A DNA stretch of 64,000 bases from Bacteroidota bacterium (GTDB lineage: Bacteria; Bacteroidota; Bacteroidia; Chitinophagales; UBA8649): positions 40,371 to 104,370 of the forward strand of contig PKDX01000047.1 of NCBI GenBank assembly GCA_002862745.1, in the 5' to 3' direction. Below, piece by piece: positions 1 to 64,000 of this stretch (the stretch's first letter is position 1; the number at the start of each line of letters is the position of its first letter). Below the pieces are notes generated by a model that did not search any database, was not told the origin of the DNA, and saw nothing but the letters and a program-made list of their open reading frames with translations. The position numbers were made by a program, and so were the translations under genes.

Positions 1-3000
1 GGCGGTACCTCGTGGATTGATATTCAAGGCTTTGATACCTTAAACTATGGAAGTGGAGGTCTGTTTAATATTCCAATTCCTGCGGGTGCACAGACGACGT
101 CAACTCAGTTTCGCTGGTTCCAACAACAAACGGGATCTGGAGATAACTGGGCTATTGATAACGTGAAGCTCACAACATACTGCTGTGGTTCATCGTGTTT
201 TGTCGGTCAATATGATATCAATTGGCAGGCTGATCCAACATTATTTGTCATACCTACATTCAATGCCCCAGATACTATTGCGCTGGCCAACCCAACAGAA
301 ACAACGACCTATCAGATTAACGTAACCGATGGTTTTTGTGTAGGAAGTGCGGCGGTAACGGTCTTTATGGATACGAGTATTGCCATTACGGACATTACAC
401 CTGATACTACCTTTTGTGGTCTATTCCAAAATTATCCGCTGACAACAAACTATACCTTCGGAACTGGTGGAACGCCTCGCGTGACTTGGAATAATGTTAC
501 GCTGGGAGGGTATAATGGGATTCTTCCAAGTAGTCCGTTTAGTCAGAATATTCTTGTTAACGGAAATCAAACGATGTCTTTCCAGGTTACCATCTCAGAT
601 GATCAAAATCCAGGCTGTGAAGACCGAGATACCGTTACCCTAACCGTAGGAACGATTGCTGAGCCGACAAACGTTGTGGTCGTCGATGAACAATGCGGTG
701 GAGCTTGTGATGGCTCAATCACCATGGATGGTTTGAATGGAACGCCACCATATTCATATTCCATAGATTCAGGATTGACCTTCCAATCATCCAATACGTT
801 CACGGGTCTCTGTCCAGGCACTTACTACCTAATGGTTGGTGATCAAGTTGGCCAAACAGGATGTAGTGCTGCCCAACAATTTACGGTTAATGCCGCCCCT
901 TCTTTTGAATTGACAAGTTTTTCAGTTGATGGTTTTGACTGCGCTGGATCGACATCGGGATCAGTCACAGTTAATTATACTGCGGGACAAGGACCCTACA
1001 CCATTGTTGCGAACGGTAATAATATTGGGTCAGTAGTTGCTTCATCGTACACAGTAACCAATTTATCAGCAGGAAGTTTATCAATTCAAATTACCAATGC
1101 TGCCGGATGTGTTATTGATACCTTGATTCCTCTTTCTGACCCGAACGGTTTTGTTATTGACTCTGTGGTAGTGAACTCCGTTTCGTGTAATGGGGGAAGT
1201 GATGGAGCTATAACCGTGTATTCTACTGGAGGAATTGGTACCATATCTTATGATTTAGGAAATGGTATAACACAAAGCTCAAATTCGTTTAGTGGATTAA
1301 GCGCTGGCTTGTATACCGATATTGTACTAACTGATGCTAATGGATGTGAAGCTTTTGCTACGGGGCTTGTCGATCAACCCACCGCGATTGTTTTAAATGT
1401 CACCGCCATTATTCCTGTATCAGGTTTTGGCGCAAGTGATGGTTCAGTACAATTCAATGCGAATGGAGGAAGTGCTCCTTATAACTTCACTTTGGATGGC
1501 CTTTCATCAAGTGGTACACTTTCCTTTGATAATCTCTCGGCTGGTGATTATTTACTGCAAGTTACAGATGCAAATGGCTGTGTTATGTCTGATAGTGTTT
1601 TTGTAACTGAACCCCTCCCACTAACCTTGCCTGCAGTTGACTTTGTGAGCATCGACTGCTTTGGAGAAAGTACTGGGTCAATAACCTTACAGGCAGAGGG
1701 AGGTATTCCGCCTTATAACTACAGTATAGACTGCGGCCTAACCTATCAGAGCTCCAATGTATTTGCGGGACTTGCTGCCGGGACCTACTCAGTAACTGTT
1801 CAAGACAATATAGGTGATACGGTTGCATGTCAATCCGTTGTTTTATCGGAAAATCCGCTCTTATTTGTCTCTGGTGTTCTTGCCGATAGCGTGTTATGTA
1901 GAGGGGATAGTGATGGTCAAATTGAGTATACCGTGCAAGGAGGCGAAGCGCCATATACCTTTGCTATGGTGGGTGTTCCAAGTCAAAGTGATGGCCTGTT
2001 CACGGGACTTCCAGCTGGGAATTACCTTGCTACAATAACCGATGCGGTTGGTTGTACGGTTGATACCTCTGCGGTTATAGGTGCACCTGAACTTTTAGAT
2101 ATTGATGTAGTCCGTTCTGCAGATCTCTCCTGTTTTGAGTCAGATAATGGTGAGATTGAGGTATTTGCTCAAGGTGGTAGTGGCATATTAACCATTGAAT
2201 TGGAGGAGCTCGGTTTGACGGGTAATGTGTTTAACGCACTATCCGCTGGTCTCTACACTGCCACGGTAACTGATGAGAATCTATGTGATGCCTCAATACA
2301 AGTTAATATTAGTCAACCCGATGCCATCGATGCAGACTACACCACTGAAGATGTAAGTTGCTTTGGTTACCAGGACGGCCGATTAGTAATTAATGGAGTT
2401 TCCGGAGGTAGTGGGAGTTATTCTTTAGCATTTAACTCAGATACCATCATTTCAAACTTATCCTCCGCCGTAATTGATACATTGGCTACGGGCTTAAATG
2501 TCTTCACAATTATTGATGCTAACAATTGTCCTTTAACCTTAATGTTTACTATCGAGGAGCCGGATGCGTTAAGCGCTTCGCTCGATGTTCGTGATCCAAG
2601 ATGTCAAGGACAGGCCAATGGAACGGTTGATTTTACGGTCAGCGGTGGAACAGGTCCTTTCAATGCCTTTGTTGTTGATCCTTTAAGTGGGGATACAAGT
2701 ATTTCACTAGGGTTAACGGTTACGGGATTGGTTGGAGATGCAACGTATGATGTTGGTGTACTTGATGCCAACGGATGTGTATTGAGCGATATAGTAACAT
2801 TGGTAGATCCTTCGTCTGTTGAGATTGTAAGCTATGCTGTAAATAATCCGCGTTGCTATGACCAGGCAACAGCCTCTATTGTCATTGATTCCATTACACC
2901 TGGCTCTATTACGGACTATACATTTACATTGATAGGAACAGGTCTTGCTGCAAACAATGGTATAATCGAAGGCGCTACCTCAGGCGTCTACTCTTTGGCT

Positions 3001-3576
3001 GCTACTGAGAATGTTGGAGGTTGTACAGACACTGTTGATGTTTTTATAGGTGAACCAGCTCCTCTTTATTTAGAGACATCACCAGATACTACGGTAAGAT
3101 TAGGTGAGGCTATCGAGATTTTTGTTGGGGATGACTTTCAGTCCTATTCATGGTCTCCAAATACGGGACTAAGCTGTTCGGATTGCATCAACCCAACCGT
3201 TCTTGTTTATGAGGATGTAACCTATGAAATCAATGCGGTAGATAGCAACGGATGTGTCAACGAAAACCTTGCAACGATTACTGTTAAGGTAGATGACGAG
3301 TTGGCCTTATTCGTCCCTGATGCCTTTACGCCTAATGGCGATGGAATGAACGATGTGCTATTGGTCTATGGAGTTAATCTAGTCGATGCTCAGATTTCAA
3401 TCTATAACCGATGGGGTGAGCTTGTGTTCGCTAGTAATGCTGCGCATCTCGAAGGATGGGACGGTACATTCAAGGGTGTAAAGCAAGAGCCTGGAACCTT
3501 TTCCTACATTTTGGATGTTACCTTCCTCAATGGATACACCGATATGCGAAAGGGTAGTTTCTTACTCCTTCATTAG
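1..3576 (+). CDS. Giant cell-surface adhesin (5' end lies outside the window): SprB-type repeat array plus T9SS type-B (gliding-motility-associated, CHU_C-like) C-terminal sorting domain
   Basis: Frame 1 is open from base 1 and is the same frame as the listed GTG at 163, so the gene starts upstream of the window. It has ten ~80-aa Cys-bracketed units. The C-terminus reads FVPDAFTPNGDGMND...IYNRWGELVF...GWDGTFKG, typical of Bacteroidota type-B CTDs. Confidence 0.85.
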   Translation, partial: GGTSWIDIQGFDTLNYGSGGLFNIPIPAGAQTTSTQFRWFQQQTGSGDNWAIDNVKLTTYCCGSSCFVGQYDINWQADPTLFVIPTFNAPDTIALANPTETTTYQINVTDGFCVGSAAVTVFMDTSIAITDITPDTTFCGLFQNYPLTTNYTFGTGGTPRVTWNNVTLGGYNGILPSSPFSQNILVNGNQTMSFQVTISDDQNPGCEDRDTVTLTVGTIAEPTNVVVVDEQCGGACDGSITMDGLNGTPPYSYSIDSGLTFQSSNTFTGLCPGTYYLMVGDQVGQTGCSAAQQFTVNAAPSFELTSFSVDGFDCAGSTSGSVTVNYTAGQGPYTIVANGNNIGSVVASSYTVTNLSAGSLSIQITNAAGCVIDTLIPLSDPNGFVIDSVVVNSVSCNGGSDGAITVYSTGGIGTISYDLGNGITQSSNSFSGLSAGLYTDIVLTDANGCEAFATGLVDQPTAIVLNVTAIIPVSGFGASDGSVQFNANGGSAPYNFTLDGLSSSGTLSFDNLSAGDYLLQVTDANGCVMSDSVFVTEPLPLTLPAVDFVSIDCFGESTGSITLQAEGGIPPYNYSIDCGLTYQSSNVFAGLAAGTYSVTVQDNIGDTVACQSVVLSENPLLFVSGVLADSVLCRGDSDGQIEYTVQGGEAPYTFAMVGVPSQSDGLFTGLPAGNYLATITDAVGCTVDTSAVIGAPELLDIDVVRSADLSCFESDNGEIEVFAQGGSGILTIELEELGLTGNVFNALSAGLYTATVTDENLCDASIQVNISQPDAIDADYTTEDVSCFGYQDGRLVINGVSGGSGSYSLAFNSDTIISNLSSAVIDTLATGLNVFTIIDANNCPLTLMFTIEEPDALSASLDVRDPRCQGQANGTVDFTVSGGTGPFNAFVVDPLSGDTSISLGLTVTGLVGDATYDVGVLDANGCVLSDIVTLVDPSSVEIVSYAVNNPRCYDQATASIVIDSITPGSITDYTFTLIGTGLAANNGIIEGATSGVYSLAATENVGGCTDTVDVFIGEPAPLYLETSPDTTVRLGEAIEIFVGDDFQSYSWSPNTGLSCSDCINPTVLVYEDVTYEINAVDSNGCVNENLATITVKVDDELALFVPDAFTPNGDGMNDVLLVYGVNLVDAQISIYNRWGELVFASNAAHLEGWDGTFKGVKQEPGTFSYILDVTFLNGYTDMRKGSFLLLH
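661..3066 (+). repeat. Ten tandem protein-level SprB-type repeats (~80 aa each); divergent at DNA level
   Basis: Recurring pattern C-x-G-x-x-(D/N/T)G-x-(I/V)...GG-x-x-PY-x-(Y/F)...(F)-x-G-L-x-AG-x-Y...D-x-x-GC...(E/D)P. I counted it ten times between residues ~167 and ~968 of the listed ORF. Confidence 0.7.
3298..3573 (+). other. T9SS type-B C-terminal sorting domain of the adhesin
   Basis: The last 92 aa are ELALFVPDAFTPNGDGMNDVLLVYGVN...ISIYNRWGELVFAS...GWDGTFKG...PGTFSYIL. Confidence 0.75.
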
Positions 3577-3626
3577 AAGTGGATTAGATTCGTAAAGAAG
3601 TAGAATTTTCTTTGTTTCTTCACTGA

Positions 3627-5636
3627 ATGAAGGATGACAACACGCTCGCAAAATCAGTCTATTTTGATTATGATCTAGATGGAGTGCCTTCGGATAAGGT
3701 ATTGGCTTTATACGAAGTAATGCTTACTTCTCGTCTTATCGAAGAGAAAATGCTCAGCTTACTTCGTCAAGGAAAGATTTCGAAGTGGTTCTCTGGAATT
3801 GGACAAGAGGCGATTTCTGCTGCTGCCTCAATCGGTATGCATAGCGACGAGTTTATTCTTCCCATGCATAGAAATCTTGGGGTTTTTGTAGGACGAAACG
3901 TGCCGTTAGATCGTTTATTTGCTCAATGGTTGGGAAAGCCGAAAGGCTATACTAAGGGAAGAGACCGTTCCTTCCACTTTGGTACGACGGAGCACAACAT
4001 AGTCGGAATGATCTCTCATTTAGGGCCTCAGTTGGCTGTTGCCGATGGCATTGCCTTGAAATATGCCTTGGCAAAAGAGAATAAAGCTGTCTTAGTATTT
4101 ACTGGCGAAGGGGGAACAAGTGAAGGTGATTTTCATGAAGCACTCAATGTAGCCGCCGTTTGGCAATTACCGGTTGTCTTTGTTATTGAGAATAACGGCT
4201 ATGGGCTCTCTACACCTGCGTCTAAGCAATATCGGTGTGAAAAGCTCTCTGATCGCGGATTAGGCTACGGGATTCCTTCGTTCTCTATCGAAGGAAATAA
4301 CGTTATTGAAGTCTTTAAGCACATCACTTATCACGGACAGCGCTGTCGAGATGGGAAAGGCCCTGTGTTACTGGAATGTAATACGTTTCGTATGCGTGGC
4401 CATGAGGAGGCATCAGGTGTTAAGTATGTTCCACAGCATCATTTTGATGAGTGGTCTGTCAAAGATCCTTTGGCGAATTATGAATTGTTTCTAGCTGAAT
4501 GTGGGATCTTAACTGAAACATCTATTCAAGAAAAGCGCGAGAGCATTAAGGCAAGTATTCAAGAGAATTGGAATAAGGCTATTGGTTATGAAAATGTACA
4601 GGTATCGACGGCACAAGAACTACAAGATGTCTATGCAATGCATAATCCTGTATCCGTAGATCCATTGCATGAAACCAAGGAAATGCGATTTGTCGATGCG
4701 ATTTCGGATGGCTTAAAAGAAGCTATGATGGACGATGACACCTTGGTTGTTATGGGCCAAGATGTAGGGGATTACGGTGGAGTATTTAAGATTACTGAAG
4801 GCTTTGTTGACTTGTTTGGAACGGACCGTGTTAGAGATACGCCTTTGTGCGAATCAGCTATTCTGAGTGCCTCCTTAGGGTATAGCATTGCTGGCTGTAA
4901 GAGCGTTGTGGAAATGCAATTTGCCGACTTTGTCTCTTCGGGTTTTACGGCAATCGTAAACAATCTCGCAAAAAGTCATTACCGATGGGGGCAAGCAGCA
5001 AGTGTGGTTGTTCGCATGCCGACGGGTGCTGGGGTAGGAGCTGGCCCATACCACTCTCAATCCAATGAGGGTTGGTTTACGCATACTGCTGGGCTGAAAG
5101 TTGTTTTTCCTTCGTCACCTCGTGATGCAAAAGGCATGCTATTGGCGGCGATCAACGATCCAAATCCTGTGATGTTTTTTGAACACAAAGCATTGTATCG
5201 AAGTCTAAAAGATGAGGTTCCAGTAGGCTACTATACGACGTCAATTGATCATGGTGCTGTCGTTCAAGAGGGGAGTGATGTAACAATCATAACCTATGGG
5301 ATGGGGGTGCATTGGGCCAAAGAGATTGCCGAAGCCATAGATTGCGATGCACACATATTTGATTTGCGAAGTCTTGCTCCGTTGGATTATGATGGTATCC
5401 GTAAGGCGGTTGAGGCTACGGGTAAAGTATTAGTATTACAAGAAGATGTAGAAATCGGCGGAATAGGCAGTGATGTTTGCCGTTGGATTGGAGAGCATAT
5501 GTTTGAAGAACTTGACGCGCCCGTGCGCTTTATATCTAGCTTACAGAGCCCCGTTCCCTTTCATCCAGATCTTGAATCTAATTATCTTGCGAAGTCGCGA
5601 CTGCAAGAAAGTTTGCAGGACTTAATGGACTATTAA
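3627..5636 (+). CDS. 2-oxoacid (branched-chain type) dehydrogenase E1 component, fused alpha/beta subunits
   Basis: The N-terminal half has the TPP-binding signature GEGGTSEGDFHEALNVAAVWQLPVVFVIENNGYG. The C-terminal half is E1-beta-like (MRFVDAISDGLKEAM...VMGQDVGDYGGVFKITEGF...DTPLCESAI). It is one uninterrupted 669-aa ORF. Confidence 0.85.
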   Translation: MKDDNTLAKSVYFDYDLDGVPSDKVLALYEVMLTSRLIEEKMLSLLRQGKISKWFSGIGQEAISAAASIGMHSDEFILPMHRNLGVFVGRNVPLDRLFAQWLGKPKGYTKGRDRSFHFGTTEHNIVGMISHLGPQLAVADGIALKYALAKENKAVLVFTGEGGTSEGDFHEALNVAAVWQLPVVFVIENNGYGLSTPASKQYRCEKLSDRGLGYGIPSFSIEGNNVIEVFKHITYHGQRCRDGKGPVLLECNTFRMRGHEEASGVKYVPQHHFDEWSVKDPLANYELFLAECGILTETSIQEKRESIKASIQENWNKAIGYENVQVSTAQELQDVYAMHNPVSVDPLHETKEMRFVDAISDGLKEAMMDDDTLVVMGQDVGDYGGVFKITEGFVDLFGTDRVRDTPLCESAILSASLGYSIAGCKSVVEMQFADFVSSGFTAIVNNLAKSHYRWGQAASVVVRMPTGAGVGAGPYHSQSNEGWFTHTAGLKVVFPSSPRDAKGMLLAAINDPNPVMFFEHKALYRSLKDEVPVGYYTTSIDHGAVVQEGSDVTIITYGMGVHWAKEIAEAIDCDAHIFDLRSLAPLDYDGIRKAVEATGKVLVLQEDVEIGGIGSDVCRWIGEHMFEELDAPVRFISSLQSPVPFHPDLESNYLAKSRLQESLQDLMDY

Positions 5637-6223
5637 TTTTCAATCCATCGAATGACCTCTTCATCTAGAATGGAGGCTCTTGGATCAATCATAGCGTGAT
5701 ATGTGCCATCGGCGTTGATGAGATACTTTTGAAAATTCCATCCAACTTTGGAGCTCTCCACGCCATTTTCATTTTCTGAGGTTAGCCATGTATAAATTGG
5801 ATGCTGTTTATTGCCCTTAACGCTGATTTTAGCCATCATGGGAAAGGTCACCCCATATTTCGCAGAACAAAAGGTTTGAATACTCTCATTGCTACCGGGT
5901 TCTTGAGAAAGGAAGTTGTTTGCTGGAAAGCCGACGATGACAAGGTTCTCGTCTTTGTACTTGTCATATAGCTCTTGCAGGTCCTTGTACTGAGGTGTAA
6001 GACCGCAATAGGAAGCTACATTTACAACGATAATCTTTTTACCTGTCAATGCTGCGAAATCGAAGGAGTTTCCTTCAATATCTTCGACGGTAAACTGATG
6101 GATAGTATTCATAGGGATGGATTCATCAACACTAACATATTCACTAGGTTTTTGACCAGAGCATGCATTGAGTATTGCAGAAAAAAATAGGGATGTGACG
6201 AGAACGAAGAGGTTACTTTTCAT
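5633..6223 (-). CDS. Glutathione peroxidase (Cys-type), probable lipoprotein
   Basis: Motifs NVASYCGLT, GFPANNFLSQEPG and WNFQKYLI. The start was moved to the internal ATG at 6223, which gives the signal peptide MKSNLFVLVTSLFFSAILNAC with a lipobox-like Cys. The stop codon overlaps the stop of the convergent E1 gene (TTAA). Confidence 0.85.
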   Translation of the reverse strand: MKSNLFVLVTSLFFSAILNACSGQKPSEYVSVDESIPMNTIHQFTVEDIEGNSFDFAALTGKKIIVVNVASYCGLTPQYKDLQELYDKYKDENLVIVGFPANNFLSQEPGSNESIQTFCSAKYGVTFPMMAKISVKGNKQHPIYTWLTSENENGVESSKVGWNFQKYLINADGTYHAMIDPRASILDEEVIRWIEN

Positions 6224-6263
6224 AGATGTGTAACAACGCAAAATCTGTTATGTTCTGAATGGC

Positions 6264-7037
6264 TTATGCGTTTCGAAGGAGTGCCTTGTTCAGTTCTTCT
6301 TCCATGCTTCCCATACTTTCATAAAGTTGCTCATAGGAGTCAATCACAAAGTATTGTTTTTGAAAGTCGTGCTTGTAATACGGCGTATCAAAAATATGTG
6401 CCAGGTCAAAGGCATAGCGCGGAACTTCAGGGTCTTCTGTGGCAAAAACACTTTCTCCAGAGGAAGACATAATACCTGCGCCGTAAAGCTTCAGCCCTTC
6501 CTGCTCTCGAATAAGTCCAAACTCCACCGTAAACCAATACAAACGGCTCATGAGATTAACGGCTTTTGGGTTGTCGATATAACGAAGCGTCACTTCGGCC
6601 ATCTTTTGCACAAAATCAACGAAGGGTTGAATACTAAGTAGCGGAACATGAGCAAACACATCGTGAAACATGTCAGGTTCTTCGAGGTACTCTAGCTCCT
6701 CCTTACTTCGCAACCATGTAGTCGCTGGGAACTTCTTGGCCGCCAAGAACTCAAAGAATGGCTTATCGTCAATGAGGCCAGGTACGATAAAAACTTCCCA
6801 ACCCGTGGCTGCTTTAAGGCGTTGGTTGACCTCTTTGATTACGGGAATTTTTTCACGCTCAAAACCACAAAGTTCTAGTCCTTGAAAATACTTTTCAGTT
6901 GCTCTACTTTGGAGTATCGGAAGTTGAGCATCATACAAGGTTGTCCAGACCTCGAAGTGCTCTTCAGTATATGCCTCATACTCTTGAGACATAGGTTCTA
7001 GCGGCAATTCGTAGGGCTTTCTGTTTTGGAGTTCCAT
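6264..7037 (-). CDS. phhA: Phenylalanine 4-monooxygenase (aromatic amino acid hydroxylase)
   Basis: Bacterial PAH-sized protein (257 aa) with the iron-ligand region PDMFHDVFAHVPLL and YWFTVEFGLI. Confidence 0.85.
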   Translation of the reverse strand: MELQNRKPYELPLEPMSQEYEAYTEEHFEVWTTLYDAQLPILQSRATEKYFQGLELCGFEREKIPVIKEVNQRLKAATGWEVFIVPGLIDDKPFFEFLAAKKFPATTWLRSKEELEYLEEPDMFHDVFAHVPLLSIQPFVDFVQKMAEVTLRYIDNPKAVNLMSRLYWFTVEFGLIREQEGLKLYGAGIMSSSGESVFATEDPEVPRYAFDLAHIFDTPYYKHDFQKQYFVIDSYEQLYESMGSMEEELNKALLRNA

Positions 7038-7082
7038 TCCTAAAAGATACGACTTCTAAAATGAATGCCCTTAAGCCTAGTC

Positions 7083-7694
7083 TTATAACCAATCTACCTT
7101 ACCCGAGCCTAAGTTGTAAAAGGCTCCGTAAACTCCAATTTTTCCTTCGTCAAGGAGATCTTTGAGTATGGGGCTTTTAGCGCGAATCTGCTCAATGGCC
7201 ACTTCAACATTCTTTTTAGCGACTTCATTGGTATGGCTTTCGTCGACTACAACACTATGTTCTTTTTCGTATTGCTCAATGGATTCGTCAATGCGTACGA
7301 GTGTTGTGGTGATGTTGCCAAGACGCACTTTCGAACAGGCAGCTTTGACCGCTCCGCAGCTTTCATGGGCCATGACAACAATAACTTTAGTCCCTACAAC
7401 AGCGCAGGCATATTCCATACCTGCGAGAACATCTTCATTAATGATGTTACCTGCTAGTCGACTCACAAAGATGTCTCCTACAGAACAATCAAAAATAGTT
7501 TCTACGGGAACTCGAGAATCAATGCAACTTAAGACAATCGAGTGGGGAAGTTGCCCATGAGTCGATTTCTCTCTTAAGTCGTTGAGGTCAACGCCTGATA
7601 GAGAAGTTTCAACATAACGTTGGTTGCCCTTTTGCAGAAGCTCTAAAGCATTGGCAGGGCTTAAGTTTTCTAAAACGGATTTTTCAGTAATCAT
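7083..7694 (-). CDS. Beta-class carbonic anhydrase
   Basis: Zinc-ligand motifs SCIDSRVP and HESCGAV. The start is set at ATG 7694, because the longer listed ORF overlaps the SulP gene by 110 nt. That leaves a 4-bp gap to the SulP stop. Confidence 0.85.
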   Translation of the reverse strand: MITEKSVLENLSPANALELLQKGNQRYVETSLSGVDLNDLREKSTHGQLPHSIVLSCIDSRVPVETIFDCSVGDIFVSRLAGNIINEDVLAGMEYACAVVGTKVIVVMAHESCGAVKAACSKVRLGNITTTLVRIDESIEQYEKEHSVVVDESHTNEVAKKNVEVAIEQIRAKSPILKDLLDEGKIGVYGAFYNLGSGKVDWL

Positions 7695-7698
7695 AAGT

Positions 7699-9228
7699 TT
7701 ATTTTGTAGAGTTTTTGATAGTAATGGCTTTTCGAATGGCTTCTTCTTGGAAGTCTTGGAAGACATCAACAATATCATTGTCGATGGCACCGTCGCCTGT
7801 GTAGACAATCTCTAGTGCTGATCCTTCGGGAAGATCATTGAGCGCCTTAATTAAGGATGCCTTACGCAAATAGGTTGCATGCTTCGTTAGATGGAGCTGT
7901 AATTTCTTCGAATCTCCGCCAACCTGATCAAATACGATAGGCGATTTAAACTGCTTCCACATGATAAAAAAGACGGCGATAACAAGCCCTATGCTTACTC
8001 CTTTTAGTAAGTCCAAGAATAGGATCCCTGCAATGGTGGCAATAAATGGAATGAATTGTACATATCCTTTCTTCCACATTGCAATAAACAGACTTGGTTT
8101 AGCCAGCTTGTAACCCACTAAGAAGAGAATGGCAGCCAAAGAGGCAAAAGGAATCATGCTCAAGAATTGCGGAATGCTAAAGGCGCAAATCAGTAAAAGG
8201 AAACCGTGGATGATGGCCGAATACTTTGATTTTCCGCCGGATTGGATATTGGCCGAACTACGTACAATAACTTGAGTAATCGGAAGTCCCCCAATCAATC
8301 CTGAGATGATGTTTCCAATACCTTGTGCTTTTAACTCTCTATTGGTAGGTGTAGCGAAATGCTCTGGATCAAGCTTATCCGTTGCCTCAACACATAAAAG
8401 CGTTTCAAGGCTAGCCACAATCCATAACACAAAGGCAGTCGTGATGATCGGGTAGATTAAGCTTGTATCCTTAAATACAGACACATCAACGAGTTGAAAC
8501 TGTCCAAAGAATTTATTGGTGTAGGATGAAAAATCTTGGCCTCCGCTTAACAAGGCCTCCATGGATTCAGAACCAGGCATGTTCACGTGATGTCCTGCAA
8601 GAAGTTCTAACATAGATTGGCCTTTGAAAGCAACACCTAGCGCCACACCAAGGATCACCACTAATAGTGGACCCGGCATAATTCGGCTCCATGCCTGACT
8701 TTTTACCCACTTACTCTCATAGATTGCAAGGATAATTAGAGAGATGACGGTTATGGTAATAGGTCCGTAGGCAATTCCCTCAAAAAATCCGAGTTCAGGA
8801 CCAGCAGCCACTTTGATTTGGCCTAAGGCATGGGGTATCTCTTTGATAAAGATTACCAAGCCGATACCTGATAACATGCCTTTGATTACCGAGTTAGGAA
8901 AGAAATAGGCGATAACACCCATTCTGAGAAACCCTGAGGCAAGCTGAAGAACACCGGCTAAGACGACAGCCCATAAAAACGCGCTGTATCCAATTTCTCC
9001 GATAGCGGTTGCTACAATAACCGCTAAACCTGCGGCAGGTCCACTAACGCCAAGTCGGGAACCACTCAAGGCAGCTACTACGATTCCACCAATGATACCG
9101 GCGATAAGCCCTGCGAAAACATTGGGTGCATCGGACACCACTGCAATTCCCAAACAAAGTGGTAATGCGACAAAAAAAACAACAAGACTCGCAGGGACGT
9201 CTTGTTTCCAAGAAAATGAGTTATTCAT
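7699..9228 (-). CDS. SulP-family inorganic anion transporter with C-terminal STAS domain
   Basis: The N-terminal 400 aa are polytopic, hydrophobic and Gly-rich (GLIAGIIGGIVVAALSGS, VRSSANIQSGGKSKYS). A soluble STAS-like tail follows. It sits immediately upstream of a carbonic anhydrase. Confidence 0.85.
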   Translation of the reverse strand: MNNSFSWKQDVPASLVVFFVALPLCLGIAVVSDAPNVFAGLIAGIIGGIVVAALSGSRLGVSGPAAGLAVIVATAIGEIGYSAFLWAVVLAGVLQLASGFLRMGVIAYFFPNSVIKGMLSGIGLVIFIKEIPHALGQIKVAAGPELGFFEGIAYGPITITVISLIILAIYESKWVKSQAWSRIMPGPLLVVILGVALGVAFKGQSMLELLAGHHVNMPGSESMEALLSGGQDFSSYTNKFFGQFQLVDVSVFKDTSLIYPIITTAFVLWIVASLETLLCVEATDKLDPEHFATPTNRELKAQGIGNIISGLIGGLPITQVIVRSSANIQSGGKSKYSAIIHGFLLLICAFSIPQFLSMIPFASLAAILFLVGYKLAKPSLFIAMWKKGYVQFIPFIATIAGILFLDLLKGVSIGLVIAVFFIMWKQFKSPIVFDQVGGDSKKLQLHLTKHATYLRKASLIKALNDLPEGSALEIVYTGDGAIDNDIVDVFQDFQEEAIRKAITIKNSTK

Positions 9229-9267
9229 AATTTAAGATTGATTTAACAAAACAAAAGACGATGTTTG

Positions 9268-9585
9268 TTAGACCCAATCCGGAGGCGGTATTATGATATC
9301 GATGTATAGACTATGATAAAGGCGATTTGCCCCAACATGATTTGATGTATACAGCGTGGGATGTGCAGAGGGCAAACCCACCTGCCGTTCAAGAAATTTT
9401 TCAGATTCTTTTTCCTCGCCTTCTTTTTCCTCTTGTTCGTTTTCCTGGCCCTCTTTTTCCTGTCCTTGACTATCGATGTCTTCGCAGGAGTCTGCATCTG
9501 TGAGGGCGTATGTGATGGCAGGACTTGTTTGGGCAAACAAGAGTCCAATCAAGCAAGTTAAAAGCAAAAGAGAGTGCCATCTCAT
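9268..9585 (-). CDS. Hypothetical small secreted acidic protein
   Basis: Signal peptide MRWHSLLLLTCLIGLLFAQ followed by an E/K/Q-rich low-complexity stretch. No recognisable family. Its coding status rests only on the ORF and the signal peptide. Confidence 0.35.
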   Translation of the reverse strand: MRWHSLLLLTCLIGLLFAQTSPAITYALTDADSCEDIDSQGQEKEGQENEQEEKEGEEKESEKFLERQVGLPSAHPTLYTSNHVGANRLYHSLYIDIIIPPPDWV

Positions 9586-9695
9586 GCAATAAAAATACGG
9601 CAAAGAATTGTATGAATTGTGTCATCTTACCAACGTTGATTATTCGCCGAGCTTCTGGCTTGTTGTAGCGCATAAAAAACATTAGATTGCGAACG

Positions 9696-12600
9696 ATGAG
9701 CGATTATTGTCATTTGCATAACCATACGCAGTTCTCCTTGCTTGACGGGCACTCGAGTATTTCCTCGATGATAAGTAAAGCGAAGGCAGATGGTCAACAG
9801 GCAGTAGCCATTACCGATCATGGCAATATGTTTGGGGCCTTTAAGTTTGTCGCCGAGGCAAATAAACAGAAGGTCAAACCTATAGTAGGTTGTGAATTCT
9901 ACTTGGTTGAAGATCGTTTTAAAAAGTCATTTGTCGGAGGGAAGAAAGATAAGCGCTATCATCAGCTACTTCTTGCAAAGGATATCAAAGGATATGAAAA
10001 CCTCTCCAAGCTCTGCTCTTTGGGCTTTATCGAGGGACTCTATTCCAAGTGGCCAAGAGTAGATTTTGAGTTAATCAAACAATACAAAGAGGGGCTTATT
10101 GCCACAAGTTGCTGTATAGGGGCTATCATTCCTCAGACTATACTCCATAAAGGAGAGGAAGCTGCCGAAGCGATGCTATTGGAATGGGTTGATGTCTTTG
10201 GAGAAGATTATTACGTCGAGCTTCAGCGCCATGGTCTAGATGATATCGATAATACGGGTATGAGTCAGGAGGACGTCAATCAGGTTTTGATTCGTCTTGC
10301 CAATAAGCACAATATTCCTATCATAGCGACGAATGACAGCCACTATATCGAAGAAGAAGATGCCTCAGCCCACGATATTTTGTTGTGCGTAAACACTGGT
10401 GAGAGCAAGTACACTCCGAAAGGTCACGGCAAAGGATTTCGCTTTGGATTTCCTAATAATGAGTTCTATTTCAAGTCTCAAGAGGCCATGAAACAATTGT
10501 TTTCCGATGTGCCAAATGCTATTGAAAATACAATAGCAATTGCCGATAAGGTAAAAGGCATTCATCTTGAACGAGACTTTCCAGTGTTACCCAAGTTTTC
10601 TATTCCTGATGGATTTGAATCAGAAGAGAAGTATCTGGAGTTTCTAACATTTGAAGGCGCCAAAAAGCGTTATGGAGAACCTTTAGAAAGTCATGTTCTT
10701 GAACGTTTGGAGTTTGAGTTAAAAACAATAAACGAAGCCGGCTACGCAGGATATTTTCTTATTGTACAGGATTTCACTACTGCGGCAAGAACGCTTGATG
10801 TAAGTGTTGGGCCAGGTAGGGGCTCTGCCGCGGGTTCAGCCATAGCCTATTGCTTGGGAGTAACTAATGTAGATCCCATTAAGTACGATTTACTCTTTGA
10901 ACGTTTCTTAAATCCTGAGCGTGTTTCCATGCCTGATATTGATATTGACTTTGATGATGAAGGCCGTCAACGGGTTATTGATTATGTCGTTGATAAGTAT
11001 ACCAAGGACCAGGTAGCACAGATTATTACCTATGGCTCTATGGCGGCAAAGTCCTCTCTGCGAGATGTAGGACGTGTGATGGATATTCCTTTACAAGATG
11101 TTAATCAGGTAGCCAAATCGTTTCCTGATCATCTAAGCGCCACCCTAAATAAAGTGTTGGCGAAACAGGGAATAGATGAGAAGCTTAAGGGTAAACTCAA
11201 CGCCAACCAGTTACAACAAGCCGAAGAATTTAGAAAGACGGCTGCGCGGGAGGATAAGATTGGCGAGATGGTTCGCGAGGCCAAAAACCTTGAGGGTTCT
11301 GTGCGAAATACAGGAGTGCATGCTTGTGGTATTATTATCACTCCAGAGGATATAAAAAACCTTATCCCTGTGACCACCTCAAGAGATTCCGACCTGCTAC
11401 TAACCCAATATGACAATAGTGTAGTCGAGGACGCTGGTCTGCTAAAAATGGACTTTTTGGGTTTACGAACGCTTAGTATTATCAAAGATGCCGTGGCATT
11501 AATCAAAGAAGGACATAGCGTGGACCTAGATCCAGATACATTTCCATTAGATGATGAAAAAACATTCAGGCTATTCCAGAAAGGTTACACCAACGGTATT
11601 TTTCAGTTTGAGTCAGGTGGAATGCAAAAGCATCTCAAAGAGTTGAAGCCGGATTGCTTCGAGGATTTGATTGCGATGAACGCCCTCTACCGTCCAGGTC
11701 CTATGGAATATATTCCTTCGTATTGTGCTCGTAAACACGGTAAGGAGAAAGTAGAGTATGATCACCCTTTAATGGAAGGTCGTCTAAAAGAGACCTATGG
11801 AATCACAGTGTATCAGGAGCAAGTTATGCTCTTGGCACAAGATTTAGCTGGCTTTAAGAAGGGACAGGCGGATAGATTGCGCAAGGGAATGGGTAAGAAA
11901 AAGAAGGAGGTCATCGATGAATTATGGCCAACTTTTGAAGCGGGCTGTAAGAAAAATTCTATAGACGAAAAGACCATCAAAAAAATATGGCAAGATTGGG
12001 AAGCATTTGCATCCTATGCCTTCAATAAATCGCACTCGACGTGCTATGCACTTATTGCCTATCAAACAGCCTATTTAAAAGCGCATTATCCTGCGGAGTA
12101 CATGGCTTCTGTTCTAACACATAACATGAGCGACATTAAAAAGGTCAGCTTCTTTATGGAAGAGTGTAAGCGGATGAAACTTTCCGTACTTGGTCCAAGC
12201 ATCAATGAGGCGGGCGCAAAGTTTCGGGTAAATGCCAAAGGAGAGATCCGATTTGCTTTGTCCGCAATCAAAGGGGTTGGGCAGCTTGCGGTCGATGAGC
12301 TAGTCAAAGAACGTCTAGAAAATGGCCCTTATGCTGACCTATTTGATATTACGGCAAGATTGCGATCAAACCAAGTCAATAATAAAACCCTTGAATCCTT
12401 GGCCATAGCGGGGGCATTTGACAGTTTTGAGGGCATTCGACGTGAGCAATACATCGAAAAAGACCCAATGGATGGCCTAATGCTTATCAATAAAGCGGTA
12501 AACTATGGACAGCGGTTGTATCAAATTCAATCCAGTAGCCAAGCGAGCTTGTTTGGAGAAAGTGAGGTAGAAACCTTGGTAAAACCCGAGGCACCTGCAA

Positions 12601-13262
12601 CACGAGAGTGGTCAAGTATTGAACGCCTGCAAAAGGAGAAGGAAGTCACAGGAGTTTATCTATCCGGTCATCCGTTAGATCCCTACCGTTTGGACTTGAA
12701 AAGCTTTGCGAATTCCACTACGGAAACCATGGAACGTCGAAAGTCTGGAGTAGTCCGACTAGGAGGGATCATTGCATCTTCGGATGTTCGGTTTTCTCAG
12801 AAAGGGCAGAAGTATTGCCGCTTTGTGCTCGAAGACTTTGAGGGGTCCATGGAATTTATGCTGTTTCGCGAAAAATTCCTCGAGTTCGAACATTTTGTTC
12901 AGAACCCCGGCCACATACTGATGATTACCGGTGCGTATAAGTTTAATCGGTATCGCGATGAGTATCGTTTTGAGATTCACGCCATGGAGCTTTTTGATGG
13001 CTTACGTGAAAAATATACATCTAGAATAGATCTCCATCTCAAACTAGATGCTGTGACAACTGATCTTACCGATCGCATCAAGGCCCTTTGTGTGGAGAAC
13101 AAAGGAGATGTTCCAGTCTACATCAAGGTATATGATAAGGAGAACAACGTATTGAATTTAACTTCCAATCAATATCGTATAGCGCCCAATAGAAGGTTTA
13201 TCGAAGGGTTGTCAGCAGAGCCCTCCCTAACATTTCAATTGGGCATGACCCATCGAGCATAG
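9696..13262 (+). CDS. dnaE: DNA polymerase III alpha subunit
   Basis: PHP domain HLHNHTQFSLLDG, palm region GPGRGSAAGSAIAYCLGVTNVDP, and PDIDIDFDD. The length is ~1190 aa. The start is set at ATG 9696 (MSDYCHLH...). Confidence 0.95.
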   Translation: MSDYCHLHNHTQFSLLDGHSSISSMISKAKADGQQAVAITDHGNMFGAFKFVAEANKQKVKPIVGCEFYLVEDRFKKSFVGGKKDKRYHQLLLAKDIKGYENLSKLCSLGFIEGLYSKWPRVDFELIKQYKEGLIATSCCIGAIIPQTILHKGEEAAEAMLLEWVDVFGEDYYVELQRHGLDDIDNTGMSQEDVNQVLIRLANKHNIPIIATNDSHYIEEEDASAHDILLCVNTGESKYTPKGHGKGFRFGFPNNEFYFKSQEAMKQLFSDVPNAIENTIAIADKVKGIHLERDFPVLPKFSIPDGFESEEKYLEFLTFEGAKKRYGEPLESHVLERLEFELKTINEAGYAGYFLIVQDFTTAARTLDVSVGPGRGSAAGSAIAYCLGVTNVDPIKYDLLFERFLNPERVSMPDIDIDFDDEGRQRVIDYVVDKYTKDQVAQIITYGSMAAKSSLRDVGRVMDIPLQDVNQVAKSFPDHLSATLNKVLAKQGIDEKLKGKLNANQLQQAEEFRKTAAREDKIGEMVREAKNLEGSVRNTGVHACGIIITPEDIKNLIPVTTSRDSDLLLTQYDNSVVEDAGLLKMDFLGLRTLSIIKDAVALIKEGHSVDLDPDTFPLDDEKTFRLFQKGYTNGIFQFESGGMQKHLKELKPDCFEDLIAMNALYRPGPMEYIPSYCARKHGKEKVEYDHPLMEGRLKETYGITVYQEQVMLLAQDLAGFKKGQADRLRKGMGKKKKEVIDELWPTFEAGCKKNSIDEKTIKKIWQDWEAFASYAFNKSHSTCYALIAYQTAYLKAHYPAEYMASVLTHNMSDIKKVSFFMEECKRMKLSVLGPSINEAGAKFRVNAKGEIRFALSAIKGVGQLAVDELVKERLENGPYADLFDITARLRSNQVNNKTLESLAIAGAFDSFEGIRREQYIEKDPMDGLMLINKAVNYGQRLYQIQSSSQASLFGESEVETLVKPEAPATREWSSIERLQKEKEVTGVYLSGHPLDPYRLDLKSFANSTTETMERRKSGVVRLGGIIASSDVRFSQKGQKYCRFVLEDFEGSMEFMLFREKFLEFEHFVQNPGHILMITGAYKFNRYRDEYRFEIHAMELFDGLREKYTSRIDLHLKLDAVTTDLTDRIKALCVENKGDVPVYIKVYDKENNVLNLTSNQYRIAPNRRFIEGLSAEPSLTFQLGMTHRA

Positions 13263-13356
13263 TTCGGTGGAAAATGAGGAATAACTTTCTCTGCGCATTT
13301 TGCGTTCATATTGTACTTTCACAATACAATTAAATCAACTCTATAAAACAACAAAT

Positions 13357-13674
13357 ATGGCTTTCAAATTTACAGATGCGAATTTTGAAGAACAAATGCA
13401 AAGTGATCACCCCGTTCTTGTAGACTTTTGGGCAGAATGGTGCGGTCCTTGTGTTGCACTTGGTCCCACGATTGAAGAGGTTGCTTCTGAATTTGACAGC
13501 AAAGCAGTAGTGGGTAAGCTCAATGTTGATGAGAATCCAGAAACAGCAGGCCGCTTTGGCATCCGTAGCATTCCTACAGTACTTTTAATGCACAAAGGTG
13601 AGGTGGTTCAAAAGTTCGTCGGTGTGCAGCCTAAGGCTACTTTTGTTGATGCGATTAATGCTGTGCTAGCCTAG
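13357..13674 (+). CDS. trxA: Thioredoxin
   Basis: WAEWCGPC active site. It is 105 aa counted from the internal ATG at 13357. Confidence 0.9.
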
Positions 13675-13675
13675 T

Positions 13676-14329
13676 ATGCCGGATCATTTATCCTGGCTCA
13701 GAAATCTACATATTGAGGTTGTTGTCTTCGACCTAGGGAATGTCATCATACCTGTAGACTTTGAGAAGACCGCACAGGCCTTTGTTTCCCTTGGTGGTAA
13801 AAAGGCAATTGAGCTCTATCACTATGCAGGGCAAAGTCATCTTTTCGAAGAACTCGAGCGTGGCGAAGTAAGCCGTGAAGAGTTTATCAATCAGGTACGA
13901 CCTGAGTTAAATTATGCGTCGGACACTTCGATTGTTGAGGCTTGGAACGCCATGCTCTATCATGTTGATCATTCGATATTCGATTGCCTTGATAAACTGA
14001 GGCCCCAATTCAAGACCTATGTATTGAGCAACATTAATACCTATCATGCTGAATGGGTTGGCAAAGCCATGCGAACTGCTGCACCTAATAAGGATATCTC
14101 CCAATACTTTGATCATGTTTTTTATTCTCATGAGATTGGACATCGTAAACCGGAAAATGGCGCGTGGCAAATTATAATTGAGCAAAAGGGTATCAATCCT
14201 CAAAAAACACTTTTTATCGACGATAAGGAAGAAAATATCGAGGCGGCTAAAGCCTTAGGATTTAACGTATTACATTGGAATCCCTCAAACGATATTCGTT
14301 CGGTCGTCGACATTTTATTACCTTCATAA
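13676..14329 (+). CDS. HAD-superfamily hydrolase (YihX-like, subfamily IA)
   Basis: The N-terminal motif VVVFDLGNVIIPVDF resembles E. coli YihX (IFDLGNVIVDIDF). The C-terminal FIDDKEENI is HAD motif III/IV-like. Confidence 0.7.
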   Translation: MPDHLSWLRNLHIEVVVFDLGNVIIPVDFEKTAQAFVSLGGKKAIELYHYAGQSHLFEELERGEVSREEFINQVRPELNYASDTSIVEAWNAMLYHVDHSIFDCLDKLRPQFKTYVLSNINTYHAEWVGKAMRTAAPNKDISQYFDHVFYSHEIGHRKPENGAWQIIIEQKGINPQKTLFIDDKEENIEAAKALGFNVLHWNPSNDIRSVVDILLPS

Positions 14330-14339
14330 AAAGCATTTT

Positions 14340-15401
14340 ATGTTATATTCTACTCGCATTGCGGGCCTCGGCTTTTATGTCCCCGAGCGCATTGTAAAAA
14401 ATGATGAACTAACTCAGTACATGGAGACGAGTGATACTTGGATTCAAGAGCGTACTGGGATCAAGGAGCGGCGATATGCAAAACGTTATGAGGAAACGAC
14501 GACGACCATGGGGGTAAAAGCAGCAGAAGTAGCAATTGAGCGAGCTGGAATTACTGCCCAAGATGTTGATTTCATTGTCTTTGCCACCTTAAGTCCTGAT
14601 TATTATTTTCCTGGTTGTGGTGTTTTACTGCAGCGAGCGATGGGTATGAAGGAAATCGGTGCGCTCGACGTCCGTAATCAGTGTTCGGGATTTATCTACG
14701 CGTTAAGTGTAGCGGATCAGTTTGTAAAAACCGGCATGTATAAGAATGTGCTTGTAGTTGGCGCTGAATTTCATTCTTGCGGTTTAGATTTTTCTACGAG
14801 AGGTCGCAATGTTTCCGTGATTTTTGGAGATGGTGCGGGAGCAGCAATTCTCCAGCCGTCTGATAATCCTGAAGAAGGTATTTTGTCTACACACCTACAC
14901 AGTGATGGCTCAGCCGCTGAGGAGTTAGCTTATCTCAACCCGGGGTGTCATGGCGGGCATTGGATTGATGATGAGACACGTTTAAGCGAGTATCCAAGTG
15001 CAGAAAGTATGGATGGAATCTTTATAACTCCTGATATGATGGAGAAGGAACAAATTTATCCTTACATGAATGGCCAAGCCGTCTTTAAAAAAGCAGTGGT
15101 AAAGTTCCCTGAAGTCATTATGGAGGCCCTTGGTCGAAATGGACTAACACCAAGTGATATCGATGTCTTAGTTCCTCACCAAGCTAATCTCCGTATCAGT
15201 CAATTTGTACAGCGCACATTGCGTCTACCTGATGAAAAGGTGGTGAATAACATCCAACGCTTTGGAAATACCACTGCAGCCTCTATTCCTATTGCATTAA
15301 CTGAAGCTTGGGAGCAAGGGAAAATCAAAAAAGGCGATCTAGTTTGTTTAGCTGCCTTCGGTAGCGGATTTACATGGGCTAGTGCGCTTATACGCTGGTA
15401 A
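14340..15401 (+). CDS. 3-oxoacyl-ACP synthase III family protein (FabH-like)
   Basis: Catalytic triad contexts NQCSGFIYAL (Cys), VPHQANLRI (His) and GNTTAASIP (Asn). It is somewhat longer than canonical FabH because of an internal insertion. Confidence 0.85.
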   Translation: MLYSTRIAGLGFYVPERIVKNDELTQYMETSDTWIQERTGIKERRYAKRYEETTTTMGVKAAEVAIERAGITAQDVDFIVFATLSPDYYFPGCGVLLQRAMGMKEIGALDVRNQCSGFIYALSVADQFVKTGMYKNVLVVGAEFHSCGLDFSTRGRNVSVIFGDGAGAAILQPSDNPEEGILSTHLHSDGSAAEELAYLNPGCHGGHWIDDETRLSEYPSAESMDGIFITPDMMEKEQIYPYMNGQAVFKKAVVKFPEVIMEALGRNGLTPSDIDVLVPHQANLRISQFVQRTLRLPDEKVVNNIQRFGNTTAASIPIALTEAWEQGKIKKGDLVCLAAFGSGFTWASALIRW

Positions 15402-15412
15402 ATGCACTTCGA

Positions 15413-16576
15413 ATGAAGAAAAAATATATTCTTGTAGACCATTTTAGCCAATGGCAGGGATTAGCTCCTTTTACCTTGACGAGGTCAATCAGTGCACTTC
15501 GTGTAGGATTGCGTACGATCCAAGAAACTTGGTCGGACGCCTTGGAGGATAATGTAGAAATTCAAAGTCAAGCGTATCTCATGGACCATGCTCCTGTTAT
15601 CGAAGGGCTTTGCGTGATGATCAATTCCGCCTTTTTGTGTGTTCCTGACCTGGTGGAAAAAATCCTAGCACTGAATCCAGGCGAGTCGCTCTATGATCAC
15701 GGTGTTCAGGTAGCATCATGTGTCGATTCTAGTGCTTCTGATACAAAAGAAGTTGAAATCAATGGTGAAGTAGGATGGAAAATGCTTAGTCGTCCTTGGG
15801 AAATTTTTGAATGGGCGGGGGAGCAAATCGAAAGGGATTTTGTAGCACTTACTAAGCATTCGAATAGTCAGGTTTTACCGGAACATTGCGTATGCATAGG
15901 CCCATTAGATCAATTGTTTATTGAGGAGGGGGCAGAAGTGCTCAATGCTACGTTTAACACCTTACATGGACCAGTGTATATCGGAAAGAATGCAACCGTA
16001 ATGGAGGGAAGTCGAGTGCGTGGTCCATTTATGATGGGCGAAGGATCCGTCCTTAAAATGAATGCAAAAATCTACGGTGCTACCGTCTTAGGGCCCCATT
16101 GTAAGGTGGGTGGTGAGGTAAGTAATTCGGTCTTTCAGGGCTATTCAAACAAAGGTCATGATGGCTACCTCGGGAATTCAGTAATAGGTTATTGGTGTAA
16201 TCTAGGGGCTGATACCAATACATCCAATCTTAAAAACAATTATAGTTCCGTGAAGGTCTACAGTTACCTTGAACAGGACTACGTAAACTCCAACCGACAG
16301 TTTGTGGGAAGTCTTATGGGTGACCATTGCAAAACAGGCATAAACACCATGCTCAATACAGGAACCGTCCTTGGGGTAAATGTCAATATTGTAGGAGGAG
16401 ATTTCCCCCCTAAATTCTTGCCCTCATTTTCTTGGGTAAACCGCCAAAAAGTATATACCTACCGACTCGATAAGGCCGTAGATGTAGCCAAGGCTGTTAT
16501 GGCACGAAGACAATGTTCACTGTCCAATCTTGAGTTTTCTATTCTTAACCACTTATTTGAAACCAAACAACCATGA
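15413..16576 (+). CDS. Putative sugar nucleotidyltransferase with left-handed beta-helix (GlmU-like family)
   Basis: The N-terminus (LAPFTLTRSISALRVGLRTIQETW) resembles the NTP_transf_4-type fold. The C-terminal half has hexapeptide-like repeats (GKNATVMEGSRVRGP, GEVSNSVFQGYSNKGHDGYLGNSVIG). It overlaps tpiA by 4 nt (ATGA). Confidence 0.6.
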   Translation: MKKKYILVDHFSQWQGLAPFTLTRSISALRVGLRTIQETWSDALEDNVEIQSQAYLMDHAPVIEGLCVMINSAFLCVPDLVEKILALNPGESLYDHGVQVASCVDSSASDTKEVEINGEVGWKMLSRPWEIFEWAGEQIERDFVALTKHSNSQVLPEHCVCIGPLDQLFIEEGAEVLNATFNTLHGPVYIGKNATVMEGSRVRGPFMMGEGSVLKMNAKIYGATVLGPHCKVGGEVSNSVFQGYSNKGHDGYLGNSVIGYWCNLGADTNTSNLKNNYSSVKVYSYLEQDYVNSNRQFVGSLMGDHCKTGINTMLNTGTVLGVNVNIVGGDFPPKFLPSFSWVNRQKVYTYRLDKAVDVAKAVMARRQCSLSNLEFSILNHLFETKQP

Positions 16577-17343
16577 GAAAACATTATGTAATAGGCAACT
16601 GGAAGATGAATCTAATCTGGGAGGAAGTGCTCGACCTTTGCGGTGAGCTAAAAGATGCTGTGCATTCTCTTTCTAAGACGATTAGTATTGGCGTTACTCC
16701 AAGTAGTCCTTATATCCCAGTTGTAATGCCCTTACTTCCAGCACACATCAAGGTTGGTAGCCAAATGGTGAGCGCCATGGAGTCTGGAGCATGTACAGGG
16801 CAAGTTTCCGCAAAGCAATTAGATTCATTGGGCACAGTATTCACCTTAATTGGTCATTCTGAATCGCGTGCCTTGTGGAATGAATCGGACGAGGAACTAG
16901 CACAAAAGGTTTCTCAATCCTTGGCAACTCAGTTAGAAGTGGTTTTCTGTATTGGTGAATCGCTTGAAGTAAGAGAATCTGGAGACTATCTGTCCTTTTT
17001 AATGCATCAAATAAAGGCAGGGCTATTTCATTTAGACGCTAAGCAAATGAAGCGCGTCATCTTAGCGTATGAACCGATTTGGGCCATTGGTACAGGGAAA
17101 AGCGCACAACCCCATCAAATTCAAGAAGTGCATCAAGCCTTACGCGGGATGATTGCGACCCAATATGGTGAAGAGGTAGCCAATTCCTTTTCCATTCTTT
17201 ATGGTGGGAGTGTCAAGCCTGAGAATGCGGCAGGCACCTTCGCATTAGAAGATGTTGATGGAGCATTGGTAGGCGGGGCATCGCTCAAGGCACAGTCCTT
17301 TGCGGCCATTGCGGAGGCATGTGTTGATCAGAAAAGCATTTAA
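16573..17343 (+). CDS. tpiA: Triosephosphate isomerase
   Basis: Motifs GNWKMN, IGHSESR and AYEPIWAIGTG. Confidence 0.9.
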   Translation: MRKHYVIGNWKMNLIWEEVLDLCGELKDAVHSLSKTISIGVTPSSPYIPVVMPLLPAHIKVGSQMVSAMESGACTGQVSAKQLDSLGTVFTLIGHSESRALWNESDEELAQKVSQSLATQLEVVFCIGESLEVRESGDYLSFLMHQIKAGLFHLDAKQMKRVILAYEPIWAIGTGKSAQPHQIQEVHQALRGMIATQYGEEVANSFSILYGGSVKPENAAGTFALEDVDGALVGGASLKAQSFAAIAEACVDQKSI

Positions 17344-17348
17344 CGATT

Positions 17349-18197
17349 GTGGAGCAATACGTTCAAGTCGCATTTACTCTGCAATCCAAGGAATCATTGG
17401 AATTAAACAGTGCGTTTGAGATTATTGCAGCCATTTTACATGAAGAAGAATTTGAGTCGTTTGAGTTTTTAGACGATAAACTAATCGGATACATTAAGGA
17501 GCAGGTATGGGAAAAAGAATCGATTGATCAAAGACTGTCGAGCCTGCCTTTCGCGGTATCCTTGGATGCTATACCCGTGGTAAATCAAAATTGGAACACT
17601 CTATGGGAACAGCAGATTAAGCCTATAGAGATAGGCAGAGAAATCTACATATATCCATCGTTTTCATCACCGGAGTCAAGTCGCCCGTATCAACTCGTGA
17701 TTGATCCTAAAATGGCCTTTGGTACAGGGTATCATGATACCACAAGGATGGTTCTAGAAACGATGGAAGAAATGGTGTTTGACAACCAATCTGTTCTTGA
17801 TTTTGGGTGCGGAACGGGTGTTTTGGCTGTCTATGCAAGCATGCGAGGGGCCTCCAAGGTGGTGGGCATAGACAATGATTTAATTGCCGTGGAAAGCGCG
17901 CGGGATGTGGCTAGAGCAAACCATGAAGAAATTGAACTGAGATATCAAGAAAAGGATGGATACCAATATGATGGAATAATCTATGATTCCATTTTGGCAA
18001 ACGTAAACAAAAACGCCATCGATCAAAATATTGAAGCCTTGCTTAAATCCTTACACCCTGAACATGGCAGCATTGTATTAAGCGGTCTTTTGTTGGAAGA
18101 TTGGGCATGGGTGCAGCAACGAATGAAGACACTTGGCCTGAAACTTGTAGATAAACGCGCTTCATCCGCATGGCTTGCCCTGCGATGGAAAGTGTAA
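17349..18197 (+). CDS. prmA: Ribosomal protein L11 methyltransferase
   Basis: SAM-binding motif VLDFGCGTGVLA plus PrmA-like N-terminal and central regions (IDPKMAFGTGYHDTT). GTG start. Confidence 0.85.
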   Translation: MEQYVQVAFTLQSKESLELNSAFEIIAAILHEEEFESFEFLDDKLIGYIKEQVWEKESIDQRLSSLPFAVSLDAIPVVNQNWNTLWEQQIKPIEIGREIYIYPSFSSPESSRPYQLVIDPKMAFGTGYHDTTRMVLETMEEMVFDNQSVLDFGCGTGVLAVYASMRGASKVVGIDNDLIAVESARDVARANHEEIELRYQEKDGYQYDGIIYDSILANVNKNAIDQNIEALLKSLHPEHGSIVLSGLLLEDWAWVQQRMKTLGLKLVDKRASSAWLALRWKV

Positions 18198-18206
18198 ATT
18201 GTAGAT

Positions 18207-21200
18207 ATGAAAGGTATATACTCCATTGGAATACTCATTGTTTTACTCTTTGTACAGAGTTTGGGCCTTGCTCAGGTAAGCCCTAAATATGATATCAACG
18301 ACCCTTCTTATGTCAATTCCCTGATGGAATCAATAGAATCTAGTCGTAAGGATAAAGATGATGCTTTTCCTGAACGCTTTAGTCAATATGTTGCTTCGGG
18401 CCAATCGAGTAATGACTTAATGCGGCACATTGCTGAATATGCTAACTCAATGGATAAGGTGGGGCGCTGGACAGTAGATCGTGAGCGGAGAATAGCTGGT
18501 TTATGTATGCTTTTTGATTCGACAAAATGCGTGCCTCTAGATCAATGGCATGAAGTCTTAGCTGACCAGTTAGGGTATTATTACCCTGGCAAGGAAAGTA
18601 AATTCGATGAGGAGGTAAGGCAATGGAGACAGTTTGCTCGGTCTGGAATTCTCACGGTACGTGGCAAGAATACTTGGAGGGTTAAGGGAAAGGCAAGCGC
18701 AGTTGCTTGGTCTAGTGATGAGGGGCTAACGCTCTCGTTTGATCAACCTGTAGTACTTCAGGCCGATAATCCATATGATACGATGGCCTTGAGTAACACG
18801 ACGGGAATATTTTATGGAAAGACCTATGAATGGCAGGGTGCTGGGGGAGAGATGGATTGGGTTGGTGCGGGAATTCCGAGAGATGAGGCCTTTGTGCAGC
18901 TGACAAGCTACAATGTCAAGACTACGAAGTTCGAGATATCCTGTGATTCAGTGCTTATGAGTTATCCAAAATACAGTCGTGAGGCTTTCCCAGGTGTCTT
19001 TAAAGATCGACTTGATAATCAAAATAGGGATAAGAATTACCCCGATTTTCTAGCAACCGTCCGATTGCCTACTCAACAAATTAACGACTACGTGAGTGTG
19101 AATGGGGGATTTCACCTGACGGGTAATGAAATTGGAGTTGACGCACCAAGAGGAGAAGCTTGTATCGTTGAATTTCGTGACCCTAGTAGTCAGAAGCTTC
19201 TTGCCTTGTATAAGCCAAAATCCCTTAAGGTGGCTGTGCCCAATAAAATCTTTGGTGGCTTAGGGAGTCTAATATTATTTACTGCCAATGATTCAATTTC
19301 ACATCCCGCAGTTGAGGTTGAATACAAAATTCAGTCAAATACGCTAGAGGCGCGCACAGGATTAGATATCGTATCTGATATTCCCTTCACACTGGGCAAT
19401 CAAAATATGATCGTTGAAGCAGAAATCCTTCGCTGGCCATTAGACAGTCGAGAGATAGAGTTCAATCTGTTTACCGATTCTCGCACAAAAAGTGTGAACA
19501 TCATATCCGATAAATACTTCAGTTATGAGTCTTTTCAAAATTCAGGAATGCGTTTTGGAAATAGCGAAATTGAAAAGATTTATGATAGCTATGGTGGGGA
19601 TTTAAGGGGGGCGTCCCTTTCGGCCAAAGCTCTTGGAAGTATTCTTGCACCGAATGTTGCCTATCGGCAGCAGTTTTCTAACTTTTATCGATTAATGGCA
19701 AATGGCTTTATAGAGTTTAACGAAGCCGAAGAACGAGTGGATTTATTGCCCAAGATTATTCTTTATGTAGAGGCATTACGAAAGACCTCTGATTTTGATG
19801 AGATGGGAATGTCCTCCTTTGCTTCAGGTAAAAATGTTACCTATGATGTTGATTTGGATATCGCCACGACAACAGGTGTTTCATCAGTTACGATATCCGA
19901 GTATGATCGAGCAAGTATTTATCCGGACAATCAAACATTTGATATCGATAAGGACAAGTCATTTAACTTCTCAGGAATGTTTACAGCAGGTCAGTTTGAG
20001 TTCTTAGATGATGATGCCTTATTTGAATATGAGCCTTACCATTTTGTCTCCGATAGCCTGAATGAATTGCGTATGGATGTTCTATACAATGATCCAAATT
20101 CAGCATCAAACTTATTGCGTGTAAAGTCGGTCATAGAAGGAGCTGATCTCGTCGTATTTGTCAATTCGCCGGATAATCACTCAGGAACTTTTAATCAAGA
20201 TGAGAGTTATCCCAAAATTGAAACCTTCAACCACTCCAAGGTTTTTTATTCTGATTCGAGTATACTAGATGGAGATTACAACAGGGATAGTTTCTATTTT
20301 TCATTGGACCCCTTTACGTTGGATTCCCTGTTCTATATTGATTCTGTTGATCTGAGTTTTATAGGAACGTTGACTAGCGCGTACATTTTCCCCGAGGTAA
20401 GAGATACTCTTATGCTTATGAATGATAAGTCACTTGGCATCAAAGAATCTACAGGTGAAGAGGGCATCTCTTTGTATCAGGATAGGGGACTACTGACAGG
20501 ATTTTATCAACTCGATCGCAGTAACGGTGTCATCGGGACGGGAACCGTTGATTATTTAACTTCTGATTTCTCATCGAAGCGAATAGAATTCTTTACCGAC
20601 TCCGTGGTGGCCTTTGCGGATTCTTTGAATATCGAACGAAGTGAAATGGGATTTTTATCTCCGGAGATGAAGAGTGAAAAGAATAAGTTGAGGTGGTTTC
20701 CCTATGAGGGTAGATTAGTGGCTACCTCAAATGCCAATAATCCATTTTCTATGAACCAAGGTCGCACGCTACTTGAGGGTACTCTACAGGTAACAGATAC
20801 CGCAATTACAGCTGACGGTGCCATCGAATGGAGTGATGCGAAGTTAACCTCGGAAGACTTTACCCTTACCGATAAAGATATTATGGCATCTTCTGGAGAT
20901 CTTGAAGTTAAGTCTGGAGGTGATCAGGTTACTTTCTCTGTTAAAGATGTTTCTATGAAGGTCGATATGGACGAAAACTATGGAACCTTTATATCCAATT
21001 CGGAGGATAACTTTATTGACTTAGCCTACAATGCCTATCGAGTGAATATCCGTGAATTTCAGTGGGATATTGATGCTAGGAGATTGTTTTTCCGTGTACC
21101 TGAGGGGCAGGATGATATGACGTTTTATGCTACGAACCCATCTCAAGGAGACTTATCCTTTAATTCGGGTTCAGCGGACTACGATATGTCCACATCATCC

Positions 21201-22676
21201 CTTGAGGTTCGTGAGATTCCATTTATTGATGTTGCTGATTCGAGATTGTATCCCAATGGAGATACTTTATATGTCAAACAGAATGGAGTGCTTTCTAAAT
21301 TGGAGGATTGCACTTTGACATCACCCGTTAACGAATCTAGGCATCAGTTTAGTGATGTTTCTATGACGGTTAAAGGCCGAAATGAGGCAGATGGTAGAGG
21401 AAATTTTATCTATAACGGGTTGGATTTAGATTCCCAGCTTATTGCAATGGAAAACATAAAGACAAAGCAGACTCAGGAGAAGAAAGAATCCGATAGGACA
21501 TCCTATTTTCATGCGAATGGGGAGCTTCAGATGATTGATAGTTTGCAGTTTATGACCTCCATTTTGGGAATTGGTGATGTCGCCATTGATTCGCGATTTA
21601 ATGGTGTACATCTTGATGGATTCCTTCAAATGGACTGGCAGTCCGATGCCTTGGATAATGATTGGGTGAAAATAAATGACACCATCTACGCTGATTCTAT
21701 TGGGTTTGATTTTCAACAGTCCAAGGCCTTACGAGGTGAGACACTGTATACTGGTATTTACCTTACTCCAAAGGACATCACTCCGTTCTTTCCTCTGTTA
21801 CTATCTCGCATGCGCGTGCCTTCACAAAAACCACTGCTTGAAGTAAAGGGTATGTTTTCTCATAAAGCTGGGGAGGATGAGTATTTCTTCCAAAATGGGA
21901 GTTATGATGCATCGATTCCGGGTTATACTGGGAATGGCCTAACGTATAATATGGCTTCTAAAAATATCAACGGGCAGGGTTTGTTAGACTTACAGCTTCG
22001 CATGGGTCCTGTTGAATTGCTCAATAATGGACGTGTTGCTCATAATGTCGAATCCAATTCGTTCGAGGTCAATATGTCACAGGCTTTATCGATTGGACTC
22101 CCAGATGAAATTTGGCAGGCGATTGGTCTTATGATTAATGAAGCGAGTTTTTCGAGCAAGTCACTGACCTATTATGAGGAGTCAAGTATGCAGGATTGGT
22201 TTGGGCTTTTACAGCGAAAAAATAAGAATCTAAAGGACCTTCGAGGTGCGATGGCTCTGGATCCCTTCTTTGAGTATCCAAAAGGTCTTAAAGGGAATTT
22301 TGTCACACACCAGGTAACCTTCAATTATGAGGATGATGCGCTTTTTCGACGTTTTGCTTCAGTAGGTAAGATTGGAATCTCATTCATAGGAGAGATGCCT
22401 ATTCATAAGGAGGTAAAGGGTAAAATCGTTTTTGAACAGAGAGATGCAGAATCGGATGGATTTGATCTCTACATTGAAAATGATTTAAAGGAATTTGTCC
22501 ATCTTTCCTACCGAGCAAACCATCTTTCAATATTCTCGACAAACAAGGCAGTTATGCAGTCAATAACTGACGTACCTGAGAAAAAGCGCACGGTGGAAAA
22601 CAATGGCAGGTCCATGACCTTTGGTATCGGTTCGAGCCTTAAAACTGAGGAGTTTAAGATTGAGTTTAATCTCTAA
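18207..22676 (+). CDS. Hypothetical giant secreted/envelope protein (1489 aa), family not recognised
   Basis: Uninterrupted 4.47-kb ORF starting 9 bp after prmA. N-terminal signal peptide MKGIYSIGILIVLLFVQSLGLAQ. The composition is rich in D, S, N, F and Y. I see no T9SS CTD or enzymatic motif. Confidence 0.6.
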   Translation: MKGIYSIGILIVLLFVQSLGLAQVSPKYDINDPSYVNSLMESIESSRKDKDDAFPERFSQYVASGQSSNDLMRHIAEYANSMDKVGRWTVDRERRIAGLCMLFDSTKCVPLDQWHEVLADQLGYYYPGKESKFDEEVRQWRQFARSGILTVRGKNTWRVKGKASAVAWSSDEGLTLSFDQPVVLQADNPYDTMALSNTTGIFYGKTYEWQGAGGEMDWVGAGIPRDEAFVQLTSYNVKTTKFEISCDSVLMSYPKYSREAFPGVFKDRLDNQNRDKNYPDFLATVRLPTQQINDYVSVNGGFHLTGNEIGVDAPRGEACIVEFRDPSSQKLLALYKPKSLKVAVPNKIFGGLGSLILFTANDSISHPAVEVEYKIQSNTLEARTGLDIVSDIPFTLGNQNMIVEAEILRWPLDSREIEFNLFTDSRTKSVNIISDKYFSYESFQNSGMRFGNSEIEKIYDSYGGDLRGASLSAKALGSILAPNVAYRQQFSNFYRLMANGFIEFNEAEERVDLLPKIILYVEALRKTSDFDEMGMSSFASGKNVTYDVDLDIATTTGVSSVTISEYDRASIYPDNQTFDIDKDKSFNFSGMFTAGQFEFLDDDALFEYEPYHFVSDSLNELRMDVLYNDPNSASNLLRVKSVIEGADLVVFVNSPDNHSGTFNQDESYPKIETFNHSKVFYSDSSILDGDYNRDSFYFSLDPFTLDSLFYIDSVDLSFIGTLTSAYIFPEVRDTLMLMNDKSLGIKESTGEEGISLYQDRGLLTGFYQLDRSNGVIGTGTVDYLTSDFSSKRIEFFTDSVVAFADSLNIERSEMGFLSPEMKSEKNKLRWFPYEGRLVATSNANNPFSMNQGRTLLEGTLQVTDTAITADGAIEWSDAKLTSEDFTLTDKDIMASSGDLEVKSGGDQVTFSVKDVSMKVDMDENYGTFISNSEDNFIDLAYNAYRVNIREFQWDIDARRLFFRVPEGQDDMTFYATNPSQGDLSFNSGSADYDMSTSSLEVREIPFIDVADSRLYPNGDTLYVKQNGVLSKLEDCTLTSPVNESRHQFSDVSMTVKGRNEADGRGNFIYNGLDLDSQLIAMENIKTKQTQEKKESDRTSYFHANGELQMIDSLQFMTSILGIGDVAIDSRFNGVHLDGFLQMDWQSDALDNDWVKINDTIYADSIGFDFQQSKALRGETLYTGIYLTPKDITPFFPLLLSRMRVPSQKPLLEVKGMFSHKAGEDEYFFQNGSYDASIPGYTGNGLTYNMASKNINGQGLLDLQLRMGPVELLNNGRVAHNVESNSFEVNMSQALSIGLPDEIWQAIGLMINEASFSSKSLTYYEESSMQDWFGLLQRKNKNLKDLRGAMALDPFFEYPKGLKGNFVTHQVTFNYEDDALFRRFASVGKIGISFIGEMPIHKEVKGKIVFEQRDAESDGFDLYIENDLKEFVHLSYRANHLSIFSTNKAVMQSITDVPEKKRTVENNGRSMTFGIGSSLKTEEFKIEFNL

Positions 22677-22681
22677 AAAGT

Positions 22682-25081
22682 CTATTTGGGGTAGTTGCTC
22701 GGATTGGCTTCGTGCATCAAATCATACACTGCAGCATAGACATCATCTGCGCTAGGTTTGCTCCAGTAATCAGCATCGCTTCCATACGCACTGCGATGAG
22801 GCCGAGCGGCAATGGTAATCGGGGGGCTGTCAAGGTATTGGTAGGCACCTTGTTCTTCAATGATTTGTTGAAGAATAAAGCCTGATGCTCCGCCAGGAAC
22901 GTCTTCGTCTAAGACAGCGACCCTGTTTGTTTTTTTGATGGATTCAAGAATATTGCTATCGCAATCAAAGGGCAATAAGGTCTGTATGTCAATGAGTTCA
23001 ACGGAGATATTATCTGCTTCTAGCATGGCAATAGCTTGTTGGGCGATTCGCACGCATGAACCATAGGTTACTAAGGTAATATCATCTCCTTTTTGTAAGG
23101 TTTCTACCTCGCCCATGGGCACCGTGAATTCTCCTATGTTTGCCGGACATCGTTCTTTTAATCGATATCCATTGAGGCATTCTACTACAATAGCTGGCTC
23201 ATCACCCTCAAGGAGCGTGTTGTACATTCCCGCGGCTTGAGTCATATTTCTCGGTACGCAGACATTCATCCCTCGCAACGAGTTGAGCACCATCCCCATA
23301 GGAGACCCTGTGTGCCATATACCCTCCAAGCGGTGCCCCCTTGTTCGAATAATAACTGGACTTCGTTGCTGTCCTGCCGTTCTGTAGGTTAATGTCGCAA
23401 CATCATCTGCTAAAGGCTGTAGGCCGTAAATCAGGTAATCTAAGTATTGAATCTCAGCAATAGGACGTAATCCACGCATAGCCATGCCGATAGCCTGCCC
23501 CATGATGGTTAACTCTCGTATGCCTGTATCAAAGACTCGGTGCTCACCGTATTTTTCTTGTAGCCCGGCAAAGGCTTGATTTACATCACCAATTTTACCT
23601 ACATCTTCTCCAAAGGCTATAACCGCTGGATTGCGAGCCAACGCCGCATCAAAGGCAGCATTGAGAATTTCAAATCCATTAACCTCTTCTTGCTCGTCAA
23701 ACTCAGCGTCTACGATGCTGACATTTTGGGTATTTTTCTTCGTCTCACTAACCCAATGGCTTTGATAGGTTCTTTGACCTAAGTCGTTTATCTCTTCAAT
23801 AAACGATGATAGGTTTTGGTCTGATGCATTGTTTCTTCGAAGCACTCTGTGGGCTTCTTTTGCGATGCGAACAAGGTCTGAATACCCTGGATTGTAAAGG
23901 TCTTTTACCGAGGCTTTAAGATGGGAAATGGTTGCTTGGTTTGATTGTTCGATGAGTCGTTCTAATTCCTTGGCTTTTTCAAGTATCGGTTGCTGATAGG
24001 CTTTCCAAGCTTCTCTCTTAGCGGAATTAGCTGTTTTTTTTGTTTCTTTTTTAATCTGATCAACTTCTTCTTCAGTAAGAATAGCTTTATCGATAAGCCA
24101 CGTGCCCATACGTTGGATGCCATCTGCATTCTGCTCCCATGCGAGTCGCTCTTCGCTTTTGTAGCGTTCGTGAGAACCTGACGTGCTATGTCCCTGAGGT
24201 TGCGTTACCTCTTCAACATGAATGAGGGCAGGGATATGCTTTTCTCGAACGAGCGTACTTATCTTTTCAAAAGTTTGTACCAAGCCAGGATAGTCCCATG
24301 CTTTTGCTTTGACGATAATAACGCCCTCATCATGGTCATCGACCTGAAATCCTGAAAGAACCTCAGAAATACTCTCTTTAGTGGTTTGGTACTTTTTAGG
24401 TACAGATATACCATATCCGTCATCATAGACGACCGTGATCATTGGTATTTTCAACACACCCGCTGCATTAATCGCCTCCCAGAAATGTCCCTCGGACGTA
24501 GATGCATCGCCGATACTCACAAAACATACTTCTTGTCCCTTAGTCGAGAATTTGTTGTCCGTTTGAAGTTCTGGATTGTTTCGATAGAACTTAGAAGCTA
24601 AGGCTAGGCCCACAGCACGGGGCATTTGGCTTGCGGTCGATGAGACATCTGCTGCAACATTATACCTTGATTTGAGTTCTAACCAGTTACCCTCCTGATC
24701 AATTAGTGGGGTCGCGAAGTGAGCATTCATCTGTCTACCATGCGACATAGGTTCGTGATCGGGATTGCTATCCGCGTATAACTGAGCGAAGAATTGTGTT
24801 GGCGTGATAACACCAAGTGCGAGCATCCAGGTTTGGTCACGATAATAGCCCGAACGAAAATCACCAGGCTTGAAAGATCGGGCAAGCGCTACTTGAGTAA
24901 CCTCTTTGCCATCACCAAATATTCCGAATTTTCCTTTTCCTCCAAGGACTTCTTTGCGCCCTGCGAGACTCATCTCACGACTGAGGCATGCCGTCTTAAA
25001 ATCGTCAATTACTTGTTGTTTGAAACGCTGTGCCGGCGAGGAGTTGGATAGGTTTTTCTGTAGTGAGGCATCTCGTGACAT
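22682..25081 (-). CDS. 2-oxoacid dehydrogenase E1 component, long alpha/beta fusion (799 aa)
   Basis: Alpha-like TPP region SIGDASTSEGHFWEAINAAGVLKIPMITVVYDDGYGISVP. A charged helical linker of ~130 aa follows. The beta-like module is AFGEDVGKIGDVNQAF...FDTGIRELTIMGQAIGMA. It lies directly downstream of an E2 gene on the same strand. Confidence 0.8.
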   Translation of the reverse strand: MSRDASLQKNLSNSSPAQRFKQQVIDDFKTACLSREMSLAGRKEVLGGKGKFGIFGDGKEVTQVALARSFKPGDFRSGYYRDQTWMLALGVITPTQFFAQLYADSNPDHEPMSHGRQMNAHFATPLIDQEGNWLELKSRYNVAADVSSTASQMPRAVGLALASKFYRNNPELQTDNKFSTKGQEVCFVSIGDASTSEGHFWEAINAAGVLKIPMITVVYDDGYGISVPKKYQTTKESISEVLSGFQVDDHDEGVIIVKAKAWDYPGLVQTFEKISTLVREKHIPALIHVEEVTQPQGHSTSGSHERYKSEERLAWEQNADGIQRMGTWLIDKAILTEEEVDQIKKETKKTANSAKREAWKAYQQPILEKAKELERLIEQSNQATISHLKASVKDLYNPGYSDLVRIAKEAHRVLRRNNASDQNLSSFIEEINDLGQRTYQSHWVSETKKNTQNVSIVDAEFDEQEEVNGFEILNAAFDAALARNPAVIAFGEDVGKIGDVNQAFAGLQEKYGEHRVFDTGIRELTIMGQAIGMAMRGLRPIAEIQYLDYLIYGLQPLADDVATLTYRTAGQQRSPVIIRTRGHRLEGIWHTGSPMGMVLNSLRGMNVCVPRNMTQAAGMYNTLLEGDEPAIVVECLNGYRLKERCPANIGEFTVPMGEVETLQKGDDITLVTYGSCVRIAQQAIAMLEADNISVELIDIQTLLPFDCDSNILESIKKTNRVAVLDEDVPGGASGFILQQIIEEQGAYQYLDSPPITIAARPHRSAYGSDADYWSKPSADDVYAAVYDLMHEANPSNYPK

Positions 25082-25128
25082 ACCTCAAATATACGACGAC
25101 TAAACCGTTACGCTAAAGCAACGCTTAT

Positions 25129-26388
25129 CTAGAGCAACATACTCACTGGATTCTCCAAGTGACCTTTTAAGGTGGCTAGGAAGGCTGCACCAACTGCTCC
25201 ATCGACAACGCGATGATCACAGGATAAGGTGAGTTTCATCATTTGCTTCTCTACCAACTCTCCATCTTCAAGTGCTAGTTCAGGGCGAATGGCACCTACA
25301 GCAAGAATACATGCATCTGGTGGGTTAACAATGGCAGTAAACTCATCGATTCCCATCATTCCAAGATTAGAGATGCTAAACGTATTACCCTGCATTTCTT
25401 CTGAAGCAAGTTGTCGTTGTCTTGCCTTTTCTACAAAACCTCGAGCGGCAGCTGAAATTTCAGAAAGGCCTAGTTGATCTGCATGCTTGATTACAGGAAC
25501 TACAAGCCCTTCGTCAACAGCTACGGCCATTCCAATATTGATATCCGCATGATAGCGAATGATATCTCCAAGCCATGAAGCATTAATATTCGGGTGCTTA
25601 CGCAGCGCCATAGCACAAGCCTTGATGACTAAATCATTAAAGGAGAACTTCATATCGAAGGCAGCCTTAATCTCTTTTCTTGCCTCCATTGCATTACGCA
25701 TGTCGACAGAAACCTTCAAGTAGAAATGAGGAGCGGTAAATTTACTTTCACTGAGTCGTTTAGCAATTGTCTTTCGCATCATACTTACACGCTCATCACG
25801 CGCCTCTAAGGTGGCGGTGAATACTTTGTTTACTGATGGTGTCGGATTTTCTGCATACGCTTCAACGTCACGCTTCACGATACGCCCATCTTCACCAGAA
25901 CCTTGTACATTGGATAAGTTGACCTTAAAGTCTTCTGCCATTTTACGTGCTAAAGGGCTTGCTTTTACCCGGCTATCCTCATTGGAGGAAGTAGGTTGAC
26001 TTTGTGGTGCCTGACTTACTTCTTTTACGCTAGGTGCCGGTGCAGATACTTCTGTACTTGGTTTATCAGCTTCTGGTGCAGCAGGTTGCTCGGCAGGAGC
26101 GGCAGGAGCTTCTTCTTCTGCTGAGTTTAGCAATTCTTCGAAAGATTCTCCCTCTTCACCTAGAATAGCTACTCGTCCATTAACTGGAATGGCATCACCT
26201 TCTCCCGCAATGATATGAAGTACAACGCCTTCCTGATCTGATTCCCAATCCATTGCTGCCTTATCCGTTTCAACTTCACCAATCAAGTCACCTGGGTTGA
26301 GGGTGTCACCTACTTTTATTGCAATAGAAGCGATTACTCCTTCTTCCATTGTATCACTCATGCGGGGTAGTCTTAAAAATTCGGCCAT
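25129..26388 (-). CDS. Dihydrolipoamide acyltransferase (E2) of a 2-oxoacid dehydrogenase complex
   Basis: Lipoyl domain (GEVETDKAAMDWES), an Ala/Pro-rich linker, an E3/E1-binding segment (ASPLARKMAEDFKVNL) and the catalytic motif SCDHRVVDGA. Confidence 0.9.
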   Translation of the reverse strand: MAEFLRLPRMSDTMEEGVIASIAIKVGDTLNPGDLIGEVETDKAAMDWESDQEGVVLHIIAGEGDAIPVNGRVAILGEEGESFEELLNSAEEEAPAAPAEQPAAPEADKPSTEVSAPAPSVKEVSQAPQSQPTSSNEDSRVKASPLARKMAEDFKVNLSNVQGSGEDGRIVKRDVEAYAENPTPSVNKVFTATLEARDERVSMMRKTIAKRLSESKFTAPHFYLKVSVDMRNAMEARKEIKAAFDMKFSFNDLVIKACAMALRKHPNINASWLGDIIRYHADINIGMAVAVDEGLVVPVIKHADQLGLSEISAAARGFVEKARQRQLASEEMQGNTFSISNLGMMGIDEFTAIVNPPDACILAVGAIRPELALEDGELVEKQMMKLTLSCDHRVVDGAVGAAFLATLKGHLENPVSMLL

Positions 26389-26448
26389 GGTTTTATTTGA
26401 AGTGCAAATTTAAGGGGTATTGATCTATTCTCCTATGTCAATTTATAT

Positions 26449-28326
26449 TTAAGCCGAATAATCAATCTCCAAGCCTAGGTCATCGATGAAGTTTCGCATT
26501 GCTGGATTCTTTTCGTGCATTAACTCGGCTGATTTTTTTGCGTTCTGTAAAACGCCTTTCTTCTCTTGCTTCCCTTGTTGTATGTAAACTATGCAAAGCG
26601 TGGGTGCATCGGATAATCTTTCTTGGATGTAATTATTAATCGGTGCCATGTGCGTTTCTATAAAATCCTTTTGCGCACTAGCTGTCGCGGTAAAAATCAA
26701 ATTTTTGTCTTCCAGGGAGGTATCGAGTTTGGCTAAAATACTTGCCACGGATTGCTGGTCATTTTGTTTTAGGTATTCCTCCACTTGGGCAAGAATGGAT
26801 TCGATTTTTTGATCCCAAGAAATTCTTTGAACATTCTCTTCGGGACTTACTGGTTTCTCTTCTGTTTTCGGAGGTAGTAATTCCTCAGTATCCAAATCTT
26901 CAAGGCGTAAACGTTTGCCCTTTGTTGTTGCCGAGCTAGGTGATTTGCTGTCAACAGGTAGATCCTCTACAGTCGTGTGTGTTTCGATTTGAGAGCTTGA
27001 GGTCTCCTTCGCCTGTGCATCAGTTTGTTTCTCGGGATGTTTTTCTGTCTGTTTATTGTTGACTGCAGTTGGCGCAGAGTGAGTAGATGCCTCCTCTAAT
27101 GATTCCCTAGGTTCAATGGATTTGGCGACTTCTTTAGTTCCGATATCTAGTGAATCAGAGCGGTTTTCTTGCGAAGTATTATTGGATTGTGGGGGAGTAG
27201 CGGTGCTAGGCGCCTTATCTAGCTCAGCCGTTTTTTTTTTAATCGCGCCTCCTTCTATTACTTGCGATGCATGGGCTATACGAATCAAACATACTTCTAC
27301 ATGAAGGCGCTTATTTAGTGCTCTCTGATAGCTTACTTCTGCATCATTTATTAAGGCAAGCGCATTGATTAGAAAGGATGGGGTAGCAAGCTCAGCTTGC
27401 TCAGAGGCTCTTTGTATTTTTTTCTCACTTCCCATCATAAGGGAGTGCAAGCGGGCATCTTTCGCAATCAACAGCGTGCGGATGTATTCGGCTAGACCTT
27501 GCATAAAGGTATCTCCTTCAAAGCCTTGTTCTAGCACTTGGTTGAAGAGGGAAATCGCCCTTCCATGATCATTGATCATTAGACCTTCCGTTGTTTCTGA
27601 AAACGTTGACCAATCCAGAATGTTAAGTTGTTGTAAAACGGAGGCTTGTGTGAGTTTGCTGTCATCTAATCCTGCCACAAGTCGGTCAAAAACTGACAGG
27701 GCATCACGTAAGGCTCCATCAGCAGATTCTGCGATAATGTGGTAAGCTTCTTCCTCTACGTCGTATTGTTCCGCCTGGGCCACATGTTTGAGTTGCTGAA
27801 TAATAGATGGAACACTAATCCTCTTGAAATCAAAAATTTGACAACGGGATAAAATGGTGGGAAGAATCTTGTGCTTTTCAGTCGTTGCTAGAATGAAAAT
27901 AGCATAGGGTGGGGGCTCTTCCAACGTCTTTAAAAAGGCGTTGAAAGCTGCTTGAGATAGCATGTGTACCTCATCAATGATATAGATTTTGTATCGACCC
28001 GTTTGAGGAGGTATGCGCACTTGCTCCATCAAACTACGCATGTCTTCCACCTTGTTATTTGAAGCGGCGTCAAGTTCAAAAATGTTGAAGGCAAAATCCT
28101 CGTTTTCTTCAGAAAGTCCGTCAATCTTACTAAGATTTACGGCTTTTGCTAGGATTCTTGCTGTTGTGGTTTTTCCTACGCCTCGCGGTCCACAAAACAA
28201 AAAGGCCTGGGCAATCTTTTCAGCAGTAATGGCGCGCGAAAGCGTCTCGGTGATACTTTCTTGACCGACAACTTCTTTGAAATCTTTCGGTCTGTATTTC
28301 CTTGCTGAGACGATAAATTGGCCCAT
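26449..28326 (-). CDS. dnaX: DNA polymerase III subunit tau (gamma/tau)
   Basis: Walker A GPRGVGKTT, Walker B IIDEVHML, and SRC motif LSRCQIF. A low-complexity linker and a C-terminal tau-type domain follow. Confidence 0.92.
   Translation of the reverse strand: MGQFIVSARKYRPKDFKEVVGQESITETLSRAITAEKIAQAFLFCGPRGVGKTTTARILAKAVNLSKIDGLSEENEDFAFNIFELDAASNNKVEDMRSLMEQVRIPPQTGRYKIYIIDEVHMLSQAAFNAFLKTLEEPPPYAIFILATTEKHKILPTILSRCQIFDFKRISVPSIIQQLKHVAQAEQYDVEEEAYHIIAESADGALRDALSVFDRLVAGLDDSKLTQASVLQQLNILDWSTFSETTEGLMINDHGRAISLFNQVLEQGFEGDTFMQGLAEYIRTLLIAKDARLHSLMMGSEKKIQRASEQAELATPSFLINALALINDAEVSYQRALNKRLHVEVCLIRIAHASQVIEGGAIKKKTAELDKAPSTATPPQSNNTSQENRSDSLDIGTKEVAKSIEPRESLEEASTHSAPTAVNNKQTEKHPEKQTDAQAKETSSSQIETHTTVEDLPVDSKSPSSATTKGKRLRLEDLDTEELLPPKTEEKPVSPEENVQRISWDQKIESILAQVEEYLKQNDQQSVASILAKLDTSLEDKNLIFTATASAQKDFIETHMAPINNYIQERLSDAPTLCIVYIQQGKQEKKGVLQNAKKSAELMHEKNPAMRNFIDDLGLEIDYSA
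27231..27240 (-). other. A10 homopolymer (T10 on the plus strand) inside dnaX: candidate slippery site for frameshifting or transcriptional slippage
   Basis: The coding strand reads ATT AAA AAA AAA ACG GCT GAG CTA G. The -1 frame gives AAC GGC TGA. The +1 frame gives CGG CTG AGC TAG. I worked this out base by base from the sequence. Confidence 0.5.
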
Positions 28327-28645
28327 GCCATGAAAGTAGGTATAAATCTTAGAATTGTGTCTTATAGAATATGAGCTTTATACACAAAATTCTGGCTAAA
28401 AGCGGGTGCTGAGCTTAGCTAAATCAAAAAAGTTTCATTTTTCTTGATTTTTTTTAATTCACTGGTGATCATTTAGGACCCAGTTAAAATGTTTTATGAG
28501 TATTTGAAGGATAGCACTTTACATATTGACTCTTTTTATATATATGGAAAATTCTATGTATAAGTGCTGTAAATCACTGAAATACAGTGTTTTGGGTCTT
28601 GAATTTTTGGTGTTTTTATGCAAAATTCAATTACCTTAGTTCTCG

Positions 28646-29560
28646 ATGAGAGAAATGAATAACGCTGTTGCAACTAGATTGTTGACACCTGAAGTATTAT
28701 CCTTTAGAAGGAATTCAAGATGGTCAATTGTAGTATTTCTACTGTTAATGAGTGTGGTTGTTCAAGCTCAATACAATAAGAAGTTATCATCGCAGGAATT
28801 GAGTGTAGGGTTTGGAGGAATGAATTATCTCGGGGACATCTCTATGGATGGACAGCGAGGTTTCTTCGGAGGGGTGGATATGCAAGCTACTCGTCCTATG
28901 CTAGCACTTTCTTACCGTCATAATTATCATGCTCACATAGGAGGCCGAATCACGACAACTATAGGACAGATTTGCGGGGATGATGGATGGGGTAAGGGCA
29001 GCAATGCCAGTCGGAACCTGCATTTTAAATCCATTGTGGCAGACTTTAGCGCCCAAGTGGAGTTTAATCTCCTACCATACCATCCAGGGCACTTTAAGTT
29101 CAAAGCAACGCCTTTTGTGGCTTTCGGTTTTGGTGGAATGTACTTTAATCCAAAAGCGGAGTTAAATGGTGAATGGATTGCCCTACAGCCTTTAGGTACT
29201 GAAGGTCAGCATTTGGATAAATATTGGGACCGCCCACAATACCTCAGAATGGCGCTTACCATACCAGTAAACATGGGGGTTAAATGGAATATAAACAAGC
29301 ATTGGAGTATGGCGACGGAATTTGGTTTCCGTTATGTGTTCTCTGATTATGTAGATGATGTTAGTGGTTTTTATGCCGATGTGAGCCTCTTTGATGCGAG
29401 CGCTCATCCTGATGCAGCACTGGCTAGACAACTGAGTTATCGCGGCTCAGCACCGATTGAAGGCACCGTATTGGAACAAACATTACGTGGCAATCCATCG
29501 AACCGTGATCATATGTTCTTTGTAATGTTTTCGCTTACGCGCAAATTGGGAGGGTTTTAG
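28646..29560 (+). CDS. Putative outer-membrane beta-barrel protein (resembles Bacteroidota DUF6089-type proteins; unverified)
   Basis: Signal-like segment RWSIVVFLLLMSVVVQAQ. Alternating amphipathic strands rich in G, Y and F (FVAFGFGGMYFNP, WSMATEFGFRYVFSDY). The start codon is uncertain (28646 or 28655). Confidence 0.5.
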   Translation: MREMNNAVATRLLTPEVLSFRRNSRWSIVVFLLLMSVVVQAQYNKKLSSQELSVGFGGMNYLGDISMDGQRGFFGGVDMQATRPMLALSYRHNYHAHIGGRITTTIGQICGDDGWGKGSNASRNLHFKSIVADFSAQVEFNLLPYHPGHFKFKATPFVAFGFGGMYFNPKAELNGEWIALQPLGTEGQHLDKYWDRPQYLRMALTIPVNMGVKWNINKHWSMATEFGFRYVFSDYVDDVSGFYADVSLFDASAHPDAALARQLSYRGSAPIEGTVLEQTLRGNPSNRDHMFFVMFSLTRKLGGF

Positions 29561-29562
29561 AT

Positions 29563-29580
29563 ACCAAACGACCGTTTGGT
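29563..29580. promoter_or_regulatory. 18-bp inverted repeat ACCAAACG-AC-CGTTTGGT, candidate TetR operator (autoregulatory)
   Basis: Perfect 8+2+8 inverted repeat about 30 bp upstream of the TetR ATG at 29611. A near-identical copy lies upstream of the fad operon (38553-38570). Confidence 0.45.
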
Positions 29581-29610
29581 TAATGATGGTTGTTGGTGTA
29601 TATTCACAAT

Positions 29611-30177
29611 ATGCCACGGCAGAAAGTAGATGAGAAAACGATAATTAAGGAAGCCTTGAAGCTCTTTAGACAAAAGAGCTACCATGCTACATCCATGGCT
29701 GATATTGCTATGGCTTGTGGTTTACTCAAGGGTAGTTTGTACCATTACTTTCATTCTAAGGAGGATCTCATGATTAAGGTGATTGAGAGCGTCCATGCCT
29801 TTTTTGCTGAAACGGTGTTCACCATTGCTTACAATCATAGCTTGGATGCCGTGGATAGAATGGATCTAATCTTCACAGAAGCTGAAAAAATCTTCGTGGA
29901 CCAGGAATCTGGTGAGATATTGGGCAATGTTGGGGTTGAAACCGCCTTGAGTATGCCTGAATTCCAACCCACCATTCAAGCCTTTTTTTCGGACTATTTC
30001 AAAGCCATCAAGGAGGTCTATCGATCCAAATTTGATGAAGGAATGGCCAATGAGCTTGCTGAACGAAGTGTTTCCGAGATTCAAGGAGCACTCACCCTAA
30101 GCCGTATTTTCAATGATGAGAAATTTATCAAGAATACTCATTTGAGAACGGTTGCTCGACTCCGTAATAATGCGTAA
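29611..30177 (+). CDS. TetR/AcrR-family transcriptional regulator (candidate FadR-like acyl-CoA-responsive repressor)
   Basis: N-terminal TetR HTH: SYHATSMADIAMACGLLKGSLYHYFHSKEDL. The start is set at ATG 29611. Confidence 0.85.
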   Translation: MPRQKVDEKTIIKEALKLFRQKSYHATSMADIAMACGLLKGSLYHYFHSKEDLMIKVIESVHAFFAETVFTIAYNHSLDAVDRMDLIFTEAEKIFVDQESGEILGNVGVETALSMPEFQPTIQAFFSDYFKAIKEVYRSKFDEGMANELAERSVSEIQGALTLSRIFNDEKFIKNTHLRTVARLRNNA

Positions 30178-30395
30178 GCGTGTCAAAGTTTTACAGATAA
30201 GTCACCTAGGTGATGCAGGTTAAAGCTCTTGGCAAGCTAGTCTTCATTTCTTTCACATTTTGTTATGACATTTCATACATACTAGTTTGTCAGGAGCTTT
30301 TTTGTTTTCGTGATTTGTTATTTAGTTGATAAGTCTAGTTTTATTTGGATATTCCAACAATTGACCTTGATTATTTTCACGGTCAAACAAAGGCT

Positions 30396-31358
30396 ATGAT
30401 GTTACAAGAATTGGATTGGAGTGCGCTGCCCAAAAAGGATACCCGTTCTGGTTTTGGCGCTGCGATGGATGAATTAGGGTTGACTAATCCAGATGTCGTT
30501 GCACTTTGTGCTGATCTTACGGGATCATTAAAGCTTAACGATTTTGCGAAAAAATTTCCAGATCGATTTATCCAATGCGGTATTGCTGAAGCAAACATGA
30601 TGGGTATTGCTGCGGGATTAACCATAGGAGGGAAAATCCCTTTTGCAACAACCTTTGCCAACTTCGCTACAGGAAGGGTTTATGATCAGATTCGTCAATC
30701 GATAGCTTATTCTGGGAAAAATGTAAAGATATGCGCATCGCATGCAGGCTTAACCCTTGGTGAAGATGGTGCTACTCATCAGATTCTTGAGGATATTGGT
30801 CTAATGCAAATGCTACCAGGTATGGTGGTGATTAACACATGTGATTTCAATCAAACAAAGGCAGCAACCTTAGCGGTTGCCGAATATGATGGCCCGGTTT
30901 ACCTCCGTTTTGGTCGTCCCAAAGTCAGCGTGTTTATGCCTGAAGATGCTCCCTTTACTATAGGAAAGGCATTACACTTAAGAGAAGGGTCAGATATCAG
31001 TATATTTTGTACCGGGCATTTAGTGGAAGAGAGCCTAAAAGCGGCTGACGATTTAGCAGAACTTGGCATTTCTTGCGATGTGGTAAACATTCATACGATC
31101 AAGCCTTTGGATCGTGAGGCAATTCTTACGTCCTTGGGGAAAACAGGTAGAGGAATTGTAGCTGAGGAGCATCAAAGGTTAGGCGGTTTGGGGAGTGCCA
31201 TAGCTCAAGTTTGTGCTGAAGAGATGCCTTGTCCTCTCCAGTTTGTCGCTGTACAAGATAGCTTTGGAGAAAGTGGTAAACCAGCTGATCTAATGAAAAA
31301 GTATGGCATTGCGCAAGCTGATGTTGTTGCTGCTGCAAAGCAATGCCTCAGTCGATAG
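30396..31358 (+). CDS. Transketolase, C-terminal subunit (pyrimidine-binding plus C-terminal domains) of a split transketolase
   Basis: Motifs KDTRSGFGAAM, QCGIAEANMMGIAAGL and a C-terminal TKC-like domain. The start is uncertain: the listed ORF begins with TTG at 30345, and the first ATG is at 30396. Confidence 0.85.
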   Translation: MMLQELDWSALPKKDTRSGFGAAMDELGLTNPDVVALCADLTGSLKLNDFAKKFPDRFIQCGIAEANMMGIAAGLTIGGKIPFATTFANFATGRVYDQIRQSIAYSGKNVKICASHAGLTLGEDGATHQILEDIGLMQMLPGMVVINTCDFNQTKAATLAVAEYDGPVYLRFGRPKVSVFMPEDAPFTIGKALHLREGSDISIFCTGHLVEESLKAADDLAELGISCDVVNIHTIKPLDREAILTSLGKTGRGIVAEEHQRLGGLGSAIAQVCAEEMPCPLQFVAVQDSFGESGKPADLMKKYGIAQADVVAAAKQCLSR

Positions 31359-31451
31359 CCTCTATCTTCTTGTACAATTTTTTGGAGTGTCCATTCGTTC
31401 CTTTCTATAAACGTCCTACAGACTTGGCACGATTATAGTCATCTTCGCATT

Positions 31452-31862
31452 ATGAAATCTTTTCTTTTAGCTTCCATAGTTCTCATCGGTATGGGCTCAA
31501 CATTGTACATGCCACACTTGAATGAAACAACGGTAGATTCTAACAACGAATCTTCTGATTTCATGGAATTCCTCGCGGATACCGGGTCAATTGTCTATGA
31601 ATCTCGTGGTGATGAGAACATGGGAAAGGAGCGCATGACTCGAAAAATTAAGATGAATGGCAAGGTGTCTTGGGTCTATTGGAGTGAGGCATTAGGGCAA
31701 AGAAATCTTGGTTATGTATATGAAGATGGTTATGAATACGTCTATTTTTCGGGTAATAGCAGGAATAAGTATAAGCTCGTAAGGGATCGTTGTGGATTCA
31801 CCTGTGTACATCCTGATGGGGATACTCAGTTCTATCGCCAGGTAAAGCCTACTTGTCGCTAA
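31452..31862 (+). CDS. Hypothetical secreted protein
   Basis: ORF with an N-terminal hydrophobic signal (MKSFLLASIVLIGMGS). No recognisable family. Confidence 0.4.
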   Translation: MKSFLLASIVLIGMGSTLYMPHLNETTVDSNNESSDFMEFLADTGSIVYESRGDENMGKERMTRKIKMNGKVSWVYWSEALGQRNLGYVYEDGYEYVYFSGNSRNKYKLVRDRCGFTCVHPDGDTQFYRQVKPTCR

Positions 31863-31868
31863 ATTTTT

Positions 31869-32372
31869 CTAATACACTTTAGCCTCCCAAACCGTATTAG
31901 GCTCAAGAGCTCGAATTATGAGCGTGTTGGCTGATAAAGTAATCCAAACATCACTTAAGTTATTGGGTTGGCGGAAATACCACTCATTGAGCACATTGCC
32001 TTGGTTGGCATAGTTTGGCAATCCGTAGAAGTCATAGGCCATTTTGTAGGCATCTAGGGTTGAGGAAAACATTAAATCAACCTGATAGAGCGGTTTGTCC
32101 CCATCTAAATCATAGCTTAGTACGATGGATTTAATGCTCAGTGGCTCATCATCGCTTTTCATATAGCGAATGCTTATAAAATCGATTTCAATAATGCGTT
32201 CGTATTCATGGCTTTGTAGTTGTATGACATTTAAGGAATCTGAGAAATCCACATCGACCATGATATCTGGAATGGCAGGCCCTTCAAGCATGGGTTGCGC
32301 GTACAGCGAATTAGTACACAGAATGATCCCAATTACATAGAGATAATATGGCATGTTGCTTATGCTCGTCAT
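31869..32372 (-). CDS. Hypothetical secreted protein
   Basis: ORF with a signal-like segment YLYVIGIILCTNSLYAQP. No recognisable family. Confidence 0.4.
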   Translation of the reverse strand: MTSISNMPYYLYVIGIILCTNSLYAQPMLEGPAIPDIMVDVDFSDSLNVIQLQSHEYERIIEIDFISIRYMKSDDEPLSIKSIVLSYDLDGDKPLYQVDLMFSSTLDAYKMAYDFYGLPNYANQGNVLNEWYFRQPNNLSDVWITLSANTLIIRALEPNTVWEAKVY

Positions 32373-32547
32373 AGAATCATGGTCTATACTCTACAATACG
32401 TGGAATACCTTGCCTAGGATTCAGATTCTAGGTTAAAAACAATGCGATGCCTTATATTTTTCCTGATTGATTCATAAGTAATTGATTATCAGTGTTATAT
32501 GGATTTTTCTTGGTGTATGAAAAATGGCAAGGATACAGCGAAATCTG

Positions 32548-32991
32548 CTACTTTTTATCTTCAAAGGAATTAATCTCTTCTCGAAGCCATTGGGGTATTT
32601 CGATTGTAGAACGACTCTTTGTATCAAACATGATTTGTGTTGTCTTCCCGCTGCTATGGAGTATGGGTTCATCCTTGCTTCCGCTGCATACGGCATATTC
32701 AAGAACAAAGCTCTTCGTCCCGAAGGAGTGTGTTCGCACAAGGACCCTAGGTTCAGTATGTAGCATAGTAAGTTCCTTGTAAAAAGTCGCCTGAACATGA
32801 CCTACTAAAAACATATTTTTAGTCCAATCCCATATCTTACTTGCCTTTAGCATGTAATGGCTTCGTCCAAATTCAAAGTAGGTTATGAAGAGCGCATTAT
32901 TTACATGACCTAATGGGTCAAGGTCATTCCATCGTATCTGAATGGGTAAATCAAATCGAAAATTCTGAAGATTTGGTTTTGGAGTAGTCAT
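32548..32991 (-). CDS. Acyl-CoA thioesterase, 4HBT/YbgC hotdog family
   Basis: Motif IRWNDLDPLGHVNNALFITYFE. There is a 2-bp gap to the upstream acyl-CoA dehydrogenase stop, so it is probably the last gene of the fad operon. Confidence 0.75.
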   Translation of the reverse strand: MTTPKPNLQNFRFDLPIQIRWNDLDPLGHVNNALFITYFEFGRSHYMLKASKIWDWTKNMFLVGHVQATFYKELTMLHTEPRVLVRTHSFGTKSFVLEYAVCSGSKDEPILHSSGKTTQIMFDTKSRSTIEIPQWLREEINSFEDKK

Positions 32992-32993
32992 TA

Positions 32994-34808
32994 CTAGTAT
33001 GGGTAGGCGTTTGCTTCAATAGCAACTTCAGCAATATGATTACGCATTGCTGTTGTATTGATAAGGTCAAACTTAGTAAATCGTTTGATTCCTAAATTCA
33101 TCATGCGAAGTATATCACCTTCTGCAAAGGAGGCTATAGCTCTCTTTCCATTGGTATGTATGCGCTCCAAGGCATCAGATGCAAATACTTGCGTCATGGA
33201 AATATAGTCCGCGCTCGCGACCTCTCCTACGCTCATGGCTCTTTTCTGTGTCCGCAAAATCATTGATTCCATGGTAAATAGGTCAATAAGCATGTCTGCA
33301 ATATACATCATCACCATTTGTTTGGATTCAAGTTCTTTACCGTAGTGTTTTGCTGCGGCACCAGCTATCATTAGAAGTGCTTTTTTGGCTTGCTGGGTGG
33401 CATGCATTTCTCGTGATAGTACTCCATCTTCAATTCCTCCAGCTGATGGCACGGACATCAACTCCTCCTGTACTTTTTTGGCTGACCCTAACACATCAAT
33501 TTGTCCTTTGAGTGCACGTCGCAGAATCGTACCGATGGATAGTAAGCGGTTGATTTCGTTAGTCCCTTCAAAAATTCGATTGATTCGGGCATCTCTGTAT
33601 GCTCGGGATACTAAAGTTTCCTCAGAGAATCCCATACCCCCATGGATTTGTACTCCTTCGTCAACCACGTAGTCCACGGTTTCAGAACCCAATACCTTGA
33701 GAATGGCAGCTTCAATGCTGTACTCTTCGGCTGCATCGATTTTGGCTTGAATAGACGAAATGCCTTTAGCTTCTAGGTCGTCCATGAGATCTTTGATTAG
33801 TCCAGAAGTGCGGTAACATGCAGACTCTAGAGCATAGGTTCGTATCACCTGTTCGGCAATTTTGTATCGGATGGCTTCAAAGCTAGCAATGGATTGGCCG
33901 AACTGCTTCCGTTCATTGGCATATTTTACAGAAGCCGTAGTGACCATTTTTGAACCTCCAATTCCAATGACTCCGAGTTTGTATCGCCCGATATTTAGTA
34001 CGTTGAAGGCTATTTTATGTCCCTTGCCAATCTCTCCAAGCACATTTTCTCTTGGAATAACGACTTCTTCAAAGAATACCTGTCGGGTGGATGAACCATT
34101 AATACCCATTTTCTTCTCTTCAGCACCCAATCGAACGTTGGCACTATTCGCGGGTACAATAAAACCGGTGAATCCGCTTTGACTTTCTAATCGACCGTCT
34201 TCCTGGACTTGAGCAAAAACGGTAAACACATCCGCAAAACCGCCGTTAGTAATCCACATTTTCTGACCAGATATCACCCAAGACTTACCATCCTCGGAAA
34301 GAACGGCTTTGGTTTTCGCGCCAAGGGCATCGGATCCTGAACCTGGTTCAGTTAAGCAATAAGCAGCCTTTTTTTCACCAAGGCAGAGCGCGGGAAGCCA
34401 CTCATTTCGTTGCGCTTCACTCCCGTAATATAAAATCGGAAGCATTCCAATTCCCGTGTGGGCGGCATAGGCTACACCAAAGCTTTGGGTACGGCCCATG
34501 ATCTCAACAAGGTAGGTTTCGCTGTTAAAGTCTAATCCCATCCCTCCATAGGCTTCGGGAATACCTGGTCCTAGTAAGCCGAGTTCACCTGCTTCTTCTA
34601 AAAGGGTGACCACCTTATCAAATTCCTTATGTTCTATAGCATCGAATTGAGGAGCGATTCGTTTGTCGACAAACTCATACGTTGCATCAGAAAATGCCCG
34701 TTGTTCTTCATTGATGTCCTCTGGGCTATAGATTTCTTGGGGAGTAGCCTGCTTGACAATAAATTCTCCTCCTTTGATTAATGTTTTTTGTTGTGTTGCT
34801 GTATCCAT
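32994..34808 (-). CDS. fadE: Acyl-CoA dehydrogenase (long, ~600 aa FadE type)
   Basis: ACAD signatures [19 protein letters not shown] and [16 protein letters not shown]. The start is set at ATG 34808, because the listed N-terminal extension overlaps the thiolase gene. Confidence 0.9.
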
Positions 34809-34827
34809 AATAAATCTAATGTTTTGG

Positions 34828-36015
34828 TTAGTTAAGGTATTCGTAGATGGAGGCGATTCCTTGTCCACCGCCAATGCATGCCGAGACCATGCCATATTGC
34901 TGTTGTTGACGTCGCATTTCACAGAATAATTTGATGCTTAATATTGCTCCAGTGCATCCCAAGGGGTGTCCTAAGGCAATCGCTCCGCCATTGACGTTGA
35001 CCTTGGTGGGGTCAAGGTCAGGTAGATTTTTTAAAACGGCTAAGGATTGTGCTGCGAAGGCCTCATTGAGTTCAACCAGTCCTATATCTTGATAGTTTAG
35101 TCCTGCCATTTTTAGTGCCTTGGGGATGGCTTCTACAGGGCCAATGCCCATATAACGCGGCGAGACCCCGATGGTCGTGGAGGTTACCATGCGTGCAATG
35201 GGCTCTAGATTGAGTTCTTTGACCATTTCCTCACTCATTACCACGACAAAAGCGGCGCCATCTGAGGTTTGCGAGGCATTCCCAGCTGTAACTTGCCCGC
35301 CTTGCTTGAATACGGCTCGAAGTTTTCCTAAAACCTCCATAGAAGTGTCGGCTCGAGGTCCTTCATCTCGACCTACGGTATAGGTCCTAGTTCGCTTGGA
35401 CTCTGAAGCCGAGTCGTAGTAAACTTCTTCAATATCCATAGGGGTGATCTCTTCGTCAAAGAGTCCGCTATTGACTGCTTTTACTGCTTTTTGGTGGGAG
35501 GTGAACGAAAACTCATCGGCTTCTTGTCTTGTGATACCATACTTGGATGCAACTTCTTCAGCGGTTAGCCCCATGCCAATGTAGTAGTCTGGGTTATCTA
35601 CGGCGATTTGGTAATTCGGTACGGTCTTAAAGCCCATGGTGGGTACCAGGGACATTGATTCTGCTCCACCTGCGATTAAACAATCCGCCATACCCGCTTG
35701 AATTTTTGCTGTAGCCATGGCAATCGTCTCAACCCCTGACCCACAATATCGGTTAACGGTTACTCCACTCACGGTCTCTGGAAGATTGGATCGGATGGAA
35801 ATCCACCTTGCCATTTGAAGACCTTGCTCGGCTTCGGGAACAGCATTTCCGACCAATATGTCTTCTATTCTAATTGGATCTAAACTCGGTAAATCTTGTA
35901 AAAGTTGGTTAATTACGTGCGCTCCCAAATCTACCGGAGATGTAAATCGAAATCCTCCTCGCTTGGCTTTCCCGATGGCGGTGCGTTTTCCAGCTACTAT
36001 ATATGCAGTTCTCAT
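34828..36015 (-). CDS. fadA: Acetyl-CoA C-acyltransferase (3-ketoacyl-CoA thiolase)
   Basis: Active-site contexts [26 protein letters not shown] and CIGGGQG. Confidence 0.92.
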
Positions 36016-36053
36016 AGGTTTTTCTTTAGTATTCTATTCAAGAGGATTAAAAA

Positions 36054-38492
36054 TTAGTTTCGAAGGGGTTTTCCAGTTTTTAAAATGGATTCCATGCGTT
36101 GTTGTGTCTTGATTTCGCCACAGAGGGAAAGGAAGGCTTCTCGTTCTAAATCGAGAAGGTATTGCTCAGAAACCTTGCTTGGCATGCTGAGATCTCCACC
36201 ACAGAGTACATAGGCGATTTTTTTGGCAATGGTAATGTCGTGTGGGGTAGCATAGTTGCCTAACTCAAAGCCACTAAGTCCAGACAGTAAAGCCGCCATA
36301 CCCGACCGCCCCACCACTTCGATATCCTTTCGGATAGGAGGTTGGCTATATCCATTATCATGTAACTCAAGCACCTTCTTTTTGGCTTCAGCAATAACAC
36401 GCTTTGCGTTCATGACTACTTCATCCTTTCGCTTGTCTAATAGACCTAAATCAAAGGCTTCATGGGCTGAACTTGCCACTTTAGCCGTAGCAATATGAGT
36501 AAATGCCTCAACGATTCGTGGAATCTTAGGATCGTTTGTATGGTAGTAATCCGATGCGCGCAAAGCTAATTCTTTACATCCTCCACCAGCAGGTATAACT
36601 CCGGCACCCACTTCTACGAGTCCAATGTAGGTCTCAGCAGAGGCGAGCGCAGCATCGCTATGCATGGTGATTTCACATCCACCGCCTAAAGTCATTCCGT
36701 GAGGTCCTGCCACTACAGGAATGGATGAATGACGAATACGCATTGCAGTTTGTTGAAACTGGCGAATAGCAAGATCAAGTTCATCATATTCTTGCTCAAC
36801 TGCAAGCATGAGAATCATCGCAAGGTTAGCCCCTGCCGAAAAATTACTGGCGTCATTGCCAAGCACAAGACCTTTCCATCCCTCGTCCTCTGCCTTAGCG
36901 ATGGCATGATTGATTCCCTCCAGCACTTCACCACCAATGCTATTCATTTTGGTCTTAAACTCAAGGTTAAGTACACCTTCTCCTAAGTCATAGAGATTCG
37001 TACCGCTATTTTTCCAGACAATATCCTCTTTGCGATTCGCAAGAAGGATAAAATGTTCTTGACCGGGTACAGCTTTGTACGATGCTGACGGTATATCCCA
37101 ATACATGCGCTGTCCTGCTTGGTGCTTGTAAAATGAAGATGCTCCCGATGACAGCATGGAATGCACCCATTGAGGTGCTTCAAAGCCCATAGAAGTCATT
37201 TGATCAAGCGCTTCTTGCACTCCGATAGCATCCCACATCTCAAAAGGACCCATTTTCCATCCAAATCCTGTCCGCATACCATCGTCTATGCGATAGAGTT
37301 CATCCGATATCTCTGGGATACGATTAGCACAATACTGAAAGACCATGGCATTCACGGTATTGTTAAAGCGCGCTGCTTCATCTTTTCCCTTGGATAACAC
37401 ACGAAGCTTGTTTTGTAAGCCACCAGCTGCTTTGGCTTGTGCGATGGAATCAAATGGTCTTTTTGGAGTCTCCTTGTATTCCAACGTTTTGGGATCTAAC
37501 TCGAGGAATACACGTTTCCCTTGCCCATTTTTTGATTTTTTGTAAAAGCCCTGACCTGTCTTGTCTCCAAGCCATTGGTTCTTCTCCATTGTTAGCACAA
37601 AATCAGGTATCTGAAAGGTATTTCGTCGCTCATCTTCGGGACAATTGTCATAAACTCCTTTAGCTACTTTAATCAAGGTGTCCAGTCCTACAACATCTGC
37701 TGTTCTAAACGTCGCGGACTTTGGTTTTCCGGTGAGAGGTCCTGTAATGGCGTCAATTTCTCCGATACCAAGGTCAAAGTCTTTCATGAGTTGAAAGATG
37801 GCCGACATGGAAAAAACGCCTATCCGGTTAGCGATAAAGGCTGGAGTGTCTTTGGCAAGAACGGGCGTTTTTCCAAGGAATAGATCCGCATAATGCTCAA
37901 AAAATTGAATTACCTCTGGATCAGTTGTAGTGTGCGGGATAATCTCAAAGAGATTGAGATATCGAGGGGGATTAAAGAAGTGCGTACCGCAAAAATGTTG
38001 TTGGAATTCCTCACTTCGTCCTTCGGCGAGCATGGAGATGGGAATCCCTGAGGTATTTGAAGTTATAAGGCTTCCTGGTTTACGAAGCTTTTCTACCTTA
38101 TCAAAAAGTGTCTTTTTAATGTCCAAGCGTTCAATAATCACTTCAATCACCCAGTCGCAAGAAGCTATTTTATCTAAGTCATCTTCAAAGTTTCCCGTAG
38201 TAATGTTGTCAAGAAATTGTTGATGATAAATAGGGGAGGGTTTCGACTTTACTGCTGCTTTTAGTGCATTGTTAACAATCTGATTTCGTGCCTTAGAATT
38301 GTTCTTTTGTTCTTCTTTAAGGTCCAAGGGAACAATGTCAAGGAGCAGGACGTCTAGGCCAATGTGAGCAAAATGACAGGCTATACGGGAGCCCATGACA
38401 CCAGATCCCAGTACAGCTACTTTTCGAATATGCCGGTGATTTGCTGGCGTTACAGTGCTTGGACTTTTCTCATCGGACGAAGAATTCATCAT
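36054..38492 (-). CDS. fadN: Bifunctional 3-hydroxyacyl-CoA dehydrogenase / enoyl-CoA hydratase, dehydrogenase-first (FadN-type) domain order
   Basis: N-terminal Rossmann motif VAVLGSGVMGSRIA with 3HCDH domains. C-terminal crotonase-like region (LVLGNDASNFSAGANLAMIL). The protein is 812 aa. Confidence 0.9.
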   Translation of the reverse strand: MMNSSSDEKSPSTVTPANHRHIRKVAVLGSGVMGSRIACHFAHIGLDVLLLDIVPLDLKEEQKNNSKARNQIVNNALKAAVKSKPSPIYHQQFLDNITTGNFEDDLDKIASCDWVIEVIIERLDIKKTLFDKVEKLRKPGSLITSNTSGIPISMLAEGRSEEFQQHFCGTHFFNPPRYLNLFEIIPHTTTDPEVIQFFEHYADLFLGKTPVLAKDTPAFIANRIGVFSMSAIFQLMKDFDLGIGEIDAITGPLTGKPKSATFRTADVVGLDTLIKVAKGVYDNCPEDERRNTFQIPDFVLTMEKNQWLGDKTGQGFYKKSKNGQGKRVFLELDPKTLEYKETPKRPFDSIAQAKAAGGLQNKLRVLSKGKDEAARFNNTVNAMVFQYCANRIPEISDELYRIDDGMRTGFGWKMGPFEMWDAIGVQEALDQMTSMGFEAPQWVHSMLSSGASSFYKHQAGQRMYWDIPSASYKAVPGQEHFILLANRKEDIVWKNSGTNLYDLGEGVLNLEFKTKMNSIGGEVLEGINHAIAKAEDEGWKGLVLGNDASNFSAGANLAMILMLAVEQEYDELDLAIRQFQQTAMRIRHSSIPVVAGPHGMTLGGGCEITMHSDAALASAETYIGLVEVGAGVIPAGGGCKELALRASDYYHTNDPKIPRIVEAFTHIATAKVASSAHEAFDLGLLDKRKDEVVMNAKRVIAEAKKKVLELHDNGYSQPPIRKDIEVVGRSGMAALLSGLSGFELGNYATPHDITIAKKIAYVLCGGDLSMPSKVSEQYLLDLEREAFLSLCGEIKTQQRMESILKTGKPLRN

Positions 38493-38552
38493 TGTTTTTA
38501 TTTTGGTCGATTACGGAATTTGTGCGCCAAGAATATCGATTCATACATTCTT

Positions 38553-38570
38553 ATCAAACAAACGTTTGGT
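38553..38570. promoter_or_regulatory. Second copy of the TetR-operator-like motif: ATCAAACA-AA-CGTTTGGT
   Basis: It matches the 29563-29580 repeat at 15 of 18 positions, and the right half-site is identical. The core CAAACGTTTG (38559-38568) is a perfect 10-bp palindrome. It lies ~60 bp upstream of the fadN start, in the divergent fadN/DUF805 intergenic region. Confidence 0.4.
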
Positions 38571-38679
38571 AAAATACAAAAATTGTTGAATTCGTCAAGG
38601 CTTATGTGCATTTAGTCGTCACTGTGTCCTCTCGATACGCTTGATTTAATGTATTTTGAGTAAAACCAAAACAAAAACC

Positions 38680-39000
38680 ATGAAATATTATATCTATTGT
38701 TTTAAAAACTACGCTACGTTTAGCGGCCGGGCTTCCCGTGCAGAGTATTGGTCATTCTTTGCGATAAACACGTTAATCTCAATGATTCCCACTTTGCTTG
38801 TTGCATGGGGTGATGGGCGCTTAGATGAACTTATGATCGTATCTCCTATATATAGCCTCGTCGCTTTCTTGCCTGGTCTTGCAGTTGCTGTTCGACGCAT
38901 GCATGACGTTGGAAAGAGTGGTTGGTTTATCCTAGTTCCGATTTATAACCTAATCCTTGCACTGACTAAAGGTGATGAGGGAACGAATGAGTTTGGTTAA
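38680..39000 (+). CDS. DUF805-family inner-membrane protein
   Basis: Motifs GRASRAEYWSFF and RRMHDVGKSGW, with two or three TM segments. The start is set at ATG 38680. Confidence 0.7.
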   Translation: MKYYIYCFKNYATFSGRASRAEYWSFFAINTLISMIPTLLVAWGDGRLDELMIVSPIYSLVAFLPGLAVAVRRMHDVGKSGWFILVPIYNLILALTKGDEGTNEFG

Positions 39001-39026
39001 TCTTTTTTACCATTTTATTATTACAG

Positions 39027-39051
39027 AGCCCTCTAACTAGAGGGCTTTTTT
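39027..39051 (+). terminator. Rho-independent terminator after the DUF805 gene
   Basis: 8-bp GC-rich stem AGCCCTCT/AGAGGGCT with loop AACT, followed by a T6 run. It starts 27 bp after the stop codon. Confidence 0.6.
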
Positions 39052-39251
39052 ATGCAAATAAACCCTAGATTTTATTGTAATGCTATGCTTTTTTCTTGAA
39101 TATTCAGCCTAACATTAATCAAATCAAGCTGACTCTGTTAGTGCATATAAAAACACTTTATTTTTCTTGTATACATCTGTTGATTTCCTTTTGTGTTACA
39201 TGTCCTTTCAAGTAGTAGATTAACAATCTATTCTAATCAAGCTAATGTCTA

Positions 39252-40091
39252 ATGGAAAACACTCAATTGCAATCACTAGCTACTCAGACGCGCCGAGATA
39301 TACTCCGTATGGTGCATGCTGTTAGCTCAGGTCACCCTGGTGGTTCTATGGGTTGCACCGATTTCTTTATTTTGCTGTACCACGAAATTCTTCAGTTAAA
39401 TGAAGGTTTTTCGATGGATGGTGTGAATGAGGACGTATTCTTTTTATCCAATGGTCATATCAGCCCTGTATGGTACAGCACACTTGCTCGTCGAGGTTTC
39501 TTTCCCCTTGATGAGCTCAATACCTTTCGAAAAATTGATACAAGACTTCAAGGACATCCTACAACCCATGAGGGGTTGCCCGGGATTCGAGTTGCATCGG
39601 GATCACTTGGACAAGGTTTGTCTGTAGGAATAGGCTCTGCATTGACGAAGAAGTTAAATCGAGATGAGCATTTAGTGTACACATTACATGGCGATGGAGA
39701 ATTACAGGAAGGACAAATTTGGGAGGCAGTGATGTTTGCTGCTCATCATAAGGTGGACAATCTTATTGCTACAGTAGACTATAATGGCCAACAAATTGAT
39801 GGAGGTCTTGAGGATGTAATGAGTCTAGGTGATTTAGCTGGAAAATGGAAAGCTTTTGGCTGGCTTGTTCTCGAAATGAATGGTCATGATTTTGATGATA
39901 TGCGATCGACCCTTGAAGAGGCGAAGATGCTAACTGGTCAAGGAAAACCTATTGTTATTCTAATGACGACTGATATGGGGCATGGCGTTGACTTTATGTC
40001 GGGTACTCATGAATGGCATGGAAAGGCACCCAATGATGACCAATTAGAAGTGGCTTTAGGTCAACTTGAAGAGACGTTGGGGGATTACTAG
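39252..40091 (+). CDS. Transketolase, N-terminal (TPP-binding) subunit of a split transketolase
   Basis: Motifs SGHPGGSMG and HGDGELQEGQIWEAVMFAAHHKVDNL. The protein is 279 aa. Confidence 0.88.
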   Translation: MENTQLQSLATQTRRDILRMVHAVSSGHPGGSMGCTDFFILLYHEILQLNEGFSMDGVNEDVFFLSNGHISPVWYSTLARRGFFPLDELNTFRKIDTRLQGHPTTHEGLPGIRVASGSLGQGLSVGIGSALTKKLNRDEHLVYTLHGDGELQEGQIWEAVMFAAHHKVDNLIATVDYNGQQIDGGLEDVMSLGDLAGKWKAFGWLVLEMNGHDFDDMRSTLEEAKMLTGQGKPIVILMTTDMGHGVDFMSGTHEWHGKAPNDDQLEVALGQLEETLGDY

Positions 40092-40102
40092 GGGAGAGGT
40101 TG

Positions 40103-40140
40103 CTTTTGCTCATTTGCTTGAGCGAAAGTTCTTAATTATT
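40103..40140 (+). terminator. Possible intrinsic terminator after the transketolase N-subunit gene
   Basis: 10-bp stem CTTTTGCTCA/TGAGCGAAAG (one G-U pair) with loop TTTGCT. A T-rich tract TTCTTAATTATT follows, which is weaker than a canonical U-run. Confidence 0.4.
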
Positions 40141-40308
40141 CTTACTTGGGAGGAATCCACCCCCACCCATCCTCCCATTAATCTACCATTTCTTTTACAA
40201 CATGGCTTAAGAAAATGAGTATTCAGCAATTCACTTCACTCAACTAAAATCTCATTCCCCAACATCCTCATTTTCAGATAACTATTCATCATTTTGTATA
40301 TTTAAAAT

Positions 40309-43300
40309 ATGATGGATCAAAGTCCTTATTCACCAAAGAACAAGGTGCGCATAGTTACAGCTGCATCTCTCTTTGACGGGCATGACGCAGCCATTAATAT
40401 TATGCGTCGCATCATTCAATCAACGGGTTGCGAAGTCATTCATCTAGGTCATGATCGAAGTGTAGAAGAAGTGGTGAATGCTGCGATTAATGAAGATGCT
40501 CAGGCCATCGCTATGACATCCTATCAAGGTGGGCACAATGAGTACTTCCGTTACATGTATGACTTATTAAAGGAAAAAGGTGCCGAGCATATCAAGATTT
40601 TTGGAGGCGGGGGAGGAGTTATTCTACTAGAGGAGATAAAAGAGTTAATGGACTATGGAATTACTCGAATTTATTCTCCTGATGATGGTCGTGCAATGGG
40701 TTTACAAGGCATGATTAATAATCTGGTCTCTTCTGCTGACTTTCCAACAGGTGAGTACATCGCTGATGAAATGTGGTCGGTGGATAAGAATAATCCGTCT
40801 TCCTTGGCTCAAGTACTGAGTGCTGTAGAAAATTTTAACGATAAGTATGCTGTCCAAATTGAGGGTCTAGAGCAGGCCGCGGCTAAACTCGACACTCCAG
40901 TTCTAGGTATAACGGGTACAGGAGGGGCAGGTAAAAGCTCCTTAGTCGATGAATTTGTACGTCGTTTCCTACTAGACCAAGAGGATAAGCATATTGCTAT
41001 TGTTTCAGTTGATCCATCGAAGCGTAAAACAGGAGGTGCTTTGCTTGGTGATCGCATTCGTATGAATGCGATCAATCATCCGAGAGTATTTATGCGCTCT
41101 CTAGCAACTCGTCAAGCAAATCTTGCCCTTTCAAAGCACATTAATCAGATTGTTCAAGTCCTTAAGATTGCAGGGTATGACCTCATCTTGCTCGAAACTT
41201 CAGGGATTGGTCAAAGTGATACAGAAATTGCTGATCACAGTGATGTATCGATGTATGTAATGACGCCGGAATATGGCGCGGCTACTCAGCTTGAGAAAAT
41301 AGATATGTTGGACTTTGCCGACGTAGTGGCGCTCAATAAGTTTGATAAGCGGGGAGCCTTAGATGCCCTTCGAGATGTTAAAAAGCAAGTTCAGCGCAAT
41401 CGAGGATTATGGCACGACGATGTAGATTCTATGCCTGTTCATGGCACGATAGCCTCGCAGTTTAATGATCCAGGGACTAATGCGCTCTATCTCGCGGTAA
41501 TGCATCATGTGTCCCAACTTGAGGGTTGTACATCTTTAAAACCCTCTTCGCATTGGAATACTGATTTATCGGAGAAGATTCACATTATTCCACCCAAACG
41601 AATTCGATACTTATCCGAGATAACGGAAAACAATTCACGCTACGAAGAACGAGTCAACCATCAGGTAGCGCTTGCCTCTAAACTCGGTCAATGGACAGCT
41701 TTGCGCAGTGATCTATCAGAGACTGCCATGATGGACGAAGCGAATGCACGTATTGAGGCGTTGAAAAAAGACCTAGATGATCACCTTCTTGATGATATTC
41801 ATGCATGGGATACCATGATTAATGAGTATTCAGCTTCTGAATATAATTTTCAAGTACGGGATAAGACGATTTCAATAAAGACCCATACAACTTCACTCTC
41901 TCATCAAGAGATTCCAAAGATTGCCTTACCTAAGTTTACGGACTGGGGTGATCGTCTTCGGTGGTTAATGCGCGAAAATGTTCCAGGTAAATTCCCATAC
42001 ACTGCAGGAATATATCCCTTTAAGCGTCAGGGTGAAGACCCTACAAGGATGTTTGCTGGAGAAGGGGGACCTGAGCGTACCAACCGCAGGTTTCATTATC
42101 TGAGTGCAGATATGGCTGCTAAGCGATTATCGACAGCATTTGATTCGGTGACCTTGTATGGAAGAGACCCTGGTCTGCGCCCCGACATCTACGGAAAAAT
42201 TGGTAACGCAGGAGTGAGTGTCTGTTGTTTGGATGATGCAAAACGCCTTTATTCTGGTTTTGATCTCTGCGATCTGTCGACCTCGGTTTCAATGACTATT
42301 AATGGTCCCGCACCGATGGTTCTCGCCTTCTTCCTTAATGCTGCTATTGACCAACAGTGTGAGCTGTATATCAAAGAGCATGGTTTGGAAGATAAAGTAG
42401 AGGCGCTCAGGAAAGAGCGTTTTGGGGACAATCCACCCGTCTATCAAGGAGAGATTCCACATGGACACAATGGCTTGGGTACTCTCCTTTTGGGGGTTAC
42501 AGGAGACGAAATTCTTGATGCTAAGGTATACGCCGAGATTAAGGCAAAAACACTCCAAAGTGTTCGAGGCACTGTACAAGCTGATATCTTAAAAGAGGAT
42601 CAGGCGCAAAATACATGCATCTTCTCCACGGAATTTGCCCTGCGTCTAATGGGGGATGTTCAGGAATATTTCATTGATAAAAGAGTACGTAACTTTTATT
42701 CCGTATCGATTTCAGGATACCACATTGCTGAAGCAGGTGCTAATCCAATAACACAATTGGCTTTTACACTCGCTAATGGGTTTACCTATGTAGAGTATTA
42801 TTTGAGTCGTGGTATGGATATCAATGCCTTTGGACCCAATTTAAGTTTTTTCTTTTCAAATGGTATTGATCCTGAGTATGCCGTAATTGGTCGTGTTGCA
42901 AGACGAATCTGGTCCAAGGCTATGCGTGATATTTATGGCGCGGGACCTCGAGCTCAAATGCTGAAATATCATATCCAGACAAGTGGTAGGAGTTTACACG
43001 CTCAAGAGATAGATTTCAATGACATTCGAACGACGTTACAAGCGCTTTATGCCATCTATGACAATTGTAACTCACTGCATACCAATGCTTATGATGAGGC
43101 AATCACCACGCCCACTGAGGATTCAGTGCGTCGTGCGGTAGCTATTCAAATGATTATCAATAAAGAGTTAGGGCTTGCGAAAAACGAGAACCCATTACAG
43201 GGGTCATTTATCATTGAAACCTTAACTGATCTTGTTGAGGAGGCCGTTATGGCTGAATTCGACCGTATTACGGAGCGTGGTGGTGTCTTAGGAGCAATGG

Positions 43301-43665
43301 AAACCATGTATCAACGCGGTAAGATTCAAGAAGAGTCCTTGCATTATGAAACACTGAAGCACACGGGAGAGTATCCGATTATTGGTGTAAATACCTTTCT
43401 TTCCTCTAAAGGATCTCCAACCGTTATTCCTGGAGAGGTCATCCGATCAACCGAGGAGGAAAAACACGTTCAGATAGACACGGTTAAGGTTTTACATGAA
43501 GTGCACCGTAAGTCTTCAACTCAGGCTATTGATCGGGTTAAGAATGCCGCTGTACAAAATGAAAACATCTTCTCAGAGCTGATGGAAGCGGTGAAGTGCT
43601 GTACGCTGGGCCAGCTAACAGAGGCTATGTTTGAGGTAGGGGGTCAGTATCGAAGAAATATGTAG
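40309..43665 (+). CDS. icmF: Fused isobutyryl-CoA mutase (B12-binding domain + MeaB-like G-protein + mutase catalytic domain)
   Basis: N-terminal B12-binding region ([19 protein letters not shown]), P-loop [12 protein letters not shown] with NKFD, and a C-terminal acyl-CoA mutase TIM-barrel region. The protein is 1118 aa, and this architecture is diagnostic of IcmF. Confidence 0.88.
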
Positions 43666-43668
43666 TCT

Positions 43669-44616
43669 CTATAAAGAGCTCTTTCGCGCTGCGCGTTTTT
43701 CCCGTTTGGCGTAGCGATCATACATGGTAAAGACTCGACTTACATTAAAGCCAAAATGAATATCACCATCTAACCAACGTCCGGTGGTTTCACTCGCAAG
43801 GAATTTCTCGTGCATTCCTCGTGCATTGGTAAAGTGTAGTTGAAAGACATGTCCACCGGTTTCTAGATCAATACCCACGCTAAAGGCGTTACGCACTTTT
43901 TCACCCTGAATATCCGATTGGATTTGATTGCTTGGAAGAATCATGTAATACTCTGCATTAAAGCGCATAGCTTTGGTGAGTTTAATAGATGAACCAAGGC
44001 CCAAAGAGAATATGGTGTTTTTATCATTGGTAGACTGTACGAGGTTACGATGTACGAGGGTAGGGGTCACCTGTAAGGATAGCCAATCACCAAATTTTCG
44101 GGCGATCATTAGTTGGTAGGTGTAATACATCCGACTGCTAACTGGTACATCTATGTTTCCAAAGGGACGCAAGTCGGACCGAATCATGGCACTGGCCATG
44201 GCGGTAGCTGTAAAAGGGAAGGGTTTGGCTCCGTAGCGTTGCCGTAGAAAACGATACTTGATATGGCTATCATAGATTTTAGTGTAGGAAGAACGTCCTA
44301 TCCCAATATTGAGATTATCCGTAATACCATAATCTAGTCCTAGTCTCACCGTTGCATTATCCAATCCAAAAAGGTCTCGCCATCCTGTATTGAGTCTACC
44401 AAATCGGTGACCAATCAGCATTTGCATGACACCTTCTGCTTGAGTTTCTACCGTATGGCCGCTTACTATCCGTGTTCCTTTAAATGTGGCGATGGTGTAT
44501 TGCGTTAAGGGTTCTTCCTCTTCAGCAAGTAGATCCAGCAACTCCTCCTGACTTTGCGCCAATTGAGGAGTCATAAATGAGCATATAAATAGAATGAAAG
44601 AATAACGCAGGCGCAT
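43669..44616 (-). CDS. Putative outer-membrane beta-barrel protein (resembles DUF5777-type proteins; unverified)
   Basis: Signal peptide MRLRYSFILFICSFMTPQLAQ from ATG 44616. Alternating beta-strand pattern (GHRFGRLN...LFGLDNATVRLGLDYGITDNLNIGIGRSS). The C-terminal tail is basic. Confidence 0.5.
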   Translation of the reverse strand: MRLRYSFILFICSFMTPQLAQSQEELLDLLAEEEEPLTQYTIATFKGTRIVSGHTVETQAEGVMQMLIGHRFGRLNTGWRDLFGLDNATVRLGLDYGITDNLNIGIGRSSYTKIYDSHIKYRFLRQRYGAKPFPFTATAMASAMIRSDLRPFGNIDVPVSSRMYYTYQLMIARKFGDWLSLQVTPTLVHRNLVQSTNDKNTIFSLGLGSSIKLTKAMRFNAEYYMILPSNQIQSDIQGEKVRNAFSVGIDLETGGHVFQLHFTNARGMHEKFLASETTGRWLDGDIHFGFNVSRVFTMYDRYAKREKRAARKSSL

Positions 44617-44632
44617 AGAAGTGTGTTTGTTT

Positions 44633-45187
44633 CTAGGACTTAGGTTTAAGCTTTGCATTGACTCTAATCTCAATGGAAGATGATATATTGTCAATATACA
44701 TTGTGGGTATTTCTACATTGAAGTCTCCGAGTTCGATAAGAAATATAGCGCTTGCCGTAAGACTTTCATCATAACCTACCTCAAGTGTACCTTCTGAGCT
44801 TACCGTCTGTGTGATGCCGTGAATGGTTAGATCTCCGCTAACGGAAATTTCATAGCTTCCTGCCTTTGAAAAATCAACTTTTTCGATGTCTTCTATAGTT
44901 CCAGCAAATGTTGCTTTGGGAAATTTATGGGATTCAACGTAGCGTTCATTAAAATGCTCTTGCATTAATGCTTTTTCAAATTGGAAGGCATCCATAAGCA
45001 TGGAAAATTGAATCTGACTTGTAGAAACTTTAATAGCACACAATACTTGTTTGTTAGTGGCCTCTATATCTTCAAGAGGTGCATAGGAGTAAAAAGTGAT
45101 TTCCGCATTTCTAGTTGAATACATTTGGCCGTAGGATAGACTAAGACCAAGAATGCAAGTTGTTATTAGTGCAAAGATGTTTTTCAT
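44633..45187 (-). CDS. YceI-family (lipid/polyisoprenoid-binding-like) periplasmic protein
   Basis: Signal peptide plus a YceI-like core (FPKATFAGTI...ISVSGDLTIHGITQTV). Confidence 0.75.
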   Translation of the reverse strand: MKNIFALITTCILGLSLSYGQMYSTRNAEITFYSYAPLEDIEATNKQVLCAIKVSTSQIQFSMLMDAFQFEKALMQEHFNERYVESHKFPKATFAGTIEDIEKVDFSKAGSYEISVSGDLTIHGITQTVSSEGTLEVGYDESLTASAIFLIELGDFNVEIPTMYIDNISSSIEIRVNAKLKPKS

Positions 45188-45201
45188 AACGATACTGTGA
45201 T

Positions 45202-45579
45202 TTAGTTTTTACATGCTCCTTCGTCAAGCCATGTGCCAATTTTTTGAAGTTCCTCAGGAGTAAGCGGTGTTCCGATAGGCATCGCATAGGGCACCTGGTC
45301 AATCACCCAGCTTTTGAAGAGTCCATTATCTACATAAAATTTGACTTGGTCATAGGTTGTTAATTCGGATTGTGGTCCTCCACTGGCGTGGCATCCGCTA
45401 ATCGCACAGGATTGAACAATGATGGGCTCTATATCCGCCATATAACTTATAGTAGCGGAATCGCAAGGCGAAGTGGGTGGGGGTGGGTAGTTGTCTTCAA
45501 TGTTTTCATATTCACATTGTTGAAAGAGACAAACTGCAAAAAATGCAAGGGGACAAGCTGCTAAAATAGATGAACGCAT
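45202..45579 (-). CDS. Small lipoprotein-like protein with a CX4CH (CAISGCH) motif; possible haem c- or metal-binding protein
   Basis: Signal peptide and Cys (MRSSILAACPLAFFAVCLFQQC) from ATG 45579. Motif IEPIIVQSCAISGCHASGG...LTTY. I cannot assign a family with confidence. Confidence 0.4.
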   Translation of the reverse strand: MRSSILAACPLAFFAVCLFQQCEYENIEDNYPPPPTSPCDSATISYMADIEPIIVQSCAISGCHASGGPQSELTTYDQVKFYVDNGLFKSWVIDQVPYAMPIGTPLTPEELQKIGTWLDEGACKN

Positions 45580-45595
45580 GATAAAAAGGTAACCA

Positions 45596-46357
45596 TTATT
45601 CAATAAAACGAAGGGCATCCTCTACGAGAAGTTTCATTTCATCTGGATTTGTACCATCATAAAAACCGAGAATATCCGTCTGATTGCGCACAAGAAAGAC
45701 TTTAGAAGAATGAGCCTGATAGGCCATCTTACCCATACTTTCATCAAAGGGAAGTTTAAAGGTTTTTCGGTACAGTGTTAAGATTGTGGCTGAATCTCCA
45801 GTTAAAAAATCCCAGCGTCCCGGCAGCGCGTTATAACCCTTACTGTACTCCAAAAGACGTGCAACGCTGTCACGCTTAGGGTCAACAGATATTGAAAGAA
45901 TTTGAAAATCACCCTTATCAGCGAGTTGGTTTTGAACCTCTAAGAGGTTGTGGCTCACTGTAGGACAGATGCTTGGGCAATGCGTGAAAAAGAAAGTGAC
46001 AATGGACAATCCTTCTGTCATGTTGTACTCGTGAAAGGCTTCATTTAGCTGATTAACTAATTCAAATTTCGGAGCCATGGTGAAAATCGGTTCGTTGGAC
46101 CCCTGGGCTACACGAGTAGCGCTTTGTATACTTTGGATTGGGGATGTCATGTTGCCGGCTGAATCGTATTCAGGAGGGCTATCATGCCGTTGGTCATACG
46201 CAGTGGCTTCGGCGGTGTTGAAGTATTCGTCAGGAAGGGCTGAGCCATCGTCCTTCCTCTCTTCCACACGCTGTTTTGTGGCATCAAGATAGCCGCAACT
46301 ACTTAAAATTCCGCAGATAACTAGTAGTGCTAACAATGGTTTTATTGAACGCAACAT
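45596..46357 (-). CDS. SCO1/SenC-family thioredoxin-fold copper chaperone, lipoprotein
   Basis: Lipobox LSSCG. Sco CxxxC motif in FFFTHCPSICPTV. The conserved His region is downstream. Confidence 0.85.
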   Translation of the reverse strand: MLRSIKPLLALLVICGILSSCGYLDATKQRVEERKDDGSALPDEYFNTAEATAYDQRHDSPPEYDSAGNMTSPIQSIQSATRVAQGSNEPIFTMAPKFELVNQLNEAFHEYNMTEGLSIVTFFFTHCPSICPTVSHNLLEVQNQLADKGDFQILSISVDPKRDSVARLLEYSKGYNALPGRWDFLTGDSATILTLYRKTFKLPFDESMGKMAYQAHSSKVFLVRNQTDILGFYDGTNPDEMKLLVEDALRFIE

Positions 46358-46863
46358 TTGTATAAAATTAACTCTGTACTATTGCCATAAGCCTCCGCAA
46401 ATAGATCATCTTCGTTTGCGTCATCTTCAATGATAGTTTCGGTTTTTCCCTTACAATAACATTGCACGGTGATCTTGTCACCCTTGCTGTATGTGTTAAT
46501 CGTCATATTTTGTCTTAAAGCACAATTGATAATACTGTGGCTAGGTTCAGTTGTTGATCCTTCGAGGTGAAGATATTCTCCATCTTCCTCATCAATCTCC
46601 ATAATTTTTCCTGTTAATCGAACCGCATGCTCCTTTGCTTCAGAAAACTTTTCTTTCAATCGCTCAGTGGTCATATCCTTATGTTCTTCAAAGAATGTAA
46701 TGGCATCTGTATCAACTATAGGTTTGATGGAGCATGGATCGGTATACTCTCTTTCATATTCCATAAACCCATAGCCCAATCCCAGAATCGCTCCTAGGAC
46801 GATTAAGGAAAATAGGGCTACATATAAATCACGGTGCAGCGGATTGTAGAATCGTTTGATCAT
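46342..46863 (-). CDS. Membrane-anchored hypothetical protein, possibly OB-fold (tRNA_anti-like family)
   Basis: N-terminal TM helix LYVALFSLIVLGAILGLGYGF. The C-terminal pattern LTGKIMEI...GEYLHLEG...IINCAL...GDKITVQCYCKG resembles Bacteroidota tRNA_anti-like OB-fold proteins. It overlaps the Sco gene start by 16 nt. Confidence 0.35.
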   Translation of the reverse strand: MIKRFYNPLHRDLYVALFSLIVLGAILGLGYGFMEYEREYTDPCSIKPIVDTDAITFFEEHKDMTTERLKEKFSEAKEHAVRLTGKIMEIDEEDGEYLHLEGSTTEPSHSIINCALRQNMTINTYSKGDKITVQCYCKGKTETIIEDDANEDDLFAEAYGNSTELILYKCCVQ

Positions 46864-47024
46864 ATGGTGTTTACTTTAATGGCGTCACGCAGTACGTCCT
46901 CATTTCTAACAAAGGTATATGATGGCATGTATACGGACTCATTCGTTTTGAGTCTACAATATTCCCCATCTGTGCGTTAAAATAATCAATAATAAATCCG
47001 TAAGTTGAACAAATAAGGTAAAGT

Positions 47025-47465
47025 ATGCGCATTATTACACAATGGTTGCTGGTATGCTCAGTGTTAATGGGAGGAGTCTATCTTTTTCCATCCTCTGTGC
47101 AAATCGAACCATTGTATATGGTGCTTGTTCTTGGGGCGGTTATTCGAGTGCTTAATGCCACGCTGAGGCCTTTCCTTTTGTTGTTCACTCTTCCTTTTAC
47201 ACTATTTACATTAGGATTCTTCATCCTTGTAGTCAATGGTTTTGTTTTTCATTTGGCAGCTCGTTGGGTCGATGGTGTTTCCTATAGTTTTACTGCGGCC
47301 TTTCTTTTAGCCTTGGTCACTGCGGCCTTAGATTCGATGACTCAGGATAAAAAGAGGTCATCACCGAATGTTATCTTTCATCGATTTGGTGGCAAGCCAA
47401 CTCAAACGGAAAAAGATGAGATTGAAGATGTGCCATTTATTGAAGTAAAGGCTAAAAAAGAATAG
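47025..47465 (+). CDS. DUF360 / phage-holin-4_2-family membrane protein
   Basis: Four predicted TM helices with LNATLRPFLLLFTLPFTLFTLGFFILVVNGFVFHLAARWV, which matches the DUF360 pattern. Confidence 0.65.
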   Translation: MRIITQWLLVCSVLMGGVYLFPSSVQIEPLYMVLVLGAVIRVLNATLRPFLLLFTLPFTLFTLGFFILVVNGFVFHLAARWVDGVSYSFTAAFLLALVTAALDSMTQDKKRSSPNVIFHRFGGKPTQTEKDEIEDVPFIEVKAKKE

Positions 47466-47467
47466 GT

Positions 47468-47914
47468 ATGCTTCCGATTGTTTTTCTTGCGATGATGATT
47501 TCAGCCATTGTAGCGATTGTAACCCAAGTTTTTCGCTATAAACGACAGGCAAACTATGCATTAGAGCGATTTGCTGATGCTTTATGGGATGCGACCAACA
47601 AACTCAAGTTGGTACAACCTGAGTCGGAATATGAAGATGCCATTCAACGCAGTGCGGATTTACGTCCTAATGAGCTGCAACGGCTATATAAGCAATATTC
47701 TGTGCATCAAGACTTTACCTACACCGATGCTATGATTGATGCAAAGTGGCAGCGATTACATCGAAAATGGATAACGTCTCACGGATACTTGGAGCAATGC
47801 CTTATGGAGTATGAGTTGCTGGCAAAAAATTTCAACCTCTCTCTGACGATTTTTCCTTATCGCGCTGTGGCTTTCCTTTTCGGAATTAAGCCGGTTATTC
47901 TGTTTAGAACATGA
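47468..47914 (+). CDS. Hypothetical membrane-anchored protein, divergent LemA-like
   Basis: N-terminal TM helix. The C-terminal YELLAKNFNLSLTIFPYRAVAFLFGIKP resembles the LemA C-terminus (YN..V..YN..I..FP....A..FGFKP). It is shorter than typical LemA. Confidence 0.4.
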   Translation: MLPIVFLAMMISAIVAIVTQVFRYKRQANYALERFADALWDATNKLKLVQPESEYEDAIQRSADLRPNELQRLYKQYSVHQDFTYTDAMIDAKWQRLHRKWITSHGYLEQCLMEYELLAKNFNLSLTIFPYRAVAFLFGIKPVILFRT

Positions 47915-47982
47915 CAAAATTTCAGCAAGGAAGGTTTTATTTTTAAAGGCATAGTTTTTGACCTTTTATTCTAAAAAAAATT

Positions 47983-48687
47983 ATGGATCTATATTTTGGT
48001 ATTCTCGTCATCTCCATTTTGTTTGGAGTACTAGGTATGATAGTTAGCGGGCGGCTAAAGCGAAAATTTGCCTATTACAGCCAGGTTGGTATACGTTCGG
48101 GAATGACGGGAGCTCAGATTGCACAAAAAATGCTTGAGGACCATGGTATTCACGATGTTACTATTGAATCTGTCCCAGGAAAACTAACTGATCATTATAA
48201 TCCATCAAATAAGACAGTTAACCTCAGTCCTGAGGTTTATCAAGGGCGCAGTGTCGCTGCAGCTGCGGTAGCGGCTCACGAGGTCGGCCATGCCGTTCAG
48301 CACGCTCAGTCCTATGCTTGGTTACAAATGCGATCCACTCTTGTCCCTTTTGTTCAGTTTAGTTCCAACATGATGCAATATGTTATGATGGCCGCGATGT
48401 TTGGCTTGTTTTCAGCTTCGGCTTTTGGATCTACAGGTATTTTAATTGCTGCGGGTCTTCAAGGAATGATTATGCTTTTTGCCCTTGTTACGCTTCCTGT
48501 TGAGTTTGATGCAAGCCGACGAGCCTTAGTTTGGATAACAGAAAGCGGGGTTGCTGGGCATCGCGATGAAGAGTATGCAGGAGCTAAAGATGCCTTATGG
48601 TGGGCAGGAATGACCTATATGGTAGCGGCTTTAGCAGCAGTAGCGCAGTTTTTGTATCTCGTCTTACTTTTTCTAAATAGACGCTAA
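47983..48687 (+). CDS. Putative neutral zinc metallopeptidase (Zn_peptidase_2 family membrane protein)
   Basis: HExxH in AAHEVGHAVQH, with flanking TM helices and family-typical length. Confidence 0.8.
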   Translation: MDLYFGILVISILFGVLGMIVSGRLKRKFAYYSQVGIRSGMTGAQIAQKMLEDHGIHDVTIESVPGKLTDHYNPSNKTVNLSPEVYQGRSVAAAAVAAHEVGHAVQHAQSYAWLQMRSTLVPFVQFSSNMMQYVMMAAMFGLFSASAFGSTGILIAAGLQGMIMLFALVTLPVEFDASRRALVWITESGVAGHRDEEYAGAKDALWWAGMTYMVAALAAVAQFLYLVLLFLNRR

Positions 48688-48701
48688 GGAAATAGCACGA
48701 A

Positions 48702-50348
48702 TTATTCGACGATAAACCACGGATTAAGCATATCCTCGCGGTTATACATTAAGTCCTCTTTTGTGTCGTGTTGTAAGACTCGGCGTCCAGCCTCTAAGCA
48801 CACGGCTTGAGCTGCTGCGGTATCCCATTCCATTGTTGGTGCAAGTCTTGGGTAAACATCAGCTTTGCCTTCTGCAACAAGACAAAACTTAAGAGAGCTT
48901 CCAGCAGAAAGAAAGGTGACTCCTTTACCAGATCTTTTTAAGTCCTCGACAAAGGCTTCTACCGCTTCTGATAAGTGGGATCGACTTGCAACAACGGTCA
49001 CTTGATCAAGAGTACTGTAATGACCTTTAGTGTTGGTCAAGTGGCTTCGATTTCCTTGACTATCTTCCTTCCATGCACCGTGTCCTTGAGATCCATAGTA
49101 TAGGGTCTCATTAGCTGGAACATATACAACTCCTAGAATGGGTTTACCATCTTTAACTAAGGCTATGTTTACGGTGAACTCCCCATTTCGTTTGATAAAC
49201 TCTTTTGTTCCATCGAGAGGGTCAACAATCCAAACCGTATTCCAATGTTTCCTTTCGTCGTAGGGCTTGTTTTTGTTTTCCTCCGAGATGATCGGAATAT
49301 CTGGAAAATGTTTTTCTAGTCCAGCTACAATCACGGTGTTGGATGCCAAATCTGCTTTGGTTAGTGGGCTGTCATCTGATTTCTTTTGAACGCCAATATC
49401 ATTAGGCATTGTATCGTATATATGCATGATAGCTTGGCCGGCTTCTACAGCGATTGATTTGATTTTGTCTAGCATAAGTTGTTGTTGTAATTCTATAATT
49501 GCTTGCAACTCTTCTTCCCAAGATCGCATTGGTATTCCTAGGGTGCGCTCAATTTTTTCGGAACTGAGTACACTGTTTTTGGGTCGCTTTGCTGGCGTGG
49601 GATATTCCTCACTAGGAATGGGATTAACCTGACATGAAAGATCACTTCTTTTCATAATAGCCGCAGCAAATTCTGCCCAAGAAGCTTTGCCACGGTTGGT
49701 CACATGGTAAATTCCCTCATTATCCTTTTGCCACTGTCTATCTTTTGCTATCAATTGTATAATCACCTCTGCCAAGGCGATACTAGATGTTGGACATCCG
49801 AATTGGTCGTCAACGACATTTAGCGAAGGTCGATTGGATCCCAGCTTTTGCATAGTCTTCATAAAGTTTTGCCCAAAGGGACTATAGAGCCATGCGGTGC
49901 GAAGGATGTACGTTGTCTTTTTCGATGCGAGAAGGGCTTGTTCACCTTCCTCTTTACTCTTGCCATATATGCCAAGGGGGTGAGTCGTGTCAGATTCCAC
50001 GTAAGCTCCGTCTTTTTGTCCGTCAAAAACAAAATCTGTACTGATATGAATTAGTACAGAAGATGAGGGCATGTTTTCAACAAGATGCTTTACTCCCTCA
50101 GCATTGATTTGGTAAGCTAAATCTGCATTTTCTTCGGCTTTATCTACGGCGGTATATGCAGCACAATTGATTAAGAGATCTAGAGTTGAATGATGCTTAA
50201 AAAAGTCGTTGACTGCCTCGCCATTCGTGATGTCTAATTCATCTTTATCCAGAAGAATGGTGTTGCAGCCATGCTCATATTGACCTAACATATGTTGAAT
50301 AGATAGCCCTAATTGGCCTTCGGATCCTAGTATGGCTATATTCTTCAT
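48702..50348 (-). CDS. Fusion protein: dTDP-4-dehydrorhamnose reductase (RfbD/RmlD, aa 1-291) + 3'(2'),5'-bisphosphate nucleotidase (CysQ, aa 292-548)
   Basis: The N-terminal half has RmlD motifs (ILGSEGQLG, NCAAYTAVDKAE, HISTDFVFDG, YGKSKEEGE). From M292 (ATG 49475) the sequence MLDKIKSIAVEAGQAIMHIYD aligns with the E. coli CysQ N-terminus [21 protein letters not shown]. IMPase-family motifs follow: WIVDPLDGTKEF and MEWDTAAA. There is no stop codon between the modules. Confidence 0.8.
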   Translation of the reverse strand: MKNIAILGSEGQLGLSIQHMLGQYEHGCNTILLDKDELDITNGEAVNDFFKHHSTLDLLINCAAYTAVDKAEENADLAYQINAEGVKHLVENMPSSSVLIHISTDFVFDGQKDGAYVESDTTHPLGIYGKSKEEGEQALLASKKTTYILRTAWLYSPFGQNFMKTMQKLGSNRPSLNVVDDQFGCPTSSIALAEVIIQLIAKDRQWQKDNEGIYHVTNRGKASWAEFAAAIMKRSDLSCQVNPIPSEEYPTPAKRPKNSVLSSEKIERTLGIPMRSWEEELQAIIELQQQLMLDKIKSIAVEAGQAIMHIYDTMPNDIGVQKKSDDSPLTKADLASNTVIVAGLEKHFPDIPIISEENKNKPYDERKHWNTVWIVDPLDGTKEFIKRNGEFTVNIALVKDGKPILGVVYVPANETLYYGSQGHGAWKEDSQGNRSHLTNTKGHYSTLDQVTVVASRSHLSEAVEAFVEDLKRSGKGVTFLSAGSSLKFCLVAEGKADVYPRLAPTMEWDTAAAQAVCLEAGRRVLQHDTKEDLMYNREDMLNPWFIVE

Positions 50349-50357
50349 TACGATTGA

Positions 50358-50909
50358 CTAGAATGGGGATTCAAAATGCTCCCAAGAGATCAATTCTTGG
50401 TCCTTTTCAGAAAGGTTGACCTCAACATCAATTGTTGGCCAAGCGATTTGAATGATGGGGTCGTTCCATAGCAGTCCACCTTCACTTTCTTTGTTGTAAT
50501 AATTATCACATTTATAGGAAAAGATAGCCGTTTCACTCAGAACAAGAAATCCATGGGCAAATCCGTGTGGGATGTAAAAATGTCTTGCATTTTCTCCTGA
50601 TAGGTGGACTCCATGCCATTGCCCATAAGTAGGGGAGTCCTTGCGAATATCTACGGCAACATCGAAAACCTCACCTTCTACAACATGTACGAGTTTTGCC
50701 TGTGCGTATGGCGGGGCTTGAAAATGCAATCCACGAAGGGTCCCCTTAGTGGACTTTGAGACATTATCCTGAACAAAATGGACGGTTTTATCTACTTGAT
50801 CCTTAAAGAAATCATGGCGAAAACTCTCAAAAAAGTAGCCTCTATGATCACCAAACTTTTTCGCTTCATATAGGAAGAGTCCTTCAAGTGGGCATGCAAT
50901 CTCTTTCAT
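50358..50909 (-). CDS. rfbC: dTDP-4-dehydrorhamnose 3,5-epimerase
   Basis: Cupin-type RmlC motifs: FGDHRGYFFESF, RGLHFQ and IPHGFAHGF. Confidence 0.9.
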   Translation of the reverse strand: MKEIACPLEGLFLYEAKKFGDHRGYFFESFRHDFFKDQVDKTVHFVQDNVSKSTKGTLRGLHFQAPPYAQAKLVHVVEGEVFDVAVDIRKDSPTYGQWHGVHLSGENARHFYIPHGFAHGFLVLSETAIFSYKCDNYYNKESEGGLLWNDPIIQIAWPTIDVEVNLSEKDQELISWEHFESPF

Positions 50910-51661
50910 ATTGATTCCGCTAAATACTTATTTTGAATTGGATTATCCCGCATTGAATTGGATAAAGTTTTCAAGTCGTTTGCTTTTTCCAATAACGAGA
51001 TGTGTTGGCTTCTATGAATATCGGTGCCAATCCATTGGATAAAGTTGTTTTTTAAAAGAATTTTAGCAACTTCTTTGGATAGCCTTCCATAGAGTCCTAT
51101 CAGAGAAAAAAGATTGATTTGAAGCTCAATTCCCTTGTCAATAATCTTTTCAAATTGCTCAATACTTTTCGATTGAGATAGATAAAGGTATCGTTCAGGG
51201 TGGGCAAGGATTGGACAATATCCGGCGTATTGCATTTCATAGATGGCTTCATCAAAATAGGGGTTCTCTTGCGTAAATCCCGTCTCGATGACAACATAGT
51301 CCTTTTTACCAAAGGCCAAAAGCTTTTTGGCTTTAGCTAGCTCGATAAATTGGCGATCAACCATGTATTCAGCAGAGGCGTGTAAGGTAAAGTTGATGTT
51401 GTTTTTATCGAGCACGGACTGCAAAGAATCTACTCCCCGAAGCATATCATCTGCTTTGTTGTCGTATACCTCAGGGAAGATGTGCGATGTGCAGATAGCT
51501 CCTTGGTAACCCACGGCAACCATAGCTTGTATAATGGATAGACTCTCTTCAATTGACTCAGGCCCATCATCAATACCTGGAAGCAGATGACAATGCATAT
51601 CGAATTGCAACTCGTGCAAATTGTTTATAGGTGTGCGTGAGGATGTAAGCCAGCTAAACAT
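50906..51661 (-). CDS. PHP-family tyrosine-protein phosphatase (CpsB/CapC type)
   Basis: N-terminal FDMHCHLLPGIDDGP and ILAHPERY. It overlaps rfbC by 4 nt and abuts the upstream epimerase gene with zero gap. Confidence 0.75.
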   Translation of the reverse strand: MFSWLTSSRTPINNLHELQFDMHCHLLPGIDDGPESIEESLSIIQAMVAVGYQGAICTSHIFPEVYDNKADDMLRGVDSLQSVLDKNNINFTLHASAEYMVDRQFIELAKAKKLLAFGKKDYVVIETGFTQENPYFDEAIYEMQYAGYCPILAHPERYLYLSQSKSIEQFEKIIDKGIELQINLFSLIGLYGRLSKEVAKILLKNNFIQWIGTDIHRSQHISLLEKANDLKTLSNSMRDNPIQNKYLAESI

Positions 51662-52660
51662 CTACAAAGTCTTATAAAAGGGTATTGTTTGTTGTATGCC
51701 TTCTGCGAAACTAAATCTCGGTTGATAATTCAATCGATCTTTAGCAAGACTGATGTCGGCGAGCGAATCACGAATATCTCCTTCACGTGCTTCCCTATGA
51801 GTAGCATTCGAAGGGTTTCCGAGTGCCTCACAGATTGTCTCATACATCGACAGAATGCTAAAACGCTCGCCGTAAGCAATATTATACACCTTGCCAAAGG
51901 CATCTTTATCATCAGTAAAGAGACTTCGAATGTTGGCTTGCACCGCATTCGCTACAAACGTGAAATCTCTTGTTTGAAGCCCATCTCCATCGATGTAAAC
52001 GGATTCATTTTTGAGCGAGCGATCAATAAAAATTGGAATCACTGCAGCATAAGGCCCGTTGGGATCCTGACGCGGGCCGAACACATTAAAATATCTTAGG
52101 CCGATAATTTTCATGCCGTAGGCTAGTCCAAAGACTCCGGCATAGAGCTCATTGCACTTTTTGCTTACCGCATAGGGAGATAGAGGAGTGCCAAGTCGCT
52201 GCTCTATTTTGGGTAATGTTTTTTCATCGCCATAAACAGAGGAAGAAGAGGCATATACCACACGCTGGATGCTGCTTTCCTTGGCAGCTACCATCATATT
52301 TAAAAACCCATCAATATTAATGTGATTTGTGCGTATGGGATCCTTTATAGACCGAGGAACGGAACCTAATGCGGCTTGATGACTTAAAAAGTCAATTCCC
52401 TCGCATGCTTTGTGGCAGGTTGCCAAATCATTGATATCTCCTTCAATAAACTCGAAATTTGGGTGATTGAGATAAGGTTGTACGTTTTCTATGTTCCCGG
52501 TAAGGAGATTATCAAGAACTCTTACTTTTTTAGCCCCATGATGTATGAGGTATTCCACGATATGCGATCCGATAAAGCCTGCTCCTCCCGTAATGAGAAA
52601 GGAATACTTTTCTAAGCTTTCATCCGAATGGAATGATTCACTATACATGGACTGACTCAT
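51662..52660 (-). CDS. NAD-dependent nucleotide-sugar 4-epimerase (WbpP/TviC-like SDR)
   Basis: Motifs [13 protein letters not shown] and YAVSKKCNE (YxxxK), and LRYFNVFGPRQDP. Confidence 0.8.
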   Translation of the reverse strand: MSQSMYSESFHSDESLEKYSFLITGGAGFIGSHIVEYLIHHGAKKVRVLDNLLTGNIENVQPYLNHPNFEFIEGDINDLATCHKACEGIDFLSHQAALGSVPRSIKDPIRTNHINIDGFLNMMVAAKESSIQRVVYASSSSVYGDEKTLPKIEQRLGTPLSPYAVSKKCNELYAGVFGLAYGMKIIGLRYFNVFGPRQDPNGPYAAVIPIFIDRSLKNESVYIDGDGLQTRDFTFVANAVQANIRSLFTDDKDAFGKVYNIAYGERFSILSMYETICEALGNPSNATHREAREGDIRDSLADISLAKDRLNYQPRFSFAEGIQQTIPFYKTL

Positions 52661-52663
52661 GCG

Positions 52664-53713
52664 TTATCGTTTAGTGTATTGACTGTTATAATATTGCCTG
52701 TAGTTTCCACTGGTAACTTGATCAAGCCATTTTTCTTCTGAAAGATACCATTCAACGGTTTTGACAAGCCCTTCTTGGAAAGTTAGGCTTGGTTTCCATC
52801 CGAGTTCACGTTCTATTTTTGAAGCATCAATGGCATACCTTCGATCATGGCCAGGACGATCTTTTATAAAGGTGATGAGCTGACGGGATTCACCTTGTTC
52901 ACGCCCGAGCTTATCATCCATAACATCGCATAGGAGCTCGATTAGGTCAATATTTTTCCATTCATTATGCCCTCCAATGTTATAGGTCTCTCCTGATTTT
53001 CCATTGAATAATACTTGTCGAATTGCCTCAGCATGATCCTCAACATATAGCCAGTCTCTTGTATACAGACCGTCTCCATACACAGGAAGTGCTTTCTTAT
53101 GTTTGATGTTATTGATAAACAGTGGGATGAGTTTTTCAGGAAACTGGTTTGGTCCATAATTGTTTGAGCAATTCGTGATGCGCACATCCATGTCAAAGGT
53201 ATTGGCATAGGCCCGCACTAAGTGATCTGATGCGGCCTTCGATGCGGAATAAGGCGATCTTGGATCATAAGGCGTACTTTCTGTGAAGAGACCCGTTGCA
53301 CCAAGTGAACCATAGACTTCATCGGTTGAAACATGATGAAACATACCCTTACGATCTGACCAAATGTACTTGGCAGCATTTAGTAGATTGGTCGTACCGA
53401 TAACATTAGTCATTACAAAAGACGTGGGATTGGTGATGGAACGGTCAACATGACTTTCCGCGGCCAAATGGATGACATGTGTTGGCTTTACCTCTTCGAA
53501 TAGTTCAATCATCCGTTGGGCATCACAAATGTCTGCCTTGACAAATCGGTAGTTGTCTTCTTGCTCGACATCCTTTAGGTTTTCGAGATTTCCGGCATAG
53601 GTAAGGCTATCAAGATTGACTATTTGTGCTTCGGGATACTCATTGACAAACAAACGCACTACGTGGCTTCCTATAAATCCTGCACCACCGGTGATTAAAA
53701 TAGTTGATGACAT
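52664..53713 (-). CDS. rfbB: dTDP-glucose 4,6-dehydratase
   Basis: Motifs [22 protein letters not shown] and YSASKAASDHL. The start is set at ATG 53713. Confidence 0.92.
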   Translation of the reverse strand: MSSTILITGGAGFIGSHVVRLFVNEYPEAQIVNLDSLTYAGNLENLKDVEQEDNYRFVKADICDAQRMIELFEEVKPTHVIHLAAESHVDRSITNPTSFVMTNVIGTTNLLNAAKYIWSDRKGMFHHVSTDEVYGSLGATGLFTESTPYDPRSPYSASKAASDHLVRAYANTFDMDVRITNCSNNYGPNQFPEKLIPLFINNIKHKKALPVYGDGLYTRDWLYVEDHAEAIRQVLFNGKSGETYNIGGHNEWKNIDLIELLCDVMDDKLGREQGESRQLITFIKDRPGHDRRYAIDASKIERELGWKPSLTFQEGLVKTVEWYLSEEKWLDQVTSGNYRQYYNSQYTKR

Positions 53714-53735
53714 CGTGCTTTGATTAAAATGCAAA

Positions 53736-55028
53736 TTACAATGACCAATAATGAATGCCCGTCATATCGCGGTCTTTAAGCATGCCTTTAATATCGAAAA
53801 GAATAGGATCATCGCTCATAAGACTTCGATAATTATCTAGCGTCATTTCAGCGTATTGATCATGATTAACAGCAACTATTATCGCGTCGTAAGGTGGGTT
53901 GGTCTCCGAGCTCAGACTAAGGCCGTATTCATGCTCCATTTCTGAGGGATCTGCATAGGCATCCACGACATCTACGGTCACCGAATAATCAATAAGCTCT
54001 TGAATAACATCTACAACTTTGGTGTTCCTAATGTCACTTACGTCTTCTTTGAATGTGGCTCCCATGATAAGGACCTTAGATTCGCTGACGTCCTTTCCAT
54101 TCTTGATTAATGCTTGGACTAACTTTTTTGCGACATAGGCTCCCATGCTATCATTGATCCGTCTTCCTGCTAAAATCACTTCAGGCTTATATCCTTTCGA
54201 CATGGCTTTATACGTGAGATAATATGGATCTACACCGATGCAATGCCCTCCCACAAGTCCTGGGAAAAAGTTGAGAAAATTCCATTTTGTATTGGCTGCT
54301 TCAAGAACATCATAGGTATTGATGTCCATTAGATCAAATATTTTGGAAAGCTCATTCATCAGCGCAATGTTTAGGTCTCTTTGCGTGTTTTCGATGATTT
54401 TTGCTGCCTCGGCAACCTTTATTGTTGAAGCTCGGTGTACGCCTGCGTCAACCACTTGCTCATACATAGTTGCAATCACATCCAAGGATTCATCGTCACT
54501 CCCTGAAACTACTTTTACGATGTTTTCTAACGTATGTTTTTTATCTCCCGGATTGATTCGTTCTGGTGAATAGCCAACCTTAAAGTCATCCATCCATCGC
54601 AGCCCTGAAACTTCCTCTAAGACGGGTATGCAATCATCTTCGGTACATCCTGGATATACCGTGGATTCATACACTACGATATCTCCTTTAGATAGGACTT
54701 GCCCTACGGTACGTGAAGCGGATAAAACAGGTGTAAGGTCAGGTACTTTATGTTTGTCCACCGGGGTTGGTACGGCTACAATGTAAAACGATGCGCTTTT
54801 TAAATCATCGATGGAGTGGGTAAATTGTATGTCACAACCATCAAATGCTGTTGGTTCTAACTCCTTGCTCGGGTCGATACGGTTTTTCATCATGTCGACA
54901 CGTTCGGCATTGATGTCAAATCCTATGACACGAACTTTTTTTGCAAAAGCAAGGGCGATAGGCAGTCCAACATATCCAAGACCAATAACCGCTAGGGTCT
55001 TCTCTTTGTTTAAAAGTTGTTGATGCAT
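53736..55028 (-). CDS. Nucleotide-sugar dehydrogenase (UDP-N-acetylhexosamine 6-dehydrogenase type; TviB/WbpO-like)
   Basis: Motifs AVIGLGYVGLP and GGHCIGVDP (catalytic Cys). The protein is 430 aa. Confidence 0.8.
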   Translation of the reverse strand: MHQQLLNKEKTLAVIGLGYVGLPIALAFAKKVRVIGFDINAERVDMMKNRIDPSKELEPTAFDGCDIQFTHSIDDLKSASFYIVAVPTPVDKHKVPDLTPVLSASRTVGQVLSKGDIVVYESTVYPGCTEDDCIPVLEEVSGLRWMDDFKVGYSPERINPGDKKHTLENIVKVVSGSDDESLDVIATMYEQVVDAGVHRASTIKVAEAAKIIENTQRDLNIALMNELSKIFDLMDINTYDVLEAANTKWNFLNFFPGLVGGHCIGVDPYYLTYKAMSKGYKPEVILAGRRINDSMGAYVAKKLVQALIKNGKDVSESKVLIMGATFKEDVSDIRNTKVVDVIQELIDYSVTVDVVDAYADPSEMEHEYGLSLSSETNPPYDAIIVAVNHDQYAEMTLDNYRSLMSDDPILFDIKGMLKDRDMTGIHYWSL

Positions 55029-55037
55029 GATTATCGT

Positions 55038-56042
55038 TTATCGTATGATGAATTTTGAAAAGTCATTATGGGCTTGGGTATCTCGTTCTTCTTGGGGTAT
55101 ACTTTCAAAATACTTCAAAGTTCGCATTAATCCCTCTTTTCGCCCCGTAATTGGTTGCCAATTGAGTAATTCTTTAGCTTTGCTTATATCTGGTCTACGC
55201 AACTTAGGGTCTCCTTTCGGCAAAGGATGGTAATCCATGCCTATAGAACGATCAGGAAAAAGTTCCTGTACTTCTTTAGCAAACTCAGCTATGCTTATTT
55301 CATTCGGATTGCCAATATTAATTGGATCTGGGCAGTCACTCATTAAAATTCTGTAGATGCCCTCTATAGTGTCATCCACGTAACAAAATGATCGAGTTTG
55401 TGAACCATCACCAAAAATTGGAAGATCCTTTCCTTCGAGTGCATTACCAAGGAAGGCTGGTAGAACTCTGCCATCATTGAGCCTCATTTTTGGACCAAAT
55501 GTGTTGAAAATGCGTACGATACGAGTCTCGACATTATGAAATCTATGATAGGCCATAGTTAGTGCTTCCATGTAGCGTTTAGCCTCGTCGTACACCCCTC
55601 TTGGTCCAACTGGATCGACATTGCCTAGATATTTTTCTGTTTGCGGATGCTCTAAGGGATCGCCATACACTTCAGAAGTAGATGCTACTAAAATTCGAGC
55701 ATCTTTAGTCTTGGCTAGTCCTAATAAGTTGTGCGTTCCGTGCGCCCCAACTTTTAGTGTTTGAATTGGGATTTTTAAATAATCAATTGGACTAGCTGGG
55801 GAGGCAAAATGCAAGATATAATCTAAATGGCCGCTGACATGGACAAACTTGGTAACATCATTGTTCATGAAGGTAAACCGCTCCTTTCCAAAGAGATCCT
55901 CAATATTCTTAAGTGAACCTGTGATTAGGTTGTCCATAGCAATGACATCGAAACCTTCATTATAAAATCGATGACAAAGGTGTGAACCAAGGAAGCCAGC
56001 TCCCCCCGTTATTAGAATTCTTGGTGTATTCTGATTGCTCAT
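55038..56042 (-). CDS. UDP-glucuronate decarboxylase (UDP-xylose synthase)
   Basis: Motifs [21 protein letters not shown] and YDEAKR, with overall UXS-like length. Confidence 0.85.
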
Positions 56043-56051
56043 TTTGTTTTT

Positions 56052-57353
56052 TTACGGTCTTCCTATACTTTGGTAAACGATTCCTAGCTCCTTGATTCGT
56101 TCTTTGTCGTAAAGATTTCGGCCATCAAAAATCAGAGGTAATTTCAGTGCGTCTTTGATCTTGTCAAAGTCAGGTTGTCGAAAGGCCGACCACTCCGTAA
56201 CAATTACCAGAAAATCCGAGGCCTCCAAGGTGTCATACATCGTATCACAAAATTCTATTCGATCGCCGTAGAGGGCCTTAACATTATCCATAGCTTCCGG
56301 ATCGTAGGCTTTAACCTTGGCACCTGCTTCCAACAACTTATCAATGATATATAGTGCGGGGGCCTCCCGAATATCATCGGTTTCTGGTTTAAAGGCAAGT
56401 CCCCACAATGCAATCTGCATTCCCTTTAAGTCTCCGTCGAAGTGGTCATGAATTTTTTGATAAAACCGCGCTCGCTGTTCGTAATTGACCCTGATTACGG
56501 CATCAAGAATTTTGAATTCATAGTCATTATCCTTAGACGTTTTATGAAGGGCTAGAACATCCTTTGGGAAACAACTCCCTCCGTAGCCTACACCTGCAAA
56601 TAGGAATCGACGGCCGATACGATCATCGGGTGCCATTCCAATGCGAATGTTATCCACGTTAGCGCCAACGACTTCACAGAGGTTGGCTACTTCGTTCATG
56701 AAGGAAATTTTTGTGGCTAAGAAGCTGTTTGCAGCATACTTGGTCATTTCGGCAGAACGCTCGTCCATAACTATGATTGGGTGTCCTTGTCGCACATAGG
56801 GCTCATAGATTTGACGCATAATATCAGCTGCTTTTTCTGAAGAGGTTCCAATCACTACACGGCTTGGTTTTAAGAAATCATCTACGGCCATTCCTTCTCT
56901 AAGGAATTCTGGATTGGATACGACATCAAAGTCAAGCGAGGTATGCTTAGCAATTTGTGCGGATACTTTATCAGCTGTTCCAACAGGAACGGTGCTTTTA
57001 TCTACGATTACTCTATACTCCTTGAGATTCTTTCCAATGTTATCTGCTACACCTAATACGTAGCTTAAATCGGCAGAACCATCTTCACCAGGTGGTGTTG
57101 GTAGGGCTAAGAAAAGTACCTTGCCATGATTTATTCCTTCGATAAGAGACGTTGAAAAGGATAGCCTGCCTTGCTCGATATTTCGTTCAAGTAATGGTTT
57201 TAGTCCAGGCTCATAAATTGGACATTCTCCATTTTTGAGCTTGGCAACTTTAGCTTCGTCGATATCAATGCAGAGCACATCATTTCCTGTTTCTGCTAGA
57301 CAAGTTCCTGTGACCAGGCCAACATAACCTGTACCTACTATTGTAATTTTCAT
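56052..57353 (-). CDS. ugd: UDP-glucose 6-dehydrogenase
   Basis: Motifs IVGTGYVGL and GYGGSCFPKD (catalytic Cys). The protein is 433 aa. Confidence 0.9.
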   Translation of the reverse strand: MKITIVGTGYVGLVTGTCLAETGNDVLCIDIDEAKVAKLKNGECPIYEPGLKPLLERNIEQGRLSFSTSLIEGINHGKVLFLALPTPPGEDGSADLSYVLGVADNIGKNLKEYRVIVDKSTVPVGTADKVSAQIAKHTSLDFDVVSNPEFLREGMAVDDFLKPSRVVIGTSSEKAADIMRQIYEPYVRQGHPIIVMDERSAEMTKYAANSFLATKISFMNEVANLCEVVGANVDNIRIGMAPDDRIGRRFLFAGVGYGGSCFPKDVLALHKTSKDNDYEFKILDAVIRVNYEQRARFYQKIHDHFDGDLKGMQIALWGLAFKPETDDIREAPALYIIDKLLEAGAKVKAYDPEAMDNVKALYGDRIEFCDTMYDTLEASDFLVIVTEWSAFRQPDFDKIKDALKLPLIFDGRNLYDKERIKELGIVYQSIGRP

Positions 57354-58480
57354 GGGGCTACTTTTTTAAAAATTGAAGCAATGTATTCGATTTGGTCATC
57401 TGTTAATTCGGTGTGCATGGGCAATGCGAGTACTTCTTGGCATATTTCTGTCGTATTTGGGCAATTTCGTTTAGGGAAAATTGCCATCGCTTTTTGTTCT
57501 TGTAAGGGAAGGGGGTAGTATATATTATGCGCAACATTATAGCTTCTTAGCATAGTGATTACTTCTTTGCGTAACTCATAATCCATACGTACAACATATT
57601 GATGAAAGCTATGGTTGCAATAGGGTAGTCGTTTGGGTGTCATAATCCACTCATAAGGAGCAAGTACTTCATCATATTTCGATGCCGCCCGCTGGCGTTC
57701 AACAATGTAGTTATCTAGGTAATTGAGTTTTACCTGTAGTATGGCTGCCTGAATCGCGTCAAGTCTTGAATTAACACCTAATCGATCATGATAATAGCGT
57801 TTACCTTGTCCGTGGTTGGCTATTTGACGACATGCTTGGGCTAATTCTGGGTTGTTCGTTGTGATGGCTCCACCATCGCCAAATGCTCCTAAATTTTTTG
57901 ATGGAAAAAAAGAAAAACAACCGATATCTCCCAGATTTCCTGTTGACTTGCCAACAAATTCACCTTCCGTGATTGTACAACCCATCGATTGAGCACAATC
58001 CTCTATAATGTAAACGCTATGGGCGTCAGCAATTTTCATTATCGCCTCCATATTGGCTGCCTGGCCAAAAAGATGAACAGGGACTATCGCTTTGGTTTTC
58101 GATGTTATGGCCCGCTCAATGTCTTCTGGAAGTATGGTAAAGTGGTCTTTGTCAACATCAACAAACACAGGAGTAGCGCCTAGCAGTCCGACAACTTCTG
58201 CCGTTGCAAAATAGGTGAAGTCAGGGGTTATTACTTCATCCCCAGGGCCTATTCCTAAGGCCATCATCGCAATTTGTAGGGCATCTGTCCCGCTATTACA
58301 AGGAATGACATGATGCACACCTAAGTAATCACCCAATGTTTCGCAAAATTGGTGGACTTTTTCACCTCCTATAAATTGCGTCGAGTCAATCACCTCATGT
58401 ATAGCGGCATTAATTTCCTCTCGGATTTTTTCTGTTTGATCTTGTAAATCAACCATGGCTATGGAGGATGTCGTTTTCAT
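57350..58480 (-). CDS. DegT/DnrJ/EryC1/StrS-family PLP-dependent sugar aminotransferase
   Basis: Motifs CNSGTDAL and SFFPSKNLGAFGDGG (PLP lysine). It overlaps ugd by 4 nt. Confidence 0.88.
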   Translation of the reverse strand: MKTTSSIAMVDLQDQTEKIREEINAAIHEVIDSTQFIGGEKVHQFCETLGDYLGVHHVIPCNSGTDALQIAMMALGIGPGDEVITPDFTYFATAEVVGLLGATPVFVDVDKDHFTILPEDIERAITSKTKAIVPVHLFGQAANMEAIMKIADAHSVYIIEDCAQSMGCTITEGEFVGKSTGNLGDIGCFSFFPSKNLGAFGDGGAITTNNPELAQACRQIANHGQGKRYYHDRLGVNSRLDAIQAAILQVKLNYLDNYIVERQRAASKYDEVLAPYEWIMTPKRLPYCNHSFHQYVVRMDYELRKEVITMLRSYNVAHNIYYPLPLQEQKAMAIFPKRNCPNTTEICQEVLALPMHTELTDDQIEYIASIFKKVAP

Positions 58481-58564
58481 GCAGAATATAAGTCTATGTT
58501 AAAGGTACGGTAATCTGTGTATTGCAAAGAATAATCAATGGATTTATCCTTGTAACTTTAAGGC

Positions 58565-59320
58565 ATGGTAAGGCTTCTTTTGACAATCATCATTTTTCTT
58601 AGCGGGCTATGTCTTTCTATCAAGCCTATTGCAGCACAGAAAGCATCCAACGTTTTACATCTAACTCCGCAATATGGAGCCTACATTCCTTTTGGAAACT
58701 TGAGTGAACGATTTGGATTCTCTCAGTCTTTTGGTTTTTCCGGTGACTATGTGTGGGGAGGGAAACTTGGACTCGGTATAGAAGGCCAATATCATTTCGG
58801 AAATAAGGTAAAAGAAAATGATCTTCTTAACTCCTTGCTTTCTTCTGGCTTTATGGTGGGAGATGATGGTGACTTAGTACCTGTCGGTTTTGAACAGCGA
58901 GGAATGAGCCTTATGACATGGCTCAGTAAGAATTTTCCTTTTTCGCCAAAGTCGCCAAATAGTGGACTTCTGATTAAAGTCGGTATGGGTTACACATTGC
59001 ATAAAATCAGCTATAACGTGGATCGCAACGCAGTGCCTCAGTTTAGTCCACAGTATCGCACAGGTTATGATCGTTTAAGCGGAGGCGTTGTTTTTTCCCA
59101 GTTTATAGGATTGATGAAGCTTGAACAACAACGCTTTACCAATCTTTATCTCGGTATCGAATTCCAAGAAGGCCTTACATCCAATCTTCGCCCTTGGGAT
59201 CTTGCCACAAATTCATCGCTGGATGCTTCGCGTTTCGACCTTAGAATTGGCTTAAAATTCGGGTGGATTATTCCGGTATGGACGGGAGCCTCAACCGAGG
59301 ATGACCTCTATTATTACTAA
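58565..59320 (+). CDS. Hypothetical outer-membrane beta-barrel-like protein
   Basis: Signal peptide (LLLTIIIFLSGLCLSIKPIAAQ) and alternating amphipathic strands rich in G, Y and F. No family recognised. Confidence 0.4.
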   Translation: MVRLLLTIIIFLSGLCLSIKPIAAQKASNVLHLTPQYGAYIPFGNLSERFGFSQSFGFSGDYVWGGKLGLGIEGQYHFGNKVKENDLLNSLLSSGFMVGDDGDLVPVGFEQRGMSLMTWLSKNFPFSPKSPNSGLLIKVGMGYTLHKISYNVDRNAVPQFSPQYRTGYDRLSGGVVFSQFIGLMKLEQQRFTNLYLGIEFQEGLTSNLRPWDLATNSSLDASRFDLRIGLKFGWIIPVWTGASTEDDLYYY

Positions 59321-59398
59321 GGCAATTAGTTATACTCAGTTTTGCGTTAGTAAATGGTGGCCCAATCCTTGATGGCTTGTCTTTTCTTTGCTTAGTCA

Positions 59399-61216
59399 AT
59401 GAAAATCAATATTCGTACACTCTTTTTCTGGATCACTATGTTTCCGATGACCGTGACGGGTCAGCGTTCGACTTCACTTGTTTTAAGCCATGCTGTAGCT
59501 TGGCATAATACTCGATTTGAGCACTTAACCTCTTCTACTACTTCGAGTTGCACGGGTATGCCTCAAGCGAAAACGTTGATGGGCCTCTATGACCATGGTC
59601 ACGGCGTCTTTCGAGAAAATCTTTACTTGGTATCTGATTTATCCGGAATTACTGTCTCAGATATCGTAAGCGATGAAGAGATTGCCTTGAATGCTTATGC
59701 CCTTGCTCTAGATAGCCTTTTACCCTCTACACCGTCCAGTACGGACATTGCCTTTGCCCTATCCGCATTGAGTGAGTTTCCTGTTAGGCTAACGGATTCG
59801 GTCGAAAACAAAGCGCTATATCTTCCTGTGGTTAGCTTTTTATCTGAAGTTGCGCGAAAATCAAGTGATTCTGCATGGACAGTTCAATTAGGCTTTGACC
59901 CTCTTCTAAATTTTGCCCATGAGGTGTTTACTGAGGAATGGATAACTATCCATTCCATGCCTCGGATTATGCTATCCGAAGTGGGTGTCTACAATATGGA
60001 CTTACATGACCCGATAGCAAGTAGCCTTCGTTCATCTGATTATAGTCAAGCGCTGTGGAATCCTACCTCTTGCAATTACAGTAGTCGAAGCGGAAGCGAT
60101 ATTTCTGCGATAACCATACATACAGTTCAGGGCAGTTATTCAGGGTGTATTGCATGGTTTCAAAACTGTAATTCAAGTGTCTCAGCGCATTATGTCATTC
60201 GCTCGAGCGACGGCCAGGTGACCCAAATGGTGCGTGAATCCGATAAGGCTTGGCATGTGGGTAGTGAAAATCCGTATACCATTGGCTATGAACATGAGGG
60301 CTACGTTTCCAATCCTGCATGGTATACCGAAGCGATGTATAGATCCTCGGCAAATCTTACGCGCGATATTTTGGCCTCAGGCTATGGCATTAATGGGCAC
60401 AGAACCGCCTACTACCCATGGACTGCTACTACGAATTATAATCAAGCGGGCGTGCCGGGTTCTTGCAACCGAATTAAAGGGCATCAACACTTTCCTAATC
60501 AAACGCATACGGATCCAGGTGAGTTTTGGGATTGGGATTTTTACTATAAGTTGATCAATGAAGGCACTTTACCTCAGGTGTATACTCAAGATAATGGAGT
60601 GCTCTATGACAGTGGGGGACCCTTTGGAGATTACGATGATGATGAGCGTCTGCTCTATCAGATACAAGGTAATGCTCCCTTTCAATTATCCTTTGAGGAA
60701 TTTGATCTTGAGGAGGATTGGGATTATCTTTTTCTTTATGAAGGGCCCGACGAGTTTAGCCCGTTAATCGGACAGTATTCAGGAAACACACTTCCAGATA
60801 CATTGGTCATCGATGCTGATACCTTGATGATAGAATTTCGGTCAGACTGCGCTACTCAAGGGGGCGGATACGCGATTCAATGGCAAAGTCTTAGGGATAC
60901 AACGGATGTGAATCCAGTCGATACGAGCGATATTACAGCGATTGAACTCAATAGATTACAGCAACTGGCTATATATCCTAATCCTGTAAACACCCACATT
61001 AGGTTTGCATTAACAGCAAGCAATTTGCAGCGAAAAGACTATAACTATACCATGGTGAATCAGCTTGGTCAAATCGTCAAAGGGGATGCCTTAGAAGAAA
61101 CAGACCAAGGAGAGTTCAGTATTGCGACAGATGACTTGCCTCGTGGATTTTACTATCTACACGTCACGGATGCTTTTCAAGAAAATACCTGGACGGGAAG
61201 TTTTATAAAAAACTAA
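59399..61216 (+). CDS. Secreted N-acetylmuramoyl-L-alanine amidase (Amidase_2/PGRP fold) with CUB-like domain and T9SS type-A C-terminal domain
   Basis: Amidase_2 region ~60100-60540 (AITIHTVQGSY...SAHYVIRS-DGQVTQMV...AWHVG...IGYEHEG...GHQHF...THTDPG). CUB-like region ~60590-60890 (LYDSGGPFGDY...FEEFDLEEDWDYLFLYEG...IEFRSD...GYAIQW). CTD ~60956-61213 (LAIYPNPVNTHIRF...GFYYLHV). Confidence 0.75.
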   Translation: MKINIRTLFFWITMFPMTVTGQRSTSLVLSHAVAWHNTRFEHLTSSTTSSCTGMPQAKTLMGLYDHGHGVFRENLYLVSDLSGITVSDIVSDEEIALNAYALALDSLLPSTPSSTDIAFALSALSEFPVRLTDSVENKALYLPVVSFLSEVARKSSDSAWTVQLGFDPLLNFAHEVFTEEWITIHSMPRIMLSEVGVYNMDLHDPIASSLRSSDYSQALWNPTSCNYSSRSGSDISAITIHTVQGSYSGCIAWFQNCNSSVSAHYVIRSSDGQVTQMVRESDKAWHVGSENPYTIGYEHEGYVSNPAWYTEAMYRSSANLTRDILASGYGINGHRTAYYPWTATTNYNQAGVPGSCNRIKGHQHFPNQTHTDPGEFWDWDFYYKLINEGTLPQVYTQDNGVLYDSGGPFGDYDDDERLLYQIQGNAPFQLSFEEFDLEEDWDYLFLYEGPDEFSPLIGQYSGNTLPDTLVIDADTLMIEFRSDCATQGGGYAIQWQSLRDTTDVNPVDTSDITAIELNRLQQLAIYPNPVNTHIRFALTASNLQRKDYNYTMVNQLGQIVKGDALEETDQGEFSIATDDLPRGFYYLHVTDAFQENTWTGSFIKN

Positions 61217-62506
61217 TTAGTCCTTGAGCTTTTTGCGATTCACTGCCACATCACTTGGTTTTACCGCGAGCTTGGCTAAGCTGATTAGGAATCGTTTGAA
61301 TATAGGGCCTCGACGTCCCCTCTTCTTTCCTTTTCTGATGCTGTCAAAGAAGAATTTGGTTTGAATGCTTGTAAAGAGAGCACAGGTATTGTGGTCGTAT
61401 TTTTTGCCACCATTGGATAAACGAACATGCCTTGCTCCAAGGTCTTTCATGTAGTCATAGGTGAAGAGTGTATTTCGGTAATCCACTTGTTCATCGCTAT
61501 TACAATAGCATAAGAGCATAGGGCTCTCTGGAGCCCAATCATAGAGGTCATTATCGGCTAAGGCAACTCGTAATGGGAAGGCGGTATCTTGTAAATATTG
61601 TTCGACCAGTGATGGGTCAAGCATATCGGCAGGGACTTCGGGGAGTCGCTTAGATACATAGCCTATGCTGTATTCTCCGGTCATTGTCGCACGCAAGAGG
61701 CTATCATAAGGTGGCACAAACACTTCATAGATGTCCCCATCCCACATAGCTGGATAGGCTCGATCCATTGAAGTGATTAAATAGGGTAGGTATGCTTGAT
61801 GACCATAGGGTTCAAACATTCGGCGTTGTTGATCCTTTCCTGTCATGTGATACGCTCCGGAAGCTGGTGCGCTGGCGCGCACGGTGAATTCATCGGGATA
61901 TTGTTCTTGCATAATCTTATGACTCGCCATGGCCGCATGGCCTCCTTGGGAATATCCCGAAATGTATAGGTCCTCATTAAATGGAGTCTCCATGATCTCA
62001 GCAAACTCGCGCAACGCTCGTACCATATCAATTGACGCTTGAGCCTCTGATTCGGTATGCTGGTATACATGTCGGCGTTCCCCCTTGCCCAATCCGATGT
62101 AATGGGGGTAAAGCCCATAGTAGCCATCTGTAGCATAGGCTGCAACAACGGCTTGCATACCTCCGAGGCCCTTCCAATTGGGATTGATTCGCATTTCTGT
62201 GCCGTGATTTAAAACAGAAGCTGGAATTCCTTCGGCGATATCTTTTGCCGGCATCAAGGGGAGGAAGATATATCCTGATGCGGTTATCGTATCACCATCA
62301 ACGTAAAGGGTTTTGTATATCACTTCATATACATCAAAGTCATACTTGATGGGTACAATGAACTTTTTGATTTTATTTTGTTTCCAAAGCGCACGCAAAC
62401 TGTCTGTTGTAAAGGAGTCAACCTTGGTATAGCTCACTAAGTGCTGAGCTTGACTAACAGTGCCTAAGAGGAGTAAAAGGTAGGATAAGACGAGAATTTT
62501 TTTCAT
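61217..62506 (-). CDS. Secreted alpha/beta-hydrolase (lipase/esterase-like)
   Basis: Signal peptide MKKILVLSYLLLLLGTVSQAQ. Nucleophile elbow GYSQGGH. The C-terminal tail is basic. Confidence 0.6.
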   Translation of the reverse strand: MKKILVLSYLLLLLGTVSQAQHLVSYTKVDSFTTDSLRALWKQNKIKKFIVPIKYDFDVYEVIYKTLYVDGDTITASGYIFLPLMPAKDIAEGIPASVLNHGTEMRINPNWKGLGGMQAVVAAYATDGYYGLYPHYIGLGKGERRHVYQHTESEAQASIDMVRALREFAEIMETPFNEDLYISGYSQGGHAAMASHKIMQEQYPDEFTVRASAPASGAYHMTGKDQQRRMFEPYGHQAYLPYLITSMDRAYPAMWDGDIYEVFVPPYDSLLRATMTGEYSIGYVSKRLPEVPADMLDPSLVEQYLQDTAFPLRVALADNDLYDWAPESPMLLCYCNSDEQVDYRNTLFTYDYMKDLGARHVRLSNGGKKYDHNTCALFTSIQTKFFFDSIRKGKKRGRRGPIFKRFLISLAKLAVKPSDVAVNRKKLKD

Positions 62507-62630
62507 GTATACAACAGATATCCCATAAAATACCGCTAATCCAAGGTTATTTAATCATGAGGACCGCCTATTTAACCTTTATTAGGAAAGAAGGGTAGAT
62601 GTGTTTAGGAAATGTGAGTAGCTGCTTAGC

Positions 62631-63086
62631 TCAGGCCTTTCGTCGGGCATAAACCTCCTTATCGACTTCGGCTACACGTATTCCTTTACTGTCTAAAATT
62701 TCGGCGGTAAAAACGTAGGTGGTTTTGCCTTGGGAATCCGCCTGATTTCGGATGTGTTCAATTTCCTCTGGCTTCGCTCTGAATACTGCCTTAAGCGTTC
62801 GTTCTCCTGGCTTTAGAAATCGGACTGTAGCGCTTTTGTCCCATACTATGTATTCAGGGCCTAACTTATCAAGCACAATAAAACAAAACCAAGGATCGCA
62901 CATAGCATAGATGGAGCCGCCAAAATGAGTATTAAAGAGATTCTTATTCCACCAACGCAACTTCATTTCAACATGGCAAGCATACCCGTCATCAGAAAAG
63001 CCTTTGAATCGTATACCTGCGCCGAGATAGGGAGGATAAAGGTTTATCCAGCGCATTTTGCGTTGTTTTGACCTGTAGCTAGACAT
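62631..63086 (-). CDS. DUF4442-type hotdog-fold protein (putative thioesterase-like)
   Basis: The pattern PPYLGAGIRF...VEMKLRWWNKN...HFGGSIYAMCDP resembles DUF4442 family members. Confidence 0.6.
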   Translation of the reverse strand: MSSYRSKQRKMRWINLYPPYLGAGIRFKGFSDDGYACHVEMKLRWWNKNLFNTHFGGSIYAMCDPWFCFIVLDKLGPEYIVWDKSATVRFLKPGERTLKAVFRAKPEEIEHIRNQADSQGKTTYVFTAEILDSKGIRVAEVDKEVYARRKA

Positions 63087-63088
63087 TT

Positions 63089-64000
63089 CTATTGGCTGGA
63101 TTCCTGTGAAGTGAATTCCCCTTCACTCTGAGCAATAAGCGTGGCAACGGCGGCATCACCGGTAACGTTGATGGCGGTACGCGTCATATCTAATATTCGA
63201 TCAATGGGAAAAACTAGAGCTACCCACCAAGCTTGATACCCTAAGGAAGCAAGTATGCCCATAAGTAAGACTAATCCCGCACTAGGTACTGCAGGCGCTC
63301 CGATAGAGGCTAAGGTCGCCATTCCAATCATTAATAACTGATCGGTCATCTCCATTCCCCCTGCGAAAAATTGGGCCAAAAACACTGCGGTAATCCCTTG
63401 AAACATCGACGTACCATCCATGTTTATGGTGGCACCTATTGGTAAGATAAAATTTGTCGTTTGTGGAGATACACCAAGGTCATTCTCTACGACATCCATG
63501 GTTACCGGAAGGGTAGCTGCGCTAGAAGAAGTGGAAAAGGCAACGGACTGGGCCTTGATGAGCTTGCGCATGAATCCTCTGTAGCCAATGTGCCGAACAA
63601 AGAGGGCAACCAAGCTTGGGTAAAAGACAAGTGCCATTATGCCTAATCCTAGAATAACCGTACCCATATACCAACCTACCGCTTGAAGAATTTGCGATAA
63701 AATCTCAGGGTTGTCGCCTGCTAAACGCGCCATCTGTCCTGCCAAGAGACAAAAGACAAAAAAGGGGGCAGCGCGCATTACCCATTGGATCAATAACAGA
63801 ATTACTTCATTGATGCCGTCCACTGCCTTATTTACAGGGTCACTATATCGCCTATCGACAAAAAGTAGGCCGATGCCAAAGAATATGGCAAAAAAGATCA
63901 CCTGAAGCATTTTGCTCATCGAGGTTAACGCTCCGAAAATATTGTCCGGAACGGACTCCACAAGGATAAACAGCGGACCATATTCTTCTTGAATTTTGTT
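63089..64000 (-). CDS. Dicarboxylate/amino acid:cation symporter (DAACS family); the N-terminal part lies beyond the right window edge
   Basis: Motifs SSSAATLP, GATINMDGTSMFQG and NVTGDA. The reading frame stays open upstream of the listed GTG at 63961 through base 64000. Confidence 0.85.
   Translation of the reverse strand, partial: NKIQEEYGPLFILVESVPDNIFGALTSMSKMLQVIFFAIFFGIGLLFVDRRYSDPVNKAVDGINEVILLLIQWVMRAAPFFVFCLLAGQMARLAGDNPEILSQILQAVGWYMGTVILGLGIMALVFYPSLVALFVRHIGYRGFMRKLIKAQSVAFSTSSSAATLPVTMDVVENDLGVSPQTTNFILPIGATINMDGTSMFQGITAVFLAQFFAGGMEMTDQLLMIGMATLASIGAPAVPSAGLVLLMGILASLGYQAWWVALVFPIDRILDMTRTAINVTGDAAVATLIAQSEGEFTSQESSQ

Follow-up and report, generated by a model that had tools for sequence, protein, structure and literature searches.

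The dnaX gene and the A10 run

The window (the whole 64-kb stretch of DNA that was analysed) comes from a Bacteroidota genome of 43% GC, whose source organism is mesophilic, marine and Saprospirales/Chitinophagales-like. It contains on its minus strand a dnaX gene, in which the reading frame of tau continues through an uninterrupted run of ten A's. The features of the locus are:

26449–28326, minus strand: dnaX ORF from the ORF list, with tau in frame 0 (625 aa; ATG at 28324–28326, TAA at 26449–26451)
27232–28326, minus strand: part common to tau and the predicted gamma (residues 1–365: ATPase domains I–II, domain III and KKK)
27231–27240, minus strand: A10 candidate slippery run (T10 on the plus strand), made up of AAA AAA AAA and the first base of ACG
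27224–27226, minus strand: TGA in the −1 frame, which would be reached via a transcript with one extra A or via a −1 ribosomal shift
27219–27221, minus strand: TAG in the +1 frame, which would be reached via a transcript with one A fewer or two A's more, or via a +1 shift
26449–27231, minus strand: tau-specific tail (residues 366–625; low-complexity linker and a conserved C-terminal domain ending ...DDLGLEIDYSA)

The ORF has the AAA+ clamp-loader module, the lid and domain III of the DnaX family. The motifs GPRGVGKTT (Walker A), DEVHML and SRC are all present in the 625-residue product, which is matched by the Pfam models DNA_pol3_delta2, AAA, DNAX_ATPase_lid and DNA_pol3_gamma3, with PF13177 (7e-35), PF22608 (7e-12) and PF12169 (1e-11) all past their curated cut-offs; a protein search found 8000 DnaX homologues. 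Domain III (PF12169) is matched at residues 226–357, corresponding to profile positions 2–134 of 143, and because of this coverage K363–K365, which are encoded by the run, can be placed at the end of the clamp-loader core. The homology of relatives to the shared N-terminal part also stops just ahead of the A run. The location given in the preliminary description, at the boundary between the clamp-loader core and the tau tail, is therefore upheld by the domain match ending at residue 357, with the KKK at 363–365. The tau tail of the window DnaX gave no significant family in the Pfam search; the tau tails of relatives carry PF28557/DUF8439.

The minus strand around the run reads GCG ATT AAA AAA AAA ACG GCT GAG CTA GAT. 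Past the run, the −1 frame reads AAC GGC TGA, with a stop 2 codons on, and the +1 frame reads CGG CTG AGC TAG, with a stop 3 codons on, whilst frame 0 is open for 260 codons. The sequence thus agrees in every detail with the run, the coordinates and the two off-frame stops as they had been described. Lysine is encoded in this gene by AAA and AAG in a ratio of 30:15, and at a preference of only 2:1 an uninterrupted run is not a default of codon usage. A scan of the 64-kb window for tRNA genes, carried out for the tRNA-Lys repertoire, found none.

Within the 64 kb, the A10 run is the sole homopolymer of at least 9 bases, and extrapolation from the run-length counts of the window gives an expectation of a few tenths of an A/T run of at least 10 bases. 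Among control codon positions in dnaX genes, just 4.3% are followed within 3 codons by stops in both off-frames. Taken by itself, in this genome alone, the run is unusual and suggestive only; it is not decisive.

Conservation of the run and of its flanking stops

The close clade comprises nine distinct sequences with 63–99% amino acid identity. A genome scan gave two metagenome-assembled genomes (MAGs), one from Saprospirales (85% amino acid identity) and one from Chitinophagales (77%), and DNA for six further proteins of the same clade was added to the comparison. The sequence AAA AAA AAA A is found at the identical place in 9/9 of these relatives. In one of them (L087) a C-to-A change (ACG to AAG) extends the run to A11, giving AAA AAA AAA AAG; apart from this substitution, AAG is absent from the run throughout the close clade. 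A stop in the +1 frame, either TAG or TAA, lies at exactly 3 codons in 9/9, and a stop in the −1 frame, either TGA or TAA, lies at exactly 2 codons in 8/9, with that of L087 at 1 codon. The frame-0 peptide following the KKK differs among these relatives (TAELD, TAKLD, TDDLG, TADLA, TVELD and KAELN), the −1 stop being retained through substitutions of E to K, A to D and A to V in frame 0, and synonymous sites flanking the run are variable. The comparison of orthologues suggested in the preliminary description has accordingly come out in its favour, with an uninterrupted run and near off-frame stops kept while flanking codons and frame-0 residues vary.

More distant relatives were collected by scanning metagenomes with a profile of Bacteroidota-like DnaX, which returned 80 loci, without taxonomy, of which 78 were usable at the boundary; where the whole stretch aligned, these are 48–56% identical in amino acids over the N-terminal 362 residues. 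A run of A8–A11 is present in 44/78 usable loci, a few tens of nucleotides from the end of domain III. Together with the window and two close relatives (L001 and L002), these 44 loci make up the 47 sites analysed below, at which the run is A10 in 29, A11 in nine, A9 in eight and A8 in one, with a mode of 10. All three codon phases (0, 1 and 2) are represented among the starts of the run, which encodes KKK, EKKN, EKKK and other peptides, so that it is the nucleotides which are conserved rather than the KKK. Background A/T runs of at least 9 bases occur at 0.035 per kb elsewhere in 82 related loci, compared with 46 in 78 boundary windows of ~250 nt (~19.5 kb), an enrichment of ~60-fold.

In every run-bearing locus exactly one frame is open past the run, and where the contig is long enough it continues for over 190 codons. 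Both other frames are closed within 3, 5 and 8 codons at 40%, 79% and 94% of the 47 sites, against 4%, 11% and 22% of control positions in the same genes. It is these comparative data which provide decisive support for selection at the nucleotide level and, judged from them, the run is a selected nucleotide-level signal located at the end of domain III. They also lend support to the proposal, made from the window sequence, that the site is a programmed slip site which would end DnaX at about residue 367–368 and yield a gamma-like product.

In around 40% of the sampled relatives the run is absent and the tau ORF is continuous; their sequences and gut origin suggest that these are Bacteroidales-like. 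Since such relatives exist in this proportion, the putative slip device is widespread, but not universal, in the phylum.

The open frame past the run is not always that of the clamp-loader core. Among the 44 loci, 33 encode tau in frame 0, nine in the −1 frame and two in the +1 frame; in 11/44 it is gamma which is in frame, the frame-0 ORF stopping just past the run. Such a two-ORF layout was seen in relatives L006, L011, L023, L032, L040, L068, L069, L070, L072, L076, L082, L094 and L096, with tau in the +1 frame in L006, L070 and L094. These loci account for the many 'DnaX' proteins of 362–371 aa, ending in ...KKK and 1–3 further residues, in the protein search. The layout can differ between very similar genes. 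L090–L093 (protein P0045, found on 19 contigs) have an A10 run and tau in frame, yet L094, with 97% DNA identity to them, has A11 and gamma in frame; likewise L095 has A10 and its relative L096 has A9. Tau is essential in characterised bacteria (10.1101/2022.11.10.516041), and flips of this kind in an essential gene would be tolerable only with efficient slippage. Part of the single-base differences in run length, and of the two-ORF cases, could be homopolymer assembly errors.

Proposed mechanism and alternative explanations

We propose, with a probability of about 0.7, that the A10 run directs Thermus-type programmed transcriptional slippage, possibly together with some ribosomal frameshifting, such that a single dnaX gene yields both tau and gamma. 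RNA polymerase transcribing the T10 template would form an RNA:DNA hybrid consisting entirely of rA:dT pairs, which could realign by one or more positions to give mRNAs with A9, A10, A11, A12 and so on. Those with 10 or 10±3n A's would be translated into tau (predicted as 625 aa, 69.7 kDa), whilst the remaining mRNAs would lead to the TGA, after N-G, or to the TAG, after R-L-S, giving a gamma of ~41 kDa. The product predicted via the −1 frame ends in ...KKK-N-G (367 aa, 41.0 kDa) and that via the +1 frame in ...KKK-R-L-S (368 aa, 41.2 kDa). Either form of gamma would consist of domains I–III only and would lack the part of tau to which, in characterised bacteria, the replicative helicase and polymerase bind. 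Slippage of the ribosome by −1 on A_AAA_AAA may contribute the same gamma product.

A search for stimulatory elements was made in the window and among the relatives. An Rfam scan of the dnaX region, at E values up to 10, detected no dnaX frameshift element and returned only chance matches to snoRNAs and miRNAs. None of the folds computed for 60–130 nt upstream or downstream of the run in the window beat shuffled sequences (z between +0.1 and +1.5), and with regard to a 3′ stem-loop the downstream folds did not surpass shuffled ones (z +0.43 and +0.54). Across the 47 sites there is likewise no significant average fold (mean z −0.67 and −0.31; downstream −0.31). The 5-bp GCTAG...CTAGC hairpin was considered as a stimulator and rejected, as it is not kept in L001 or L083; the doubt which the preliminary description had cast on it is supported, the hairpin being neither conserved nor part of a significant fold. 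A Shine–Dalgarno (SD)-like AGGAGG lies at 27248–27253, 7 nt 5′ of the run, and an AAGGAG is present in the close relatives L001 and L002. The AGGAGG is unlikely to be a conserved stimulator, being absent from L083 and L084. There is a weak tendency towards G at positions −4/−3 across the sites. The A_AAA_AAG heptamer of the E. coli-type cassette does not occur at the run of the window dnaX, which is followed by C.

It can be argued that the main route to gamma is instead −1 ribosomal frameshifting on A_AAA_AAA, similar to that of E. coli dnaX, in which case the mRNA would be homogeneous and a fraction of ribosomes would slip on the Lys codons and end at the TGA after N-G. The heptamer is in phase, as it is in any run of at least 9 A's, the −1 stop is only 2 codons off, the KKK-N-G product would be identical, and the AGGAGG 7 nt 5′ of the run recalls the upstream stimulator of E. 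coli (PMC5009743). Nonetheless, we consider this route unlikely to be the main one. A heptamer is all that the ribosome needs, yet the run is kept at 9–11 nt, approximately the length of the RNA:DNA hybrid, which favours transcriptional slippage. So does the observation that A/T runs in the coding regions of bacteria are typically selected against from 9 nt upwards, a pattern attributed to slippage of RNA polymerase (PMC1088944). A −1 shift does not require the +1 frame to be closed, yet a +1 stop is also within a few codons, and closure of both alternative frames, as in Thermus, favours transcriptional slippage. Two-ORF relatives have tau more often in the −1 than in the +1 frame (9 vs 2), in line with ribosomal frameshifting, but a −1 shift does not account for L006, L070 and L094; that relatives place tau in either alternative frame favours transcriptional slippage. 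The lack of a conserved 3′ hairpin, of an Rfam match and of a conserved SD-like motif weighs in the same direction, since no stimulator is conserved, and in E. coli A_AAA_AAA is reported to shift far less readily than A_AAA_AAG (PMC5009743). The comparative data thus support the earlier suggestion that transcriptional slippage is at least as likely here as stimulated frameshifting.

Two further explanations both appear very improbable. The run might simply encode a Lys-rich hinge, with the off-frame stops being incidental or present only so that products of erroneous frameshifting are aborted quickly. In its favour, the gene prefers AAA over AAG for Lys (30 vs 15), off-frame stops are common in a genome of 43% GC, and ~40% of relatives manage without a run. 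Against this, the run is found in all three codon phases, where it encodes various residues, it is ~60-fold over background, and the off-frame stops are much closer than at control positions; moreover, two-ORF relatives have the essential tau tail in another frame and need recoding in order to function (PMC3711429). The remaining explanation is seated in the DNA or in its assembly: the run could be a hotspot of replication slippage, a site at which tau and gamma alleles switch in the manner of phase variation, or a tract of mis-assembled length. Near-identical genes do differ by one A (A10 vs A11; A10 vs A9), and homopolymers are prone both to sequencing errors and to mutation during replication (PMC1088944). 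An artefact is hard to reconcile with recovery of the run in 9 close-clade assemblies, made independently in different projects (A10; A11 in L087), with a 99%-identical full-length protein (P0001) which represents 26 member sequences, or with the 19 contigs bearing the A10 allele of P0045. A switch in the DNA faces the objection that a heritable gamma-only state would probably be lethal unless rescued by slippage at the RNA level, tau being essential (10.1101/2022.11.10.516041).

Transcriptional slippage, our preferred reading, leaves room for a more speculative idea, which we think rather doubtful: that in this branch of Bacteroidota the A-tract of dnaX evolves quickly in genomic length and so works as a dial, near-identical strains with A9, A10 or A11 swapping the default subunit and heritably resetting the tau:gamma ratio, while two-way RNA slippage keeps the essential gene working in every state. 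If true, this would amount to strain-level tuning of replisome composition, close to phase variation, and not to a fixed 1:1 device.

Relation to known dnaX systems and implications

The closest parallel is dnaX of Thermus thermophilus (Larsen et al. 2000). There, transcriptional slippage on an A9 run, which has stops in both frames, yields tau and gamma at ~1:1 (PMC1088944, PMC5009743). The window matches every sequence-level feature of the Thermus system as these accounts describe it: a single-ORF tau, a sense-strand A run past the clamp-loader core, near stops in both other frames, and no requirement for a stimulatory structure. The run itself differs in length, being A10 in the window vs A9 in Thermus by the same accounts. 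The host also differs, the window deriving from a mesophilic Bacteroidota genome of 43% GC, and its run, at residue 363 of 625, coincides with the end of domain III.

Slippage on poly-A in dnaX has been on record for Bacteroidota, as a prediction, since 2013. The preliminary description knew of no account of it in this phylum and has to be corrected on this point, as A10 dnaX tracts were reported by Antonov et al. 2013 (PMC3711429, Suppl. Fig. S3). Amongst 17 two-ORF dnaX genes in that work, nine have A10 tracts, and transcriptional realignment was predicted (PMC3711429); the A10 set includes Flavobacterium johnsoniae, F. psychrophilum, Cytophaga hutchinsonii, Capnocytophaga ochracea, several Chlorobi and Coraliomargarita. 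These cases, several of them in the same phylum, resemble the window in the A10 tract, its position in the gene and the predicted mechanism, and the sequence context in L032 is almost the same as that published for F. johnsoniae. They differ in layout. In their genes gamma is in frame 0 and tau needs a shift, whereas the window dnaX does not have this two-ORF layout, tau being in frame 0 and gamma needing the shift. The single-ORF form is undetectable by the frameshift-detection approach of Antonov et al., yet it is the majority in the present sample (33 vs 11). We found neither the tau-in-frame layout in Bacteroidota nor its predominance in the literature, and no experimental work on dnaX slippage in Bacteroidota was found in the searchable literature.

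Shorter DnaX forms arise differently elsewhere. In E. coli dnaX, A_AAA_AAG is accompanied by an SD-like element on its 5′ side and by a stem-loop on its 3′ side, and gamma has 431 residues. The gene is the same as that in the window, as are the nearby −1 stop and a gamma without the C-terminal part of tau; the run in the window, however, contains no AAG, is associated with neither a stem-loop nor a conserved SD-like element and gave no Rfam match, and the E. coli site is later in the protein. In Caulobacter crescentus a shorter, gamma-like form of DnaX is produced from a tau-encoding gene, as would be the case here, but by ClpXP processing (10.1101/2022.11.10.516041), a post-translational proteolytic route with no slippery nucleotide signal.

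If confirmed, the proposed mechanism would mean that Thermus-type transcriptional slippage in dnaX also operates in a large group of environmental Bacteroidota, with one type of tract serving both the tau-in-frame and the gamma-in-frame layouts, of which the former is invisible to frameshift-finding pipelines and is the commoner in this sample. It would open no new question and would lend further weight to the view that selection across bacteria favours the possession of both tau and gamma. For annotation, it would mean that the short 'DnaX' ORFs of 362–371 aa in these genomes are not pseudogenes, and that full-length genes such as the dnaX of the window probably encode an additional, unannotated gamma of ~41 kDa.

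Tract length and its absence among dnaX relatives

Near-identical dnaX genes of relatives differ in the length of the A-tract by a single nucleotide in two groups, with A10 vs A11 at 97% nucleotide identity in one (L090-L094) and A10 vs A9 in the other (L095-L096). In each group, the one-A difference swaps the subunit that is encoded in frame 0. These A9/A10/A11 differences could be true polymorphism or homopolymer errors of assembly. Approximately 30 other relatives (a subset of L017-L075, for example L031, L033, L038 and L052), many of them from gut metagenomes, have no A-tract of any kind at the boundary where clamp-loader domain III ends; in these genes the open reading frame for tau, the full-length protein, is continuous.

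Two-ORF dnaX genes lacking the A-run

Two relatives carry the tau-like tail in a frame other than frame 0, and neither contains the A-run. In the first (L053, 2309-2716), the frame-0 ORF ends with the codons GAG GGA AAA TAA (stop at 2352) and the tail is carried on in the -1 frame. The heptamer G_GGA_AAA, which is a canonical -1 slippery heptamer, lies immediately 5′ of the frame-0 stop; because of this placement, the locus is possibly, as judged from its sequence, a ribosomal-frameshift version of the two-ORF dnaX. In the second (L050, 1217-1978), the frame-0 ORF terminates at a TGA at 1258, the tail is in the +1 frame with an overlap of 41 nt, and neither an A-run nor an obvious slippery motif was seen. 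An indel introduced during assembly could account for this layout, as could a pseudogene or some other signal for recoding.

Shine-Dalgarno-like element and other A/T runs in the window

A Shine-Dalgarno-like element is located 5′ of the A-run in the window, and dnaX contains a second, shorter run:

27248-27253, minus strand: AGGAGG, 7 nt 5′ of the A-run
27417-27423, minus strand: A7 run, codons 302-304 (gene nt 904)

The AGGAGG resembles the upstream stimulator of E. coli dnaX. The close relatives L001 and L002 have it as AAGGAG, and the close-clade loci L083 and L084 lack it; the element, which falls in Glu-Gly-Gly codons, is therefore probably incidental. The A7 run is present in L001, not in L002; the relatives encode KKK at this site. 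The remaining 8-nt A/T runs of the window are:

9172-9179: A/T run
24034-24041: T8 on the plus strand (A8 in the ORF sense strand), inside a 799-aa ORF (22682-25081)
28448-28455: A/T run, intergenic, upstream of dnaX
47973-47980: A/T run

The 799-aa ORF lies directly downstream of a putative dihydrolipoamide acyltransferase (E2) gene.

Gene order 3′ of dnaX

In five close-clade loci (L083, L084, L086, L087 and L088), a 2-oxoacid dehydrogenase E2 gene, with biotin_lipoyl, E3_binding and 2-oxoacid_dh domains, follows dnaX after approximately 60 nt. The window has at this place:

25129-26388, minus strand: 419-aa ORF, matching the E2 genes of these relatives in size and position

The dnaX-E2 synteny is conserved, with the 419-aa ORF of the window, by its size and position, being the putative E2 gene.
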